Source of the DNA: Escherichia coli
Lineage (GTDB): Bacteria; Pseudomonadota; Gammaproteobacteria; Enterobacterales; Enterobacteriaceae
Assembly: GCF_024700885.2 (NCBI RefSeq)
Contig: NZ_CP117016.1
Direction: 5' to 3' (one strand)
DNA: 64,000 nucleotides
In this document: positions 1 to 64,000 of the stretch, piece by piece
Layout of the letters: each line of letters begins with the position of its first letter
Position numbering within the stretch: position 1 is the first letter of the stretch
Notes under the pieces: model-generated
Database searches by the model: none
What the model was told of the DNA's origin: nothing
Seen by the model: the letters and a program-made list of their open reading frames with translations, nothing else
Program-made: the position numbers and the translations under genes

Positions 1-593
1 CACGTACTGTAAAAATTTATAACCTGCTGGCCGGAACTAATGAGTTTATTGGTGAAGGTGACGCATATATTCCACCTCATACAGGGCTGCCAGCTAATTC
101 TACAGATATCGCCCCACCGGAAATTCCTGCTGGCTTTGTGGCAGTTTTTAACAGTGAAAATGAATCGTGGAATATTGTTGAAGACCATCGTGGTAAAACG
201 GTCTATGACGTGGCATCGGGGGACGCGTTGTTTATTTCTGAGCCCGGACCGCTACCAGAGAATGTCACCTGGTTGTCGCCAGCAGGGGAGTATCAGAAGT
301 GGGACGGCGTATCCTGGGTGAAGGATGAGGAAGCAGAAAAACTGTTTCGGATACGGGAAGCGGAAGAGAAAAAGGCAAGGTTGATCCAGGAAGCAACAGA
401 TAACATCGCAATTCTGCAGGATGCAGTTAATCTTGAAATAGCAACAAACGAGGAAAATTCACAACTGGATTCCTGGAGAAAATACAGAGTATTAGTGAGT
501 AGAATTGACACCAGTACAGCTCCGGATATCGTATGGCCAGAGCTGATGAATCAGGGTTATGTGCGGGAGGACGAGCAGATAACTTCAGACTGA
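1..593 (+). CDS. Phage tail fibre assembly protein (Tfa, P2 gpG-like), 5'-truncated by window edge
   Basis: Frame open from position 3 with no stop; translation ...[35 protein letters not shown]...[21 protein letters not shown] matches Tfa family as I recall it. Confidence 0.8.
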
Positions 594-1120
594 AATTTAG
601 TGATGAATGTTGAATCATCAGGAATATCATGCAATACCAATGCATGAGCACCTATTGTGACATTGTTTCCTATACGCACTTTGCCACCAAGAATGGTGGC
701 ATTACAACCAATGGTCACATTATGTCCTATAACAATATCCATATCATTAAAATCACCACGCAGCCCAATAGTTACCCCTGGTTTTATTGAACAATTTTCA
801 CCGATTGTTACTTTGTGACCGATAACAACACTGTTGAGATAAGAAATATCAAAGCCTTTCCCTATATTTACAGTTAAAGGGACTGTTACATTATATTTAT
901 CAAGAATGAAACGTTCTATTTTCCCCGCAATCTTCCGACAGTATCCGCCTTTATCAAAAAGGTACTTGGCTATGCGCCACCAAAATAAATAACGAACTCT
1001 TCTATGTTTTATTGCGCGAACAATTGCCTTTCGCCAGGAGAAAGGACGCTCGCTACCGATTACTTCATAGTGAATACAATCTTTAAGTTCATTAATATTC
1101 ATATCTCTATTATTCAGCAT
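557..1120 (-). CDS. Left-handed beta-helix (hexapeptide-repeat) O-acetyltransferase, WcaB/CysE-like; prophage cargo
   Basis: 187-aa ORF with tandem hexapeptide repeats ([43 protein letters not shown]); visibly AT-rich; 3' end overlaps tfa 3' end by 37 nt. Confidence 0.7.
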
Positions 1121-1290
1121 AAGATAATCATGTGACCAATTATTGTAATAATTTTAATGGTATGTTTCTACTGGCTATCCAGCGCGCCTGATGTCCAGTA
1201 ACAAATCGTTAACACTAGTGCAATCAAATGGTGAGTGTTAAGACTGGCCACTTATTACCAGGTATGAGGGTATGAGTGGCCAGCATTAAA

Positions 1291-1785
1291 TCAGAACAGC
1301 CCTTTAACTGAACTGGCCGCGCTGTTAAGGGATGATGTCACTTTATCTTTGAAGCCGGACAGCATATCGCTGAACGATGAGGATTGCAGGCGCTCCCGCA
1401 AATCCTCATCACAGCGTTCAAGGGTCAGTGAAAATTCTATCTTTTTCGCCTTACCGTAGCGATCAAACTCGGAACGGGTCGTATTCGTTTCGGTCAGGAC
1501 ATACATGCCGTAAATCTGCCCGACGCCATCAATCAGAGGCCAGGGGCGTCCTGTATACGCCTGCGTGGTCAGCAGCGACAGCGACACTTCGCCACCTGTA
1601 ATTTCAGGATAAAGCACACCAGAAAGAACGATGCGATCATCACCTGCACCGATATACTGCCAGCTTGCTGAACGGTTAACGCGTTCATTTTTCACATGCC
1701 GCCAGCTTTTGTTTTGCTGTAACTGCTGATGCGGCAGCGTGCGCAGCTCAAAAACAAACATGCCGTAGATCATCATCATGGCCAT
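1291..1785 (-). CDS. Phage tail protein gpU
   Basis: 164-aa ORF; FVFELRTLPHQQLQ...VLSGVLYPEITGG...WPLIDG resembles P2 gpU; precise start among the N-terminal Met codons uncertain. Confidence 0.8.
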   Translation of the reverse strand: MAMMMIYGMFVFELRTLPHQQLQQNKSWRHVKNERVNRSASWQYIGAGDDRIVLSGVLYPEITGGEVSLSLLTTQAYTGRPWPLIDGVGQIYGMYVLTETNTTRSEFDRYGKAKKIEFSLTLERCDEDLRERLQSSSFSDMLSGFKDKVTSSLNSAASSVKGLF

Positions 1786-1791
1786 GACTCC

Positions 1792-4635
1792 TCAATCTTT
1801 ATCGTAAAAACTGCCACGCCCGGCACGGGCGCGCCGTTCCATTTCTGCCCTGACCATTTCACCGACCAGTTTCGCCAGTTCGCGGGGATTCTGCGTAACA
1901 ACGTTATGCAGATGAACATGAATTTCACCACCAAATCCGGAGGCAACAGGCTCCCGGTTACGGAAAGTTACAGGAACTGATGCCACTGGAGATCGTATGG
2001 CCTCCGCCACCGGGCGGGAGCTGGCCGCAACAACAGGGACCAGCGCCGGAGGCAGCGGAGCCGGGACCACGGGTGTGATATTAATTGCGGGGGCAGGCTT
2101 ACTGACCTGCGCAATCTTCCGCTCCTGCCACTCCCCACGAACAGCAAGTGCGCGGGGCAGGTTCTTAAAGACAATATCGCCGGGGCCAATGCGTTTTTTC
2201 GTCTCATCAACCAGCTTACCTGTGTTATCAGCAATTTTGCTGAGTCTGCGTAGCGTCCCGGTATTGCTGTCTGTGAGCGGTTTGTTGTCTTTGGGTTTAT
2301 CACCTCCGGTGCCATTGCCATTTTCCACAGGCTTCGGCGGATTGATTTTCGCCAGGTCACCCTGAAGCAAGGCAACCTTGTCCTGAAGAATGGCCGCACG
2401 CTGTGCGTCTTCGATTTTCTTGCGCGCCCTTTCCGCTTCATCCGGAAGGACGCCAAGTTTTTCAAGTATCCACGCCAGCGTATCCAGTAGCATTTTTGCA
2501 GGTGTCAGAACAAGCTGTAACGCACCGCCAAGAACGTTACCGAATATCTCGCCAGCACTGGTACATTTATCCAGCGTTTCCTTGCTGGACTCCATCGGTG
2601 ACAGCAGCGATTTAAACCAGTTAAACACCTGGCTGATCCCGCTTCCGATTGCGTCAAAAACAGGACCAAACCGTTCAAAGGTTTCGCGCAACGGGGTCAG
2701 CCTTTCCATAATCCCGCTGAACACCCCGGCAAAAAATGCCCTGATGGGATCCCAGTATTTCCAGATAAGAACGGCAGCTCCGGCAAGCGCAGCCACGATA
2801 AGACCAACCGGACTGAACAGCGCCCCGATAGCGCCTCCCAGTAAAGAAACGGAACCCGTCACCATTCCCCACAGCGCAGGCAACACCCTGACGACATTCA
2901 TTGACCGGGTAAGAATGTCGAAACCAAGACGCAGGGTGGCCAGCTTCCCGTAAAGCACCCCAATAACCAGCGACAACGAGCCAATCGTTGCAGTCATTGC
3001 CAGCAACGCACCGCCTGCTATCAGTAGTTGGCGCGTCAGTACCGGATGGGCCTGCGCCAGCGAGGTGATTTTTTCAAGCACCCGCGTGAGCCACTGCGTG
3101 ACAGAACGCAGCGGACCGTCAACCAGATCACTGATGCGAATACGAAGACCTTCCCATGCGCTGTCGAGATTTTTCAGGTCCCCATCAAGATTATCGGCCA
3201 TTACTTTTGCGACGCGATCGGCCTCTCCCCTTGCCCCCTGCAATTCTCTGGTCAGTTTTTGCAGCTCTCCTGAACCAGCCGCCGCAACAAGCGTCTGCAA
3301 ACCAACGAACGCCTCTTCTCCGGCGATGTCCTTGAAGAAGGAAACCTGGTCCACCTGTCCGTATTTTTGTGTCGCCTTATAGAGATCAAGCAGCACATCC
3401 TCCATCGGGCGCATTTTGCCTCTGGCGTCAGCAACTGACACCCCCAGCTCTTTCAGTGCATCAGCCGCAGCTTTTGGCGGTGATGCAAGGCGGGACAGAC
3501 TTGCGCGCATGGCCGTACCAGCATCGCTTCCGCGAAGACCATTATTGGCAAGCATCCCGGCCATGGCCGCCGCTTCTTCAAGACTGATACCAAGTTTTGC
3601 GGCAACCGGACCGGTATACTTCATGGTTTCGCCCAGCGCGCGTAAATCAGTATTGGTCCGGGTGAATGTTGCTGTCAGTGTATCGCCAACCCGGTCCATT
3701 TGATCGGCTGTCAGGTTGAACTGTGTGAGGATATTGGAGCCTATATCAGCCGTCTCGCCGAGTTCGACGCCACCTGCCAGCGCCATATTAAGAACACCGG
3801 GCAATGCGGCCTGAATGGCCTGCGGAGTAAAACCAGCCATTGCCAGAAAGCTCTGCCCACTGGCGGCATCACTCGCAGTAAACTGTGTTTCAGAGCCAAG
3901 TTTTAACGCCTGCTCACGCAGCGCCTTAAACTGCGGGCTGTTTTTGTCGATTCGCGTCAGTGCCTGAACGCGGGACATCTCTTTGCCGAACCCGATCGCA
4001 GGCTGCAAAAAACGCCCGGCAGCATAGCCGCCCGCCGCTGCCGCACCAATTGCCAGCGCACCACCTGTTTTCAGTTTTCCCGCTGTTTCCTGCGCGCGCG
4101 AATACCGCTCACGCGCCCGCGTTACACGCGCAAGCGCCTGCCGTTCGCGTTCAAGCTGGTTGTTGTACTGTTCGGTGCGTCTGATGGCCTGCTGGATGGT
4201 GTTATCGCTGCCTGTCAGGGAAATGCCGTGGCGTTTCAGCTCTCCGCCAAGTTCCCGCATTTTCTGAATTTCCCGTGTGCGCGATTCATTCAGGCGTTCA
4301 AGCCGGGTGCTTAACTGCTGCATCAGCTTTTGTTGTTTTTCGCTGAGCACTGTACCCGTGCGTTGTAACTGATTAAGGGCGTTAAGCTGGCGTCGTGCTT
4401 TCACGATGCCCGCATCCGCTTTACTGACAGCGTCACGGGCGCGCTCAAATGAACGCGCCTGACGCTCGAGATTTTTGATCGCCCCCTGCGTTCGCTGGAT
4501 GGAGTCACCAAACTGCCCCATCAGGCGGCGGGCGTTTTCGGCAGGCCGGGTCAGCCTGTCAACGGCGCTGAAAGCGACCCGGATATCAAGAGTCTTCATT
4601 GTCTGCATTCCCGCTGCGAAGTGCCGCCCGCTCAC
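1792..4635 (-). CDS. Phage tail tape measure protein (gpT)
   Basis: 947-aa ORF between E/E' and U, Ala/Gly-rich with coiled-coil-like N-terminal region; start codon uncertain. Confidence 0.85.
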   Translation of the reverse strand: MSGRHFAAGMQTMKTLDIRVAFSAVDRLTRPAENARRLMGQFGDSIQRTQGAIKNLERQARSFERARDAVSKADAGIVKARRQLNALNQLQRTGTVLSEKQQKLMQQLSTRLERLNESRTREIQKMRELGGELKRHGISLTGSDNTIQQAIRRTEQYNNQLERERQALARVTRARERYSRAQETAGKLKTGGALAIGAAAAGGYAAGRFLQPAIGFGKEMSRVQALTRIDKNSPQFKALREQALKLGSETQFTASDAASGQSFLAMAGFTPQAIQAALPGVLNMALAGGVELGETADIGSNILTQFNLTADQMDRVGDTLTATFTRTNTDLRALGETMKYTGPVAAKLGISLEEAAAMAGMLANNGLRGSDAGTAMRASLSRLASPPKAAADALKELGVSVADARGKMRPMEDVLLDLYKATQKYGQVDQVSFFKDIAGEEAFVGLQTLVAAAGSGELQKLTRELQGARGEADRVAKVMADNLDGDLKNLDSAWEGLRIRISDLVDGPLRSVTQWLTRVLEKITSLAQAHPVLTRQLLIAGGALLAMTATIGSLSLVIGVLYGKLATLRLGFDILTRSMNVVRVLPALWGMVTGSVSLLGGAIGALFSPVGLIVAALAGAAVLIWKYWDPIRAFFAGVFSGIMERLTPLRETFERFGPVFDAIGSGISQVFNWFKSLLSPMESSKETLDKCTSAGEIFGNVLGGALQLVLTPAKMLLDTLAWILEKLGVLPDEAERARKKIEDAQRAAILQDKVALLQGDLAKINPPKPVENGNGTGGDKPKDNKPLTDSNTGTLRRLSKIADNTGKLVDETKKRIGPGDIVFKNLPRALAVRGEWQERKIAQVSKPAPAINITPVVPAPLPPALVPVVAASSRPVAEAIRSPVASVPVTFRNREPVASGFGGEIHVHLHNVVTQNPRELAKLVGEMVRAEMERRARAGRGSFYDKD

Positions 4636-4822
4636 GCCAGCTAACCACTTCGCCGGGCGTCATCATGAAGATTTCGGCGGGCGACCAGTTAAAAATGGCG
4701 GCGATATCTGCCACCAGATCTTCGATGTGCTCAAAGCACACCAGCGTGATTACGCTGCCGTCTCCTGCACGCTCTTCGCGCCAGAGTCTGGCTCGCTCAT
4801 AAAATTTACAGCCACAGCGCAC
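4586..4822 (-). other. E' extension frame, reached from gpE by programmed -1 frameshift; overlaps the start of gpT
   Basis: -1 frame ORF overlapping the 3' end of gpE; opens just 3' of a TAA, so no independent start is expected. Confidence 0.6.
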
Positions 4823-5124
4823 AACTGAATAAAATCGCGTGACGACATTTTTTTAATCATCACTTCATCCAGTCGTGGCGAGGTCACGCGAGGCAACAGC
4901 GTGAACATGGTATCCGCTTTCAGATTCAGCACATCAGACAGCGACAGACCACGCAGGGATCCAGCCTGTTCAATAGCCCCGGTGATCTCCACATACGTGA
5001 TTTTTTCGCCACCACGCTCAATTGGTCGGGTCAGTTTTACGCCACGTTCGACAGCCATATCCTCACCTGCCGTCACATCATCCACCACGGTGTTATTCCG
5101 GGTTTCAGTATCGATGTCTTTCAT
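4750..5124 (-). CDS. Tail assembly chaperone gpE (zero-frame product)
   Basis: ORF directly upstream of the tape measure gene with an overlapping -1 frame ORF, typical of E/E'; real start may be an internal Met. Confidence 0.7.
   Translation of the reverse strand: MKDIDTETRNNTVVDDVTAGEDMAVERGVKLTRPIERGGEKITYVEITGAIEQAGSLRGLSLSDVLNLKADTMFTLLPRVTSPRLDEVMIKKMSSRDFIQLCAVAVNFMSEPDSGAKSVQETAA
4801..4807 (-). promoter_or_regulatory. Candidate -1 slippery heptamer A_AAT_TTT for E/E' frameshifting
   Basis: Minus-strand GTA AAT TTT ATG in the E frame; a -1 slip gives AAA TTT TAT GAG, continuing into the E' ORF. Confidence 0.55.
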
Positions 5125-5179
5125 CAGTTTTCTCCTTTTCAGTCAGAGGCGACGCACTGCGTCGCCTGCATATTACTTA

Positions 5180-5692
5180 TCAGCCAAGCCCGAGCGCGGA
5201 ACGGATACGGTCAGGCAAAATGTCCTTGCCGTCCTTCCGGTAGATGTGGTTCAACAGGTCGATTTCCCACAGCGGGCGATCGTTAACGCTCAGCTTGTAG
5301 TAGGTGTTTTTGACAGCGTAAGTGTGTGATGTGGCTTCGCCCTGTTTGGCTTCCCCCATATCAATTTCCGTCACACGTCCGCGCATCTCGATTTCATACA
5401 GATCGCTTTCTGCATCGGTGTAGTATTCACCCGCAAAACGCAGCAGCGTGCCGTCAATCGTGCCGCCATATTTAAGGAACAGCGCACGAACAGCTCCCCC
5501 CATAACAAAACTCGCATCAAGCGCGGAGTCGTCCAGACCGAGATCAATACTTACCGCCCCCATCATGCCACCACCACGATAGCTGTCGGTTTTGCGCGTC
5601 AGTTTGGGCGGCGTGACGGATGTCACTTTACCCACTTCGTTTTCACCATCCACAAACAACGTAAAAAAGCGAAGATGTTTTGGTACAGCCAT
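5180..5692 (-). CDS. Phage tail tube protein (gpFII)
   Basis: 170-aa ORF; its start overlaps the FI stop (ATGA), the usual FI-FII coupling. Confidence 0.85.
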   Translation of the reverse strand: MAVPKHLRFFTLFVDGENEVGKVTSVTPPKLTRKTDSYRGGGMMGAVSIDLGLDDSALDASFVMGGAVRALFLKYGGTIDGTLLRFAGEYYTDAESDLYEIEMRGRVTEIDMGEAKQGEATSHTYAVKNTYYKLSVNDRPLWEIDLLNHIYRKDGKDILPDRIRSALGLG

Positions 5693-6876
5693 CAGGCACC
5701 TCCCAGCACCGCAAATGCGGGACCAAAGAATTCATCAGTAAACGTCTGGTAAAGCTCCATGTCTTCCAGTGGCGGAACGGGCGTATATTTGTAGCGAATA
5801 CGCACACGTCCCTGACGTAAATTCGTGGTGCCGTTATCCACCACGTCATACCAGCACTCCGCGCCAATCAGTTTCCCGGCAGTAACCAGCGAATCCAGTT
5901 TTGCCCTGATGGCACTGATAACATCCTTCACGTTCGCAGGCGTCAGTGGACTGTCGATAGTTTCAAACTGCGCTTCCGCAATTGAATCAGCCAGCACCTG
6001 TGCGGTTCGGGTATACACCTCAAAGATGTAGGCGTTCGTTTCCGGTGTGCGGTTGCCCCAGAAGCGGAACCCATTGCGACGAATAATGGTCGTGATTTCT
6101 TTGTTGTTGAGGCTGTTGGCATCGCTGTCTTCGGCCTGCAACGACCAGAACACATGCCTCGACATCCCCAGCACATTTTTAACCGGAACGTTGGACAGTG
6201 ATTTGTGCCACCCCTGCTCATGGTCAATGTACGCACGAAGGCCGCACGCATAGGCAGGCGCGGGGAACGTTTCGTTTTTGCCACTTTTCGGGTTGTAGGC
6301 GATGAAGTCCGGCCATAAGAGCATCACCTCACGTTCGTTGAATTTCTGGCGGTAGGTAATCGCCTCAGCCATCGTGTTACAGCCGTGACATGAGGCATAC
6401 ACAAACGCGCGCAGTTTACCTGCAATCACGCACAGGGATTTTGTTACAGCCTCCGTGTCCAGCTCCGGCGCGGCCAGAATACGCGGACGGTATCCGATGC
6501 TTTCATCCTGCTCTGCAACAAGCAGCGCATACATCCCCGTATAGCTGCCGTCATCCTCAGAACCACCGATAACCAGTTGATCCTGCGTCTTTCCGTCTTC
6601 TTCTTTGTGTTCAGCCACGCGAACGACAATCACCTTTGTGCTCACCTGGTCTGCGATGGCCTTAAGCGCACGATAAAGCGTCCCCGTTGTCCCGCATTTT
6701 CCCAGCACGTCATTGACGCGGGTCAGCAGTGTGGGCTTGTTCAGCGGGAACAGCTTCGCGTCCGCATCATCCGCCGTTGCCACGATACCGATAACGCTGG
6801 AATCAACATCGTTAATCGCTGTTACCAGGTCGGTATTTTCCGTAACACGGGCACCATGAAAACGAGTTTCACTCAT
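5692..6876 (-). CDS. Phage contractile tail sheath protein (gpFI)
   Basis: 394-aa ORF; motifs LRAFVYASCHGC, QGWHKSLSNV, IRRNGFRFWGNRT, YKYTPVPPLE match P2 FI as I recall it. Confidence 0.9.
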   Translation of the reverse strand: MSETRFHGARVTENTDLVTAINDVDSSVIGIVATADDADAKLFPLNKPTLLTRVNDVLGKCGTTGTLYRALKAIADQVSTKVIVVRVAEHKEEDGKTQDQLVIGGSEDDGSYTGMYALLVAEQDESIGYRPRILAAPELDTEAVTKSLCVIAGKLRAFVYASCHGCNTMAEAITYRQKFNEREVMLLWPDFIAYNPKSGKNETFPAPAYACGLRAYIDHEQGWHKSLSNVPVKNVLGMSRHVFWSLQAEDSDANSLNNKEITTIIRRNGFRFWGNRTPETNAYIFEVYTRTAQVLADSIAEAQFETIDSPLTPANVKDVISAIRAKLDSLVTAGKLIGAECWYDVVDNGTTNLRQGRVRIRYKYTPVPPLEDMELYQTFTDEFFGPAFAVLGGA

Positions 6877-7033
6877 AGCTTCAGCCCCTTGTATCCGTTA
6901 AATGATTCGGCAACAATCATCACCCACCACGCGCGTAATCTCACCCCTGCGCCGTTCTCCCACCACGGCGACAACAAAAAGCAGTAACCCCCTCCGCACG
7001 CACATGCGACCATGCCGCACAGGGAGGGAACAG

Positions 7034-8131
7034 ATGACCGACACCACCATGCAATTGCTCAGTCAGGGCACAGACCCCGTGAAAATGCCGGATTTTGATA
7101 TTCTCGCGGAGGGTAAAACGCTGTCAGGCGTGACAGAGCGCCTGATGAGCCTGTCACTGACCGACAACCGGGGATTTGAGGCGGACCAGCTCACCATCAC
7201 GCTGGATGATGCAGATGGTCAGTTGCAGCTACCGCCACGGGGCGCGCGCCTGACGGTTCTCATTGGCTGGAAAGGAGAACCGCTGACAGAAAAAGGCACT
7301 TACATTGTTGATGAAATCGCTCACGAAGGACCGCCGGACAGGCTGACTGTTTCAGCCAGAAGCGCAGATTTTCGGGATGAATTTAACGTTAAACGTGAGG
7401 TGTCCTGGCATGATGTGACCGTTGAGCGTGTGGTATCCGCCATCGCTCATCGGTACGGTCTGAAACCGCAAATCAGCGAAATGCTGATGGATATCGAAAT
7501 CGACCACGCCGACCAGACCGAAGAAAGCGACATGTCCTTTCTTACGCGCATGGCGGAAATGCTGGGCGCAATCACCACGGTAAAAAGCGGTAATCTGTTA
7601 TTCATTATGCCAGGCGGTGGCGTGAACGCACAGGGCCAGCCGTTGCCATCGTTCGCCATCACGCGCAGCAGTGGCGATCGCCATCAGTTCCGCATTGCTG
7701 ACCGCGAAGCGTATACGGGGGTACGCGCTTACTGGCTTGATCTTAATTACGGGAAAAAGAAAAAAGTCAGCGTGAAACGCCGTAAACCGAAAATGGAGAA
7801 AAGCAGTAGCCGTGAAGGCGACTATATGGAAGGTGCGGAAGGCAACGTGTTTGTGTTACGCAAGACTTATCAGAACGAACAGGCAGCAAGACGCGCTGCG
7901 GCGGCAAAGTGGCAGCAGCTACAACGCGGAGCCGCATCATTCTCCATCACACTGGCACGTGGACGCGCAGAACTCTACCCCGAAATGCATGGCACGGTAA
8001 CAGGATTTAAAAGCGAGATTGATAATCAGGACTGGATTATTGCAAAAGCCGAGCACACCATTGATAACAGCGGTTATACCACGCAGCTTGAACTTGAAAC
8101 AAAAATCCCTGAATGGATTGCGCAGACCTAA
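7034..8131 (+). CDS. Phage late control / tail protein gpD
   Basis: LSLTDNRGFEADQL, SARSADFR, SWHDVT, YMEGAEGNVF match P2 gpD; ATG at 7034 is preceded by AGGGAGGGAA; the ORF track extends upstream to 6902. Confidence 0.85.
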   Translation: MTDTTMQLLSQGTDPVKMPDFDILAEGKTLSGVTERLMSLSLTDNRGFEADQLTITLDDADGQLQLPPRGARLTVLIGWKGEPLTEKGTYIVDEIAHEGPPDRLTVSARSADFRDEFNVKREVSWHDVTVERVVSAIAHRYGLKPQISEMLMDIEIDHADQTEESDMSFLTRMAEMLGAITTVKSGNLLFIMPGGGVNAQGQPLPSFAITRSSGDRHQFRIADREAYTGVRAYWLDLNYGKKKKVSVKRRKPKMEKSSSREGDYMEGAEGNVFVLRKTYQNEQAARRAAAAKWQQLQRGAASFSITLARGRAELYPEMHGTVTGFKSEIDNQDWIIAKAEHTIDNSGYTTQLELETKIPEWIAQT

Positions 8132-8146
8132 ATGGTGGGAAGATAC

Positions 8147-8185
8147 GGCACAGAGCCAACATAATATACCTGTTTGCTCTGTGCC
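8147..8185. repeat. Perfect 10-bp inverted repeat (GGCACAGAGC / GCTCTGTGCC) with 19-nt loop between convergent D and orphan gene
   Basis: Read directly; no adjacent T-run on either side. Confidence 0.5.
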
Positions 8186-8261
8186 CGAAATAGGCATCAT
8201 AAACCTAACGATGAATTGATATGCAAGATTATAAAAAATCCGCTGACATTATTTCTCATCG

Positions 8262-22799: not shown

Positions 22800-22904
22800 A
22801 TGGTTTTTGGGCAATAATCAGTCTGTGGTGTGCGTTAGCTCGTGTTTTTACACCGCATTCTTGCGCTAACCTTATGATCTGGCAGACAACATGGGAGAGA
22901 CATC

Positions 22905-23765
22905 ATGTGGCAGGCAATCAGTCGTCTTTTGAGCGAGCAGTTAGGTGAAGGCGAAATCGAACTGCGTAATGAACTGCCTGGCGGAGAAGTCCATGCCGCA
23001 TGGCAGTTGCGCTATGCAGGACGTGACTTTTTCGTCAAATGTGATGAAAGGGAACTGCTTCCCGGTTTTACCGCCGAAGCCGACCAACTGGAGTTACTGT
23101 CGCGTAGTAAAACCGTCACCGTGCCTAAGGTTTGGGCAGTTGGCGCTGACCGTGACTATAGTTTTCTGGTGATGGATTATCTCCCACCTCGCCCGCTGGA
23201 TGCGCATAGCGCATTTATTCTTGGTCAGCAAATTGCGCGTTTACATCAATGGAGCGACCAACCGCAATTTGGCCTCGATTTCGATAACGCGCTCTCCACA
23301 ACTCCCCAGCCCAACACCTGGCAACGTCGCTGGTCAACTTTTTTTGCTGAACAACGGATTGGCTGGCAGCTGGAACTGGCGGCAGAAAAAGGGATCGCTT
23401 TCGGCAATATCGATGCCATCGTCGAGCATATTCAGCAGCGTCTGGCCTCGCATCAACCGCAGCCTTCTCTGTTGCACGGCGATTTATGGTCCGGCAACTG
23501 TGCGCTGGGTCCGGATGGCCCGTACATTTTCGACCCGGCCTGCTACTGGGGTGACCGAGAGTGCGACCTGGCGATGTTACCGCTGCATACTGAACAGCCG
23601 CCACAAATCTATGACGGCTATCAGTCAGTATCCCCGCTACCTGCCGATTTCCTTGAACGTCAACCGGTTTACCAACTCTACACGCTGTTAAATCGTGCAA
23701 GGTTATTTGGCGGTCAGCATTTGGTTATTGCTCAGCAGTCACTGGATAGATTATTAGCAGCATAA
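22905..23765 (+). CDS. yniA: Fructosamine/ketosamine kinase family protein YniA
   Basis: 286-aa ORF in conserved position. Confidence 0.9.
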   Translation: MWQAISRLLSEQLGEGEIELRNELPGGEVHAAWQLRYAGRDFFVKCDERELLPGFTAEADQLELLSRSKTVTVPKVWAVGADRDYSFLVMDYLPPRPLDAHSAFILGQQIARLHQWSDQPQFGLDFDNALSTTPQPNTWQRRWSTFFAEQRIGWQLELAAEKGIAFGNIDAIVEHIQQRLASHQPQPSLLHGDLWSGNCALGPDGPYIFDPACYWGDRECDLAMLPLHTEQPPQIYDGYQSVSPLPADFLERQPVYQLYTLLNRARLFGGQHLVIAQQSLDRLLAA

Positions 23766-23805
23766 TATGGGGTGAGGATAATGGCCGCTCCGTGCGGCCT
23801 TTTGA

Positions 23806-24342
23806 TTAAATAAACCCCAGCAGAGAAAAGAACACATAACCTGCAGCAATACAAATAACCGGCAGGATATACAGCGAGAAAAACTGCAGGAAAATAGTAT
23901 GGTGCGGCACAACAATACGTGACTCAATTTGTTCACGCGTTAGCCCCTCTTCCCCTTTGGCTTTTTCCAGAATGAGTTGATCTTCAACACCTTCCCGCAA
24001 GAAGCGCGCCTGGCGACTCATCCGGGCACCGGAATCCTGCAACGCCAGCCCGACAAAAATCAGGATGAAAATCACCCAGAACATAACGTTCACGCCACCA
24101 TTAAAATTGGGCGTCGGGGAGTTATACCAGAACAGATTCAAAAAAGGCGTATTCGCCTGCATCATATCGATCATGACATGAGTAAAGTCGAGCATGACCG
24201 CATTAATGCCTTCCTGGTTTTCCTGCCGGGTATTCATAAATTTCAGCAAAGAAATCAATGTAGAGATCAATGCAGGTATAAAAATCACCCAACCCAAAAT
24301 CCTTTTCAAAACAGCAATGCGTCCAGCTTGTTGATACGTCAT
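23806..24342 (-). CDS. yniB: Inner membrane protein YniB
   Basis: 178-aa ORF with hydrophobic segments. Confidence 0.85.
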   Translation of the reverse strand: MTYQQAGRIAVLKRILGWVIFIPALISTLISLLKFMNTRQENQEGINAVMLDFTHVMIDMMQANTPFLNLFWYNSPTPNFNGGVNVMFWVIFILIFVGLALQDSGARMSRQARFLREGVEDQLILEKAKGEEGLTREQIESRIVVPHHTIFLQFFSLYILPVICIAAGYVFFSLLGFI

Positions 24343-24488
24343 GAGTTCTCCTTGATTAAGACGCGTCGTTTCACTTAGTTTACCTGTAGATATCTGTTTT
24401 CGCCCATTCTTTAAAGGCGATATGATAGGCGCTTAATCATAAGCACGGCTTAATACCTTACACATAATGCTCTAAAGGAGAGGTTGTA

Positions 24489-25157
24489 ATGTCAACCCCG
24501 CGTCAGATTCTTGCTGCAATTTTTGATATGGATGGATTACTTATCGACTCAGAACCTTTATGGGATCGAGCCGAACTGGATGTGATGGCAAGCCTGGGGG
24601 TGGATATCTCCCGTCGTAACGAGCTGCCGGACACCTTAGGTTTACGCATCGATATGGTGGTCGATCTTTGGTACGCCCGGCAACCCTGGAATGGGCCAAG
24701 CCGTCAGGAAGTAGTAGAACGGGTTATTGCTCGTGCCATTTCACTGGTTGAAGAGACACGCCCATTATTGCCAGGCGTGCGTGAAGCCGTTGCGTTATGC
24801 AAAGAACAAGGTTTATTGGTGGGACTGGCCTCCGCGTCACCACTACATATGCTGGAAAAAGTGTTGACCATGTTTGACTTACGCGACAGTTTCGATGCCC
24901 TCGCCTCGGCTGAAAAATTACCTTACAGCAAGCCGCATCCGCAAGTATATCTCGACTGCGCAGCAAAACTGGGCGTTGACCCACTGACCTGCGTAGCGCT
25001 GGAAGATTCGGTAAATGGCATGATCGCCTCTAAAGCAGCCCGCATGCGTTCCATCGTCGTTCCTGCGCCAGAAGCGCAAAATGATCCACGTTTTGTATTA
25101 GCAAACGTCAAACTCTCATCGCTGACAGAACTCACCGCAAAAGACCTTCTCGGTTAA
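24489..25157 (+). CDS. hxpB: HAD-family sugar phosphatase (2-deoxyglucose-6-phosphatase, YniC)
   Basis: 222 aa; N-terminal HAD motif FDMDGLLIDSE. Confidence 0.9.
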   Translation: MSTPRQILAAIFDMDGLLIDSEPLWDRAELDVMASLGVDISRRNELPDTLGLRIDMVVDLWYARQPWNGPSRQEVVERVIARAISLVEETRPLLPGVREAVALCKEQGLLVGLASASPLHMLEKVLTMFDLRDSFDALASAEKLPYSKPHPQVYLDCAAKLGVDPLTCVALEDSVNGMIASKAARMRSIVVPAPEAQNDPRFVLANVKLSSLTELTAKDLLG

Positions 25158-25287
25158 TAACCAGGGGCAGTGATCACGCTGCCCCTGGTTCTTTATCTGA
25201 ATTTGCATTCAACTGGCGGATTAATCGTCAATTTAAGAAAAAGAGTTACACCGTCACCACTTCCGCGCACTGTATAAAAATCCTATA

Positions 25288-25303
25288 CTGTACGTATCGA
25301 CAG
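25288..25303. promoter_or_regulatory. LexA box (CTG-N10-CAG) in the ydjM promoter; a second CTGT-containing half-box lies at ~25270-25285
   Basis: CTGTACGTATCGACAG 17 nt upstream of the ydjM ATG; ydjM is a known SOS gene. Confidence 0.7.
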
Positions 25304-25319
25304 TTTAGTGAGTTTTATC

Positions 25320-25910
25320 ATGACGGCGGAAGGTCACCTTCTATTTTCTATTGCTTGTGCGGTATTTGCCAAAAATGCCGAGCTGACGCCCGTGCTGGCA
25401 CAGGGTGACTGGTGGCATATTGTCCCTTCCGCAATCCTGACGTGTTTGTTACCGGACATCGATCACCCAAAGTCGTTTCTTGGGCAGCGATTAAAGTGGA
25501 TATCAAAACCGATCGCCCGCGCTTTTGGGCATCGTGGTTTTACCCACAGTCTGCTGGCGGTATTTTCGCTGCTGGCAACCTTTTACCTTAAGGTTCCTGA
25601 AAGCTGGTTCATTCCGGCTGATGCATTGCAGGGCATGGTGCTGGGTTATTTGAGCCACATACTTGCCGATATGCTGACACCCGCCGGTGTTCCCCTGCTC
25701 TGGCCATGCCGCTGGCGTTTCCGCTTGCCTATCCTGGTTCCCCAAAAGGGCAACCAACTGGAACGTTTTATCTGCATGGCATTATTTGTCTGGTCGGTAT
25801 GGATGCCCCATTCATTACCCGAAAACAGCGCTGTCCGTTGGTCATCGCAAATGATCAATACCTTGCAGATCCAGTTTCATCGGCTTATTAAGCATCAGGT
25901 TGAATACTAA
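25320..25910 (+). CDS. ydjM: SOS-inducible inner membrane protein YdjM
   Basis: MTAEGHLLFSIACAVFAKNAEL...; LexA box upstream; the ORF track start is 4 codons earlier. Confidence 0.9.
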   Translation: MTAEGHLLFSIACAVFAKNAELTPVLAQGDWWHIVPSAILTCLLPDIDHPKSFLGQRLKWISKPIARAFGHRGFTHSLLAVFSLLATFYLKVPESWFIPADALQGMVLGYLSHILADMLTPAGVPLLWPCRWRFRLPILVPQKGNQLERFICMALFVWSVWMPHSLPENSAVRWSSQMINTLQIQFHRLIKHQVEY

Positions 25911-26042
25911 AAAGGCAAAAATCACCTTTCTGGAATAAGCAATTCCATTTGAATATAAGAGCCAGCTCACAGTTCTGTTAATCTTGCGCCAACACTATGA
26001 CTGCTACGCAGTGATAGAAATAATAAGATCAGGAGAACGGGG

Positions 26043-27434
26043 ATGAACTTTCCATTAATTGCGAACATCGTGGTGTTCGTTGTACTGCTGTTTGCGCTGG
26101 CTCAGACCCGCCATAAACAGTGGAGTCTGGCGAAAAAAGTGCTGGTGGGTCTGGTGATGGGTGTGGTTTTTGGCCTCGCCCTGCATACCATTTATGGTTC
26201 TGACAGCCAGGTACTTAAAGATTCTGTACAGTGGTTTAACATCGTTGGTAACGGCTATGTTCAACTGCTGCAAATGATCGTTATGCCGTTAGTCTTTGCC
26301 TCTATTCTGAGCGCGGTTGCCCGTCTGCATAACGCATCACAGTTAGGCAAAATCAGTTTTCTGACCATCGGAACGCTTTTGTTTACCACGCTGATTGCAG
26401 CGCTGGTCGGTGTGCTGGTCACCAACCTGTTTGGTTTGACGGCTGAAGGTCTGGTTCAGGGTGGTGCAGAAACTGCACGTTTGAACGCCATCGAAAGTAA
26501 CTATGTTGGTAAAGTCTCTGACCTGAGCGTTCCGCAGCTGGTCTTGTCCTTTATCCCGAAAAACCCGTTTGCCGATTTGACCGGAGCCAATCCGACGTCA
26601 ATTATCAGCGTGGTAATTTTTGCCGCATTCCTCGGCGTAGCTGCGCTGAAGCTGCTGAAGGATGATGCGCCGAAAGGTGAACGCGTCTTAACCGCTATCG
26701 ATACCCTGCAAAGCTGGGTGATGAAACTGGTTCGCCTGGTCATGCAGCTGACCCCTTACGGCGTTCTGGCGCTGATGACCAAAGTGGTTGCAGGTTCTAA
26801 CCTGCAAGACATCATCAAACTGGGTAGTTTCGTTGTCGCGTCCTACCTCGGTCTTCTGATTATGTTTGCAGTGCATGGCCTTCTGCTGGGCATTAATGGC
26901 GTGAGCCCGCTGAAGTACTTCCGTAAGGTATGGCCAGTACTGACGTTTGCCTTTACCAGCCGTTCCAGTGCTGCGTCTATCCCACTGAATGTGGAAGCAC
27001 AAACGCGTCGACTCGGTGTTCCTGAATCCATCGCCAGTTTCGCCGCCTCTTTCGGTGCGACCATTGGTCAGAACGGCTGCGCCGGTTTGTATCCGGCAAT
27101 GCTGGCGGTGATGGTTGCGCCTACGGTTGGCATTAACCCGCTGGACCCGATGTGGATTGCGACGCTGGTCGGTATTGTTACCGTTAGTTCCGCAGGCGTT
27201 GCCGGTGTCGGTGGTGGCGCAACTTTCGCCGCACTGATTGTGCTGCCTGCGATGGGCCTGCCAGTAACGCTGGTGGCGCTGTTAATCTCCGTTGAACCGC
27301 TTATCGACATGGGCCGTACGGCGCTAAACGTTAGTGGCTCGATGACAGCTGGCACGCTGACCAGCCAGTGGCTGAAGCAAACCGATAAAGCCATTCTGGA
27401 TAGCGAAGACGACGCCGAACTGGCACACCGTTAA
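26043..27434 (+). CDS. tcyP: L-cystine transporter (dicarboxylate/amino acid:cation symporter family), YdjN
   Basis: 463-aa polytopic membrane ORF in conserved position. Confidence 0.9.
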
Positions 27435-27437
27435 TTC

Positions 27438-28241
27438 TTATGCTGGCAACGGTCCGTTTTGTATAGGGACCGTTGCCTTACTTTTTAAATGTTCCATCGC
27501 GGCGATGCATACTGACTCATATTTAAACAGATCGTCAGCGAAAAAAATGACCAACTTATCAATACATTCCTGACTCAATGAATGTGCCTGTAGCGAGAAG
27601 CTTAAAACCTCATACCCGAGACGTTTTCTAAGTGAACTATCTGGAATACTCATAATATCTTCAAGCACACCATTTCCCATTCCCGGAAGATTTAGTGGAT
27701 TAAAAAGAAGACTGATATTAAGCATTGATATTATCGAAGGAAACTTTAGGAGACTCTCATTTTTTTGAATCGCAGCAAAAATGCTCCCAACAGGATGTAT
27801 ATAATTTTGTTCATAGTATATCGTTCTTAAATAGTGAATAACCAACCTGTTTTTTATATTGATCAAATTGGTCATTTTTTCTGGGCGAAATACAGAAGTG
27901 ACATCCATTCCAATAAAATCTTTATTTATACCTCTTATCCGAATTTCACTACCATAAAGATTATTAATTATTACTCTATATTTAACATTGTCCTGCAGAT
28001 ATGTATCAAAACTAAGTACTGGCGCTCCTGGCTTTGAGGCATCATAGTTAATGTTAGACATATAGGCAATCATATAATTAAAGTTTGATTCTGCTATTTC
28101 ATCGCAGGCACATTGACCCGTTGATATAAAGAAAGTGAGTGCTGTCATGGTAGACTGCAGTCTTTCTTTAAAAGAGTCGAAGGCAAGGTTTTTAATATTT
28201 AAATTACCATAATCACTCTGTATTAAGTTTGTAGAAAGCAT
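27438..28241 (-). CDS. ydjO: Uncharacterised protein YdjO
   Basis: 267-aa AT-rich ORF in the conserved position between ydjN and cedA. Confidence 0.8.
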   Translation of the reverse strand: MLSTNLIQSDYGNLNIKNLAFDSFKERLQSTMTALTFFISTGQCACDEIAESNFNYMIAYMSNINYDASKPGAPVLSFDTYLQDNVKYRVIINNLYGSEIRIRGINKDFIGMDVTSVFRPEKMTNLINIKNRLVIHYLRTIYYEQNYIHPVGSIFAAIQKNESLLKFPSIISMLNISLLFNPLNLPGMGNGVLEDIMSIPDSSLRKRLGYEVLSFSLQAHSLSQECIDKLVIFFADDLFKYESVCIAAMEHLKSKATVPIQNGPLPA

Positions 28242-28529
28242 CTCCCGCCTTATATTGTTAACAAAATTATTATCTCATTTAAATCTAAGTCATTTACAAT
28301 ATAAGTTTAAGAGCGACGCCACAGGATGAACTATCAAAAATAGCTCATCATGATTAGCAAAACTTAACCATTTTAAAATAAATAAACAATTAAAGAAAAA
28401 AGTTCACTTATTTATAGCAATAGATCGTCAAAGGCAGCTTTTTGTTACAGGTGGTTTGAATGAATGTAGCAATGAAATACAAAATTTCAGGCCATGTAAC
28501 TCCCGGCAAAACCGGGAGGTACGTAATCT

Positions 28530-28772
28530 TTACTCAGTCACTTCCCCTTCCTGGCGGATCTGATTTGCCCAACGCTGGGCGGATTCAGGCACAGTAAACG
28601 CCGGTGAGCGCAGAAATGACTCTCCCATCAGTACAAACGCAACATATTTGCCACGCAGCATCCAGACATCACGAAACGAATCCATCTTTATCGCATGTTC
28701 TGGCGGCGCGGGTTCCGTGCGTGGGATATAGCTAATAATCTGGCGGTTTTGCTGACGGAGCGGTTTCTTCAT
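28530..28772 (-). CDS. cedA: Cell division activator CedA
   Basis: 80 aa from MKKPLRQQNRQIISYIPRTEPAPPEHAIKMDSFRDVWMLRGKY... Confidence 0.85.
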   Translation of the reverse strand: MKKPLRQQNRQIISYIPRTEPAPPEHAIKMDSFRDVWMLRGKYVAFVLMGESFLRSPAFTVPESAQRWANQIRQEGEVTE

Positions 28773-28975
28773 TACTGGCTTCACTAAACGCATATTAAAA
28801 ATCAGAAAAACTGTAGTTTAGCCGATTTAGCCCCTGTACGTCCCGCTTTGCGTGTATTTCATAACACCGTTTCCAGAATAGTCTCCGAAGCGGGATCTGG
28901 CTGATGGTCTATATTTAGAGGGTTTTTTGACCAAAACAGCGGCCCTTTCAGTAATAAGTTAAGGAGACGAGTTCA

Positions 28976-31237
28976 ATGTCGCAACATAACGAAAAGAACC
29001 CACATCAGCACCAGTCACCACTACACGATTCCAGCGAAGCGAAACCGGGGATGGACTCACTGGCACCTGAGGACGGATCTCATCGTCCAGCGGCTGAACC
29101 AACACCGCCAGGTGCACAACCTACCGCCCCTGGGAGCCTGAAAGCCCCTGATACGCGTAACGAAAAACTTAATTCTCTGGAAGACGTACGCAAAGGCAGT
29201 GAAAATTTTGCGCTGACCACTAATCAGGGCGTGCGCATCGCCGATGATCAAAACTCACTGCGTGCCGGTAGCCGTGGTCCAACGCTGCTGGAAGATTTTA
29301 TTCTGCGCGAGAAAATCACTCACTTTGACCATGAGCGCATCCCGGAACGTATTGTTCATGCACGCGGATCAGCCGCTCACGGTTATTTCCAGCCATATAA
29401 AAGCTTAAGCGATATCACCAAAGCGGATTTCCTCTCAGATCCGAACAAAATCACCCCAGTATTTGTTAGGTTCTCTACCGTTCAGGGTGGTGCTGGCTCT
29501 GCCGATACCGTGCGTGATATCCGTGGCTTTGCCACCAAGTTCTATACCGAAGAGGGTATTTTTGACCTCGTTGGCAATAACACGCCAATCTTCTTTATCC
29601 AGGATGCGCATAAATTCCCCGATTTTGTTCATGCGGTAAAACCAGAACCGCACTGGGCAATTCCACAAGGGCAAAGCGCCCACGATACTTTCTGGGATTA
29701 TGTTTCTCTGCAACCTGAAACTCTGCACAACGTGATGTGGGCGATGTCGGATCGCGGTATACCGCGCAGTTACCGCACCATGGAAGGCTTCGGTATTCAC
29801 ACCTTCCGCCTGATTAATGCCGAAGGGAAGGCAACGTTCGTACGTTTCCACTGGAAACCACTGGCAGGTAAAGCCTCACTCGTTTGGGATGAAGCACAAA
29901 AACTAACCGGACGTGACCCGGACTTCCACCGCCGCGAGTTGTGGGAAGCCATCGAAGCAGGCGATTTTCCGGAATACGAACTGGGCTTCCAGTTGATTCC
30001 TGAAGAAGATGAATTCAAGTTTGACTTCGATCTTCTCGATCCAACCAAACTCATCCCGGAAGAACTGGTACCCGTTCAGCGTGTTGGCAAAATGGTGCTC
30101 AATCGCAACCCGGATAACTTCTTTGCCGAAAACGAACAGGCGGCTTTCCATCCTGGGCATATTGTCCCCGGTCTGGATTTCACCAACGATCCGCTGTTGC
30201 AGGGGCGTTTGTTCTCTTATACCGATACACAAATCAGTCGTCTTGGCGGACCCAATTTCCATGAGATTCCGATTAACCGCCCGACCTGCCCTTACCATAA
30301 TTTCCAGCGTGACGGCATGCATCGTATGGGGATCGACACTAACCCGGCGAATTACGAACCGAACTCGATCAACGATAACTGGCCGCGCGAAACACCGCCG
30401 GGGCCGAAACGCGGCGGTTTTGAATCATACCAGGAGCGCGTGGAAGGCAATAAAGTTCGCGAGCGCAGCCCATCGTTTGGCGAATATTATTCCCATCCGC
30501 GTCTGTTCTGGCTAAGTCAGACGCCATTCGAGCAGCGCCATATTGTCGATGGTTTCAGTTTTGAGTTAAGCAAAGTAGTTCGGCCGTATATTCGTGAGCG
30601 CGTTGTTGACCAGCTGGCGCATATTGATCTCACTCTGGCCCAGGCGGTGGCGAAAAATCTCGGTATCGAGCTGACGGACGACCAGCTGAATATCACCCCG
30701 CCTCCGGACGTCAACGGTCTGAAAAAGGATCCATCCTTAAGTTTGTACGCCATTCCTGACGGTGATGTGAAAGGTCGCGTGGTAGCGATTTTACTTAATG
30801 ATGAAGTCAGATCGGCAGACCTTCTGGCCATTCTCAAGGCGCTGAAGGCCAAAGGCGTTCATGCCAAACTGCTCTACTCCCGAATGGGTGAAGTGACTGC
30901 GGATGACGGTACGGTGCTGCCTATAGCTGCTACCTTTGCCGGAGCGCCTTCGCTGACGGTCGATGCGGTTATTGTCCCTTGCGGCAATATCGCGGATATC
31001 GCTGACAACGGCGATGCCAACTACTACCTGATGGAAGCCTACAAACACCTTAAACCGATTGCGCTGGCAGGAGACGCGCGCAAGTTTAAAGCAACAATCA
31101 AGGTCGCTGACCAGGGTGAAGAAGGGATTGTGGAAGCTGACAGCGCCGATGGTAGTTTTATGGATGAACTGTTAACGCTGATGGCAGCACACCGCGTGTG
31201 GTCACGCATTCCTAAGATTGACAAAATCCCGGCGTAA
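28976..31237 (+). CDS. katE: Catalase HPII
   Basis: 753-aa ORF with catalase motifs [16 protein letters not shown] and RLFSYTDTQ. Confidence 0.97.
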
Positions 31238-31283
31238 ATATGGATAAGGTCACGCCCCCTGGGGAGTGACCTTACCACCTTAC

Positions 31284-32054
<771 letters not shown>

Positions 32055-33407
32055 TTAATGTGCTTTTTTAAGCTCTGCGATGCAGTCGGCAAAATTTGGC
32101 AGCCATTTCTCGTGCGCCAGAATCATCTCGCGTGCCAGCAGCTCAGCATCGCGATCGGAATGCACCAACGGACTAAGGTTTAGCGCCAGTAACACATCGT
32201 TAAATTCTCCGCTAAGTGCAGCGTTGCTGGCAGCAATCTCGAAGCCTTTAATGGTGTGAATCAGCCCCATCACTTTATCATCGAAATGCGTAATGCGCGG
32301 ATGTGGCGTCGCGCCATCGCGCCCCAGCGTACAGGTCATTTCTACCGCCCAGTCTGCCGGAATATTATCAATATGCCCATGATGCGGGATATTAACGTAA
32401 TGTTCAGCTTGCTTGTCGTTGTAGATAGCGTTGATCACTTCGCACGCTGCATCAGAGTAATAAGCCCCACCGCGCTGTTCCAGTTCTTTCGGCTTAACTT
32501 TCAACTCCGGGTTTTTATACAGCTCAAAAAGTTGTTTCTCGACTTTCTGTACTACCTGTGCTCGTGCGCCGCCTTTGTAGTATTCGCCCATTTCAATAGC
32601 CAGCATCTCTTTTTGCTTGAAGTAATAAAGCAAATAAGAACACGGCAACAGATTCAGAGAACGAATTAAACCTTCGCTAAATGGCAGATCGAAAATATTT
32701 TTAACGCCAGATGCTTTTAACTGCCCGGATGCCACACCATCAAGCAATTCGGCAAAGCGTGATTTGCCATTTACCAGCACATCTTTAATGAACACCATAT
32801 GGTTGAGGCCGAACAGATCGATAGATAAATCATCGCTATCTTTCAGCATCAGAACATCGCGAATAAACATCTTCATGCCGATCGGAATATTACACACGCC
32901 GATAAAGCGTTTAAATCCGGTATGACGATAAACGGCTTCAGTGACCATTCCCGCCGGGTTAGTGAAGTTAATCACCCATGCATTCGGACAAAGTTCTTCG
33001 ACATCTTTTACGATGTCAAAAATCACCGGAATGGTACGCAGACCTTTAAACAGACCGCCCGCGCCGTTAGTTTCCTGACCAAGATAACCATGACTTAATG
33101 GAATACGTTCATCCAGTTCGCGCGCCGGTAATTGGCCTACGCGCAGTTGGGTAGTAACGAAATCAGCATCTTTCAATGCTTCGCGGCGATCCAGCGTTTT
33201 ATAAAGCTTCATCGGGACGCCAGCGTTATCAATCATCCGTTGGCAGAGATCAAAAATAATATCCAGTTTAGCTTTACCACCTTCGACATCCACCAGCCAT
33301 AATTCGCTGACCGGCAATTCGTGATAACGCTTAATAAATCCTTCCAGTAACTCCGGGGTATAGCTGCTCCCGCCACCAATAGTGACGACTTTTAATTTCT
33401 GGCTCAT
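32055..33407 (-). CDS. chbF: 6-phospho-beta-glucosidase (GH4, NAD-dependent)
   Basis: 450 aa, MSQKLKVVTIGGGSSYTPEL... Confidence 0.93.
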   Translation of the reverse strand: MSQKLKVVTIGGGSSYTPELLEGFIKRYHELPVSELWLVDVEGGKAKLDIIFDLCQRMIDNAGVPMKLYKTLDRREALKDADFVTTQLRVGQLPARELDERIPLSHGYLGQETNGAGGLFKGLRTIPVIFDIVKDVEELCPNAWVINFTNPAGMVTEAVYRHTGFKRFIGVCNIPIGMKMFIRDVLMLKDSDDLSIDLFGLNHMVFIKDVLVNGKSRFAELLDGVASGQLKASGVKNIFDLPFSEGLIRSLNLLPCSYLLYYFKQKEMLAIEMGEYYKGGARAQVVQKVEKQLFELYKNPELKVKPKELEQRGGAYYSDAACEVINAIYNDKQAEHYVNIPHHGHIDNIPADWAVEMTCTLGRDGATPHPRITHFDDKVMGLIHTIKGFEIAASNAALSGEFNDVLLALNLSPLVHSDRDAELLAREMILAHEKWLPNFADCIAELKKAH

Positions 33408-33511
33408 AATTTCTCCCTTCAGTACAGAATACTGATATCTGGCATATCTGCCCCCCCGGACATAAATAATCCAGCAACAGGACAGATATGTGAATTGTCA
33501 GGTATAACGAC

Positions 33512-34354
33512 TTACTGATTAAATTCAGTCAATTTCTTACGATAGCTCTTAGGCGTAAAGGACGTTAATTTCTTAAACGTTTTAATAAACAAACTCGGGC
33601 TACTATAACCGGCCTCAAACGCAATATCCGTCACGGAATAGTTGGTCATTTCCAGTTGTTTTTTGGCAAAATTAATACGGATCTCATTAATAATCTGCAT
33701 TGGTGTTTTGCCATAATATCGTTGAGTCGCTCGCGTCAAATATTCCTGTGATTTGGCTGACAACGTCACCATATTCTCCAGCGCCGATTCACTAAACTGC
33801 TCTTTATCATGCATCTTTTCTACCGTACTTTTCAGCCACTGCGGTACATCATCAATCACCTGTTCTTCGCGGTAATGACGTAAACGGTTAATGACATAAA
33901 AAGTAACCATCTCAACAAACTCTTCCAGCCCTGTTTCGCGGAAATTCAATGAAGAAATCACTGTTTCCACATAGGTGAGAAAAGCGTTATTGGTCCGGTA
34001 TACCTGCGAAGCGACAAAGCAATAAGGCAACAACGGCAGGTAATGCTGCTCAAAAAAGCGTTTACTGATCCCAACATTCAATATGCGCGTGGCACCAAAC
34101 TCATAAAAACTTTGATGGTGCGAACCTAACGGAATAAAAACAAAATCGCCCCGTTCCAGTAACACGCGCTTACCGTTAATCTCCTGGAAATAACGCCCGG
34201 TTAATACCAGAGTAAATTCATAATAGTCGTGCTGATGCAGTCCGCTGATACTCTCAGTTTTGTTGTAGATAAACACATGGAAGTTTTTGCCATTAAACAA
34301 CTGCTGTTCTCGGGCAGTGGCAATTTCCGGCGCGTTAATCACTGGCTGCATCAT
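33512..34354 (-). CDS. chbR: AraC-family regulator of the chb operon
   Basis: 280 aa; C-terminal AraC-type HTH region. Confidence 0.9.
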
Positions 34355-34361
34355 CGACTCC

Positions 34362-34712
34362 TTATGCCTTCAGTTTTTCATGAAGCTCAATTAATTCGGT
34401 AATCAGTTCACGCGCAAGCATGGACGTCATTAAATGATCCTGAGCGTGGACCAGCACCAGACTCACTTTCATCTTACCTTCGCCCGCATCGCCTTCAATC
34501 AGTTTCGTCTGTACCAGATGCGCTTCATTCAATGCCATCCGTGACTGATCCATCATGGCTTTTGCTGCGGCAAAATCGCCCTGCTTCGCCTCTTTCAGTG
34601 CGGCATACGCCAGGCTGCGCGCTTGTCCGGAGTTGATGATAAGTCCCATCACCACTTCTTCCAGCTCTTCAGCTTCTGTTTGCGTATCGGGAATGTTATC
34701 GAGATCCATCAT
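34362..34712 (-). CDS. chbA: PTS N,N'-diacetylchitobiose EIIA
   Basis: 116-aa ORF in operon context. Confidence 0.9.
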
Positions 34713-34762
34713 ACATCGTTCCTCTCTTTTCTTACCGGCACGATTACCCGTACCGGCATCGA

Positions 34763-36121
34763 TTAAAATTTCAGGGCGTTAGCGATATCTTCTTCGCTCT
34801 CTTCTTTATCAATCGCGTTTTGTGCTTTGTTAGCAACCACAACAAAGGGCAGATAAATTAACGTTGCGATACCAAGGTTGAAGAGTGCGACCAGCAATGC
34901 GGCGACGCTACCGTTGGTGTTAAAGAAGGCTCCCAGACCGGTTGGCATGGTCCACGGTGCAATATTGGTCACCGGAGGAATAATGCCCATGTAGTACGCT
35001 GCGAGGGTGATTGCCGCCAGAATCGGTTGTACCAGTACAAACGGAATAAACATCACCGGGTTCATGATAATTGGCAGACCAAACAGAATCGGTTCGTTAA
35101 TCTGGAAGATACCGGACGGCAGCGCCAGTTTTGCCACCTGACGATAATCAGCACGGCGAGAGGCGATAAAGATAGCCAGGATCAGACCCAAAGTCGCACC
35201 ACTGCCACCGAGGAAAATAAAGGAGTCCAGCATCGGCTTGGCCCAGATATGGAAGGTCTTACCGGCTGCCAGCGCCGCTTCGACGGAACCATATTGCTGA
35301 TAGGTCGCGATGTTTTCCAGCGCCCACGGCGTCATAATGCCGTTGTCCAGTGCGGTCAGCGCCAGCGCGCCATGAATACCGAAGAACCAGAGCAGTGGAA
35401 CAAAGATCACATAGGCCCAGCCCACCACGCTACCCAACGATGCCAGTGGGGTTGAGATGGTATCCATAATGATCTGATGGAAGTTGGTGCCCCAGGTATT
35501 CAACGCCCAGGCAATAATCCCCATCACGGAAAGAATAATAAAGCCGGGAATTAAAGCCGAGAAGGAACGCGATACTGAAGCAGGTACGCTGTCGGGCAAT
35601 TTAATGACCCAATTGCGGCGGACAATAAAGGTAAACATTTCTGCCACCACCAGGCCAATAATAATCCCGGAGATGATATTCGCCCCACCTAACCAGTTTG
35701 CGCCAACCGCATAGGCCTCACCGACACTATAAGGCGTGACGGTCATAAATGCTGCAACGGATAACAACCCGGCCGCCAGCGCATCGACTTTACGCTCTTC
35801 TGCCAGCGCCATGCCAATAAAGAACGGTGCCATTAAAGACATTATCCCTAATGTTCCGTTATATACGTTGCCGCCAATACCTTTCAGACCATTAAGTGTT
35901 TCAATGGTTGAGGCATCCAGGCGAATACCTAAGGAATAAAAAAACGACCCCTCCCCAAAGCTTAGAAAAACGTTGTTAATTAATACAAACATGGCCCCCG
36001 CAAGGGTTAACGGCATTAAGCGAATAAAGCCATTTTTGATTGCATTAACGTGTGGCTGCTTTCCTATTTTAACTGCAAAAGGGAGGAGTACCTTTTCAAG
36101 CGATGCAATAACATTACTCAT
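34763..36121 (-). CDS. chbC: PTS N,N'-diacetylchitobiose EIIC permease
   Basis: 452-aa polytopic membrane ORF. Confidence 0.93.
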
Positions 36122-36204
36122 AGAAAAATACCCTTAAAAACCGCAATTTAAATATTGCGGTATTGATTTATGAAATAACTCTTTGACGGGAAAATTTAAA
36201 AAAA

Positions 36205-36525
36205 TTAATTTGCTGCGGCTTTTTTAATCGCTGCAACCGCAGCCTTAAGCACGCCTAAACCATCGACTTTGCCATAAAGCAGCGAGTCAATTACTTCGAC
36301 CGGTTTGTTGGGTAACAAACGCTGGATTTCGGGCAACATATAAGCAATCTGTGGCCCTAATAACACGACATCGGCATTCTGACCTTTTTCACCAGCCAGT
36401 GTTTCCGGAAATGCTTCAATAATGACCGGAACTTCATATTTTTCTGCCTGTGCGCGCATTTTTGATACCAGTAAAGAGGTAGACATGCCCGCAGAACAAA
36501 ACAGATAAATGTGTTTCTTTTCCAT
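36205..36525 (-). CDS. chbB: PTS N,N'-diacetylchitobiose EIIB
   Basis: 106 aa, [20 protein letters not shown]... with the active-site Cys. Confidence 0.93.
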
Positions 36526-36765
36526 AAAACTGCCCTCATCGACGATTATCTGTCAGCCAGACACTCCGCAAGCCTTAACCTGCTTCCATGCTCTGGGTAA
36601 CTTGCGAAACCAACATGACTTTTTTTGTGGCTGAAAGGAGTATACGGTATAGACCTGAGCAATAGTATTTCTTTGACCTTATAAATTGTCTCTCCTTGAC
36701 CTGCGGTTATGACCCTCTTCACATTTCGGGCAAATAATTCGCGAAGATAATTAAGAACTCAGGCC

Positions 36766-36791
36766 AAAAAAAACCGGCACAATGGCCGGTT
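36766..36791 (-). terminator. Rho-independent terminator of osmE
   Basis: Minus-strand AACCGGC-cattgt-GCCGGTT hairpin followed by TTTTTTTT, ~30 nt after the osmE stop. Confidence 0.7.
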
Positions 36792-36823
36792 TCCGTTGTA
36801 ACTCAAGCTTTCAGGCGAAGTGA

Positions 36824-37162
36824 TTACTTCGCAGCCTGTGGATCAGTGTCGTATTCAGCACAGGTCTGATAACCGGAGTTGATGACATGTCCGGTATCAT
36901 CTAACGCGACAAAGTAGGTTTCTGCTTTACCATCACGTTGACCCAGGATGTAGGTCTGGCAAGTACCACGAGCATGGATCATGCTCACTTCAGACGAAGG
37001 TTTACCTGCAATTTGTGCAACCTGCGCCCGGCTCATGCCTTTTTTGACGTCTTTCACCACAGGCTGTACAAACTGGTCTTTGGTACGATCATAAGCCGTA
37101 CAACCCGCCAGCATGGTTAATACCGCCGCTGCACTCAGAATTCCTGCCATATTCTTGTTCAT
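36824..37162 (-). CDS. osmE: Osmotically inducible lipoprotein OsmE
   Basis: 112 aa; lipoprotein signal ...[12 protein letters not shown]. Confidence 0.93.
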
Positions 37163-37363
37163 ATTCCGTCCTCTTGTTTATCAGCGTGTTAGATAAGCCT
37201 GGAATACATTGGGCGCTTTTTCAAGCCCGTGAACGAAACGGCTCCGCTTTCAGAGGATTCCTGTATGACGTTTTAACCACCATTCAGCCCGCTGTCGCTT
37301 GTCGTTTCAGTAGCAACGGGTTAGCTTTAAGGAAGTTTTGTCTTTTCTGTCTGGAGGGGTTCA

Positions 37364-38191
37364 ATGACATTGCAACAACAAATAATAAAGGCGCTGGGCG
37401 CAAAACCGCAGATAAATGCTGAAGAGGAAATTCGTCGTAGTGTCGATTTTCTGAAAAGCTACCTGCAAACTTATCCGTTCATTAAATCACTGGTGCTCGG
37501 GATCAGCGGCGGTCAGGACTCCACGCTTGCCGGAAAGCTGTGCCAGATGGCGATTAATGAGCTGCGCCAGGAAACCGGCAACGAATCGCTGCAATTTATT
37601 GCCGTACGCCTGCCCTATGGTGTTCAGGCCGACGAACAAGATTGCCAGGATGCCATTGCCTTTATTCAACCGGATCGCGTATTAACCGTTAATATCAAGG
37701 GCGCGGTATTGGCCAGCGAGCAGGCATTGCGGGAAGCAGGCATTGAACTGAGCGATTTTGTCCGTGGCAATGAAAAAGCGCGTGAGCGGATGAAAGCACA
37801 ATATAGCATTGCGGGTATGACCAGCGGTGTCGTGGTGGGCACCGATCATGCAGCAGAAGCCATTACCGGATTCTTCACTAAATATGGTGACGGCGGTACG
37901 GACATTAATCCGCTGTATCGTCTCAACAAACGCCAGGGTAAACAGTTACTGGCGGCATTAGGTTGCCCGGAACACCTTTATAAGAAAGCGCCAACGGCCG
38001 ATCTGGAAGATGATCGCCCTTCTCTGCCAGATGAAGTGGCACTCGGCGTGACCTATGACAATATCGACGACTATCTGGAAGGGAAAAACCTACCTGAACA
38101 GGTCGCCAGAACAATAGAGAACTGGTATCTGAAAACCGAACATAAACGCCGTCCGCCAATTACCGTTTTCGATGATTTCTGGAAAAAGTAA
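37364..38191 (+). CDS. nadE: NH3-dependent NAD+ synthetase
   Basis: 275 aa; SGGQDS PP-loop motif. Confidence 0.95.
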
Positions 38192-38233
38192 TAATTTGCA
38201 CATATTGGTTTGTGCGAAAAAGAGTACTTTGTT

Positions 38234-38266
38234 CACGCCGGATGCGGCGTGAACGCCTTATTCGCC
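38234..38266. repeat. REP-like palindromic unit
   Basis: CACGCCGGATGCGGCGTGAACGCCTTATTCGCC resembles the REP consensus GCCGGATGCGGCGTgAACGCCTTATCCGGCC. Confidence 0.6.
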
Positions 38267-38389
38267 CCACAAAACTATGCAAATTCAATACATTGCATGA
38301 GTCGAATAGGCCTGACAGGCGTAGCACGTCAGATGGTGTAACCTTTGTCATCAACCCGCCTCTTTTTTAATCGCTCCCCGCCTGTTACA

Positions 38390-38405
38390 CTGGATAGATA
38401 ACCAG
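38390..38405. promoter_or_regulatory. LexA box upstream of cho
   Basis: CTGGATAGATAACCAG (CTG-N10-CAG) 16 nt upstream of the cho start; cho is a known SOS gene. Confidence 0.55.
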
Positions 38406-38420
38406 CATTCGGAGTCAACA

Positions 38421-39921
<1,501 letters not shown>

Positions 39922-40045
39922 TTAGTGGCGATCAGGCTTTTTTTGCATCTGTTTGAGAACAAAAAAGAAAACCGCCGATCCTGTCCACCGCATTACTGCA
40001 AGGTAGTGGACAAGACCGGCGGTCTTAAGTTTTTTGGCTGAAAGA

Positions 40046-40531
40046 TTATTCAGCAGTTGCAGGCATTTTACCTTTTGCCGCTGGACGTTCTGTCAGACGC
40101 TTCTCAAAATTAGCATTAAATTGCTTTTTCTGTTCCGGCGTCAGGATGTTGTAAATCTTGTTCTGGGTTTCCATGTGCGCCAGCATGTTAGCTTTGCGCT
40201 GTTCTTCCATTTTTGCGATCTGCGCTTCAGCTTTTGCTTTATCGAAGGTATCGCTGGCAATGATGTCATGCATTGCGCGGCGTTCTTCCAGCGGCGGACG
40301 TTTCATCTGGTCACGCTGGCCTTTCATGATTTCGCGGATCTGCTGTTTCTGCGCGTCGGTCAGGTTCAGGTCTTTGAACATCATGTCCTGATGCGGACCG
40401 AACTTGCCTTTGTGGTGCATCATCGGCTTCGCGTCAGCCGATGCTACGGTAGTGGTGTCTGCGGCATGGGCCAGGTTAGCCGCGCCAAGAGCCAGGGTAG
40501 AGGCAACAAACAGTGCAGTTAATTTACGCAT
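40046..40531 (-). CDS. spy: Periplasmic chaperone Spy
   Basis: 161 aa; signal peptide then MMHHKGKFGPHQDMMFKDLNLTDAQKQQIREIM. Confidence 0.95.
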   Translation of the reverse strand: MRKLTALFVASTLALGAANLAHAADTTTVASADAKPMMHHKGKFGPHQDMMFKDLNLTDAQKQQIREIMKGQRDQMKRPPLEERRAMHDIIASDTFDKAKAEAQIAKMEEQRKANMLAHMETQNKIYNILTPEQKKQFNANFEKRLTERPAAKGKMPATAE

Positions 40532-40860
40532 ATTCTATATCCTTCCTTTCAGTTATTTATTACGGCTTTCTTAAGTAGCGTGCCGTGTTGACGAGATTAA
40601 CTTTACTGACTTTAGCGTCAATTAATCAGAGCAACGGTAAAACAATGAAAGTGTAAAAAACACTTTTGCGCCAATTATGGAGAAAAAAAGAAAATTTGAT
40701 GGAGAGTGATGAGAGAATATTACAACACGATGATTTTGCAGAGATTATGAAGAACTATACCGGATGACTGGTGATAAATAAAGCAAATAACCAGGATTAA
40801 TCTGTATTAATTTATAAGAAAGCAACTTAATACCCGCAGAATGATTTCTGCGGGTAAGTA

Positions 40861-46924
<6,064 letters not shown>

Positions 46925-46960
46925 TTAATAATAAGTAATGTTTGCGCTGTAAATGTAGAT

Positions 46961-46976
46961 TGCAGGGTTCGTGCCA
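46961..46976 (-). promoter_or_regulatory. Sigma-54 (-24/-12) promoter element for astCADBE
   Basis: Minus-strand TGGCACGAACCCTGCA fits TGGCACG-N4-TTGCW, ~70 nt upstream of the astC ATG; ast is known to be NtrC/sigma-54 controlled. Confidence 0.55.
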
Positions 46977-47333
46977 GCCAGTGATAAAAGTGCATAAACC
47001 GCGATGGCTAACTGGAAATCAAGGAGTTATAACCAAACCATATGCATTTAAAGTGCATATAAAGTGAATACGTTTGCGATGTGGGTGAATAAAAAGAATA
47101 AAAAACGCAATGTTATGCAGAAGTAAAATATAATTCTGGAATTGTGATCATTGACGAAATTTGCTGGAAATTACTGCGCCATTCTGACGCAGCGCGCACC
47201 AAAAGCGGGCATTTTTTGCGCCATCGTTGACATCATTAACAACCATCGATCAAATCACTTAACAACAGGCGGTACGCAAAGCGAAATTCTGCTACCATCC
47301 ACGCACTCTTTATCTGAATAAATGGCAGCGACT

Positions 47334-48140
47334 ATGAAATTTGTCTCTTTTAATATCAACGGCCTGCGCGCCAGACCTCACCAGCTTGAAGCCATCGTCG
47401 AAAAGCACCAACCGGATGTAATTGGCCTGCAGGAGACAAAAGTTCATGACGATATGTTTCCGCTCGAAGAGGTGGCGAAGCTCGGCTACAACGTGTTTTA
47501 TCACGGGCAGAAAGGCCATTATGGCGTGGCGCTGCTGACCAAAGAGACGCCGATTGCCGTGCGTCGCGGCTTTCCCGGTGACGACGAAGAGGCGCAGCGG
47601 CGGATTATTATGGCGGAAATCCCCTCACCGCTGGGTAATGTCACCGTGATCAACGGTTACTTCCCGCAGGGTGAAAGCCGCGACCATCCGATAAAATTCC
47701 CGGCAAAAGCGCAGTTTTATCAGAATCTGCAAAACTACCTGGAAACCGAACTCAAGCGTGAAAATCCGGTGCTGATTATGGGCGATATGAATATCAGTCC
47801 TGGCGACCTGGATATTGGCATTGGCGAAGAGAACCGTAAGCGCTGGCTGCGTACCGGAAAATGTTCTTTCCTCCCGGAGGAACGCGAATGGATGGAGAGA
47901 CTGATGAGCTGGGGGTTGGTCGATACCTTCCGCCATGCGAATCCACAAACAGCCGATCGTTTCTCATGGTTTGATTACCGCTCAAAAGGTTTTGACGATA
48001 ACCGTGGTCTGCGCATCGACCTGCTTCTCGCCAGCCAACCGCTGGCAGAATGTTGCGTAGAAACCGGCATCGACTATGAAATTCGCAGCATGGAAAAACC
48101 GTCCGATCACGCCCCCGTCTGGGCGACCTTCCGCCGCTAA
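47334..48140 (+). CDS. xthA: Exodeoxyribonuclease III
   Basis: 268 aa from [36 protein letters not shown]... Confidence 0.96.
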
Positions 48141-48306
48141 TTTAGCAGCTCTCCTGGCTCAAACTGGGTCAGGAGAATTAACCTTGAGAAAAATCAACAA
48201 ACTGTCAGTAATGATTTGTTGCCTGCCGTCCTTTGTTATACCGTCACTGCGTTTTTAGTTGTCTGACCACTTCTCTATTATCAAGTTTGATATAGGAAAC
48301 TCCACG

Positions 48307-49016
48307 ATGAACGCTGAGCGTAAATTTCTTTTTGCCTGTCTTATTTTTGCGCTGGTCATTTACGCTTTCCACGCTTTCGGTTTATTCGAGCTGCTCACCG
48401 ATTTACCTCACTTACTGACACTCATTCGCCAGAGCGGATTGTTCGGTTATAGCCTCTATATTCTGTTATTCATCATTGCCACCCTCTTTCTGTTACCAGG
48501 AAGCATACTGGTGATCGCTGGAGGAATAGTTTTGGCCCGCTCTTAGGGACACTACTATCATTAATTGCCGCCACGCTGGCCTCCTCGTGCTCATTCCTGC
48601 TGGCGCGCTGGCTGGGACGTGATTTACTGCTGAAATACGTTGGCCATAGCCATACCTTTCAGGCCATTGAAAAAGGCATTGCGCGTAACGGTATTGATTT
48701 TCTTATTCTGACCCGCTTAATCCCGTTGTTTCCTTACAATATTCAAAATTACGCTTACGGATTAACCACAATCACCTTCTGGCCTTATACCCTTATTTCG
48801 GCACTCACAACCCTGCCCGGTATTGTTATTTATACCGTGATGGCAAGCGATCTCGCCAATGAAGGCATTACGCTGCGCTTTATTTTACAACTCTGTCTGG
48901 CGGGCCTGGCGCTGTTTATTCTCGTCCAGCTCGCAAAACTCTACGCCCGACACAAACATGTGGATCTGTCTGCTTCGCGCCGCAGCCCACTTACTCACCC
49001 AAAAAATGAAGGATAG
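48307..49016 (+). pseudogene. ydjX: ydjX (DedA/TVP38 family membrane protein) interrupted by a 1-nt frameshift at ~48530-48533
   Basis: N-terminal part ends at TAG 48544-48546; the C-terminal part continues in another frame from ~48528 to 49016; total span is 710 nt. Confidence 0.65.
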
Positions 49017-49020
49017 AACG

Positions 49021-49698
49021 ATGTTGCAACATTATTCAGTGTCATGGAAAAAAGGACTGGCTGCACTCTGCTTACTGGCTGTTGCCGGGCTTAGCGGCTG
49101 CGATCAAAAAGAGAATGCTGCTGCAAAAGTGGAATACGACGGACTTTCGAACAGCCAACCGCTGCGTGTCGATGCCAATAACCATACGGTAACCATGCTG
49201 GTGCAAATTAATGGTCGTTTCCTCACCGACGACACTCGTCACGGTATTGTGTTTAAAGATGGCTCCAACGGACATAAATCGCTGTTTATGGGTTATGCGA
49301 CCCCGAAAGCATTTTATGAAGCCCTGAAAGAGGCAGGTGGTACGCCGGGCGAAAACATGACGATGGATAATAAAGAAACGACTCATGTCACAGGCAGCAA
49401 ACTGGATATTTCGGTCAACTGGCAAGGGGCGGCAAAAGCGTATTCCTTCGATGAAGTGATTGTTGACAGTAATGGTAAGAAACTGGACATGCGCTTTGGC
49501 GGTAATTTAACGGCAGCAGAAGAGAAGAAAACGGGTTGCCTGGTGTGTCTGGATAGCTGCCCGGTCGGCATCGTCAGCAATGCAACATACACTTATGGTG
49601 CGGTGGAAAAACGCGGCGAAGTGAAATTCAAAGGCAATGCCTCAGTTCTCCCGGCGGATAACACGCTGGCAACGGTTACCTTTAAAATCACCGAATAA
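49021..49698 (+). CDS. ydjY: Putative lipoprotein YdjY
   Basis: 225 aa from MLQHYSVSWKKGLAALCLLAVAGLSGC... Confidence 0.85.
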   Translation: MLQHYSVSWKKGLAALCLLAVAGLSGCDQKENAAAKVEYDGLSNSQPLRVDANNHTVTMLVQINGRFLTDDTRHGIVFKDGSNGHKSLFMGYATPKAFYEALKEAGGTPGENMTMDNKETTHVTGSKLDISVNWQGAAKAYSFDEVIVDSNGKKLDMRFGGNLTAAEEKKTGCLVCLDSCPVGIVSNATYTYGAVEKRGEVKFKGNASVLPADNTLATVTFKITE

Positions 49699-49711
49699 AG
49701 CAGGATAACGG

Positions 49712-50419
49712 ATGATGAAGATGCAATCGCGTAAAATCTGGTACTACCGTATAACCCTCATCATCCTGTTGTTCGCTGTGCTGCTGGCATGGGCGCTGCT
49801 TCCCGGCGTCCATGAGTTTATCAATCGCAGCGTTGCGGCGTTTGCCGCCGTGGACCAACAGGGTATAGAACGCTTTATTCAGTCTTACGGCGCACTAGCG
49901 GCAGTTGTCTCGTTCTTGTTGATGATTTTACAGGCCATTGCTGCACCGCTACCTGCGTTTTTGATCACCTTTGCCAATGCGTCGCTGTTTGGTGCGTTCT
50001 GGGGCGGCTTACTGTCGTGGACCAGTTCGATGGCCGGCGCGGCGCTGTGCTTTTTTATCGCCAGAGTGATGGGCCGCGAAGTGGTGGAAAAATTAACCGG
50101 CAAAACCGTACTTGACAGTATGGACGGCTTTTTCACTCGCTACGGCAAACACACCATCCTGGTATGTCGGTTATTGCCTTTTGTCCCTTTCGATCCAATC
50201 AGCTATGCTGCCGGTTTGACTTCAATACGTTTTCGCTCGTTTTTTATCGCCACCGGGCTTGGTCAGTTACCGGCAACTATTGTTTATTCCTGGGCGGGCA
50301 GCATGTTAACAGGCGGTACTTTCTGGTTTGTCACCGGACTGTTTATTCTGTTTGCCCTGACCGTGGTGATTTTTATGGCGAAGAAAATATGGCTTGAGCG
50401 CCAGAAGAGGAATGCCTGA
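49712..50419 (+). CDS. ydjZ: DedA/TVP38-family inner membrane protein YdjZ
   Basis: 235-aa membrane ORF. Confidence 0.88.
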   Translation: MMKMQSRKIWYYRITLIILLFAVLLAWALLPGVHEFINRSVAAFAAVDQQGIERFIQSYGALAAVVSFLLMILQAIAAPLPAFLITFANASLFGAFWGGLLSWTSSMAGAALCFFIARVMGREVVEKLTGKTVLDSMDGFFTRYGKHTILVCRLLPFVPFDPISYAAGLTSIRFRSFFIATGLGQLPATIVYSWAGSMLTGGTFWFVTGLFILFALTVVIFMAKKIWLERQKRNA

Positions 50420-50967
50420 TGGGTTTACCGCCGCTTAGCAAAATTCCTTTCATTTTACGTCCGCAGGCGTGGCTGCATCGTCGCCATTACGGCGAGGTGC
50501 TAAGCCCCATTCGCTGGTGGGGGCGGATCCCGTTTATCTTTTATCTGGTGTCGATGTTTGTCGGCTGGCTGGAGCGCAAACGCTCACCGCTCGATCCAGT
50601 AGTGCGATCGCTTGTCAGCGCGCGCATTGCGCAAATGTGCCTGTGTGAGTTTTGCGTGGATATCACCAGTATGAAAGTCGCCGAGCGTACCGGCAGCACC
50701 GATAAACTGCTGGCAGTGGCTGACTGGCGGCAAAGCCCGCTCTTTAGCGATGAAGAACGGCTGGCGCTGGAGTACGCCGAAGCCGCAAGCGTCACACCGC
50801 CAACGGTCGATGATGCCCTGCGTACCCGACTGGCTACCCATTTTGACGCTCAGGCACTCACCGAACTGACGGCATTGATCGGCCTGCAAAATCTGTCAGC
50901 CCGTTTTAATTCTGCCATGGACATTCCCGCTCAGGGGCTGTGCCGTATTCCTGACAAACGTTCTTAA
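50419..50967 (+). CDS. ynjA: Carboxymuconolactone decarboxylase-family protein YnjA
   Basis: 182-aa ORF; start overlaps the ydjZ stop (ATGA). Confidence 0.85.
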   Translation: MGLPPLSKIPFILRPQAWLHRRHYGEVLSPIRWWGRIPFIFYLVSMFVGWLERKRSPLDPVVRSLVSARIAQMCLCEFCVDITSMKVAERTGSTDKLLAVADWRQSPLFSDEERLALEYAEAASVTPPTVDDALRTRLATHFDAQALTELTALIGLQNLSARFNSAMDIPAQGLCRIPDKRS

Positions 50968-50976
50968 GGAGAGATG

Positions 50977-52143
50977 ATGCGCCATTGTGGGTGGTTGCTG
51001 GGATTGTTATCGCTGTTTTCTTTGGCAACACATGCCAGAGACTGGCAGGAAATCAAAAACGACGCCAAAGGGCAAACCGTCTGGTTTAACGCCTGGGGCG
51101 GCGATACCGCAATTAACCGCTATCTCGACTGGGTTAGCGGCGAGATGAAAACCCATTACGATATAAACCTGAAGATTGTTCGTCTCGCGGATGCCGCAGA
51201 CGCGGTGAAGCGCATTCAGACCGAAGCTGCTGCCGGGCGCAAAACGGGCGGCTCGGTGGATCTACTCTGGGTGAACGGCGAAAACTTCCGCACCTTAAAA
51301 GAGGCTAATTTACTGCAAACCGACTGGGCAGAGACTCTGCCCAACTGGCGCTATGTCGACACGCAGCTGCCGGTGCGGGAAGATTTTTCAGTGCCTACAG
51401 AAGGGGCTGAATCGCCCTGGGGTGGCGCACAACTGACGTTTATCGCCCGCCGCGATGTTACGCCACAGCCACCACAAACGCCGCAAGCCTTACTGGAGTT
51501 TGCTAAAGCCAATCCCGGCACGGTTACCTATCCGCGCCCACCGGACTTTACCGGCACGGCGTTTCTTGAACAGTTGCTGATTATGCTAACGCCAGATCCC
51601 ACAGCATTAAAAGAAGCGCCGGACGATGCCACTTTCGCCAGCGTCACTGCGCCCTTATGGCAATATCTTGATGCACTACATCCGTATTTGTGGCGCGAAG
51701 GAAAGGATTTCCCGCCTTCGCCCGCGCGGATGGATGCTCTGCTGAAAGCCGACACATTGCGCCTGTCACTGACCTTTAACCCCGCGCATGCGCAGCAAAA
51801 AATCGCCAGCGGCGATTTGCCTGCAAGCAGTTACAGTTTTGGTTTTCGCGAGGGAATGATTGGCAACGTGCATTTCGTCACCATTCCTGCTAACGCGAAT
51901 GCCAGTGCTGCGGCGAAGGTTGTCGCCAATTTCCTGCTCTCACCCGATGCACAACTGCGTAAAGCAGACCCTGCTGTCTGGGGCGATCCTTCGGTTCTCG
52001 ATCCGCAAAAACTGCCTGACGGGCAGCGCGAAAAATTGCAATCAAGAATGCCGCAGGATCTGCCGCCGGTACTGGCTGAACCGCACGCAGGTTGGGTAAA
52101 TGCGCTGGAACAAGAATGGCTACACCGTTACGGTACGCATTAA
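50977..52143 (+). CDS. ynjB: ABC transporter periplasmic substrate-binding protein YnjB
   Basis: 388 aa with signal peptide. Confidence 0.88.
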   Translation: MRHCGWLLGLLSLFSLATHARDWQEIKNDAKGQTVWFNAWGGDTAINRYLDWVSGEMKTHYDINLKIVRLADAADAVKRIQTEAAAGRKTGGSVDLLWVNGENFRTLKEANLLQTDWAETLPNWRYVDTQLPVREDFSVPTEGAESPWGGAQLTFIARRDVTPQPPQTPQALLEFAKANPGTVTYPRPPDFTGTAFLEQLLIMLTPDPTALKEAPDDATFASVTAPLWQYLDALHPYLWREGKDFPPSPARMDALLKADTLRLSLTFNPAHAQQKIASGDLPASSYSFGFREGMIGNVHFVTIPANANASAAAKVVANFLLSPDAQLRKADPAVWGDPSVLDPQKLPDGQREKLQSRMPQDLPPVLAEPHAGWVNALEQEWLHRYGTH

Positions 52144-53651
52144 TCTTTTTGCTGTGGGCGATGGTGGCGGTGATTTATGCACCGCTGATCCCGGCAACTC
52201 TCACGCTGATATCGCCTGCTTTGTCGTTGACACACTGGCAGGCGTTATTTGCTGACCCGCAGTTACCGCAGGCATTACTGGCAACGCTGGTGTCGACAAC
52301 CATTGCGGCGGGCGGGGCGTTGTTGATTGCCCTGCTGGTGATTGTGGCGCTGTGGCCCGGGCCGAAATGGCAGCGTATGTGCGCCCGTCTGCCGTGGCTG
52401 CTCGCCATTCCCCATGTGGCTTTTGCCACCAGCGCCCTTCTGCTCTTTGCTGACGGAGGGCTGCTTTATGACTATTTCCCATATTTCACTCCGCCAATGG
52501 ACAAATTGGGTATTGGGCTGGGCTTCACGCTGGCGGTGAAAGAAAGCGCATTTCTATTGTGGATCTTAGCGGCAGTATTGAGCGAAAAACGGCTGTTGCA
52601 GCAACTCATTGTGCTGGATTCGCTGGGCTACAGCCGCTGGCAATGCCTGAACTGGCTACTGTTGCCCTCCGTCGCGCCTGCGCTGGCAATGGCGATGCTG
52701 GCGATTGTTGCCTGGTCGCTGTCGGTCGTGGATGTGGCGATTATTCTTGGGCCAGGTAATCCACCGACGCTGGCAGTAATTAGCTGGCAGTGGTTAACTC
52801 AGGGCGAAGCCGATCAACAAACGAAAGGCGCACTCGCCAGCCTGCTGCTGATGCTGTTACTCGCCGCCTACGTTTTGCTGGGCTATCTGCTATGGCGTAG
52901 CTGGCGGCGTACTATTCCCCGCGTAGATGGCGTTCGTAAGCCTGCCACGCCTTTATTGCCTGGCATTACGCTGGCGAGTCTTTTACCCTTAACCGGTGTG
53001 CTGTGTGTGGTTCTGCTGACGATCCTCGCGGATCAGTCGACGATCAATAGTGAAGCGCTCATCAACAGCCTGACAATGGGGCTGGTGGCGACATTCATCG
53101 CTTTGCTCCTGTTACTGCTGTGGCTGGAATGGGGGCCACAGCGTCGCCAGTTGTGGCTATGGTTGCCCATTTTATTACCCGCTCTGCCACTGGTGGCGGG
53201 CCAGTACACGCTGGCGCTATGGCTAAACATGGATGGAAGCTGGACGGCGGTGGTCTGGGGGCATCTGCTGTGGGTAATGCCGTGGATGCTGTTTATCCTG
53301 CAACCCGCCTGGCAGCGCATTGATTCACGGTTAATTTTGATTGCGCAAACACTGGGCTGGTCGCAGTCCAAAATCTTCTTTTACGTGAAATGTCCGCTTA
53401 TGCTACGCCCTACGCTGATTGCCTTCGCGGTGGGATTTTCAGTCAGTATTGCACAGTATATGCCGACGCTGTGGCTGGGCGCGGGGCGTTTTCCGACGCT
53501 CACCACTGAAGCGGTGGCATTAAGCAGCGGCGGCAGCAACGGTATTCTCGCCGCCCAGGCTTTATGGCAACTGCTATTACCGCTTATTATTTTTGCCCTG
53601 ACCGCGTTAGTCGCAAAATGGGTAGGTTATGTCAGACAAGGACTCCGCTAA
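52116..53651 (+). CDS. ynjC: ABC transporter permease YnjC
   Basis: 511-aa polytopic membrane ORF. Confidence 0.88.
   Translation: MATPLRYALIFLLWAMVAVIYAPLIPATLTLISPALSLTHWQALFADPQLPQALLATLVSTTIAAGGALLIALLVIVALWPGPKWQRMCARLPWLLAIPHVAFATSALLLFADGGLLYDYFPYFTPPMDKLGIGLGFTLAVKESAFLLWILAAVLSEKRLLQQLIVLDSLGYSRWQCLNWLLLPSVAPALAMAMLAIVAWSLSVVDVAIILGPGNPPTLAVISWQWLTQGEADQQTKGALASLLLMLLLAAYVLLGYLLWRSWRRTIPRVDGVRKPATPLLPGITLASLLPLTGVLCVVLLTILADQSTINSEALINSLTMGLVATFIALLLLLLWLEWGPQRRQLWLWLPILLPALPLVAGQYTLALWLNMDGSWTAVVWGHLLWVMPWMLFILQPAWQRIDSRLILIAQTLGWSQSKIFFYVKCPLMLRPTLIAFAVGFSVSIAQYMPTLWLGAGRFPTLTTEAVALSSGGSNGILAAQALWQLLLPLIIFALTALVAKWVGYVRQGLR

Positions 53652-64000: not shown

Follow-up and report, generated by a model that had tools for sequence, protein, structure and literature searches.

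What does a gene that resembles an acetyltransferase do at the tail fiber end of a prophage, and does its product act as an acetyltransferase at all? The question is raised by a 64,000-nucleotide stretch of Escherichia coli DNA (the window), which matches the chromosome of strain E-1246 at 100% identity and whose start falls inside a P2-like prophage abutting ihfA-pheST. An initial annotation, made from the sequence alone, described an AT-rich gene for a WcaB/CysE-like O-acetyltransferase on the strand opposite to tfa, overlapping the tfa 3' end by 37 nt. The location and composition were read correctly, as a minus-strand open reading frame of 187 aa is present at 557..1120, the tfa stop lies at 593, and the GC content of the gene is 0.375, below that of tfa (0.46), gpU (0.51), the tape-measure gene (0.56) and the window as a whole (0.50). 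Acetyltransferases borne by phages are a familiar kind of gene, and predicted ones are encoded by 5-30% of Klebsiella prophages per K-locus (PMC13123978). Members of the present family are already catalogued as phrog_2154, and PGAP names them "transferase" or "LbetaH domain-containing protein". A search of the literature for functional studies of the family found annotations only, in which the entries read "serine acetyltransferase", "fitness factor" or "reason unknown" (PMC6456863, PMC9603915).

The reading frame is a real gene and no chance ORF. Homologs are found with E values down to 1e-120, the profile of phrog_2154 (a phage family of unknown function) is matched over its full length at E 4e-79 (residues 5-186 on profile positions 2-184 of 185), and dN/dS is 0.02-0.13 between gene copies that differ by 3-16% in DNA. 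The true start is almost certainly the ATG at 1102, which is also the PGAP start (181 aa), and not the ATG at 1120, because the latter is missing from one copy (L011) and the more distant homologs all begin at the second Met. The encoded protein is basic, with no predicted transmembrane segment. Tandem repeats or a phase-variation tract were searched for in the gene and none were found, and an Rfam search of positions 1-12000 gave 0 matches. The 37-nt convergent overlap is specific to one variant of the locus and is made by a C-terminal extension of Tfa by 15 aa; variants without this extension (L011, L042-L049) have an 11-nt gap in its place. The features of the locus are collected in the table below.

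Table. Features at the fiber end of the prophage, with window coordinates.
Feature	Position	Strand	Basis or remark
tfa, 3' part (593 nt); the full gene begins 24 nt before the window	1..593	+	phrog_105 tail fiber assembly, E 3.8e-64; PGAP annotation
Last 15 codons of tfa, a variant-specific extension antisense to the 3' end of the acetyltransferase-like gene	549-593	+	Comparison of Tfa variants
CDS of the SAT-fold hexapeptide-repeat protein, 181 aa	557..1102	-	Start corrected from a non-conserved in-frame ATG at 1120
Tyr88 codon TAT (Tyr94 in 187-aa numbering), at the catalytic His position (E. coli CysE His158)	839..841	-	Three pairwise alignments to solved SATs
Predicted sigma-70-type promoter: -35 TAGAAA, 17-nt spacer, -10 TACAAT (TATAAT in two other copies)	1142..1170	-	Consensus scan and conservation
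Spacer between cassette and gpU, specific to the P2-like backbone	1171..1290	.	Backbone comparisons
Tail gene gpU, which ends the inverted F operon and shares its strand with the acetyltransferase-like gene	1291..1785	-	phrog_76, E 5e-75; tblastn to P2 U

The fold of the protein is the part of the initial annotation that was borne out. Pfam Hexapep (PF00132) is matched twice (E 4e-6 and 2e-5), the best sequence matches among solved structures are serine acetyltransferases (SATs; E 6e-12), and the top 50 Foldseek matches to a confident predicted structure model are all serine acetyltransferases. Hexapeptide repeats, a confident model and top structural matches that all have the left-handed beta-helix (LbH) fold together place the protein in the LbH superfamily, and the helical N-domain joined to an LbH domain is that of CysE, although the N-domain is about half as long (~75 aa versus ~140). 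The fold is thus that of a short SAT, which is also found in small acetyltransferases encoded at polysaccharide loci. Neither of the outcomes that would speak against such an assignment, a best match to a phage structural protein or a model without the LbH fold, was encountered.

Membership of a named enzyme family is a different matter. The protein scores 2 to 15 times below every curated cutoff of the acetyltransferase families proposed for comparison. The EpsC model (NF041874) gives 80.7 bits against a cutoff of 150, the CysE models 70.5 against 210.65 (TIGR01172) and 44.2 against 397 (NF008349), the WcaB models 59.8 against 194.65 (TIGR04016) and 62.2 against 196 (NF007564), and the Vat/CatB xenobiotic acetyltransferase models 24-27.5 against 300-475. 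The protein therefore is an LbH protein that belongs to none of CysE, WcaB, EpsC, MAT/GAT or Vat/CatB. It is certainly not CysE, and the label "serine acetyltransferase" that it carries in many records is a naming artifact.

The active site sets it further apart. Serine-acetyltransferase-type enzymes depend on a general-base His. In three alignments to solved SATs, the stretch ISYLNS of the protein aligns with the CysE motif LDHATG, which puts a Tyr under this residue. At the positions of CysE Asp143, Asp157, His158, Arg192 and His193 the protein has Thr, Ser, Tyr, Met and Asp, respectively (the CysE residue numbering was checked on a CysE sequence). Compared to CysE (PDB 4N69, 1T3D), the His and its paired Asp of the Asp143-His158 dyad are thus replaced by Tyr and Thr, and the Asp-His and Arg-His pairs that bind serine or cysteine (Asp157, Arg192 and His193) are absent. 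CysE also differs in setting, since the gene here is phage-borne, AT-rich cargo whose product scores far below the curated cutoffs. The catalytic His was common to all LbH acyltransferases crystallized by 2011 (PMC3046976), and the protein has Tyr in place of this O-acyltransferase signature of the superfamily. Because the residue that defines the family is replaced, the name "O-acetyltransferase" given earlier was an assumption and not a reading.

The replacement is a property of a clade and not of a single copy. The residue at the catalytic position is His in 96 of 114 homologs and Tyr in 14. The Tyr group consists of the closest relatives (53-100% identity; E. coli, Providencia and Hafnia phage yong2), and every homolog at least 53% identical to the query carries Tyr. 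Among diverse cluster representatives drawn from 1.84 billion proteins, His is found in 137 of 146. Tyr also occurs in a distant full-length homolog of 191 aa (P0237), and Asn in a phage-type relative (P0134), which are separate losses of the catalytic His in other parts of the family. Outside this position the LbH core of the protein is kept, and the IGKG motif, N109 and N153 (187-aa numbering) are all present. Since this conserved core is kept and dN/dS is low, the Tyr form of the gene is maintained by selection and is not decaying.

The genomic setting departs from the one first proposed. Phage P2 has H and G, followed by fun(Z) on the other strand and by FI-FII-E-T-U-D-ogr, whereas in the window the FI-to-U block lies on the strand opposite to both G and D. 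The tail operon FI-FII-E-T-U occupies 1291-6876 (-) and gpD 7034-8131 (+), with a divergent spacer of ~160 bp between FI and D. A local rearrangement or degradation was considered as the source of the inversion and ruled out: gpD is a full-length ORF (6902-8131, +) that aligns to P2 D residues 15-378, a search for inverted repeats flanking the F-operon block found none, and the same gpU with its junction at 1286-1289 is present in more than 1,200 E. coli genome records. For these reasons the inverted F operon is native to the prophage lineage. The RefSeq annotation of gpD covers only 7343-8131 (+), plus a small upstream pseudogene fragment.

As a result of this inversion, the acetyltransferase-like gene has the 3' end of gpU, and not FI, as its far neighbor. 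The assignment to the P2 Z/fun cargo slot consequently holds in part. Like fun(Z), and as expected of P2 moron position 2, the gene lies directly after G/tfa, is convergent and AT-rich, and has its own (predicted) promoter; it is not bounded by G and FI, with which the F operon starts, and it belongs to a mobile fiber-tip/tfa cassette, as described below. In an O157:H7 sibling prophage (L016), the same slot holds a different homolog, 37% identical. In another sibling prophage, that of E. coli Ecol_AZ161 (L015 4295-6977), it holds two opposed tfa genes, a partial alternative fiber gene and a serine recombinase, which looks like an invertible fiber segment of the Mu G or P1 C kind in a P2-like phage.

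Other cargo was observed along the same prophage. Between gpD and ogr, an AT-rich ORF of 386 aa (8262-9422, -; GC ~0.32) matched nothing in NCBIfam or PADLOC and nothing in Pfam at a significant level (best E 0.24), and this region is apparently a second cargo slot. A hok/gef toxin gene (10075-10215, +) follows ogr at the prophage end and adjoins ihfA. The prophage also carries ParM and a partition protein (L001 3305-4580), which is unusual for a P2-like phage.

Among 5,426 complete E. coli genomes, 183 have the gene, and plasmids account for 57 of its places. Every context that was opened has the same order, in which a tail fiber gene and tfa are followed by the convergent acetyltransferase-like gene, and four backbones carry it: the P2-like prophage (including those of O121 strains), a 47-kb RepA phage-plasmid that is the same element as phage vB_EcoM-613R2, a ~99-kb P1-like phage-plasmid, and a prophage of a different type, located by yfhH. 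Pairwise comparison of the four backbones reveals a shared block of 84-97% nucleotide identity that runs from ~670 nt before the window to 1171-1190. This cassette of ~1.84 kb comprises the last ~215 fiber codons, tfa, the gene, and 50-70 nt upstream of the gene. Plasmid records in PLSDB agree, with the 3' half of tfa and the gene found together in 58 of the 59 records that match. The idea of a cargo gene specific to one slot was thus not upheld, as the gene moves with the fiber tip and tfa as one cassette across unrelated backbones. The -35 element TAGAAA marks the exact point at which the four backbones become homologous, and the -10 element is also conserved, so the cassette appears to bring its own predicted promoter.

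The border of the block also carries a hint of its path. On the 47-kb phage-plasmids and phage vB_EcoM-613R2, the cassette is accompanied by the spacer that otherwise marks the P2-like backbone and by ~90 nt of the gpU 3' end (L008 4190-4282; L002 30-280). Because of this gpU remnant beside the cassette, the comparison suggests that a P2-like phage of the inverted lineage was the source of the block on the 47-kb phage-plasmids.

The linkage extends beyond the closest relatives. In a survey of gene order on 80 viral contigs that encode relatives, a convergent Tfa ORF lies at most 54 nt away in 53, and at least 6 more have a convergent tail fiber or baseplate gene, for a total of at least 59 of 80. 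Among Tyr-type loci with enough flank, 34 of 35 have the convergent Tfa ORF at -36 or +11 nt; among His-type loci (33-48% identity), one lies within 54 nt in 19 of 44. Of 10 further loci that were tested, six have a convergent tail fiber or baseplate gene, one has an integrase, and three are without a PHROG family match. Citrobacter phage phiNP and the P1-like phage JL22, both of the His type, share the arrangement, and the JL22 relative sits within the cin-invertible fiber segment. ESSI2 phages are an exception in that the gene adjoins the integrase. These gene orders indicate that the linkage to fiber and Tfa is older than the change from His to Tyr.

A second allelic cassette was also recognized, with a His-type homolog 37% identical to the query and a different Tfa C-terminus. 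It is common to a P2-like prophage remnant of O157:H7 NE92 (L016 5688-6849) and the P1-like phage-plasmid JL22 (L006 3927-5069), which are 91% identical over 1,143 nt. Outside phages, the closest His- and Tyr-type relatives (L012, L014) lie in non-phage or unclear contexts and offered no functional lead. One of them, a His-type relative ~50% identical, is the first of three tandem hexapeptide-repeat genes on a non-phage chromosome (L014 5001-6697, Enterobacteriaceae bacterium BIT-l23).

The fiber tip that is inherited with the gene provides a clue to the process in which the protein might take part. The tip matches the receptor-binding tip of T4 gp37 (PDB 2XGF) at E 5.9e-88, and its identity to T4 gp37 and lambda Stf is 66-69%. 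The receptors of such fibers are OmpC and/or the LPS core. Hosts of the gene have many serotypes, including O121, O139 and O166, and also include APEC and ETEC isolates. Because they span so many serotypes, a conserved target is favored over any single O-antigen, which argues against classical O-antigen seroconversion.

Tentatively, and at somewhat short of an even chance, we favor the reading that the gene encodes a modifier of a conserved envelope glycan that is expressed in the lysogen and changes phage adsorption. The gene would be a moron expressed from its own predicted promoter, and its product a soluble, probably trimeric, cytoplasmic protein of the SAT-type LbH fold. The protein might act at the cytoplasmic face, through an acyl-CoA-dependent change to the precursor of a conserved envelope glycan such as the LPS core, enterobacterial common antigen or colanic acid. 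Such a change would alter the adsorption of phages with the kind of tip that is co-inherited, and so could exclude superinfecting phages or keep progeny off debris. The reading is held no more firmly because the steps past a SAT-fold protein in a fiber cassette, namely acyl transfer with Tyr in place of His, an envelope glycan target and an effect on adsorption, are ones that we infer, and because the catalytic base is missing.

Several considerations weigh against this proposal in addition to the Tyr that replaces the general-base His of the family. The end of the tail fiber operon is a general hotspot for morons, and the adjacency of the gene to the fiber tip could be positional. OmpC, the likely protein receptor of this tip class, is not plausibly modified by a cytoplasmic LbH enzyme. 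Also, the known enzymes that O-acetylate the LPS core or LOS are membrane-bound and belong to a different family, acyltransferase_3.

A variety of known systems resemble parts of the proposed mechanism. The short polysaccharide acetyltransferases WcaB and EpsC are of like size (~160-185 aa), share the SAT-like LbH core, and act on cytoplasmic polysaccharide intermediates, which is the type of target proposed here. They differ in that the protein reaches only 60-81 bits against their cutoffs of 150-196 and its gene lies outside any polysaccharide cluster, and WcaB presumably has His at the catalytic position. The closest functional precedent is another LbH protein encoded by a prophage, the polysialic acid O-acetyltransferase NeuO of prophage CUS-3; it acetylates the capsule of K1 strains and confers protection from K1 phage (PMC3046976, PMC13001214). 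The 5' heptanucleotide VNTR and the catalytic His/Trp of NeuO are both lacking in the gene described here.

Precedents of position are also known. The neaT gene of CFT073, which occupies this P2 moron position in the same orientation, encodes an acyltransferase that changes surface behavior (PMC3573123). Like fun(Z) and neaT, the present gene is convergent after G/tfa and AT-rich, as non-essential cargo would be. The folds are unrelated, since NeaT belongs to the acyltransferase_3 family and lies in the membrane and Fun(Z) is a protein of 528 aa, and here the far flank is gpU instead of FI and the gene travels with the fiber tip between phage types. A similar genetic logic is known from llp beside pb5 in T5 and from cor in phi80 and N15, where a gene that disables the receptor is kept by the receptor-binding gene and co-inherited with it. 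Blockers of the Llp/Cor type are small lipoproteins that bind FhuA directly, whereas the protein here has the fold of a cytoplasmic enzyme and its effect on a receptor is hypothetical.

Four other explanations and the literal reading of the database label must be weighed. The one that survives best, though we consider it unlikely, is that the protein is a pseudoenzyme that has lost acyl transfer and works by binding alone, for example by sequestering a nucleotide-sugar or lipid-linked intermediate, or by binding a host or phage protein as an LbH trimer. The uniform Tyr of all 14 homologs at 53% identity or more counts in favor of this explanation, the Asn of the related phage-type P0134 points the same way, and the strong purifying selection indicates a protein that is still used. 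It fits less well with the retained LbH core (IGKG, N109 and N153), and the independent Tyr of the distant P0237 suggests a tolerated catalytic variant and not decay. Some LbH N-acetyltransferases (QdtC and WlbB) work without a catalytic base, which also speaks against equating the loss of His with the loss of activity. Contacts to CoA are mostly made by backbone atoms and leave no signature in the sequence.

A rather improbable alternative is that the gene serves intracellular defense or counter-defense, unrelated to any receptor, at the G-side fun(Z) hotspot of P2, and acts on a component of incoming phage or on a host metabolite. Position and orientation are those of fun(Z), which is annotated as blocking T5, and an AT-rich gene with its own predicted promoter on many phage backbones would suit such a role. 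However, none of the PADLOC-DB 2.0 models was matched at E up to 0.01, and the gene travels along with the fiber tip and tfa instead of staying fixed at one hotspot. We know of no defense effector with an LbH fold.

Similarly improbable is an N-acetyltransferase or acyltransferase that acts on an amino sugar or small molecule, possibly a xenobiotic or antibiotic, by chemistry that needs no general base. The scores of 24-27 bits against Vat/CatB cutoffs of 300-475 count against a xenobiotic substrate of that kind, and the overall fold, including the helical N-domain, is of the SAT type and not of the XAT or PglD type.

We regard it as very doubtful that the protein is an accessory or assembly factor acting on the fiber or on Tfa. 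This explanation would account for the tight linkage to tfa and the fiber tip and for the JL22 relative within the cin-invertible fiber segment, and the gene shares a strand with the F operon, from whose gpU it is separated by no more than a weak terminator-like hairpin (1297-1315). Yet the gene is always convergent with the fiber operon, its predicted sigma-70-type promoter is separate, its base composition is foreign, and most phages that have a tip of this class lack it. Finally, a true serine O-acetyltransferase that raises cysteine synthesis in the lysogen can be all but dismissed, since the top sequence and structure matches and the database names that point to it are outweighed by the scores on both CysE models (70.5 bits against 210.65 and 44.2 against 397), the replacement of all five CysE residues (Asp143, Asp157, His158, Arg192 and His193 by Thr, Ser, Tyr, Met and Asp), and an N-domain of about half the CysE length.

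A bolder form of the adsorption-modifier reading can be formulated, which we consider speculative and unlikely. Each fiber-tip/Tfa allele might be accompanied by a cognate SAT-fold "immunity" protein, in a relationship like that of toxin and immunity but for adsorption, with the Tyr clade representing either a new Tyr-dependent or base-free LbH acyltransferase or a binding pseudoenzyme that masks the receptor pathway. The Tyr-type and His-type cassettes, each with its own Tfa C-terminus and both common to P2-like and P1-like phages, are compatible with such cognate pairs.

Three aspects of the locus seem to be new so far as could be found: the gene is part of a mobile fiber-tip/Tfa/promoter cassette on unrelated backbones, its clade has Tyr for His throughout under strong purifying selection, and its product fails membership of every enzyme family named in its annotations. 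Prophage acetyltransferases are common and few have been tested, and this gene is routinely mislabeled as a serine acetyltransferase. The conserved Tyr at the place of the catalytic His poses a question for enzymology, namely whether it reflects new chemistry or a pseudoenzyme. If the protein does modify the receptor of the linked tip, then a single unit would spread both the receptor specificity and the exclusion that goes with it, across P2-like phages, P1-like phages, and other phages and phage-plasmids. Such a unit would have a bearing on host-range prediction, on the use of phages in therapy against E. coli, and on the reasons why fiber modules are mobile.

Follow-up and report, generated by a model that had tools for sequence, protein, structure and literature searches.

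In phage P2, the late genes FI, FII, E, E', T, U, D and ogr follow each other on one strand, and FI to D form a single F operon, an order given correctly in the original prediction and confirmed by the P2 reference record. In the Escherichia coli DNA analysed here (the window, 64,000 nucleotides of contig NZ_CP117016.1, assembly GCF_024700885.2), the genes U, T, E/E', FII and FI are instead found on the minus strand (1291-6876), flanked by tfa and D on the plus strand. This raises the question of whether the block was inverted within this prophage, leaving it defective, whether it was flipped by the assembly or by a recombinase, or whether it simply represents the native order of a P2 relative. 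The data described below indicate, with a probability of about 0.9, that the window carries the right end of an intact P88-like prophage in which FI-U natively opposes D and ogr, the two directions being presumably served by back-to-back late promoters.

Gene Layout at the Right End of the Prophage

Gene names were assigned from the list of open reading frames and by blastp against the P2 and P88 proteins. U, T, E, FII, FI, D and ogr were each found to be the reciprocal match of the same-named P2 protein (E-values from 1e-13 to 1e-119), and neither the reading frames nor the blastp alignments revealed internal stops in the tail genes, D or ogr. The window opens with the 3' part of tfa (1-593, plus strand), a lambda-tfa-like tail fibre assembly gene that begins some 24 nt ahead of the window, shares 84.5% nucleotide identity with lambda orf-194 and is labelled "tail fiber assembly protein" by PGAP in an identical genome. 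Between tfa and U lies a cargo gene for a hexapeptide-repeat O-acetyltransferase (557-1120, minus strand). The tail block itself reads leftward from FI (tail sheath, 5692-6876) through FII (tail tube, 5180-5692), E (tail assembly chaperone, 4750-5124), its -1-frame extension E' (4586 to about 4807) and T (tape measure protein, 1792-4599) to U (tail protein, phrog_76, 1291-1785), with FI, FII, E and T identified by blastp against both P88 and P2. FI is separated by a divergent spacer of 157 bp (6877-7033), the predicted bidirectional late-promoter region, from a full-length D (7034-8131, plus strand), which encodes the baseplate hub or late control D protein (phrog_52, E = 3e-165). Further right are a 386-aa low-GC cargo ORF (8262-9422, minus strand), the zinc-finger late activator gene ogr (9624-9884, plus strand; 86 aa, C-X2-C-X24-C-X4-C) and attR, a 25-bp repeat (10479-10503) whose partner attL, adjoining btuC, is 34.36 kb upstream. 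The boundaries of the tail block fall within 1121-1290 and 6877-7033, where they had originally been placed. The two minus-strand cargo genes had been passed over on that occasion; in relatives without cargo, ogr directly follows D.

E and E' appear to be joined by a P2-type programmed -1 frameshift, as suggested by a slippery heptamer, A_AAT_TTT, in phase at E codon 106 (4807-4801) and by an open -1 frame. The latter yields a 71-aa extension ending in ...FNWSPAEIFMMTPGEVVSWRERAALRSGN, which was aligned by eye with its homologue, P2 E' (...FHWPPSELYPMSLTELITWREKALRRSGN). The functional phage φSM carries the same heptamer, whereas T_TTT_TTG is found in P88, SEN5, KSP20 and P2.

Comparison with the P2 F Operon

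The window and the P2 F operon (pF-FI-FII-E-E'-T-U-D, then ogr) have in common the set of tail genes and their internal order, the E/E' -1 frameshift and an activator of the Ogr zinc-finger type. Upstream of FI, P2 has a TGT-N12-ACA-type late-promoter dyad, and a dyad of that type is predicted in the window as well. The position of D, however, differs. In P2, U (22312-22791) and D (22791-23954) lie on the same strand, with the stop codon of U overlapping the start of D, whereas in the window 5.2 kb separate them and their strands differ. D is consequently not the co-directional gene directly 3' of U that defines the P2-type single F operon, but lies outside the FI operon and diverges from FI across the 157 bp. 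The geometry that had been described, with FI-U inverted relative to P2, FI and D divergent and D apart from the F operon, was accordingly correct. The proteins themselves are only 33-49% identical to those of P2 in blastp (U 46%, T 33%, E 35%, FII 42%, FI 45% and D 49%), which argues against the block being a rearranged P2.

The Same Order in Functional Phages

Much closer counterparts are found in phage P88, to which the tail proteins are 76-99% identical by blastp (U 99.4%, T 94.8% over 935 aa, E 75.6%, FII 96.5%, FI 98.7% and D 98.6% over 365 aa). Positions 1286-10290 are collinear, at 91-96% nucleotide identity, with P88, φSM, 500465-2, P884B11, PhiR44_2 and Chuche. The maps of P88 and φSM show tfa, U-T-E'-E-FII-FI (on the opposite strand), D and ogr oriented as in the window, and the FI-D spacer of both is nearly identical to the one described here. 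P88 is a mitomycin-inducible, plaque-forming phage whose genome was sequenced from the phage itself (PMC5285337), and the Citrobacter phage φSM forms plaques and lysogenises its host (PMC6456863). Both are inducible or spontaneously released.

The arrangement extends well beyond these two phages. FI and D are adjacent and divergent in all 47 phage records with a sheath protein (FI) at least 55% identical to that of the window, while FI…U-D is co-directional in eleven more distant phages of the comparison set, P2 among them; two records at about 50% identity, Yersinia phage vB_YenM_42.18 and Erwinia phage ENT90, were left out of this orientation count. Representatives inspected with the order of the window belong to five ICTV genera (Xuanwuvirus, Novemvirus, Reipivirus, Reginaelenavirus and Senquatrovirus), to which Serratia phage KSP20 can be added. 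Among complete E. coli genomes, about a quarter present the arrangement: 1,379 carry the FI-D junction, which is collinear in 1,356, the remainder being truncated inside D and not at the junction. Over the first 10.5 kb of the window, identity reaches 99.9% or more in seven independent complete genomes.

The prophage as a whole, examined in a genome identical to the window over its first 10.5 kb, measures 34,386 bp (34.4 kb), is integrated between btuC and ihfA, and has a full P2-type gene set and att direct repeats at both ends (24 of 25 positions identical). When compared with P88 (NC_026014) by blastn, 74% of it aligned at 95.0% identity, collinear and on one strand throughout, giving an overall similarity of about 70.3%. 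Membership of the genus Xuanwuvirus is set by ICTV at about 70% or more whole-genome nucleotide similarity to the type phage P88, so that this value stands right at the genus threshold and clearly below species level; U-T-E'-E-FII-FI opposite to D, the gene order of the genus, is also present. The prophage is, on these sequence grounds, P88-like and assigned to Xuanwuvirus, family Peduoviridae. It differs from P88 in its integrase/immunity region and att site (btuC-ihfA), in the replacement of the invertase and invertible fibre segment by the lambda-like tfa and the acetyltransferase gene, and in the presence, between D and ogr, of the 386-aa cargo gene, which P88 does not have.

Native Order Versus Rearrangement, Artefact or Invertible Segment

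The FI-FII-E/E'-T-U inversion is thus the normal, conserved order of working P2-related phages, namely P88 and its relatives, as the last-listed alternative of the original prediction had proposed. No evidence against a native architecture was found. An in-place inversion within the present prophage, producing a rearranged and probably defective element, had been the favoured interpretation, because the block is inverted with respect to P2 and the F promoter is separated from D. Only the geometry of that proposal survives. Intact, plaque-forming P88 and φSM have exactly the order of the window, as have all 47 related phage records, and since intact relatives natively carry it, the defective-prophage reading is refuted. 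A recent inversion is also hard to reconcile with a junction collinear in 1,356 E. coli genomes, with proteins so distant from those of P2, with the integrity of all genes and with a prophage that is complete between its att repeats. The suggested search of the breakpoints for short inverted repeats disclosed none linking 1121-1290 with 6877-7033. Taken together, these observations make a recent inversion extremely improbable. The inversion of the P2-type F operon, minus D, is instead ancestral: it is old, fixed across the clade and compatible with a fully functional phage.

An assembly artefact flipping the 5.7-kb segment, which had also been contemplated, has nothing in its favour beyond the difference from P2, and it is the least credible explanation of all. 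The same junction is shared by the seven independent complete genomes, by over a thousand further genomes and by independently sequenced phages, and the region has no repeats able to mislead an assembler. Hardly any weight can be given either to the possibility that a site-specific recombinase, for instance the P88 invertase, actively inverts FI-U as a phase-variable segment. In P88 and φSM, a DNA invertase gene does lie directly beside U. However, the window prophage lacks an invertase (no invertase ORF occurs in the first 12 kb of the window), no inverted repeat joins the U boundary to the FI-D spacer in either the window or P88, and the long inverted repeats of P88 are all confined to its tail-fibre segment. 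Across the 1,356 genomes and every phage record, a single orientation was seen. The features of Gin/Cin/Hin-type systems, that is, crossover repeats at both ends, an invertase and the occurrence of both orientations, are hence absent from the FI-U block.

A Predicted Bidirectional Late Promoter Between FI and D

If the order is native, D would be expressed apart from the FI operon. P2 Ogr-dependent late promoters have the consensus TGT-N12-ACA, a dyad centred at about -55 from the transcription start, and their activator carries the Ogr motif (PMC3931495). The P2 record shows that the divergent promoters pP and pO share one activator site lying 55.5 bp from both mapped starts. This geometry was used, with no tuning, to derive the -10 positions in the window. 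The FI-D spacer contains a single predicted Ogr-binding dyad, TCTCCCACCACGGCGACA (TCT-N12-ACA; 6956-6973), followed by ACAAAAA. On its left, a predicted -10 hexamer, GATGAT (6916-6921, minus strand), would direct leftward transcription of FI from about 6909; on its right, GACCAT (7008-7013, plus strand) would direct transcription of D from about 7020, with the Shine-Dalgarno sequence GGGAGGGA (7022-7029, plus strand) between this predicted start and D. The dyad sits 55.5 bp from the predicted start on both sides. The FI-D spacer would thereby resemble P|O of P2 in having divergent late operons about 150-170 bp apart and a single dyad about 55.5 bp each way (mapped in P2, predicted here); P2 has this architecture only at P|O, and a second copy is predicted in the window.

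Relatives preserve the same elements. The distance between the FI and D start codons is 151-157 bp in nine relatives, and the window shares with eight relatives one T[G/C]T-N12-ACA dyad flanked on both sides by -10-like hexamers, one hexamer being 1 nt off. The FI-side hexamer retains A2 and T6, and at the D-side position the relatives show AACCAT, AATCAT, GATCCT or GACGAT. At the homologous position, the dyad of KSP20, SEN5 and 3LV2017 is a perfect TGT-N12-ACA. Owing to shared ancestry, this agreement denotes conservation and not independent replication. Within the prophage, TCT-N12-ACAACAAAA occurs elsewhere only in the P|O spacer, and no site in 44.5 kb other than the dyad is flanked at ±55.5 bp by -10-like hexamers in both directions, a configuration that none of 200 shuffles produced. 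The distances of the dyad fit the predicted -10 elements and it matches five of the six specified bases of TGT-N12-ACA. A strict search of the prophage for that consensus gave no match in the FI-D spacer, and the motif was loosened to T[G/C]T-N12-ACA after the relatives had been viewed. The initial -10 criterion, nAnnAT, missed the mapped promoters of P2 itself, which read nAnnnT, making the hexamer test looser than it first appeared and the hexamers supportive evidence only. The window also encodes a cognate activator of the Ogr C4 zinc-finger family, 41.5% identical to P2 Ogr over 53 aa (NF007241, E = 1.7e-11, below the curated cut-off). With this limited identity and a zinc-finger loop of 24 instead of 22 residues, its preference for P2-like sites is presumptive.

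In the proposed model, the leftward FI-to-U operon and the rightward D would be transcribed from two back-to-back late promoters within the 157-bp spacer, both using the one dyad, whose centre lies about 55 bp from either start, as pP and pO do in P2. When the ancestral pF-FI...U segment inverted, its near-palindromic activator site would have landed about 70 bp upstream of D and may have been co-opted to drive D (D-ogr in cargo-free relatives) in the other direction. The existence of such a second bidirectional Ogr-dependent late promoter, with an activator site co-opted after the inversion, is judged somewhat better than an even bet; Ogr binding, the start sites and the action of the dyad on D are all inferred from sequence. 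The asymmetry of the dyad was also considered as a mark of the old pF site having been carried along with FI, but the site is too near palindromic to tell. The P88 and φSM papers and a wider literature search contained no description of a bidirectional FI|D promoter.

It is also conceivable, if rather unlikely, that the order is native and D is driven otherwise, either from a promoter of its own, be it constitutive or controlled by another factor, or with the dyad serving FI only. The departure of the dyad from TGT-N12-ACA, the D-side leader of only about 14 nt, and start sites that are predicted under a permissive hexamer criterion would all be compatible with this. Nevertheless, a generic sigma-70 scan detected no promoter in the spacer, as expected if its promoters are activator-dependent. 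In nine phages, moreover, the spacing between the dyad and the D-side hexamer is exactly the same despite the poor conservation of the surrounding spacer, and pP/pO of P2 provides the precedent of one site serving two divergent promoters.

The shared activator site, if real, would explain how the splitting of an essential tail operon became fixed in five or more phage genera. The clade offers a natural example of a tolerated operon-splitting inversion, and this tolerance is probably due to symmetric P2-type late activator sites being able to serve two divergent promoters, a small point on how regulatory architecture constrains the rearrangement of phage genomes. In practical terms, gene order alone gives no ground for scoring such a prophage as defective, and heuristics or readers that take P2 as the template of intactness will mis-flag a family carried by about one in four complete E. 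coli genomes.

The U Boundary and Its Cargo Gene

Just past the stop codon of U, an inverted repeat (1238-1289, minus strand) is predicted to fold into an RNA hairpin of -26.7 kcal/mol (z = -2.9), which possibly terminates the leftward tail operon. A hairpin in the corresponding position of P88 includes a T-run; that of the window, albeit stable, has no U-run and is for this reason not confidently called a terminator. Generic sigma-70 promoter and terminator scans gave nothing useful at either boundary of the block. The neighbouring acetyltransferase gene occupies the slot that in P88 and φSM is held by the DNA invertase and the invertible tail-fibre segment. Its product matches phrog_2154 (E = 4e-79) and EpsC/CysE/WcaB-like NCBIfam models, all of the latter under their curated cut-offs, and the module formed by tfa and the acetyltransferase gene is 97% identical in phage vB_EcoM-613R2.

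Tail Gene Order in the Prophage and Its Relatives

Tail genes were assigned from a six-frame ORF list and blastp searches against the proteins of P2, the reference phage with a single F operon, and of Escherichia phage P88. A lambda-tfa-like gene (84.5% nucleotide identity) enters from the left end of the window and ends at 593 on the plus strand. It is followed on the minus strand by a hexapeptide-repeat O-acetyltransferase gene (557-1120; EpsC/CysE/WcaB-like, under family cut-offs; phrog_2154), U (1291-1785), T (1792-4599), E' (4586 to about 4807, a -1-frame extension of E), E (4750-5124), FII (5180-5692) and FI (5692-6876). D (7034-8131) and ogr (9624-9884) lie on the plus strand, with a minus-strand ORF of 386 aa and 32% GC between them (8262-9422), and a hok/gef gene follows ogr at about 10075-10215. 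The gene map of the original prediction is upheld, with the addition of the acetyltransferase gene between tfa and U and the 386-aa ORF between D and ogr, and the P2 order that it gave is also right: FI, FII, E, E', T, U, D and ogr are co-stranded in the annotated P2 record. FI to D are annotated there as a single F operon, which the window element does not have, its FI-U block being inverted relative to P2.

This inversion had been taken to suggest a rearranged and probably defective prophage. In an already known group of phages, however, FI-U natively runs opposite to D. In a megablast search of window 1-10500 against sequenced phages, positions 1286-10290 were collinear with P88, P884B11, 500465-2, PhiR44_2, Chuche and the Citrobacter phage φSM (OR565851) at 91-96% identity, and in the annotated maps of these phages tail fibre, tfa and D point rightward and U-T-E'-E-FII-FI leftward. 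P88, the type species of Xuanwuvirus, was induced with mitomycin C, formed plaques and had its genome sequenced from the phage (PMC5285337), while φSM is released spontaneously, forms plaques and lysogenised E. coli K-12 (PMC6456863); neither paper comments on tail-gene orientation. The arrangement is therefore already known, since working phages with published and annotated genomes have it, and by genome similarity and gene order the element is a P88-like phage.

The order is also widespread. When FI and D were used as tblastn queries against 50,697 phage records, all 47 records with an FI at least 55% identical had FI and D adjacent and divergent, the matched coding regions lying about 160-220 bp apart (hosts: Escherichia, Citrobacter, Enterobacter, Klebsiella, Serratia and Salmonella). 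With FI at most 51% identical, the two genes were co-directional and about 4.5-5 kb apart in eleven phages found in both tblastn lists or inspected as maps (P2, Cartapus, 500465-1, Kp4850-2, Kp4885-2, RSA1, phiE202, phiE094, Mana, BR319a and P24A7b). The records inspected place the divergent order in five ICTV genera (Xuanwuvirus, Novemvirus, Reipivirus, Reginaelenavirus and Senquatrovirus) and in Serratia phage KSP20, which has no assigned genus. A probe across the FI-D junction (window 6480-7430) matched 1,379 of 5,426 complete E. coli genomes, and was collinear over at least 80% of its length in 1,356 of these; the partial matches listed end inside D and not at the spacer.

Three other origins of the divergent order can be weighed against this background. 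A rearranged P2 would account for the inverted block, but is ruled out because the window proteins are 95-99% identical to those of P88 (E, 76%) and only 33-49% identical to those of P2 (blastp). Misassembly peculiar to the window, raised in the original prediction, is excluded by seven independent complete genomes that match its first 10.5 kb at 99.9% identity or more. An invertible segment might be suspected from P88, in which a DNA invertase adjoins U; yet the long inverted repeats of P88 all lie in the tail-fibre invertible segment, and none pairs the FI-D spacer with the boundary next to U. The window likewise has no inverted repeat joining its two boundaries (1121-1290 and 6877-7033) and no invertase ORF in its first 12 kb, and a single FI-D orientation is found throughout the 1,356 collinear E. 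coli genomes and the related phage records, which rules out this explanation as well. From the lack of linking repeats, the single orientation and the seven matching genomes it follows that the inversion took place long ago and was already fixed in the ancestor shared by the clade.

A Predicted Bidirectional Late Promoter

The inversion does sever D from the F promoter, as originally pointed out. A precedent for divergent late transcription exists in P2, whose record annotates one binding site of the activator Ogr for pP and pO, two divergent promoters; in the P2 sequence, the centre of this dyad (TGT-N12-CCA) is 55.5 bp away from each of the two mapped starts. A published account gives the consensus as TGT-N12-ACA, names the four late operons of P2 and sets out the zinc-finger motif of Ogr; in phage Smp131, too, it assigns one 18-bp site to both divergent promoters (PMC3931495).

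Within the 157-bp FI-D spacer of the window there is just one T[G/C]T-N12-ACA element, TCTCCCACCACGGCGACA (6956-6973), one base away from the consensus. Unadjusted transfer of the pP/pO geometry places predicted -10 hexamers at 7008-7013 towards D (GACCAT) and at 6916-6921 towards FI (GATGAT), with predicted starts near 7020 and 6909 and leaders of 14 and 33 nt, respectively. An initial hexamer rule, nAnnAT, missed the promoters of P2 itself, which read nAnnnT. Under this rule no other site in the 44.5-kb locus is flanked by such hexamers in both directions, and 0 of 200 shuffles produced one. The composite TCT-N12-ACAACAAAA occurs elsewhere only in the spacer between the prophage's own P and O genes, and ACAACAAAA is found three times against 0.29 expected, two of these in the FI-D and P-O spacers. 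The same layout is present in P88, φSM, phiT5282H, ST16-OXA48phi5.4, Kp4848-1, 3LV2017 (the sole case with a one-base offset, in its FI-side hexamer), KSP20 and SEN5, relatives that are mutually non-independent. In KSP20, SEN5 and 3LV2017 the TGT-N12-ACA is perfect, and its extended half-site, GGTTGT, is shared with P2 pF. Conserved columns of a dyad-anchored ungapped alignment are the dyad with ACAAcaA, A2 and T6 of each hexamer, and a GC-rich stretch that precedes the D-side hexamer on its upstream side; other spacer sequence aligns poorly. A generic sigma-70 scan of the spacer returned no promoter, as expected of activator-dependent promoters. The window Ogr has the motif C-X2-C-X24-C-X4-C and shares no more than 41% identity with that of P2.

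From this sequence pattern, the odds are a little better than even that D and FI are served by promoters sharing the dyad. The spacer would then be a second bidirectional late promoter driving D without the F promoter, a possible reason why an inversion that splits an essential operon could be tolerated. This prediction is the sole, and modestly, new point of the analysis.

Completeness of the Prophage

A RefSeq genome (locus L003) in which the window's first 10.5 kb recur without change shows the whole element, located between btuC and ihfA. It encodes an integrase, C-like repressor, replication endonuclease, portal, terminase, scaffold, capsid and lysis genes, baseplate, fibre and tail genes, ogr and hok. 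A 25-bp direct repeat, AAAGAAAAAAGGCCG[C/G]AGAGCGGCC, bounds the element, its copies 34.36 kb apart (window 10479-10503; L003 8739-8763), and overlaps a hairpin directly downstream of ihfA. Alignment with P88 gives eight blocks on one strand and in one order, with 74% coverage at 95% identity (about 70% overall). The integrase/immunity module differs from that of P88. With this gene set, flanking repeat and collinearity, and no internal stops in the tail genes (blastp against P2 and P88), the prophage looks complete, contrary to the probably defective element first proposed.

The E/E' frameshift signal is an in-phase A_AAT_TTT (4801-4807, minus strand), the same as in functional φSM, and the -1 extension has clear homology to P2 E'. 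P88 has both A_AAT_TTT and T_TTT_TTG, while P2, SEN5 and KSP20 use T_TTT_TTG, a small shift of the site within the family.

In the identical genome, PGAP calls a short, 262-aa D ("VgrG/Pvc8 family") from window 7343 (L003 39964-40752), beside a spurious antisense pseudogene (L003 39911-40003), an annotation pattern that recurs in many E. coli genomes. It is regarded as an artefact of annotation because the reading frame has no stop from 7034 onwards and aligns with all 365 aa of P88 D end to end.

Variable Cargo and Database Records

The tfa-U and D-ogr slots both hold variable cargo in this phage family. In the former (557-1290) the acetyltransferase gene stands where P88 and φSM have a DNA invertase and an invertible alternative tail-fibre segment; phage vB_EcoM-613R2, which looks unrelated, carries the tfa-acetyltransferase module at 97% identity. 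Going by feature names, the D-ogr slot (8132-9623) has no cargo in P88 and a TagO-like gene in φSM, while other E. coli prophages have hxsB/hxsC radical-SAM genes, DUF2971 or an MFS transporter in it; P2 has no cargo there. The 386-aa protein had no match in NCBIfam, PADLOC, PHROGs or Pfam, and its confident model (pLDDT 89.7) had no informative neighbours among solved structures. Its family is widespread and wholly uncharacterised, with members in Proteobacteria and Firmicutes, and one homologue adjoins traN in an Edwardsiella conjugative element.

From electron micrographs φSM was described as a siphovirus whose tail is long and non-contractile (PMC6456863), but its genome (OR565851) carries P2-type sheath, tube and baseplate genes. 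Its GenBank record labels the sheath gene "late control gene D protein" and D "ogr", which look like labelling errors.

What the first reader, a model, noticed from the sequence alone, without database searches (positions are those of the whole stretch)
4586..5124. Programmed -1 frameshift site A_AAT_TTT joining gpE to E'
The zero-frame E ORF ends at 4750, while a -1 frame ORF (4586-4822) overlaps its last ~24 codons and extends into the start of T. The minus-strand heptamer at 4801-4807 (GTA AAT TTT ATG) allows tandem tRNA slippage to AAA TTT, and the -1 frame opens just 3' of a TAA, leaving no independent start for E'. This is the conserved tail-chaperone frameshift (lambda G/GT, P2 E/E') and suggests this module remained functional despite the rearrangement.
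Basis: partly seen in the sequence, partly recalled or inferred. Interest (0 to 1): 0.3.

Follow-up and report, generated by a model that had tools for sequence, protein, structure and literature searches.

The report
Tail-chaperone frameshift site in a P2-like prophage
This is the well-known ribosomal -1 frameshift that lets P2-like phages make a long and a short tail-assembly chaperone from one start codon, here in a common E. coli prophage where the usual slippery sequence has moved one codon upstream; it is ordinary biology that genome annotation misses.

Summary
On the minus strand, gene E (4750-5124) is overlapped by an open -1 frame (4586-4852). That frame carries a Pfam Phage_P2_GpE domain and runs 14 nt into tape-measure gene T. 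The only canonical in-register slippery heptamer in E is A_AAT_TTT (4807-4801).

The predicted 179-aa fusion (...AVAVNF|YERARLW...) aligns colinearly with P2 E+E' (E 1e-28). Substitutions between relatives switch from zero-frame to -1-frame wobble positions exactly at the heptamer.

The site is not identical to the P2 site. 19 of 22 sampled phages have T_TTT_TT(G/T). P88 has AAATTTTTTG, which contains both heptamers. This allele (AAATTTTATG) keeps only the upstream one. It occurs in 597 of 5,426 complete E. coli genomes and in the plaque-forming phage phiSM.

No conserved downstream stem-loop exists, as reported for P2.

The "rearrangement" is the normal gene order of the genus Xuanwuvirus, and the prophage looks complete.

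Public annotation calls E' a separate 51-aa gene. The fusion is absent from a 15-billion-protein collection.

Verdict: a real, ordinary, unannotated member of a known recoding class. No experiment was possible.

The parts
4750..5124 (-). Gene E, the short tail assembly chaperone (124 aa). ATG is at 5124 and stop TAA at 4752-4750.
   Evidence: ORF and translation. Pfam Phage_TAC_7 scores 20.5 bits, below the 25-bit cut-off. PHROG 103 'tail protein' E 1e-33. tblastn to P2 gpE gives 34.8% identity, E 3e-7. The predicted fold matches phage tape-measure and tail-assembly chaperones in BFVD.
5132..5136 (-). Shine-Dalgarno AGGAG, 7 nt upstream of the E start codon. It is the single initiation site proposed to serve both E and E+E'.
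   Evidence: Read directly from the sequence.
4801..4807 (-). Slippery heptamer A_AAT_TTT (codons gtA AAT TTT, Val106-Asn107-Phe108), the proposed -1 shift site. It overlaps T_TTT_A (4804-4800), the remnant of the P2-type T_TTT_TTG.
   Evidence: It is the only in-register XXXYYYN in E. AAATTTT is invariant in about 99 IMG/VR E-gene contexts and in 79 of 79 close relatives. The Phe codon is invariant in the 16-genus fusion alignment. A_AAU_UUU belongs to the H_HH.U_UU.Y class, one of the most efficient motif classes in E. coli (PMC4066793).
4586..4801 (-). E' extension read in the -1 frame after the slip: Tyr109 to Ser179 plus TGA 4588-4586. The full fusion is join(5124..4801, 4801..4586), 179 aa.
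   Evidence: Fusion computed. Pfam Phage_P2_GpE scores 46.3 bits, E 2.9e-12. BLASTP to P2 E+E' gives E 1e-28, colinear across the junction. -1-frame wobble positions carry most substitutions from 4800 onward. AlphaFold model has pLDDT 86, with a helix (residues 95-111) spanning the junction.
4853..4855 (-). TAA that closes the -1 frame upstream. The -1 frame is open from 4852 to 4586.
   Evidence: Translation of 4586-4858; frame analysis.
4848..4854 (-). A7 run (AAA AAA A, Lys-Lys), an alternative weak slip or transcriptional-slippage site. A shift here is productive only in this allele.
   Evidence: A -1 shift here also gives a 179-aa fusion with a different 16-residue linker. In P88 a TGA closes the -1 frame between the A run and the heptamer, so the site is not conserved as a productive one.
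4586..4741 (-). The 51-aa 'GpE family phage tail protein' CDS as annotated by PGAP/RefSeq, starting at GTG 4741. This is judged an annotation artefact of the unrecognised frameshift.
   Evidence: Annotations. No SD within 20 nt. The start would cut a predicted beta-hairpin (residues 115-129).
1792..4599 (-). Gene T (tape measure protein). Its ATG at 4599 overlaps the end of E' by 14 nt.
   Evidence: Pfam PhageMin_Tail E 1e-56. PGAP start.
5180..5692 (-). Gene FII (tail tube), immediately upstream of E.
   Evidence: Pfam Phage_tube E 5e-46.
4757..4792 (-). Imperfect hairpin starting 8 nt 3' of the heptamer. It is allele-specific and not supported as a stimulator.
   Evidence: Its 60-nt context folds at -21.8 kcal/mol, z = -1.6. 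The corresponding P88 sequence gives z = +0.7 and P2 z = 0.

Best explanation
Ribosomes start at the E start codon (5124). Most terminate at 4750 and release the 124-aa chaperone E.

A minority slip back one nucleotide on GTA AAT TTT A (4807-4800). This could happen in two ways: tandem re-pairing of tRNA-Asn and tRNA-Phe from AAU UUU to AAA UUU, or tRNA-Phe alone slipping from UUU to UUU on T_TTT_A. Both routes then read TAT GAG CGA... in the -1 frame down to TGA 4586. Both produce the same 179-aa E+E' protein (...AVAVNF-YERARLW...).

By analogy with lambda G/GT and P2 E/E+E', the shared E part is expected to coat the tape-measure protein T. The E' domain would then recruit the tube protein, and the fixed low ratio set by slip efficiency would be needed for tail assembly.

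What is shown: the anatomy, the homology, the conservation and the selection in the -1 frame. What is inferred: the slip itself, its efficiency and the chaperone roles.
For: 1. Position. E and E' lie between tube gene FII and tape-measure gene T, and E' overlaps the T start.

2. Domain. The -1 ORF carries Phage_P2_GpE (46 bits).

3. Colinearity. The fusion aligns with P2 E+E' at 33% identity, E 1e-28, with junction NF|Y opposite P2 GF|L. All 16 fusions align, and the slip-site Phe is invariant.

4. Family-wide pattern. In all 22 phages sampled (21 relatives plus the window), the -1 frame is open from at or before an in-register heptamer through E'. In SEN4 it opens exactly at the heptamer.

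5. Selection. For window versus P88, differences by zero-frame codon position 1/2/3 are:
   - upstream of the heptamer: 13/12/32
   - in the 51-nt overlap: 2/7/4
   - in the E'-only part: 1/6/2

   Fisher p = 0.035, or 0.014 when pooled with a Klebsiella/Enterobacter phage pair. This shows selection on the -1 frame upstream of the annotated GTG start.

6. Conservation. AAATTTT is invariant while flanking synonymous sites vary.

7. Motif strength. A_AAU_UUU falls in the H_HH.U_UU.Y class, among the most efficient -1 motifs in E. coli (PMC4066793).

8. Viability of this allele. phiSM, a plaque-forming temperate phage (PMC6456863), carries the identical GTAAATTTTATGAGCG. The allele is present in 597 of 5,426 complete E. 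coli genomes.

9. No independent initiation signal. None of the -1-frame GTGs has an SD.

10. Structure. The AlphaFold model of the fusion is confident (pLDDT 86, pTM 0.75), with a helix running through the junction.
Against: - There is no direct evidence of the fusion protein for this genus.
- The heptamer alone occurs by chance in 12% of shuffles.
- The proven P2 heptamer T_TTT_TTG is destroyed here (TTG to ATG), so the functional site is inferred, not homologous base for base.
- No conserved 3' structure or 5' SD-like stimulator was found (sequence read directly). Without stimulators, heptamers in the Sharma reporter gave at most about 10 times a 0.055% background.
- The substitution-phase test rests on only 13-24 differences.
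- The AlphaFold alignment was built from my own conceptual fusions.
Confidence: 0.85

Rival explanations
1. E' is an independent small gene, translated from GTG 4741 as a free 51-aa protein, as PGAP and RefSeq annotate it. No frameshift would be needed.
For: An in-frame GTG lies at 4741, upstream of the Pfam GpE domain. Databases annotate it this way on at least 999 contigs.
Against: - No SD lies within 20 nt of the GTG; the nearest AGGAG is 20 nt away.
- In P2 the E' ORF is expressed only as the E+E' fusion (PMC3091744, citing Christie 2002 and Xu 2004).
- The -1 frame shows wobble-biased substitution already in 4800-4750, upstream of this GTG.
- The -1 frame reaches back to an in-register heptamer in all 22 phages sampled.
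- Annotated start positions differ between relatives.
- The predicted structure places a beta-hairpin across the supposed start.
Confidence: 0.06
2. The productive shift in this allele occurs at the A7 run (ATT AAA AAA ATG, 4854-4848), where the -1 frame first opens. It could be ribosomal slippage on A_AAA or transcriptional insertion of an A. The result would be a fusion with linker NVVTRFYSVVRCGCKF.
For: The -1 frame is open from exactly this run, and the product is also 179 aa. A_AA.A is a weakly shift-prone tetramer, and A7 runs are avoided in E. coli genes, possibly because of transcriptional slippage (PMC4066793).
Against: - In P88, 500465-2 and Chuche the A7 run is present, but a TGA closes the -1 frame before the heptamer. 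The site therefore cannot be the conserved one.
- More distant relatives have no A run there.
- Upstream of the heptamer, substitutions follow the zero frame.
- The P-site codon would have to re-pair on TAA, a first-position mismatch.
- Tetramers without a stimulator are barely shifty.
- 15 stop-free codons are expected by chance about half the time.
Confidence: 0.04
3. The frameshift signal has decayed in this allele. TTG to ATG destroyed the ancestral T_TTT_TTG, E+E' is no longer made, and the prophage tail module is defective.
For: 19 of 22 sampled phages keep T_TTT_TT(G/T). This allele does not.
Against: - The same allele is in phiSM, which forms plaques and lysogens.
- It occurs in 597 complete E. 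coli genomes with the E' frame intact, and in 46 of about 49 IMG/VR contigs of this allele.
- A canonical and efficient heptamer remains.
- The prophage in E-1246 has a full gene set.
- Klebsiella phage ST16-OXA48phi5.4 shows the parallel case, with only C_CCT_TTC retained.
Confidence: 0.05

Closest known systems
Bacteriophage P2 E / E+E' programmed -1 frameshift (Christie et al. 2002, J Bacteriol 184:6522; slippery TTTTTTG; cited in PMC3091744)
   Same: - Same gene position: FII - E - E' - T.
- The proteins are homologous. E is 35% identical, E' matches Pfam PF06528, and the fusions align colinearly at E 1e-28.
- E' overlaps the start of T.
- No conserved downstream RNA structure.
- The Phe codon at the slip site is conserved.
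   Different: - The heptamer is A_AAT_TTT, one codon upstream. The P2-type T_TTT_TTG is broken here to T_TTT_ATG.
- E is 33 aa longer at the N-terminus.
- The E/E' overlap after the slip is 51 nt rather than about 25 nt, and the linker is about 10 residues longer.
- The FI-U operon is inverted relative to P2, with gpD divergent. This is the norm for Xuanwuvirus.
Phage P88 and other Xuanwuvirus/Gemsvirus alleles (AAATTTTTTG)
   Same: Same genus-level module, 86% nucleotide identity. A_AAT_TTT is identical, and the E' domain is nearly identical.
   Different: P88 carries both overlapping heptamers (A_AAT_TTT and T_TTT_TTG), while this allele carries only the first. In P88 the -1 frame opens 25 nt upstream of the GTA codon, not 43 nt, so the A7 run is non-productive there.
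Lambda G / GT tail assembly chaperones and the conserved tail-chaperone frameshift of dsDNA phages (Levin 1993; Xu, Hendrix and Duda 2004, 2013, 2014; summarised in PMC5009743)
   Same: - Two products share one start.
[quoted passage not shown]
- The genes sit between the major tail gene and the tape-measure gene.
- The proteins are chaperones absent from virions.
   Different: There is no detectable sequence homology to lambda G/T. This is a contractile-tail (myovirus) system. The chaperone roles are inferred here, not tested.
Klebsiella phage ST16-OXA48phi5.4 (Reipivirus) E/E'
   Same: This is a parallel case. The P2-type heptamer is lost (TTC TTG), and the overlapping upstream X_XXT_TTY heptamer (C_CCT_TTC) is kept at the same codon positions.
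   Different: X is C rather than A. It belongs to a different genus and host.

Membership tests
Tail assembly chaperone pair made by programmed -1 frameshift (lambda G/GT class) | Two overlapping ORFs located between the major tail/tube gene and the tape-measure gene | tested here: met
   FII 5180-5692, E 4750-5124, the -1 ORF 4586-4852 and T 1792-4599 are all on the minus strand.
Tail assembly chaperone pair made by programmed -1 frameshift (lambda G/GT class) | Second ORF in the -1 frame, lacking its own ribosome-binding site | tested here: met
   The frame offset was verified. GTGs at 4822, 4741 and 4714 have no SD within 20 nt.
Tail assembly chaperone pair made by programmed -1 frameshift (lambda G/GT class) | Slippery X_XXY_YYZ sequence in register within the overlap, conserved among relatives | tested here: met
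   A_AAT_TTT lies at 4807-4801. It is invariant in about 180 related contigs. By itself it occurs by chance in 12% of shuffles.
Tail assembly chaperone pair made by programmed -1 frameshift (lambda G/GT class) | Fusion protein actually produced at a low fixed ratio and required for tail assembly | not testable with these tools
   Only indirect evidence exists: -1-frame purifying selection from the heptamer onward, and the viability of phiSM with the same allele.
P2 gpE / gpE+E' family (Pfam PF10109 + PF06528) | E homologous to P2 gpE | tested here: met
   PF10109 scores 20.5 bits, below its 25-bit cut-off. However, tblastn to P2 gives 34.8% identity over 72% of the query, E 3e-7, PHROG 103 gives E 1e-33, and the full fusion versus P2 E+E' gives E 1e-28.
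P2 gpE / gpE+E' family (Pfam PF10109 + PF06528) | E' matches Phage_P2_GpE above the curated cut-off | tested here: met
   46.3 bits against a cut-off of 23, E 2.9e-12, covering profile positions 1-36 of 37.
P2 gpE / gpE+E' family (Pfam PF10109 + PF06528) | P2-type slippery heptamer T_TTT_TTG at the homologous codons (characteristic of the family, not required for homology) | tested here: not met
   The window reads T_TTT_ATG. 19 of 22 sampled phages have T_TTT_TT(G/T). The overlapping A_AAT_TTT replaces it.
P2 gpE / gpE+E' family (Pfam PF10109 + PF06528) | E' reading frame overlaps the start of the tape-measure gene T | tested here: met
   E' stop is at 4588-4586 and the T ATG at 4599.

The most novel reading that the evidence does not exclude
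The slip site has migrated by one codon within Peduoviridae. The route would be a double-site intermediate: AAATTTTTTG in P88, present in 820 E. coli genomes. In this allele (597 genomes) only A_AAT_TTT remains. A_AAT_TTT belongs to a more efficient motif class in E. coli than U_UUU_UUG. The two common alleles may therefore frameshift at different rates and set different E:E+E' ratios. This would be a natural allelic series for testing how tightly tail assembly constrains frameshift efficiency. The allele-specific hairpin 8 nt downstream (4792-4757) could be a compensating stimulator.
Probability: 0.25. Interest if true: 0.35.

Novelty: new member of a known kind. Interest (0 to 1): 0.15.

Why it matters
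The main value is for annotation. About a quarter of complete E. coli genomes (1,373 of 5,426) carry this E/E' module. Both PGAP and RefSeq phage records call E' a separate 51-aa gene, and the fusion protein is absent from a 15-billion-sequence collection. A join at 4801 would correct thousands of records.

For recoding biology, the locus gives a small clean example of slip-site turnover: T_TTT_TTG, then the double site AAATTTTTTG, then A_AAT_TTT alone. A parallel case exists in a Klebsiella phage.

It does not change the understanding of the mechanism.

Tried and rejected
- **Downstream stimulatory structure.** The window has an imperfect hairpin 8 nt after the heptamer (z = -1.6). P88 (z = +0.7) and P2 (z = 0) have none, and the pairs are broken in P88. 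Rejected as a conserved stimulator.
- **Upstream SD-like stimulator.** None is visible in the 20 nt before the heptamer in either the window or P88 (read directly).
- **Rfam scan of 4400-5300.** Only sub-threshold chance hits were found: osmY at 23 bits against a gathering score of 46.9, lying on the FII-E intergenic hairpin.
- **Terminator-like hairpin plus T5 inside E' (4716-4696).** The T run is absent in P2, Midge, SEN4 and ENT90, so it is not a family feature.
- **NCBIfam.** No hit for the fusion.
- **PDB.** No hit by sequence and no significant match by fold.
- **Christie et al. 2002 (PMC135442).** The paper is not held. The P2 site and the lack of structure are taken from PMC3091744.
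- **Literature on P88 and phiSM.** Neither paper mentions the frameshift.
- **The "rearrangement" premise.** Rejected after comparison with P88 and P88_4B11.
Full report
**What is there**

The left 10 kb of the window is the right end of a P2-like prophage. The 701-nt region around the finding is 100% identical to E. coli E-1246 (NZ_CP025573.1) and 98.6% identical to Xuanwuvirus P88_4B11.

On the minus strand lie:
- FI, the sheath gene (5692-6876)
- FII, the tube gene (5180-5692, Pfam Phage_tube)
- E (4750-5124)
- T, the tape-measure gene (1792-4599, PhageMin_Tail)
- U (1291-1785)

E encodes 124 aa and is preceded by an AGGAG seven nt upstream.

The -1 frame relative to E is open from 4852 to TGA 4588-4586. 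Its last 36 residues match Pfam Phage_P2_GpE (46 bits, E 2.9e-12). It ends 14 nt inside T.

**Checking the observation**

The heptamer A_AAT_TTT sits at 4807-4801 in the X_XXY_YYZ register of E. It is the only such heptamer in the gene.

Three details needed correction.
- The -1 frame opens after TAA 4855-4853, inside ATT AAA AAA ATG. That is 46 nt upstream of the heptamer, so the overlap is 103 nt rather than about 72 nt.
- Three in-frame GTGs exist (4822, 4741, 4714). None has an SD within 20 nt.
- A canonical in-register heptamer appears by chance in 12% of shuffles of the overlap. The motif alone proves little.

**Evidence from relatives**

I compared the E to E' region in 21 related phages, giving 22 sampled phages with the window itself. 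They infect Gamma-, Beta- and Alphaproteobacteria (analysed).

In every one, the -1 frame is open from at or before an in-register heptamer through a GpE-like C-terminus. In SEN4 it opens exactly at the heptamer.

The heptamers found were:

| Phage or clade | Sequence at the site |
|---|---|
| 19 of 22 sampled | T_TTT_TT(G/T), the site established for P2 (TTTTTTG; PMC3091744, citing Christie 2002 and Xu 2004) |
| P88, 500465-2, Chuche (counted among the 19) | AAATTTTTTG, i.e. A_AAT_TTT and T_TTT_TTG overlapping |
| Window, P88_4B11, phiSM, 503458, 520873 | AAATTTTATG, i.e. only A_AAT_TTT survives |
| Klebsiella phage ST16-OXA48phi5.4 | Only C_CCT_TTC retained, a parallel case |
| Mannheimia phiMhaA1 | G_GGA_AAG |

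**How common the allele is**

An IMG/VR scan with GTAAATTTTNTGAGCG found about 49 E-gene contexts with N = A and about 50 with N = T. AAATTTT was invariant and flanking synonymous sites varied. One contig carried the A allele on a P88-type background.

79 of 79 close E' relatives keep AAATTTT.

Among 5,426 complete E. coli genomes, 597 carry the window-type 49-mer and 820 the P88-type.

**Is the -1 frame translated from the heptamer?**

Between the window and P88, substitutions by zero-frame codon position were:

| Region | Position 1 | Position 2 | Position 3 |
|---|---|---|---|
| Upstream of the heptamer | 13 | 12 | 32 |
| 51 nt between heptamer and E stop | 2 | 7 | 4 |
| E'-only part | 1 | 6 | 2 |

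Zero-frame position 2 is the wobble position of the -1 frame. The switch gives Fisher p = 0.035, or 0.014 when pooled with the phiT5282H/ST16phi5.4 pair. This argues that the -1 frame is decoded upstream of GTG 4741, the start used by PGAP and RefSeq for a separate 51-aa "GpE family" protein.

The conceptual fusion is 179 aa (...AVAVNF|YERARLW...). It aligns colinearly with P2 E+E' (142 aa) at 33% identity, E 1e-28, with the junction NF|Y opposite GF|L. All 16 fusions align, and the slip-site Phe is invariant.

AlphaFold gives a confident single model (pLDDT 86, pTM 0.75). A helix (residues 95-111) runs through the junction, and a beta-hairpin (115-129) would be cut by the annotated GTG start. 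As a caveat, that alignment was made from my own fusions.

The fold matches phage tape-measure and tail-assembly chaperones in BFVD (E 6e-4, probability 1.0). Nothing in the PDB matches.

**Mechanism**

Two routes are possible.
- Tandem slippage of tRNA-Asn and tRNA-Phe on A_AAU_UUU.
- P-site slippage of tRNA-Phe on U_UUU_A.

Both yield the same protein. In E. coli, A_AAU_UUU belongs to the H_HH.U_UU.Y group, one of the most efficient motif groups, whereas U_UUU_UUG does not (PMC4066793).

No conserved stimulator exists. The window's hairpin 8 nt downstream has z = -1.6 and is not maintained in P88 or P2. This agrees with reports that P2 has none. Efficiency is therefore unknown and probably low, as suits a chaperone ratio.

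That E binds T and E' recruits the tube is inferred from lambda G/GT (PMC5009743). It was not tested.

**Rivals**

- Independent initiation at GTG 4741. This is contradicted by the missing SD, the phase switch and the family-wide frame continuity.
- A shift at the A7 run. It is productive only in this allele and blocked by a TGA in P88.
- A decayed signal. This is contradicted by phiSM, which forms plaques and carries the identical site, and by the prevalence of the allele.

**Context**

The "rearrangement" is not one. gpD divergent from FI is the normal order in P88 and P88_4B11. The E-1246 prophage runs from integrase to ogr between btuC and ihfA with a complete morphogenesis set.

**Novelty**

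The frameshift class and the P2 family are known. This genus has not had it described or annotated: the fusion is absent from a 15-billion-protein collection, while both halves each occur on about 1,000 or more contigs, and the P88 and phiSM papers do not mention it.

It is a new member of a known kind, with a shifted heptamer. Interest is low.

Noticed in passing
window 4631-4664 (E' coding region); L218 985-1745: A type I-E CRISPR array next to cas1e/cas2e in E. coli GmM066 (NZ_CM183652.1) contains a 34-nt 100% match to this stretch. It is evidently a spacer acquired from a phage of this group.
   Followed up: partly
window 6902-8131 (+) versus 5692-6876 (-): gpD (Pfam Phage_GPD) is transcribed divergently from FI-FII-E-T-U. 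Compared with P2 the FI-U block is inverted, but P88 and P88_4B11 have the same order, so this is the genus norm and not a rearrangement. PGAP annotates only a 263-aa gpD in E-1246, plus a partial pseudogene beside it.
   Followed up: partly
window 8262-9422 (-): An AT-rich 386-aa ORF is inserted between gpD and ogr. It is absent at this position in P88_4B11. It has no Pfam and no PADLOC hit, and may be a phage cargo or defence gene in a P2-type hotspot.
   Followed up: partly
window 557-1120 (-): A hexapeptide-repeat acetyltransferase gene lies between the tail-fibre assembly gene and gpU, the slot that holds Z/fun-type cargo in P2. It is probably a lysogenic-conversion gene.
   Followed up: no
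window 4725-4741 (-): A near-perfect hairpin GTGTGCTTTGAGCACAT (7-bp stem, 3-nt loop) lies 9 nt after the E stop and is conserved in P88. It is 60 nt from the slip site, too far to stimulate frameshifting, and its purpose is unknown. It may simply reflect the VCFEHI coding sequence.
   Followed up: partly
window 4696-4716 (-): A terminator-like stem-loop followed by TTTTT lies inside E', upstream of the T start. The T run is not conserved in P2, Midge, SEN4 or ENT90, so it is probably incidental.
   Followed up: partly
window 5149-5167 (-): A strong GC hairpin, GGCGACGCAGTGCGTCGCC, lies in the FII-E intergenic region with no T tract. It may be an RNA-stability or attenuation element that lowers expression of E-T-U relative to sheath and tube. 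A sub-threshold Rfam osmY hit lies on it.
   Followed up: no
window 10075-10215 (+): A Hok/Gef-family toxin ORF lies at the prophage end, between ogr and ihfA.
   Followed up: no
L137 (Citrobacter phage phiSM, OR565851.1): phiSM was described by electron microscopy as a siphovirus with a non-contractile tail (PMC6456863). Yet its tail module is 98% identical to this P2-like one, and it is classified in the same genus (Xuanwuvirus) as P88, whose tail was reported to contract (PMC5285337). This is an unexplained discrepancy in the literature.
   Followed up: no
one IMG/VR contig among L016-L135 (not individually identified; output): One viral contig carries the ATG allele (AAATTTTATG) embedded in P88-type flanks on both sides. 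The T/A polymorphism at the slip site has therefore arisen or recombined independently of the surrounding haplotype.
   Followed up: no

Follow-up and report, generated by a model that had tools for sequence, protein, structure and literature searches.

The 157-bp region between the divergently oriented tail genes FI and D of an Escherichia coli prophage reads as a bidirectional, Ogr-dependent late promoter of the kind formed by pP and pO in phage P2, a reading to which we assign a probability of roughly three in four. At the level of the sequence, the gap presents what characterizes the pP/pO type, i.e. a single candidate activator site located equidistant from two putative divergent promoters. 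The site is a dyad, which is the top-ranking match to a late-promoter weight matrix, is conserved among relatives and is flanked at mirror positions by two -10 elements; the same prophage carries a gene of the Ogr activator family, and phages with this layout are viable.

The window, i.e. the whole stretch of 64,000 nucleotides of E. coli DNA that was analyzed, carries from position 1 to ~10,400 the right end of a P2-family prophage, which is followed by the host genes ihfA, pheT and pheS (Table 1). Positions 5600-8122 share 98.0% DNA identity with Escherichia phage P88 (Xuanwuvirus, Peduoviridae; NC_026014) and 97% with Citrobacter phage phiSM, and the FI/D junction itself is 99.4% identical to that of P88. 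The gene order is the same as in P88, and the prophage qualifies as a Xuanwuvirus (P88-like Peduoviridae). Furthermore, the window is 100% identical to DNA of E. coli strain E-1246, where the whole prophage is located between btuC and ihfA. The FI product exhibits the Pfam domains Phage_sheath_1, Gp18_domIII_N and Phage_sheath_1C, and the D product is 98.6% identical to D of P88 over residues 1-365. For E-1246 the RefSeq/PGAP annotation (NZ_CP025573.1, 2110015-2111112) gives D as a 262-aa product that begins at an internal start, accompanied by a small pseudogene fragment; this short version is probably an annotation artefact, the 365-aa ORF being intact. A longer D starting from the ATG at 6902 (409 aa) was considered and rejected, since the alignment of D with its relatives begins close to residue 1 as counted from the 7034 start. 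The longer D and the 'gp50' ORF of P88, which likewise crosses the gap, were also dismissed in view of a gap of 125-173 bp without frame conservation in other genera.

Table 1. Positions of genes and of observed and predicted regulatory elements in the prophage part of the window.
Feature	Position	Strand	Description
Hexapeptide-repeat transferase gene	557-1120	minus	Pfam Hexapep; phrog_2154; between tail-fibre assembly gene and U
U	1291-1785	minus	
T	1792-4635	minus	
E	4750-5124	minus	
FII	5180-5692	minus	
FI, tail-sheath gene	5692-6876	minus	394 aa; first gene of the leftward FI-FII-E-T-U operon
FI/D divergent intergenic region	6877-7033		157 bp between FI ATG and D ATG
Putative FI ribosome-binding site AAGGGG	6885-6890	minus	8 nt before ATG
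Predicted FI -10 hexamer GATGAT	6916-6921	minus	4/6 to TATAAT; implied start ~6909
Predicted Ogr-family activator site	6954-6975		dyad GTTCT-N12-ACAAC; centre 6964.5; 9/10 match to GTTGT-N12-ACAAC
Predicted D -10 hexamer GACCAT	7008-7013	plus	3/6 to TATAAT; implied start ~7020
D ribosome-binding site GGGAGGG	7022-7028	plus	read from sequence
D, tail baseplate hub gene	7034-8131	plus	365 aa; ORF intact; Pfam Phage_GPD
AT-rich D-ogr insert	8132-9590		ORF 8262-9422 on the minus strand, 386 aa
Ogr/Delta-family zinc-finger gene	9624-9884	plus	86 aa; presumed reader of the dyad
hok/gef gene	10075-10215	plus	
Terminator-like hairpin	10302-10329		bidirectional; after hok/gef, just inside the prophage end beside ihfA

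The first-pass annotation of this DNA had described the region as a 157-bp interval between the FI start (minus) and the D start (plus) that was created by a rearrangement. The boundaries are correct, with the ATG of FI ending at 6876 and the ATG of D starting at 7034, and relative to P2 the block FI-FII-E-T-U is indeed inverted with D facing away from FI. The junction was, however, not created in this genome. FI(-)/D(+) divergence was observed in 164 of 164 related loci from phage and viral-contig collections and in four phage genera, and the junction occurs at an identity of at least 95% in 1370 of 5426 complete E. coli genomes. The arrangement FI(-)/D(+)/ogr(+) is also present in Klebsiella phages of the genera Reginaelenavirus and Reipivirus (D 69-71% identical) and in Salmonella phage SEN5 (Senquatrovirus; D 62% identical); a Wadgaonvirus phage (D 52% identical) retains the P2 order T-U-D-ogr. 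The collection scan with D of the window returned only relatives of at least 97% identity, and the diversity across genera derives from a query with D of SEN5. The divergent FI/D layout is a fixed architecture of the P88-like phages and of at least three sister genera and not a local feature. It would have arisen by an ancient event that turned around, with respect to the P2 order, the segment between the F promoter and U, both included, and thereby brought the symmetric F-promoter site beside D.

D has no promoter of its own in P2, as the first-pass annotation had stated and as is evident from the P2 record, where D is the last gene of the F operon; whether D can still be expressed in the divergent layout had been left open. 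This doubt can be dispelled by means of the relatives. P88 is inducible and lyses new hosts, and phiSM forms plaques and lysogenises E. coli K-12 (PMC5285337; PMC6456863), both phages having junctions 98-99% identical to that of the window. Since the tail gene D is essential in P2 according to the P2 record, and P88 and phiSM are infectious with this layout, D must be expressed from it.

The Ogr core consensus had been given correctly in the first-pass annotation as TGT-N12-ACA (PMC3931495, which refers to Christie and Calendar 1985 and to Julien and Calendar 1995), and only a TGT at 6890-6892 without a properly spaced ACA had been found, which we can confirm with positions 6905-6907 reading ATT. 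This TGT was rejected as an Ogr half-site, as it overlaps the FI ribosome-binding region and is without a partner. An exact TGT-N12-ACA does not occur in 6877-7033, and a regular-expression search over positions 1-10500 of the window located it only at position 1005, inside another gene. Overlooked at that stage was the one-mismatch site TCT-N12-ACA at 6956-6973, which forms the core of the dyad and agrees with the consensus in five of six positions, TCT replacing TGT. The right half of the dyad continues into the A-tract ACAACAAAAAG. In P2 the sites of pF and pP/pO read TGT-N12-CCA and are themselves only 5/6 to TGT-N12-ACA; an exact match is therefore not required of known members.

For the motif scan proposed in the first-pass annotation a symmetrised weight matrix of 28 columns was derived from 13 non-redundant sites, which comprised sites of other genera, P2 pF and pP/pO as well as SEN5 P/O and V, with the window's clade being excluded. 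The match at 6951-6978 ranks first among 63,973 window positions with 17.9 bits versus 13.9 bits for the runner-up, a score which is partly due to shared ancestry, as the training sites from the FI/D gaps of relatives are homologous to the target. Upon shuffling of the 157-bp gap the score of the dyad was attained in 2 out of 20,000 cases, and the gap holds one high-scoring site. Scanning the 44-kb prophage locus with the matrix yielded the FI/D gap and the P/O gap as the best two matches. In line with this, the exact motif TTCT-N12-ACAAC was found in two copies within the 44 kb (both strands), located only in the divergent late-gene gaps P/O and FI/D; both copies read TTCT-N12-ACAACAAAA, then (A)G, and the same pair is present in P88. 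In a bare count, matches to the dyad pattern with at most one mismatch are no more frequent in the entire 64 kb than chance would predict (2 found versus 2.24 expected), and the case therefore rests on location, matrix rank, the paralogous P/O site and conservation.

At the homologous position Klebsiella phage L085 carries GTTGT-N12-ACAAC, Salmonella phage SEN5 GTTGT-N12-ACAAT and other lineages xTGT-N12-ACAAC, and the dyad centre is located 77.5-88.5 nt upstream of the FI ATG in nearly all lineages. Within 39 unique Xuanwuvirus-type gaps (79 loci) substitutions concentrate in the spacer (6959-6967) and the left flank (6950-6954); invariant are TTCT at 6955-6958 and positions 6968-6985, which comprise the right half-site and the A-tract, and likewise ATCATC (6916-6921) and GACCAT (7008-7013), the two predicted -10 elements. 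A related motif, GTTAT-N12-ACAAC, was noticed at the end of the partition gene in the prophage as well as in P88 (L170 17946-17967 and L003 10116-10137, respectively). It is also a hairpin (GTTATT...AATAAC), does not score high by the weight matrix and may represent either an additional activator site or a terminator.

Late promoters of the P2/186/P4 type have their dyad centred ~55 nt upstream of the transcription start, and their transcription needs the activator together with the C-terminal domain of the RNA polymerase alpha subunit. According to the P2 record (NC_001895), pP (start 3016) and pO (start 3127) share one activator site (3057-3087), whose dyad centre at 3071.5 is 55.5 nt away from each start. 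Applying this distance to the window predicts starts at ~6909 for FI and ~7020 for D with leaders of ~33 nt and ~14 nt, respectively, the D start being placed 2 nt before the ribosome-binding site. GATGAT and GACCAT are each located at exactly -12 to -7 of these predicted starts, and no -35-like hexamer is found upstream of either of them. The mapped late -10 hexamers of P2 (GAAACT, TAGCCT, GAAAAT and TGCAAT) match TATAAT in three to four of six positions, those of pO and pP in three, and are without a -35 element as well.

A comparison of 16 lineage representatives, which were aligned ungapped and anchored on the dyad, with the -10 columns not being used as anchor, revealed ATCAT at -49 to -45 and A..AT at ~+44 to +48 as the most informative columns outside of the dyad. 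On each side, 15 of the 16 lineages have the motif xAxxAT, the core of the sigma-70 -10 element, at a distance of 43.5-48.5 nt from the dyad centre. On the FI side (minus strand) the hexamers are GATGAT, AATGAT, GAATAT, AATCAT or CACTAT, and at the mirror offset on the D side GACCAT, AACCAT, AATCAT, GACGAT, GAGTAT, CAAAAT, CAGAAT or AATGAT. While the D-side offset is fixed, the distance between the dyad and the D start codon varies among the lineages; hence the element goes with the dyad rather than with the gene start. The weight-matrix scan and the -10 elements on both strands together amount to essentially what the first-pass annotation had named as evidence against its own view, namely a well-spaced Ogr site with promoter elements in both directions.

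In SEN5 the D side has the same succession of elements as the phage's own V promoter (dyad, 8 bases, GTTGT, GC run and -10), which indicates that both belong to one class of late promoters. The third GTTGT is located 8 nt past the dyad in the V and D promoters of SEN5 (L169 9261-9330 and 20788-20850) and also on the D sides of L111-L156; in the SEN5 type, 11-mer (GC)n runs, the two longest of the genome, come after it and shortly before the -10. The FI side of the SEN5 type carries neither the extra GTTGT nor the GC box, i.e. the two sides are asymmetric, and given this asymmetry the site may be directional in some lineages. As a GC counterpart the clade of the window exhibits only CGCGCG at 6930-6935. 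(CG)n boxes were rejected as a specific element in this clade, because the genomes contain hexamers of the CGCGCG type at a frequency of about one per kb.

The gene product which presumably reads the dyad is 41.5% identical to P2 Ogr (E 9e-11, tblastn) and matches Pfam Ogr_Delta with 52.3 bits against a cut-off of 26.3; in strain E-1246 it is annotated by RefSeq as ogr/Delta-like. In nearly all loci that extend far enough, D is followed by an Ogr homologue on the same strand; in P88 this gene (L003 34477-34737) begins 43 bp past D and lacks an annotation in the RefSeq record. The zinc finger of the Xuanwuvirus homologue has the spacing CX2C-X24-CX4C as compared to X22 in P2 and every other lineage examined, and the homologue reads YYQCNN where P2 Ogr has YHQCQN. 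It is conceivable, though rather doubtful, that the Xuanwuvirus activator has changed its DNA specificity, with the X24 finger acting on the asymmetric TTCT-N12-ACAACAAAA A-tract sites. Klebsiella phage L086, which has TCT together with an X22 finger, speaks against such a change, and the link between the X24 finger and TTCT is accordingly loose. If the specificity were altered, there would be partial insulation, in both directions, between P88-like prophages on the one hand and P2 Ogr and the delta activators of P4-type satellites on the other, which would concern prophages in a quarter of E. coli genomes.

The gap between D and ogr is a cargo hotspot. Out of 75 Xuanwuvirus-type loci with both genes, 36 have a gap of 40-42 bp, and the remaining gaps comprise at least 20 different insert lengths between 1.0 and 3.8 kb. 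The insert of the window parts ogr from the D transcript and occurs in this variant in 19 of 5426 E. coli genomes. Its 386-aa protein gave no match in Pfam, PADLOC or PHROG and may be an uncharacterised accessory or defence gene product. At the other end of the tail operon, the position of the hexapeptide-repeat transferase gene is occupied by a DNA invertase in P88 and phiSM, with the inverted tail-fibre gene copies of P88 adjoining; the transferase may serve lysogenic conversion, for example as an acetyltransferase.

Points which count against a bidirectional promoter include the dyad core being one base off the consensus, the chance-level pattern count over 64 kb, the D-side -10 with its 3/6 match and the short D leader of ~14 nt. 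The dyad could accordingly be the F-promoter site for the FI operon alone, with D being transcribed from a separate, unrecognised promoter or under another regulator. Such a division would agree with the SEN5-type D side, which possesses the third GTTGT and the GC run that the FI side lacks, and with the weak D-side -10 of the window. We nevertheless regard it as unlikely, as the D-side xAxxAT keeps the exact mirror distance in 15 of 16 lineages despite the shifting D start codon, no other promoter-like match is present within the gap and P2 pP/pO is a precedent for one site serving two promoters. Clearly less probable still is a weak constitutive sigma-70 promoter that drives D independently of Ogr. 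Weak promoters do evade consensus scans, and GACCAT could be a poor -10 of this kind, but a sigma-70 -35/-10 scan of positions 6700-7200 on both strands (at least 9/12 matches) yielded none in 6877-7033, its only match being located inside D on the minus strand (7127-7100). In addition, a TTGACA-like hexamer is absent at -35 upstream of D, and constitutive expression of a prophage tail hub gene would presumably be unusual. The absence of a full sigma-70 promoter from the gap fits activator-dependent promoters.

That the rearrangement stranded D, resulting in a silent gene and a tail-defective prophage, appears highly improbable. The exact TGT-N12-ACA is indeed absent from the gap, and PGAP lists D of E-1246 as a 262-aa product with a pseudogene fragment, but the ORF is intact and 98.6% identical to D of the infectious P88 with a junction at 99.4% identity; besides, the whole clade shares the layout, which is also very widespread in E. 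coli, and the promoter elements are conserved. Least probable of all is a hairpin of the inverted repeat CGCCGT-N9-ACGGCG (6950-6970) that acts as regulatory RNA or terminator between FI and D. The 6-bp repeat is perfect in the window, but its left arm (6950-6954) and loop (6959-6967) coincide with the most variable columns of the clade, it is missing in other genera, and no compensatory changes preserving the stem were seen across the relatives. Folding of either strand was no better than that of shuffled sequences (z -0.48 and -0.17), no terminator-like site was found in the gap, and positions 1-10600 gave no Rfam match.

If the gap acts as a bidirectional late promoter, the prophage's own Ogr-family activator would bind the dyad and recruit RNA polymerase to two weak promoters, which possess a -10 and are without a -35 element and would both depend on Ogr. 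Because the dyad is symmetric and central, the polymerase would be recruited both ways. Leftward, transcription would probably start near 6909 behind GATGAT (6921-6916) and cover FI-FII-E-T-U; rightward, it would start near 7020 behind GACCAT and cover D, which would thus be expressed late along with the other tail genes. After the block inversion the D side would have required just a -10 element. D would then not be orphaned by the inversion, and the FI/D gap could be labelled a late regulatory region; the prophage family concerned is present in ~25% of complete E. coli genomes. More generally, a symmetric activator site would make the inversion of a gene block tolerable, as it serves the gene left behind once a -10 exists. 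The practical value is modest and consists in a better promoter annotation of P88-like prophages and a predicted pair of start sites.

Among the known systems, the closest relatives P88 and phiSM have the same dyad and -10 elements as the window except for one spacer base (6963), their FI-D region is 97-98% identical in DNA, and Ogr and hok follow D as in the window. They differ in that the 1.5-kb AT-rich insert with the 386-aa gene between D and ogr is present in the window prophage only and in that the window has the transferase gene where P88 has an invertible tail-fibre segment with its invertase. The word 'ogr' is absent from the papers on both phages, as are 'promoter' from the P88 paper and 'late promoter' from the phiSM paper (PMC5285337; PMC6456863).

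With the P2 pF operon the prophage shares the tail genes from FI on and the same type of dyad upstream of FI, the distance between dyad centre and FI ATG being 82.5 nt in P2 and 88.5 nt in the window; unlike the P2 operon, which runs FI FII E E' T U D and into ogr, the FI-U block is inverted here and D lies on the other face of the dyad. As in P2, an Ogr/Delta-family zinc-finger activator gene is located just past D. The activator sites annotated in the P2 record for pP/pO, pV and pF have in common a GTTGT, followed 12 bases on by CCA or CAA. A close resemblance exists to P2 pP/pO, where likewise one dyad of the GTTGT-N12-xCAAC type is placed between two divergent late operons, with weak -10 hexamers, no -35 elements and starts ~55.5 nt on either side of the dyad centre. 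The differences concern the gene pair, which is FI and D here, the starts, which are predicted here and mapped in P2, the left half-site, which reads TTCT versus TTGT, and the conserved A-tract after the right half. The FI/D gap would in this sense be a further instance of the P2 pP/pO design, with FI and D as a new gene pair, a clade-specific TTCT half-site and an X24-finger activator.

Follow-up and report, generated by a model that had tools for sequence, protein, structure and literature searches.

Convergent genes and a hairpin in a P88-like prophage

The window, the whole 64-kb stretch of Escherichia coli DNA that was analysed, carries a prophage in which a tail gene and an uncharacterised gene on the opposite strand converge on a short spacer, with the late-gene activator lying beyond them. 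The genes and the parts of the spacer hairpin, whose arms match exactly the consensus of a repeat family described below, are as follows:

7040-8131, plus strand: D, a tail gene of the P2 gpD family, listed among the ORFs as 6902-8131; homology to 80 D proteins of viral contigs starts at 7040
8147-8156, no strand: hairpin (helix A) 5' arm, GGCACAGAGC
8158-8174, no strand: inner extension AACA/TGTT (8158-8161 with 8171-8174) and its 9-nt loop, from folding and the repeat finder
8176-8185, no strand: 3' arm of the hairpin (helix A), GCTCTGTGCC
8262-9422, minus strand: cargo gene of 384-386 aa, about 31% G+C, from an uncharacterised family
9624-9884, plus strand: ogr, the late-gene activator

A preliminary description of this DNA had set the phage beside P2, but it is P88-like (genus Xuanwuvirus) and not P2 itself. 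DNA homology to the cargo-free P88 ends at 8122 and restarts at 9584, and these limits define an insert at 8123-9583 (1.46 kb) that holds the last three codons of D, the hairpin, and the single cargo gene. The hairpin does not occur in cargo-free relatives; P88 has only 14 nt between the two blocks of homology. The G+C content is 28-36% inside the insert and 50-60% in the flanks, and D is joined directly to ogr in cargo-free relatives. D ends in ...IAQT* in the window and in ...IAETE* in the relatives, with the affected stretch at 8120-8131. The comparison with P2 that the preliminary description had proposed revealed a D-ogr spacer of 81 nt containing the ogr promoter alone. Because the P2 annotation places the terminator 'for ogr transcript and F operon' after ogr, late transcription would normally cross D into ogr.

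The cargo protein (384 aa in the RefSeq annotation of E. coli 2D) had no match in Pfam, PADLOC or NCBIfam, and its AF2 model (pLDDT 90) returned no informative fold match in the PDB. More than 120 uncharacterised homologues occur in the Enterobacterales, Vibrio, Photobacterium, Moritella, and even Paraclostridium, with invariant residues that include S53, M55, W57, and G145-A-H-P148. Homologues are found in unrelated contexts, such as the nin region of a lambdoid phage (locus L005) and chromosomal islands, and the gene may be considered a candidate new defence gene. The D-cargo-ogr module is present at ≥99% identity in 19 of 5426 complete E. coli genomes, and in each of these carriers the 139-nt spacer occurs once, always with the same cargo. 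One variant position was seen among the carriers, outside the hairpin.

The perfect 10-bp inverted repeat with a spacing of 19 nt was reported accurately in the preliminary description, in both coordinates and sequence. Beyond a single C/T mismatch, the 4 pairs of the inner extension lengthen the stem to 14 pairs, and the repeat finder returns arms of 15 nt (8147-8161 and 8171-8185) that are 93% complementary around a 9-nt loop. The repeat had been placed exactly between the convergent stops; it does lie between the stop codons of D (8129-8131, plus strand) and the cargo gene (8262-8264, minus strand), but at 15 nt past the first and 76 nt from the second it is not central in the spacer. Folding, which had been suggested as a check, yields -22.1 kcal/mol for RNA of the plus strand (z -5.3) and -23.5 kcal/mol for the minus strand (z -4.6), with 0 of 200 shuffles as good in either case, and -13.5 kcal/mol for DNA (z -5.5). 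The stem is strong, but the terminator scan calls no site here and, as had been noted, there is no T-run on either side: past the stem the plus strand reads on as CGAAATAG and the minus strand as GTATCTTC, neither of which has the T-run of a Rho-independent terminator, and the loop of 9 nt (19 nt between the perfect arms) compares with a range of 3-8 nt in the scan. A search of Rfam 15 with 8123-8261 returned only chance-level matches to eukaryotic snoRNAs (E > 1).

Perfect inverted repeats of this size are a non-random class in the window. Ten have arms of at least 10 bp and loops of 3-30 nt, about sixfold more than the 1.6 ± 1.3 expected from first-order Markov simulations of the window, and the chance of finding one in a given 130-nt spacer is approximately 0.003. 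The D-cargo spacer contains a second, smaller perfect inverted repeat of 9 bp (TAACGATGA/TCATCGTTA, 8206-8214 and 8256-8264), the right arm of which overlaps the cargo stop codon. Cargo homologues with 75% identity in other contexts likewise have the motif of its left arm, AATTCATCGTTA, conserved downstream of them.

A repeat family shared with the P2 Z region

A blastn search of phages with the D-cargo spacer returned no match, and the relationships of the hairpin emerged only once many D-ogr regions were aligned. Viral contigs were collected through 97-99% identical D proteins (n = 80), and the interval from D to ogr could be measured in 74 of these, half of which (37) are cargo-free and half (37) carry cargo. 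Among the filled sites the cargo length takes some 24 values (984-3803 nt) and the ORFs run on one strand or the other, but all of the sites share a common left framework past D and a common right framework ahead of ogr. They are bracketed by a short direct repeat, cAACTTAGA, that is present as a single copy in the cargo-free phages, such that the filled form reads AcTTAGA, TGTA...TACA, ACTTAGA. Positions 8123-8190 of the window align with the left framework of the other cassettes, and a profile of this framework matches the window at 8144-8216 (nhmmer, E 1.8e-6) as the single copy in the 64 kb; the same profile matches a full copy in a Serratia island (E 6e-17). The profile of the right framework matches at 9527-9597 (E 2.8e-18).

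The hairpin is not private to the orphan cargo gene. A hairpin-bearing unit of ~100 nt adjoins at least 20 different cargo modules at D-ogr; homologous hairpins stand beside unrelated cargo at locus L030 (GGCACAGAAGCAAACC...TTTTGCTCTGTGCC) and locus L063 (GGCACAGAAGCAAACCTGATAGTTTGCTCTGTGCC), and the unit also occurs at the P2 variable sites G-FI, S-V, and A/Q, as well as in many Enterobacterales. At L030 and L063, the nearest relatives of the window copy at D-ogr, the same 3' arm, GTTTGCTCTGTGCC, pairs in a different register to form ~14 pairs (-21 and -25 kcal/mol).

The pattern GGCACAG-N18-36-GCTCTGTGCC has a match in at least 120 viral contigs. Most of these matches represent a 40-nt form with a conserved loop (e.g., GGCACAGAGTAAAGCCTAATCTGACAGTCCGCTCTGTGCC), which lies 53-54 nt past D in P88-like contigs and 7-10 kb upstream of D in contigs with a P2-type D. 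At locus L091 the hairpin unit directly follows the tail-fibre assembly gene G. Next come a cargo gene in reverse orientation, a second copy of the unit, inverted, then a terminator and FI; the position is the Z/fun site of P2. A blastn search with the L091 unit matches P2 (AF063097, 15277-15353), Wphi, L-413C, and others, together with the 'proviral Z-region' records AJ512676-AJ512685 (P2-EC30/31/45/46/53/67), which presumably belong to the study of Nilsson, Karlsson & Haggard-Ljungquist (2004, Mol Biol Evol 21:1). In AJ512676 and AJ512680 the matching stretch (3-115, 113 nt) is annotated as a 'left inverted repeat', and a 91-nt partner repeat past the ORFs of the Z-region records is labelled 'right inverted repeat' in AJ512680. 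The element was therefore already known, as the matching repeat has been annotated in GenBank since the early 2000s. On alignment, the window hairpin falls directly under GGCACAGAGT...GCTCTGTGCC of the annotated left repeats (P2-EC30 and P2-EC46), and P2 itself has a putative V-operon terminator ~290 nt beyond its left-repeat unit (15277-15353), to which the window copy likewise aligns. The profile match, the alignment, and the GenBank annotation bear out the earlier suggestion that the palindrome could be a footprint of the cargo insertion boundary. We place high confidence in the assignment of the window repeats to the GenBank-annotated family of P2 Z-region left and right inverted repeats. 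The two share a sequence family and a partner repeat beyond AT-rich foreign ORFs, but they differ in that the window copy is truncated and decayed, belongs to a P88-like phage (Xuanwuvirus), and occupies D-ogr rather than G-FI. Judged by its alignment, the feature in the window is a decayed repeat of the Z-region type at a site other than the annotated one.

Contexts of the unit, as assigned with PHROGs and Pfam, include S-V (the orf30 site), G-FI, D-ogr, gpU and the tail fibre, positions next to portal and terminase genes, positions after gpA, and positions beside integrases and a gene resembling a T4SS-coupling gene. The unit was also matched at 74-79% identity in Stx-converting and other phages that are not P2-like (cdtI, Ayreon), and a stringent genome scan recovered it in 24 species, nearly all Enterobacterales, plus Shewanella. 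One context (L165) was considered as the P4 psu-int hotspot, but Pfam assigns the neighbouring protein to DUF551 and not to Psu, and no claim is made for P4. At locus L004, labelled Serratia quinivorans, a direct repeat of ~65 nt (GAAAAAAAGATTTATAGAAAAACTGGTCACACTGTTCACTTTTGAATTTTCTCTATATTAATCATTG, 5452-5515 and 5619-5685) is located immediately outside a full left-repeat unit.

Profile searches across 208 loci yielded 168 matches in 132 loci, among them 31 convergent pairs of units spaced 1.1-6 kb apart that bracket cargo. The unit begins TGTAYTAGCTCAGAC, holds two direct copies of CTGACA ~40 nt apart, and includes helix A (GGCACAGAGC/GCTCTGTGCC, with a conserved loop) followed by helix B (GTCCGC-N12-GCGGAC); these overlap by 2-3 nt, and therefore the two cannot both form fully. 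In right-end copies the terminus is retained, as are AATCTGACAG and helix B; the 5' arm of helix A is degenerate or missing. In 43 diverse units, many of which had been retrieved with a pattern requiring the helix A stem, 88.5% of helix A cells pair compared to at most 53% in slid controls. Covariation in helix A was not found in these units, where a single double change was equalled by shuffles, and RNAalifold did not recover the helix as a consensus; what is kept may therefore be the sequence of the stem (a protein site, for instance) rather than its structure. For helix B, 74% of cells pair and 14 cells carry double changes, a number matched by 17 of 500 shuffles and thus weak support; its variants include GTCCGC/GCGGAC, GTCTGC/GCAGAC, and GTCTAC/GTAGAT. 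A unique placement of the hairpin units 3' of genes was considered and set aside, as units with and without the hairpin were alike (36:1 versus 27:4) and polarity did not discriminate between them. By-eye comparisons of the unit with dif/XerCD, the Hin/Gin crossover, ERIC, the Mu left end, and the Ogr TGT-N12-ACA box were unconvincing.

Transposon-like ends, cargo, and defence hotspots

In the window, the bracketing elements and the signal ahead of ogr are the following:

8123-8190, plus strand: remnant of the left inverted repeat, decayed, from the nhmmer profile match and alignments
9541-9584, minus strand: right inverted repeat in a short form, ending ...CCAGTACA, from the profile match and alignments
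9565-9593, plus strand: ogr promoter-like signal TTGGAG-17 nt-TAAAAT, with the -35 in the right repeat and the -10 overlapping the target site
9585-9591, no strand: surviving 7-bp target copy ACTTAAA (ACTTAGA in relatives, with one ACTTAGA in cargo-free phages)

Across loci the repeat pairs share the termini TGTATTAG...CTAATACA, with direct repeats of 7 bp on the outside. In Kosakonia arachidis (L221), TTTAAAT stands on both sides of TGTATTAG...CTAATACA, and in Mixta (L209) the same is true of TTTCATG; in both cases the ends are perfect and the duplication is complete (7/7). The flanking 7-mers are alike at ≥5 of 7 positions in 8 of 15 distinct contexts, compared to 12% of displaced controls, and several contexts (e.g., S-V) have no recognisable target duplication. 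Empty sites are available for two of the insertion points. The D-ogr site of P88 holds a single ACTTAGA. A comparison of L091 with loci L239 and L240 revealed that the empty G-FI site of E. coli NCTC11151 and EC556 reads CAATAAAT followed directly by ACAGGCGGGCG, and the filled site reads CAATAAGT, the element (TGTA...TACA), AATCAGG and ACAGGCGGGCG, equal to the element plus 7 nt. The L091 cassette sits between the stop codon of G and the V-operon terminator GGCGGGCGAATTGCCCGCC (units at 3748-3818 and about 5470-5545). That the target 7-mers differ between sites would be easier to reconcile with staggered-cut transposition than with a fixed core at which recombination takes place.

Clustering of the proteins carried by 67 cassettes yielded 65 clusters. 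Where family matches exist, known defence proteins stand out, and the matches include ThsA/ThsB (Thoeris), SduA (Shedu), KwaA/KwaB (Kiwa), viperin, AbiGi, a KAP NTPase, and PDC candidates, alongside one ars operon. Among the family matches listed for the 65 clusters, neither a transposase nor a recombinase was present. The sole transposase seen in any cassette is an IS110-family gene (L221, 7786-9027, minus strand) within a 5.2-kb cassette. To our knowledge, the IS110 family makes neither long inverted ends nor 7-bp duplications. The gene is probably a nested insertion.

At the level of the family, terminal inverted repeats and 7-bp duplications of fixed length were thus found at independent sites, as expected of a non-autonomous transposon, and the repeat pairs appear to behave like the ends of a transposon-like cassette that lacks a transposase. 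We infer that the cassettes move by transposition. Mobile insertion cassettes and MITE-like elements have terminal inverted repeats, a target-site duplication, and passenger genes but no transposase. The Z-type family shares with these the inverted ends TGTATTAG/CTAATACA, the 7-bp repeats, the empty-site alleles, and transposase-less cargo, but its ends are unusually long (~100 nt) and asymmetric, and no autonomous copy was found in the cargo searched. Integron attC sites are imperfect palindromes that bound exchangeable gene cassettes. The Z-type cassettes differ from these in having two inverted ends and a 7-bp duplication per cassette and cargo in either orientation with its own promoters; no adjacent IntI-type integrase and no attC consensus was recognised.

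With high confidence, the hairpin can be described as the internal palindrome of a degenerate left inverted repeat of ~95-113 nt that, together with the right repeat, brackets a cassette. Confidence is equally high that this cassette was inserted at the 7-bp target ACTTAGA between D and ogr of the P88-like prophage. The right repeat is a short form from which the hairpin region is absent, and its reverse complement can be aligned to the left unit in both the outer and the inner part. The content is foreign by its distinct G+C, the 37 cargo-free relatives, and the cargo homologues in unrelated contexts. Relative to filled relatives, the left repeat of the window is missing ~30 nt, including the original stop of D, the left target copy, and the first repeat bases; through this deletion D runs into the beginning of the left repeat, resulting in the AQT* end. 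Of the intact termini TGTAYTAG...CTRRTACA, the right is present (CCAGTACA, 9577-9584) and the left has either disappeared or merged with the D terminus. The 7-bp duplication is limited to the right copy (ACTTAAA); both copies are found in relatives filled at this site. The stem agrees with the consensus at 20/20 bases but the loop at 11/19, the upstream part at 10/24, and the downstream part at 12/30, with the loop motif AATCTGACAG degraded and helix B (GTCCGC/GCGGAC) gone. The window copy is an immobilised relic.

Insertion at the target would also have split the ogr promoter at its -10, and the cassette end seems to have been co-opted as the -35. The annotated ogr -10 of P2 is CTAAAAT, and the form TTGGAA-17-TAGAAT is conserved in other D-ogr cassettes. 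The promoter scan did not call the signal because the -35 matches at only 3 of 6 positions.

On a wider scale, we would tentatively propose, while holding it to be more doubtful than established, that the Z-type repeats are the ends of a widespread family of transposase-less cassettes that founded the variable loci of P2-like phages considered here, and that a host or phage enzyme recognises the hairpin-bearing core. Such a family would cover A/Q, S-V, G-FI, U-fibre, and D-ogr, plus the integrase-adjacent, lambdoid/Stx, and island loci across the Enterobacterales. Recent work on defence hotspots of P2 and P4 defines the hotspots by their flanking core genes. Two recent hotspot papers make no mention of inverted repeats, and one of the two ascribes the arrival of defence genes at predictable locations to a mechanism that is presumably different and unknown. 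The D-adjacent hotspot may be the 'third hotspot' of a preprint, flanked there by a tail protein on one side and, on the other, by a regulator of transcription that the preprint calls CI. If the proposal is true, both the 'defence hotspots' and the swapping of cargo would have a physical mechanism, through recombination between ends or re-transposition, and the repeats, 7-bp duplications, and empty sites make the arrival of defence genes at hotspots directly testable. The profile of the ends would serve as a sequence handle with which cargo cassettes, and new defence genes with them, could be found whatever element carries them. For the window, an otherwise unexplained palindrome becomes a dated landmark, the left edge of an inserted cargo cassette, a reading that explains the altered C-terminus of D and points to an ogr promoter rebuilt from the right end of the cassette.

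Possible present role of the hairpin

It is probable that the feature as a whole is best explained as the decayed palindrome of a cassette end that may now act as an RNA stem-loop barrier. Taken separately, the present role, in which the stem-loop would act as a barrier between the convergent D and cargo transcripts, falls somewhat short of an even chance. An insulating stem-loop had been offered in the preliminary description as a possibility, and its one support is the preservation of all 20 stem bases in a unit that has otherwise decayed. The hairpin would be transcribed on both strands, once in the 3' UTR of the late message from the F operon (in P2 this message crosses D into ogr) and once in that of the convergent cargo transcript. 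At -22 to -23.5 kcal/mol and lacking a U-tract, the stem would not act as an intrinsic terminator, but it could block 3'->5' exonucleases or help to stop or pause transcription. Such a barrier would set the 3' ends of both convergent transcripts and would limit antisense read-through into the cargo gene and D. Given a cargo gene that is antisense to read-through from D to ogr, and a hairpin common to the two 3' UTRs, a transcript-separating stem-loop would be the most economical role. REP-type 3' stem-loops stabilise upstream mRNA, and U-less hairpins exist between convergent genes. The window hairpin is likewise stable, just past a stop codon, in a 3' UTR, and without a U-tract; unlike REP/BIME elements it is not dispersed, and in E. 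coli it is confined to a single place in each genome, always together with this cargo.

A terminator, possibly bidirectional, that evolved in place between D and the cargo gene and is unrelated to the end of a mobile element would also be expected to have a strong, G+C-rich stem where the two stops converge. The other perfect inverted repeats checked in the host part of the window look terminator-like, and in another cassette of this site (500465-2) a hairpin adjoins D and runs into TTTG. The window hairpin shares with Rho-independent terminators a G+C-rich stem at the end of a transcription unit, but not the T-run, and its loop is 9-19 nt. This origin is quite improbable, as the U-tract is absent on both strands, the scan is silent, and the homologous unit adjoins unrelated cargo in either orientation, even upstream of forward cargo; in P2, the unit sits inside the V-operon 3' UTR some 290 nt ahead of the annotated terminator. 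For the family as a whole, the main rival is a site for a protein or recombinase. The palindrome, in the form of a DNA hairpin or cruciform or of two inverted half-sites, could be a still-working signal recognised by the enzyme that moves the cassette, which would accord with its position inside a terminal inverted repeat whose target is duplicated over 7 bp and with a stem that is conserved as sequence without covariation, next to an equally conserved loop (AAACCTAATCTGACAG), a pattern suited to a protein site. Such a site is unlikely to be operative in the truncated window copy, where neither the TGTATTAG terminus nor the left target copy survives and where the loop motif and helix B are lost as well, and for the hairpin as a working signal the chances are low. 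The missing or degenerate 5' arm at right ends means that helix A is not a symmetric end feature, and no recombinase is encoded in the cassettes among the family matches listed.

The decay of the unit in the window is clear, and the carriers are too alike to reveal constraint, both of which would be compatible with a chance palindrome or a neutral leftover without function. Homology to the repeat family excludes pure chance, and with ~45% identity outside of the stem, the probability of a 20/20 stem is ~1e-7, a value subject to some ascertainment bias as the repeat was picked for being perfect. We therefore regard the absence of function as very improbable. An intact stem in a decayed unit suggests that the stem is kept for its own sake in the lineage of the window, although this is conservation and not covariation, in a finding chosen for its perfection. 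The decayed cassette end with a barrier role remains the preferred reading.

Two further features occur downstream of ogr. A sok-like antisense RNA (Rfam RF01794) was detected at 9929-10088 with 49 bits against a gathering score of 59, at a position where P88 and its relatives annotate a hok/gef or MokW-like killer gene. Between the end of the prophage and ihfA, three terminator-like hairpins occupy 10224-10400, one of which (10302-10329) is bidirectional, and this interval is probably the attR/host junction region.

Follow-up and report, generated by a model that had tools for sequence, protein, structure and literature searches.

Two stretches of the analysed Escherichia coli DNA, 25268-25305 and 38388-38407, are very probably (about 0.93) the SOS operators of two separate transcription units, ydjM and cho (ydjQ), the former being a tandem, at which LexA would exclude RNA polymerase. 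Positions refer to the whole stretch of 64,000 nucleotides that was analysed, hereafter the window. The feature is real, functional and already known; it is textbook regulation rather than a discovery, and its value is that of a positive control, i.e. of real operators located to the base from raw sequence. The sequence of the sites, their rank in a position-weight-matrix (PWM) scan, their position and their conservation were observed here, LexA dependence and tandem binding rest on the literature, and the promoter positions, the steric occlusion of the polymerase and the cooperativity of LexA are what we infer.

The LexA boxes and their genes

The sites and the genes that they precede are the following:

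25268-25287, no strand assigned: ydjM LexA box 2, weak and half-site-like, CACTGTATAAAAATCCTATA, 13.27 bits
25286-25305 (core 25288-25303), no strand assigned: ydjM LexA box 1, strong, 20-mer TACTGTACGTATCGACAGTT, 15.56 bits
38388-38407 (core 38390-38405), no strand assigned: cho LexA box, 20-mer CACTGGATAGATAACCAGCA, 19.38 bits
25320-25910, + strand: ydjM coding sequence, ATG start, encoding an inner-membrane putative metal-dependent hydrolase (RefSeq annotation of identical E. coli DNA)
38421-39308, + strand: cho (ydjQ) coding sequence, GTG start (RefSeq annotation of identical E. coli DNA)
25159-25190, + strand: terminator-like hairpin of hxpB, a 14-pair stem followed by a T-rich tail

A preliminary description of the window had read CTG-N10-CAG boxes at 25288-25303 before ydjM and at 38390-38405 before cho, and both are exact to the base, reading CTGTACGTATCGACAG and CTGGATAGATAACCAG, respectively, on the + strand; the degenerate half-box that it placed near 25270 was also found, as CTGTATAAAAATCCTA starting at 25270. 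Its assignment of these sites to LexA is borne out by their PWM ranks (1-3), their conservation across genera and the published lexA dependence of the genes. Both genes are indeed in the literature among those with a known SOS box (PMC6590174), and we share the view that the finding is a consistency check and not a novelty, LexA control of ydjM and cho having been published earlier.

Box 1 of ydjM, with the spacer TACGTATCGA, ends 14 nt before the ATG, and the cho box ends 13 nt before the GTG start. In box 2 the CTG at 25270-25272 forms a perfect left half-site, and CTA stands in place of CAG. The two ydjM boxes overlap by 2 bp, with their centres 18 bp apart.

The identity of both products is clear from family models (PF04307, E=2e-35, and NF008651, E=1e-112, for YdjM; NF007833, 'excinuclease Cho', E=4e-174, for Cho), and the terminator-like hairpin behind hxpB makes ydjM a separate transcription unit. 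Strain MLI114, which is 100% identical to the window over 1-18,500, served as annotation reference, several strains being identical over both loci; strain elppa4 was dropped for this purpose, as it is not colinear with the window before ~17,718, where it carries a lambdoid prophage.

The cho start is preceded by a GGAG Shine-Dalgarno sequence at 38411-38414, and both GGAG and GTG are invariant across genera. The annotation of this start varies, in that Salmonella and Enterobacter records take an ATG within the LexA box, 27 nt upstream, and those of E. coli, Citrobacter and others start from the invariant GTG behind the invariant GGAG; in E. coli there is no ATG at the upstream position used in the Salmonella and Enterobacter records (window 38394-38423 compared). 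At its other end, cho (+) is annotated as convergent with ves (-), with an overlap of 41 nt between the 3' ends (39268-39308).

Statistical weight of the matches

A LexA PWM scan of the whole window, which the preliminary description had itself proposed as the way to refute its reading, returned the three sites as the top three matches and not as matches below threshold. Table 4 of PMC3009722 supplied the 17 published LexA boxes of E. coli for the matrix, which excluded cho, was symmetrised and was scanned over all 64 kb; expected counts per window were obtained from iid and order-3 Markov backgrounds. Among ~64,000 positions, the cho box ranks first (19.38 bits; 0.010 expected per window), ydjM box 1 second (15.56 bits; 0.11-0.19 expected) and ydjM box 2 third (13.27 bits; 0.41-0.67 expected), the match of rank 4 scoring 11.29 bits (1.1-1.7 expected). 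Judged by the score itself, only the cho box is significant, ydjM box 1 being marginal and box 2 not significant. The ydjM boxes gain significance because they adjoin each other, lie just before a start codon and are conserved. The probability of at least three matches of at least 13.27 bits in the window is 0.009-0.03, that of a second match of at least 13.27 bits no more than 25 nt from a given site is 3-5e-4, and that of both loci falling inside the 6% of the window that lies no more than 60 nt upstream of a start codon is 0.004.

The heterology index, computed from the 17-site matrix, is 7.9 for the cho box, 9.9 for ydjM box 1 and 10.0 for ydjM box 2, all below the customary cut-off of 15 (PMC11002266) and, for cho and ydjM, in agreement with the published values of 7.5 and 9.0 (PMC11228462). 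The cho box and ydjM box 1 thus combine the score with the core of a LexA operator; box 2 of ydjM has the score and, with CTA for CAG, lacks the CTG-N10-CAG core.

The boxes of the preliminary description are real, with the qualification that the readable CTG-N10-CAG pattern has no statistical weight alone. It occurs 31 times in the 64-kb window, compared with 32.1 occurrences expected from the frequencies of the trinucleotides CTG and CAG (0.0224 each). An excess over dinucleotide shuffles (31 versus 12.8, i.e. 2.4-fold) was considered and rejected, being fully accounted for by the usage of CTG and CAG codons; the high frequency of both trinucleotides therefore makes the apparent enrichment void as evidence. 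These figures are the ones that would favour taking the LexA-like matches as chance copies of a common palindrome-like pattern, devoid of any regulatory role, since the pattern is as frequent as codon-driven trinucleotide frequencies predict and a match as good as ydjM box 1, taken alone, is expected 0.11-0.19 times per window. Against it stand the three top PWM ranks, the position and adjacency of the sites, their cross-genus conservation with LexA-like substitutions and the published LexA-dependent expression of the genes (PMC11228462), and the conservation and expression data effectively refute it, leaving it a negligible probability.

Two points of calibration follow for searches of this kind. 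In coding DNA of E. coli a bare CTG-N10-CAG does not discriminate, chance alone giving ~31 matches per 64 kb, and weak operators like those of ydjM cannot be called by PWM score alone, but need position, adjacency and phylogenetic footprinting.

Other PWM matches, at 40766 (upstream of spy), 63101 (inside sppA), 17743 (between thrS and espL1) and 9584 (upstream of ogr), were rejected as occurring at chance frequency and either being devoid of CAG or lying in coding sequence. The first of them, GACTGGTGATAAATAAAGCA at 40766-40785, is the rank-4 match; it scores 11.3 bits, lacks a CAG arm and is situated between spy and astE, ~235 nt upstream of spy. The last is a weak LexA-like 20-mer, AACTTAAAATAGAACCAGCA at 9584-9603, 20 nt upstream of a P2-type ogr gene; its heterology index is 14.4 and its score 5.0 bits, for which a dozen or more chance matches are expected per window. 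The K-12 gene ogrK is named in reviews among genes with a 'potential SOS box'.

Conservation of the operators

For ydjM, one genome per species was taken and scanned for the YdjM protein, giving 80 Enterobacteriaceae loci with 85-99% protein identity (Escherichia, Citrobacter, Salmonella, Enterobacter, Kosakonia, Raoultella, Leclercia, Atlantibacter and Cedecea among them). Box 1 is present at 80/80 of these other loci, usually at a distance of 14 nt from the ATG; none of the 81 sequences has it below 13.6 bits, and the median is 18.8 bits. Its CTG and CAG arms are 100% invariant, substitutions being found only at central positions and in the outer flank, and its conservation follows the information content of the PWM (Spearman 0.45, P=0.048).

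For cho, loci with Cho homologues were compared in Salmonella, Citrobacter, Leclercia, Kosakonia, Enterobacter and Yokenella. In 6/6 of these other genera the best LexA match scores 15.3-21.9 bits and occupies the same place, with 12-13 nt between it and the conserved GTG; both of its arms, CTG and CAG, are retained, around ten central bases that vary freely. The box is identical in 4/4 divergent E. coli, and its 20-mer CACTGGATAGATAACCAGCA is itself found in a published table of LexA motifs (PMC3009722). Both operators are thus conserved at the orthologous position with changes mainly at positions of low information (ydjM in 80 species; cho in six other genera and four divergent E. coli).

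At ydjM, the entire 87 nt from 25233 to the ATG are conserved, boxes included, so that conservation by itself is not specific to LexA; the LexA-like placement of the substitutions is more telling than the conservation of this operator as such. The ydjM region was found in 5,421 E. coli genomes, from which variants were sampled. These differ from the window outside the boxes, as does a K-12-like genome at 25239 and 25266, whose ydjM boxes are unchanged; others carry changes at low-information positions within the boxes.

The comparison also bears on the nature of box 2. Its left half, ACTGTA, is kept in 76-78/79 aligned operators (96-99%), and its right half is CCTATA in 79/79 and CAG in none. 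Two overlapping sites at a fixed, conserved spacing are found, as in a tandem operator: the centres are 18 bp apart in 79/81 sequences of the full set and 19 bp apart in the other two. In two species the left half of box 2 is lost, with CCTATA and box 1 retained. A natural operator variant was also met in E. coli NIPH17_0036, one of about 5,421 genomes, in which a 7-bp deletion (AAATCCT) at window 25278-25284 takes away the right half of box 2 and alters the position of its left half-site with respect to box 1.

Box 2 might accordingly be read as promoter sequence, i.e. the spacer and -10 region, that chances to resemble a LexA half-site, repression being exerted by box 1 only. Such a reading would suit its score, for which 0.4-0.7 chance matches are expected per 64 kb, the right arm that is CCTATA in every aligned operator and never CAG, as befits a constraint by a TATACT -10 hexamer rather than by LexA, and a conservation that does not track PWM information (Spearman 0.11); in addition, box 2 is absent and box 1 kept in the two species (L016 and L029) and in the E. 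coli strain with the 7-bp deletion. However, the left half, (T/C)ACTGTAT, matches the consensus half-site perfectly, is nearly always present and stands at a fixed 18-bp spacing, and a match like box 2 would abut box 1 by chance with a probability of only 3-5e-4. Independent motif searches, moreover, call box 2 in E. coli, at -52 (PMC4576408), and in Salmonella, where ydjM has its boxes 14 and 32 nt from the ATG, arranged as in the window, and ydjQ has one box (PMC8072944). PMC4951493, citing Fernandez de Henestrosa 2000, mentions the tandem LexA sites at ydjM as experimentally reported, and overlapping strong and weak operators are an established LexA arrangement, as at ColE1 cea (22.1 and 15.1 bits). 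Taken together, it is quite improbable that box 2 is a mere resemblance. The simplest reading is that one of its arms would be under constraint as part of the promoter, and the other as half a LexA site. The half-box of the preliminary description therefore stands as a conserved weak site, with the qualification that its absent CAG arm coincides with an invariant TATACT, which is probably a -10 hexamer. The comparative data thus add small details to known regulation, namely that the 18-bp tandem geometry is fixed across Enterobacteriaceae and that the 'missing' arm of box 2 is invariantly the TATACT hexamer.

Candidate promoters and the conserved block upstream of ydjM

Three further features concern the promoters:

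25284-25289, + strand: candidate -10 hexamer TATACT of the putative ydjM promoter, straddling the junction of box 2 and box 1
38383-38391, + strand: candidate extended -10 element TGtTACACT of cho, overlapping the left arm of the cho box
25233-25267, + strand: conserved block upstream of the ydjM boxes, in E. coli TTTAAGAAAAAGAGTTACACCGTCACCACTTCCGC, ...GAGTTACACCGTCACCnCTTCCG, in which most columns reach at least 90% conservation across 80 species

A simple sigma-70 scan found a + strand -35/-10 pair upstream of neither ydjM nor cho. TATACT is nonetheless invariant in 79/79 aligned ydjM operators and is the sole near-consensus -10 in the conserved block, and upstream of cho CTGyTAyACTG is invariant in seven genera and CTCTTTTTTAA is conserved. 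In both genes the last four bases of the -10 candidate are the first bases of the strong box (TATACTG at ydjM, TACACTG at cho).

RpoD-holoenzyme genomic SELEX has recovered both spacers, with the hexamers guessed as CTGAAA-17-ATTAAT for ydjM (window 25197-25225) and as TTGTCA-15-TTTAAT for cho (38345-38371). As these guesses lie upstream of the boxes, LexA might act as a roadblock, transcription starting upstream (~25232 for ydjM, ~38378 for cho) and the boxes lying in the transcribed leader (~+35 to +72 and ~+10 to +29, respectively); the beginning of the conserved ydjM block near 25233 and the conservation of CTCTTTTTTAA upstream of cho would agree with such starts. SELEX fragments, however, do not map start sites. 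The hexamers proposed for ydjM fall in a stretch over which the genera do not align; at cho, TTGTCA is missing in the six other genera and TTTAAT is changed to TTTAAC or TTTGTG in four of them, whereas TATACT (ydjM) and TGnTAyACT (cho) are invariant. A conserved leader RNA structure was not found at ydjM either: the block was tried as a structured leader and rejected, 14 pairs being predicted, of which one showed compensatory changes, and the covariation term being -0.2. The Phe leader was the sole match when the window was scanned for tRNAs and against Rfam. Since the SELEX hexamers are not conserved between genera and the two -10 candidates are, action as a roadblock is unlikely, and the exclusion of RNA polymerase from promoters that overlap the boxes is preferred.

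The 35-nt block at 25233-25267 is as conserved as the boxes, and upstream of 25233 the alignment between genera breaks down. It is a candidate for the -35 region and/or for the site of another factor, and in most genera other than E. coli it contains an inverted repeat, GTGAC-N13-GTCAC. At the junction of the ydjM boxes, CCTATACT (25282-25289) is invariant in 79/79 operators; we take it to resemble a -10 of the sigma-S type (CTATACT, with C at -13). It is conceivable, if doubtful, that a second, undescribed factor or an alternative sigma factor also controls ydjM, and that box 2 evolved atop the -10 and spacer. None of the known binding sites explains the 25233-25267 block, and a literature search returned no link of ydjM to RpoS and nothing on this block.

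Published regulation and proposed mechanism

The general SOS mechanism, based on LexA and RecA, is established, and cho (ydjQ) and ydjM are listed among the genes with a known SOS box (PMC6590174). By RNA-seq, lexA dependence is 8.6-fold for ydjM and 5.1-fold for cho; with AZT, ydjM is induced 2.5-fold and cho is not induced (0.77-fold), though it is lexA-dependent (PMC11228462). Ciprofloxacin induces ydjM up to log2 2.6 and cho up to log2 1.6 (PMC11002266).

In undamaged cells, LexA dimers would occupy the cho box and boxes 1 and 2 of ydjM, each operator presumably lying between the core promoter and the ribosome-binding site. As the strong box shares bases with the -10 candidate in both genes, bound LexA would exclude RNA polymerase. 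Upon DNA damage, RecA filaments on single-stranded DNA would stimulate the self-cleavage of LexA, leaving the operators empty and allowing both genes to be transcribed. Box 2 of ydjM, with one good half-site, most likely needs box 1 for its occupancy, and it may extend the coverage by LexA across the promoter spacer. Such cooperative binding of two LexA dimers is suggested by the weak half-site beside a strong site and by the precedent of the colicin operators.

Other features of the window

The window opens inside a P2-like prophage (1-10300), in its tail and late-control end, with tape measure, sheath and tube genes, ogr at 9624-9884 and then a hok/gef gene at 10075-10215, the whole abutting ihfA. 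No more than 278/5,426 E. coli genomes have the greater part of window 1-18,500. Strain elppa4 is identical to the window downstream of ~17,718 and has, upstream of this point, a lambdoid prophage with an integrase adjoining the junction instead of thrS, from which it appears that the thrS-espL1 spacer is a prophage insertion point in some strains. The gene espL1 (type III effector family), at 18213-20111, is annotated as intact; its K-12 counterpart, arpB, is a pseudogene. In published work, arpB is among the candidate SOS genes; near the start of espL1, the PWM scan found no strong LexA match (best nearby 8.4 bits, at 17743).

Comparison with known LexA systems

The cho box and ydjM box 1 share with the gammaproteobacterial LexA box (consensus TACTGTATATATATACAGTA), as known from recA, sulA, umuDC and uvrB, the 16-bp CTG-N10-CAG core within a 20-mer and, likewise, a location at or next to a promoter, which at cho and ydjM is a candidate one. 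With 19.4 and 15.6 bits, respectively, they fall inside the range spanned by the 17 training boxes (13.7-28.3 bits). They are, however, mid-to-weak operators, their published heterology indices (7.5 for cho and 9.0 for ydjM) being compared with 1.8-5 for tisB, umuD and recA (PMC11228462), and in ydjM box 1 the spacer TACGTATCGA resembles (TA)n less than the consensus does.

The tandem at ydjM resembles the operators of colicin genes, in which a strong and a weak box overlap at their terminal positions (PMC4951493). The ColE1 cea operator was checked directly; its two boxes, of 22.1 and 15.1 bits, immediately precede the colicin E1 open reading frame. These overlap by 5 bp, with centres 15 bp apart, as against 2 bp and 18 bp at ydjM; furthermore, the weak box of ColE1 still has two arms (CAC/CAG), whereas that of ydjM, without any CAG arm, is a true half-box. 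Set against ColE1, the weak box of ydjM is also distinct in being promoter-proximal, i.e. upstream, and in coinciding with the putative -10. The lexA promoter itself offers a second parallel, with two closely spaced LexA sites that are conserved across lineages, as at ydjM; there, however, the sites are separate, 1-10 bp apart, and both are full boxes (PMC4951493), whereas the ydjM boxes overlap and one of them is a half-box.

Follow-up and report, generated by a model that had tools for sequence, protein, structure and literature searches.

The ydjX gene of this Escherichia coli strain lacks a single base, and this loss is very probably a real mutation in the DNA rather than an artefact, a one-base frameshift predicted to create a null allele. 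The gene lies in the window, the whole stretch of 64,000 nucleotides that was analysed, where the 710-bp remnant of a 711-bp gene occupies positions 48307–49016 on the plus strand, downstream of the end of xthA at 48140. PGAP describes the same gene as 'frameshifted' in the genome NZ_CP117013.1, and it is intact in other relatives. The frameshift is thereby already known, since a public and near-identical genome carries it as a marked pseudogene, and it is of an ordinary kind.

Direct translation opens ydjX at the ATG at 48307–48309 and ends it at a premature TAG at 48544–48546 (plus strand), after 79 codons. This 5′ fragment (48307–48546, plus strand) comprises 75 native codons, which begin MNAERKF and run to PGSILVIAGGIV, ending in GGIV, followed by the four out-of-frame codons LARS and the stop. 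The remainder of the gene (48528–49016, plus strand) continues in the −1 frame from SFGPLLGTLLSLIAATLASS to SPLTHPKNEG, uninterrupted to the stop at 49014–49016, and encodes residues ~75–236, including most of the VTT domain. The two frames join at G-TTTT-GG (48529–48535), and the run of four T at 48530–48533 (plus strand), which has five T in other E. coli, is the site of the one-base deletion.

Adding one T to the run restores GGIVFGPLLG and a 236-codon gene whose product is identical to WP_001306150.1 of close relatives. Set against this intact ST349 protein, residues 1–75 encoded here are identical, and the out-of-frame part specifies the remaining residues without a difference. The premature stop leaves 75 of the 236 native YdjX residues. 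As the frameshift rests on direct comparison and not on a statistical pattern, chance is not at issue. The initial annotation had named the gene, its coordinates, the missing T and the restored length of 236 codons, and all of these proved correct on direct reading and on comparison with relatives.

E. coli MLI114 (NZ_CP117013.1) is an exact match over the 801 bases around ydjX, and the next 22 records among the matches listed show 99.9% identity, spanning 802 bases against 801 in the window. The match extends over the whole window, which corresponds in reverse complement to MLI114 positions 2377704–2441703 and agrees at 63,999 of 64,000 bases. In that record ydjX is NL414_RS12190, a PGAP pseudogene with the note 'frameshifted', which has the same locus, the same four-T allele and the same 710-bp extent as in the window; it is the only frameshifted CDS among the ~69 annotated in the 64 kb. 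MLI114 is a CTX-M-15 ST349 isolate from the stool of a soldier in Mali, and its genome was assembled by Trycycler from ONT R9.4.1 reads and polished by medaka and by Polypolish with Illumina reads (PMC10198576).

Among 3,545 complete genomes, MLI114 is the only one identical to an 80-base query centred on the T-run, and 14 other genomes among the matches listed align to this query over 81 bases. A ydjX match at ≥80% query coverage was found in 5,352 genomes. A 711-bp ydjX is present in 38 of 40 records sampled across the similarity ranking, the other two being MLI114 and one partial match. Strains 1190 and SW4848 carry the intact 711-bp gene (WP_001306150.1), and GTTTTTGG stands at the run in K-12, where ydjX is b1750, in O157:H7 EDL933 and in two other haplotypes. 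Judged by these comparisons, a single frame with five T is the normal state of ydjX. The initial annotation had held that reference ydjX genes with the same two-frame structure would contradict a loss in this strain. That structure does occur elsewhere, limited to clade-mates and sporadic recurrences, and the normal gene is intact.

The exact 79-residue truncated product is encoded on 84 contigs from NCBI, Logan run assemblies and ENA metagenome assemblies, a count of contigs and not of independent isolates; for the same haplotype, exact-sequence look-up found at least 1,000 contigs with the intact allele. GTTTTGG was read in all four of the contigs that were fetched, namely ERR1971464, the gut metagenomes SAMN18354261 and SAMEA3360657, and the NCTC genome GCA_900450185.1; these contigs differ from the window by 0–2 SNPs over 10–20 kb. 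ERR1971464 and SAMEA3360657 have zero indels relative to the window over the compared span, and a scaffold gap of Ns is the sole indel-like difference in SAMN18354261. The NCTC assembly has three C-run indels besides the four-T allele. These are single-base changes at window positions 41832, 42640 and 55750, two of them in C5 runs. Fusing or splitting astB/astE and altering ynjF, these changes are confined to that assembly and look like PacBio-type homopolymer errors, an illustration of true assembly error in this region.

Linked variation places the deletion within a clade. A missense SNP at 40446 in spy (40046–40531, minus strand), where the window has A, produces Spy A29V, and this variant is present in all four long four-T contigs that reach spy. 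Spy A29V occurs in MLI114 alone among 5,423 complete genomes, and on 156 contigs of the wider collection. Both run lengths are found within the spy-A29V clade: in one member, GCA_050310915.1, the run has five T and ydjX is intact, and the extra T is the sole difference from the window in 20,485 bases. A further derived allele, which combines 48527 T>C with four T, was listed on 7 contigs and read on 12, from other runs and metagenomes.

The alleles appear to nest in the order ST349, spy-A29V sub-clade, four-T sub-clade and 48527-C twig, and it is because of this nesting that the four-T allele is interpreted as an inherited mutation. Spy A29V is a marker of the ST349 sub-clade in which the ydjX frameshift arose. 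Within ST349, the four-T allele may have a single origin or may reflect a few repeated slips, as the flanks are nearly invariant. The deletion is considered recent, because over 46 kb only 4 SNPs and the T separate the window from SW4848, a strain from a Louisiana lake, and because this base is the sole difference from the closest five-T relative over 20.5 kb. The initial annotation had left two readings, a recent loss of the gene and an error in sequencing the homopolymer. The comparisons decide for pseudogenisation, given the presence of the allele in many independent assemblies of one sub-lineage, and also for its recency.

An assembly or sequencing error in the homopolymer, with the strain truly having five T and an intact ydjX, was weighed as an alternative. 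The source assembly started from ONT R9.4.1 reads, the four-T allele is found in one complete RefSeq genome only, noisy assemblies on other haplotypes make the same four-T call beside other indels, and the NCTC assembly shows that C5 runs can acquire indels. Against this, the source assembly was polished with Illumina reads, a five-base run is short for a homopolymer error, and the 64 kb contain no second frameshifted CDS. Furthermore, clean contigs of the same sub-lineage, assembled from unrelated runs and metagenomes, have the identical allele and no other true indel; the allele is linked to the clade-marking spy SNP and has given rise to a derived sub-variant. Taken together, these points make an error very unlikely.

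Two further observations on the assembled contigs were set aside. The SNP-rich metagenome scaffolds L010 (226 SNPs) and L014 (32 SNPs) were not accepted as evidence of spread by recombination, as they may be chimeric multi-strain assemblies. Similarly, a 16-bp difference in ydjZ in contig L007 was rejected as a sign of further operon decay, as it is a scaffold gap of Ns.

The same base has been lost on other E. coli backgrounds. One T was deleted in silico from the K-12-type, the O157-type and two other ydjX haplotypes, and the resulting 79-residue products were looked up; all four predicted products were found, on 20, 10, 2 and 1 contigs. When 16 of these contigs were fetched, about half showed additional indels, several per contig, along with disrupted neighbouring genes, a pattern typical of long-read data that have not been polished, and seven were clean except for a haplotypic intergenic indel at 49701. 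The T5 run of ydjX thus seems to be a site of recurrent slippage, and noisy data repeatedly produce an identical call there. It is because noisy data also yield a four-T call that the clean, clade-linked contigs matter for the ST349 allele.

A separate frameshift, the deletion of one C near 48479 in GCCACCCTC, gives a 68-residue product on a haplotype that is 2.4% different and retains five T. This deletion was found on 13 contigs, mostly from human gut metagenomes of infants and adults, including PRJEB6456. Like the deletion in the window, the one-C deletion and the T5-to-T4 changes on K-12-type and O157-type backgrounds remove single bases from short homopolymers and cut YdjX short either ahead of the VTT domain or within it, with the neighbouring genes intact. 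They differ from it in that they arose independently on other backgrounds, and some of the contigs clearly derive from noisy assembly. Repeated independent loss of ydjX fits a dispensable gene.

YdjX is an inner-membrane protein of the TVP38/TMEM64 type (VTT/DedA superfamily). The VTT domain (Pfam PF09335) spans residues 63–179 of the intact protein, with a score of 93.6 bits against a cut-off of 33.9, and the reading frame breaks after residue 75, inside this domain. Compared with intact YdjX, the product encoded in the window ends at 79 residues and lacks ~104 of the 117 residues of the VTT domain. Correspondingly, the 79-residue product has no Pfam match and falls outside the VTT/DedA family. 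The truncated gene is regarded as a null allele because nearly all of the VTT domain is gone.

Re-initiation downstream, giving a useful C-terminal fragment, was considered and rejected. The first in-frame start of the 3′ part is the TTG at 48726, which has no Shine–Dalgarno motif upstream, and the open reading frame that begins there, the best of the restart candidates, scores 24.5 bits against the VTT model, below the gathering cut-off of 33.9.

Strand slippage while the homopolymer was being replicated is the most likely cause of the change from five to four T at 48530–48533. The shifted frame would end translation after 79 codons, yielding a product without nearly all of the DedA-type membrane domain, and hence a null allele and a young pseudogene. 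The deletion would have arisen inside an E. coli ST349 sub-lineage and been inherited vertically there, and the same slip would have occurred on other E. coli backgrounds as well. Loss of YdjX may be tolerated because ydjX is one of eight DedA-family genes, and because an intact VTT paralogue, ydjZ, lies two genes downstream. YdjZ (49712–50419) shares the VTT domain, over which the two proteins are 28% identical; they may be redundant, and the loss of YdjX may be neutral.

The ydjX gene heads ydjXYZ-ynjABCD, as the initial annotation had stated, and these genes are listed as one FNR-activated operon (PMC3688515). A FNR-like box, TTGAGAAAAATCAA, with one mismatch to TTGAT-N4-ATCAA, is located upstream of ydjX at 48184–48197 (plus strand). 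Such boxes number 5 in the whole window against 2.65 expected, which is not above chance. The position of this box agrees with the FNR site reported for ydjXYZ-ynjABCD (PMC3688515), and the control region of the operon looks intact. The deletion was also considered as the source of a new promoter, and this was rejected: the sole σ70-like match (1 found against 2.0 expected from shuffles), at 48532–48561, begins in the T-run and has a −35 element, TTGGCC, that is the same in the five-T allele.

The downstream genes ydjY (49021–49698), ydjZ, ynjA, ynjB, ynjC and ynjD are all intact (49021–54301, plus strand), and the accessions of their six proteins are the same as in the five-T relative SW4848. 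The premature stop leaves ~475 nt untranslated before the ATG of ydjY (48547–49020, plus strand). This segment contains 28.6% C and 20.0% G, and within it the 78 nt from 48737 to 48814 are C-rich and G-poor, with 25 C against 7 G. Untranslated RNA that is rich in C and poor in G is the kind of sequence that Rho uses, and Rho may act on this segment. Furthermore, translational coupling between ydjX and ydjY would be lost, because the Shine–Dalgarno motif of ydjY (AAGGA, 49009–49013) sits inside the last codons of ydjX. Partial, Rho-dependent polarity on ydjY–ynjD is proposed on these grounds, with about even chances that the effect would be measurable, and the influence on downstream expression that the initial annotation had raised is thus a reasonable suggestion.

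Loss of YdjX could instead be non-neutral, with the T5 run a recurrent target for loss of function and with the knockout of this FNR-induced protein, or lowered expression of ydjYZ-ynjABCD by polarity, conferring a gut-associated advantage. Such an advantage is considered very unlikely; if it existed, it would explain the spread of the four-T ST349 sub-clade together with the independent hits on other lineages.

It is extremely unlikely that the run acts as a phase-variable switch, with toggling between five and four T turning ydjX, and by polarity the operon, on and off. The T5-to-T4 change has occurred on at least five haplotypes, and the spy-A29V clade includes five-T and four-T genomes that are otherwise identical over 20 kb. 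However, contingency loci use homopolymers of about seven or more bases, and the run in ydjX has five T when intact and four here, too short for high-frequency switching. The four-T allele is also rare, with 1 occurrence in 3,545 complete genomes, and the four-T state has been stable enough to gain a linked SNP common to 7–12 contigs. In a collection of such size, a dispensable gene can be expected to take occasional hits. Recoding, in which a programmed −1 ribosomal frameshift or transcriptional slippage at the T-run would give full-length YdjX, draws on the overlap of the two frames on the run just 5′ of the stop, but has next to no chance of being correct and was rejected: the 0-frame codons ATA GTT TTG GCC contain no slippery X-XXY-YYZ heptamer, folding of the 90 nt downstream is no more stable than that of shuffles (−23 against a mean of −24.96 kcal/mol, z = +0.64), four T are far below the run length for transcriptional slippage, and the two-frame form is not conserved, being confined to the one complete genome in 3,545 in a gene that is normally a single frame.

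Several other features of the window were recorded beside the frameshift. None of the best matches listed is an exact full-length match to the window. The sole difference from NZ_CP117013.1 is a SNP at 28251, which is T in the window and C in MLI114, SW4848 and the other best-matching genomes listed; it is located 10 nt upstream of the ATG of ydjO (27438–28241, minus strand), at the edge of the Shine–Dalgarno motif. Colinearity with SW4848 ends near 17719, beyond espL1, where SW4848 has a lambdoid prophage with integrase, exo and bet genes. The espL1 gene itself shows a single SNP (18343) relative to SW4848, and the protein accessions of the two are not the same. The only Rfam match at the gathering threshold is the Phe leader of pheST (14275–14399, minus strand; 74.4 bits), as expected.

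A P2-like prophage remnant extends from position 1 to ~10200, adjoining ihfA and running off the start of the window. It contains a Hok/Gef gene, ogr and a truncated gpD (VgrG/Pvc8 family), together with the genes for the sheath, the tube, the tape measure and gpU, with the gene order rearranged. An open reading frame for a hypothetical protein of 384 residues (8262–9416, minus strand) lies between ogr and gpD; it has no Pfam or PADLOC match and may be prophage cargo.

Beyond correct annotation, the ydjX frameshift matters little. For this strain and its relatives in the ST349 sub-lineage, ydjX is best regarded as a null allele and not as an assembly error to be corrected, and the four-T allele could be used as a lineage marker. 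YdjX is the bacterial counterpart, by homology, of the eukaryotic TMEM41B/TVP38 family, and the four-T strains would provide a natural YdjX knockout, with near-isogenic five-T relatives for comparison. With the same pairing, nonsense polarity could be put to a natural test in ydjXYZ-ynjABCD, an operon activated by FNR.
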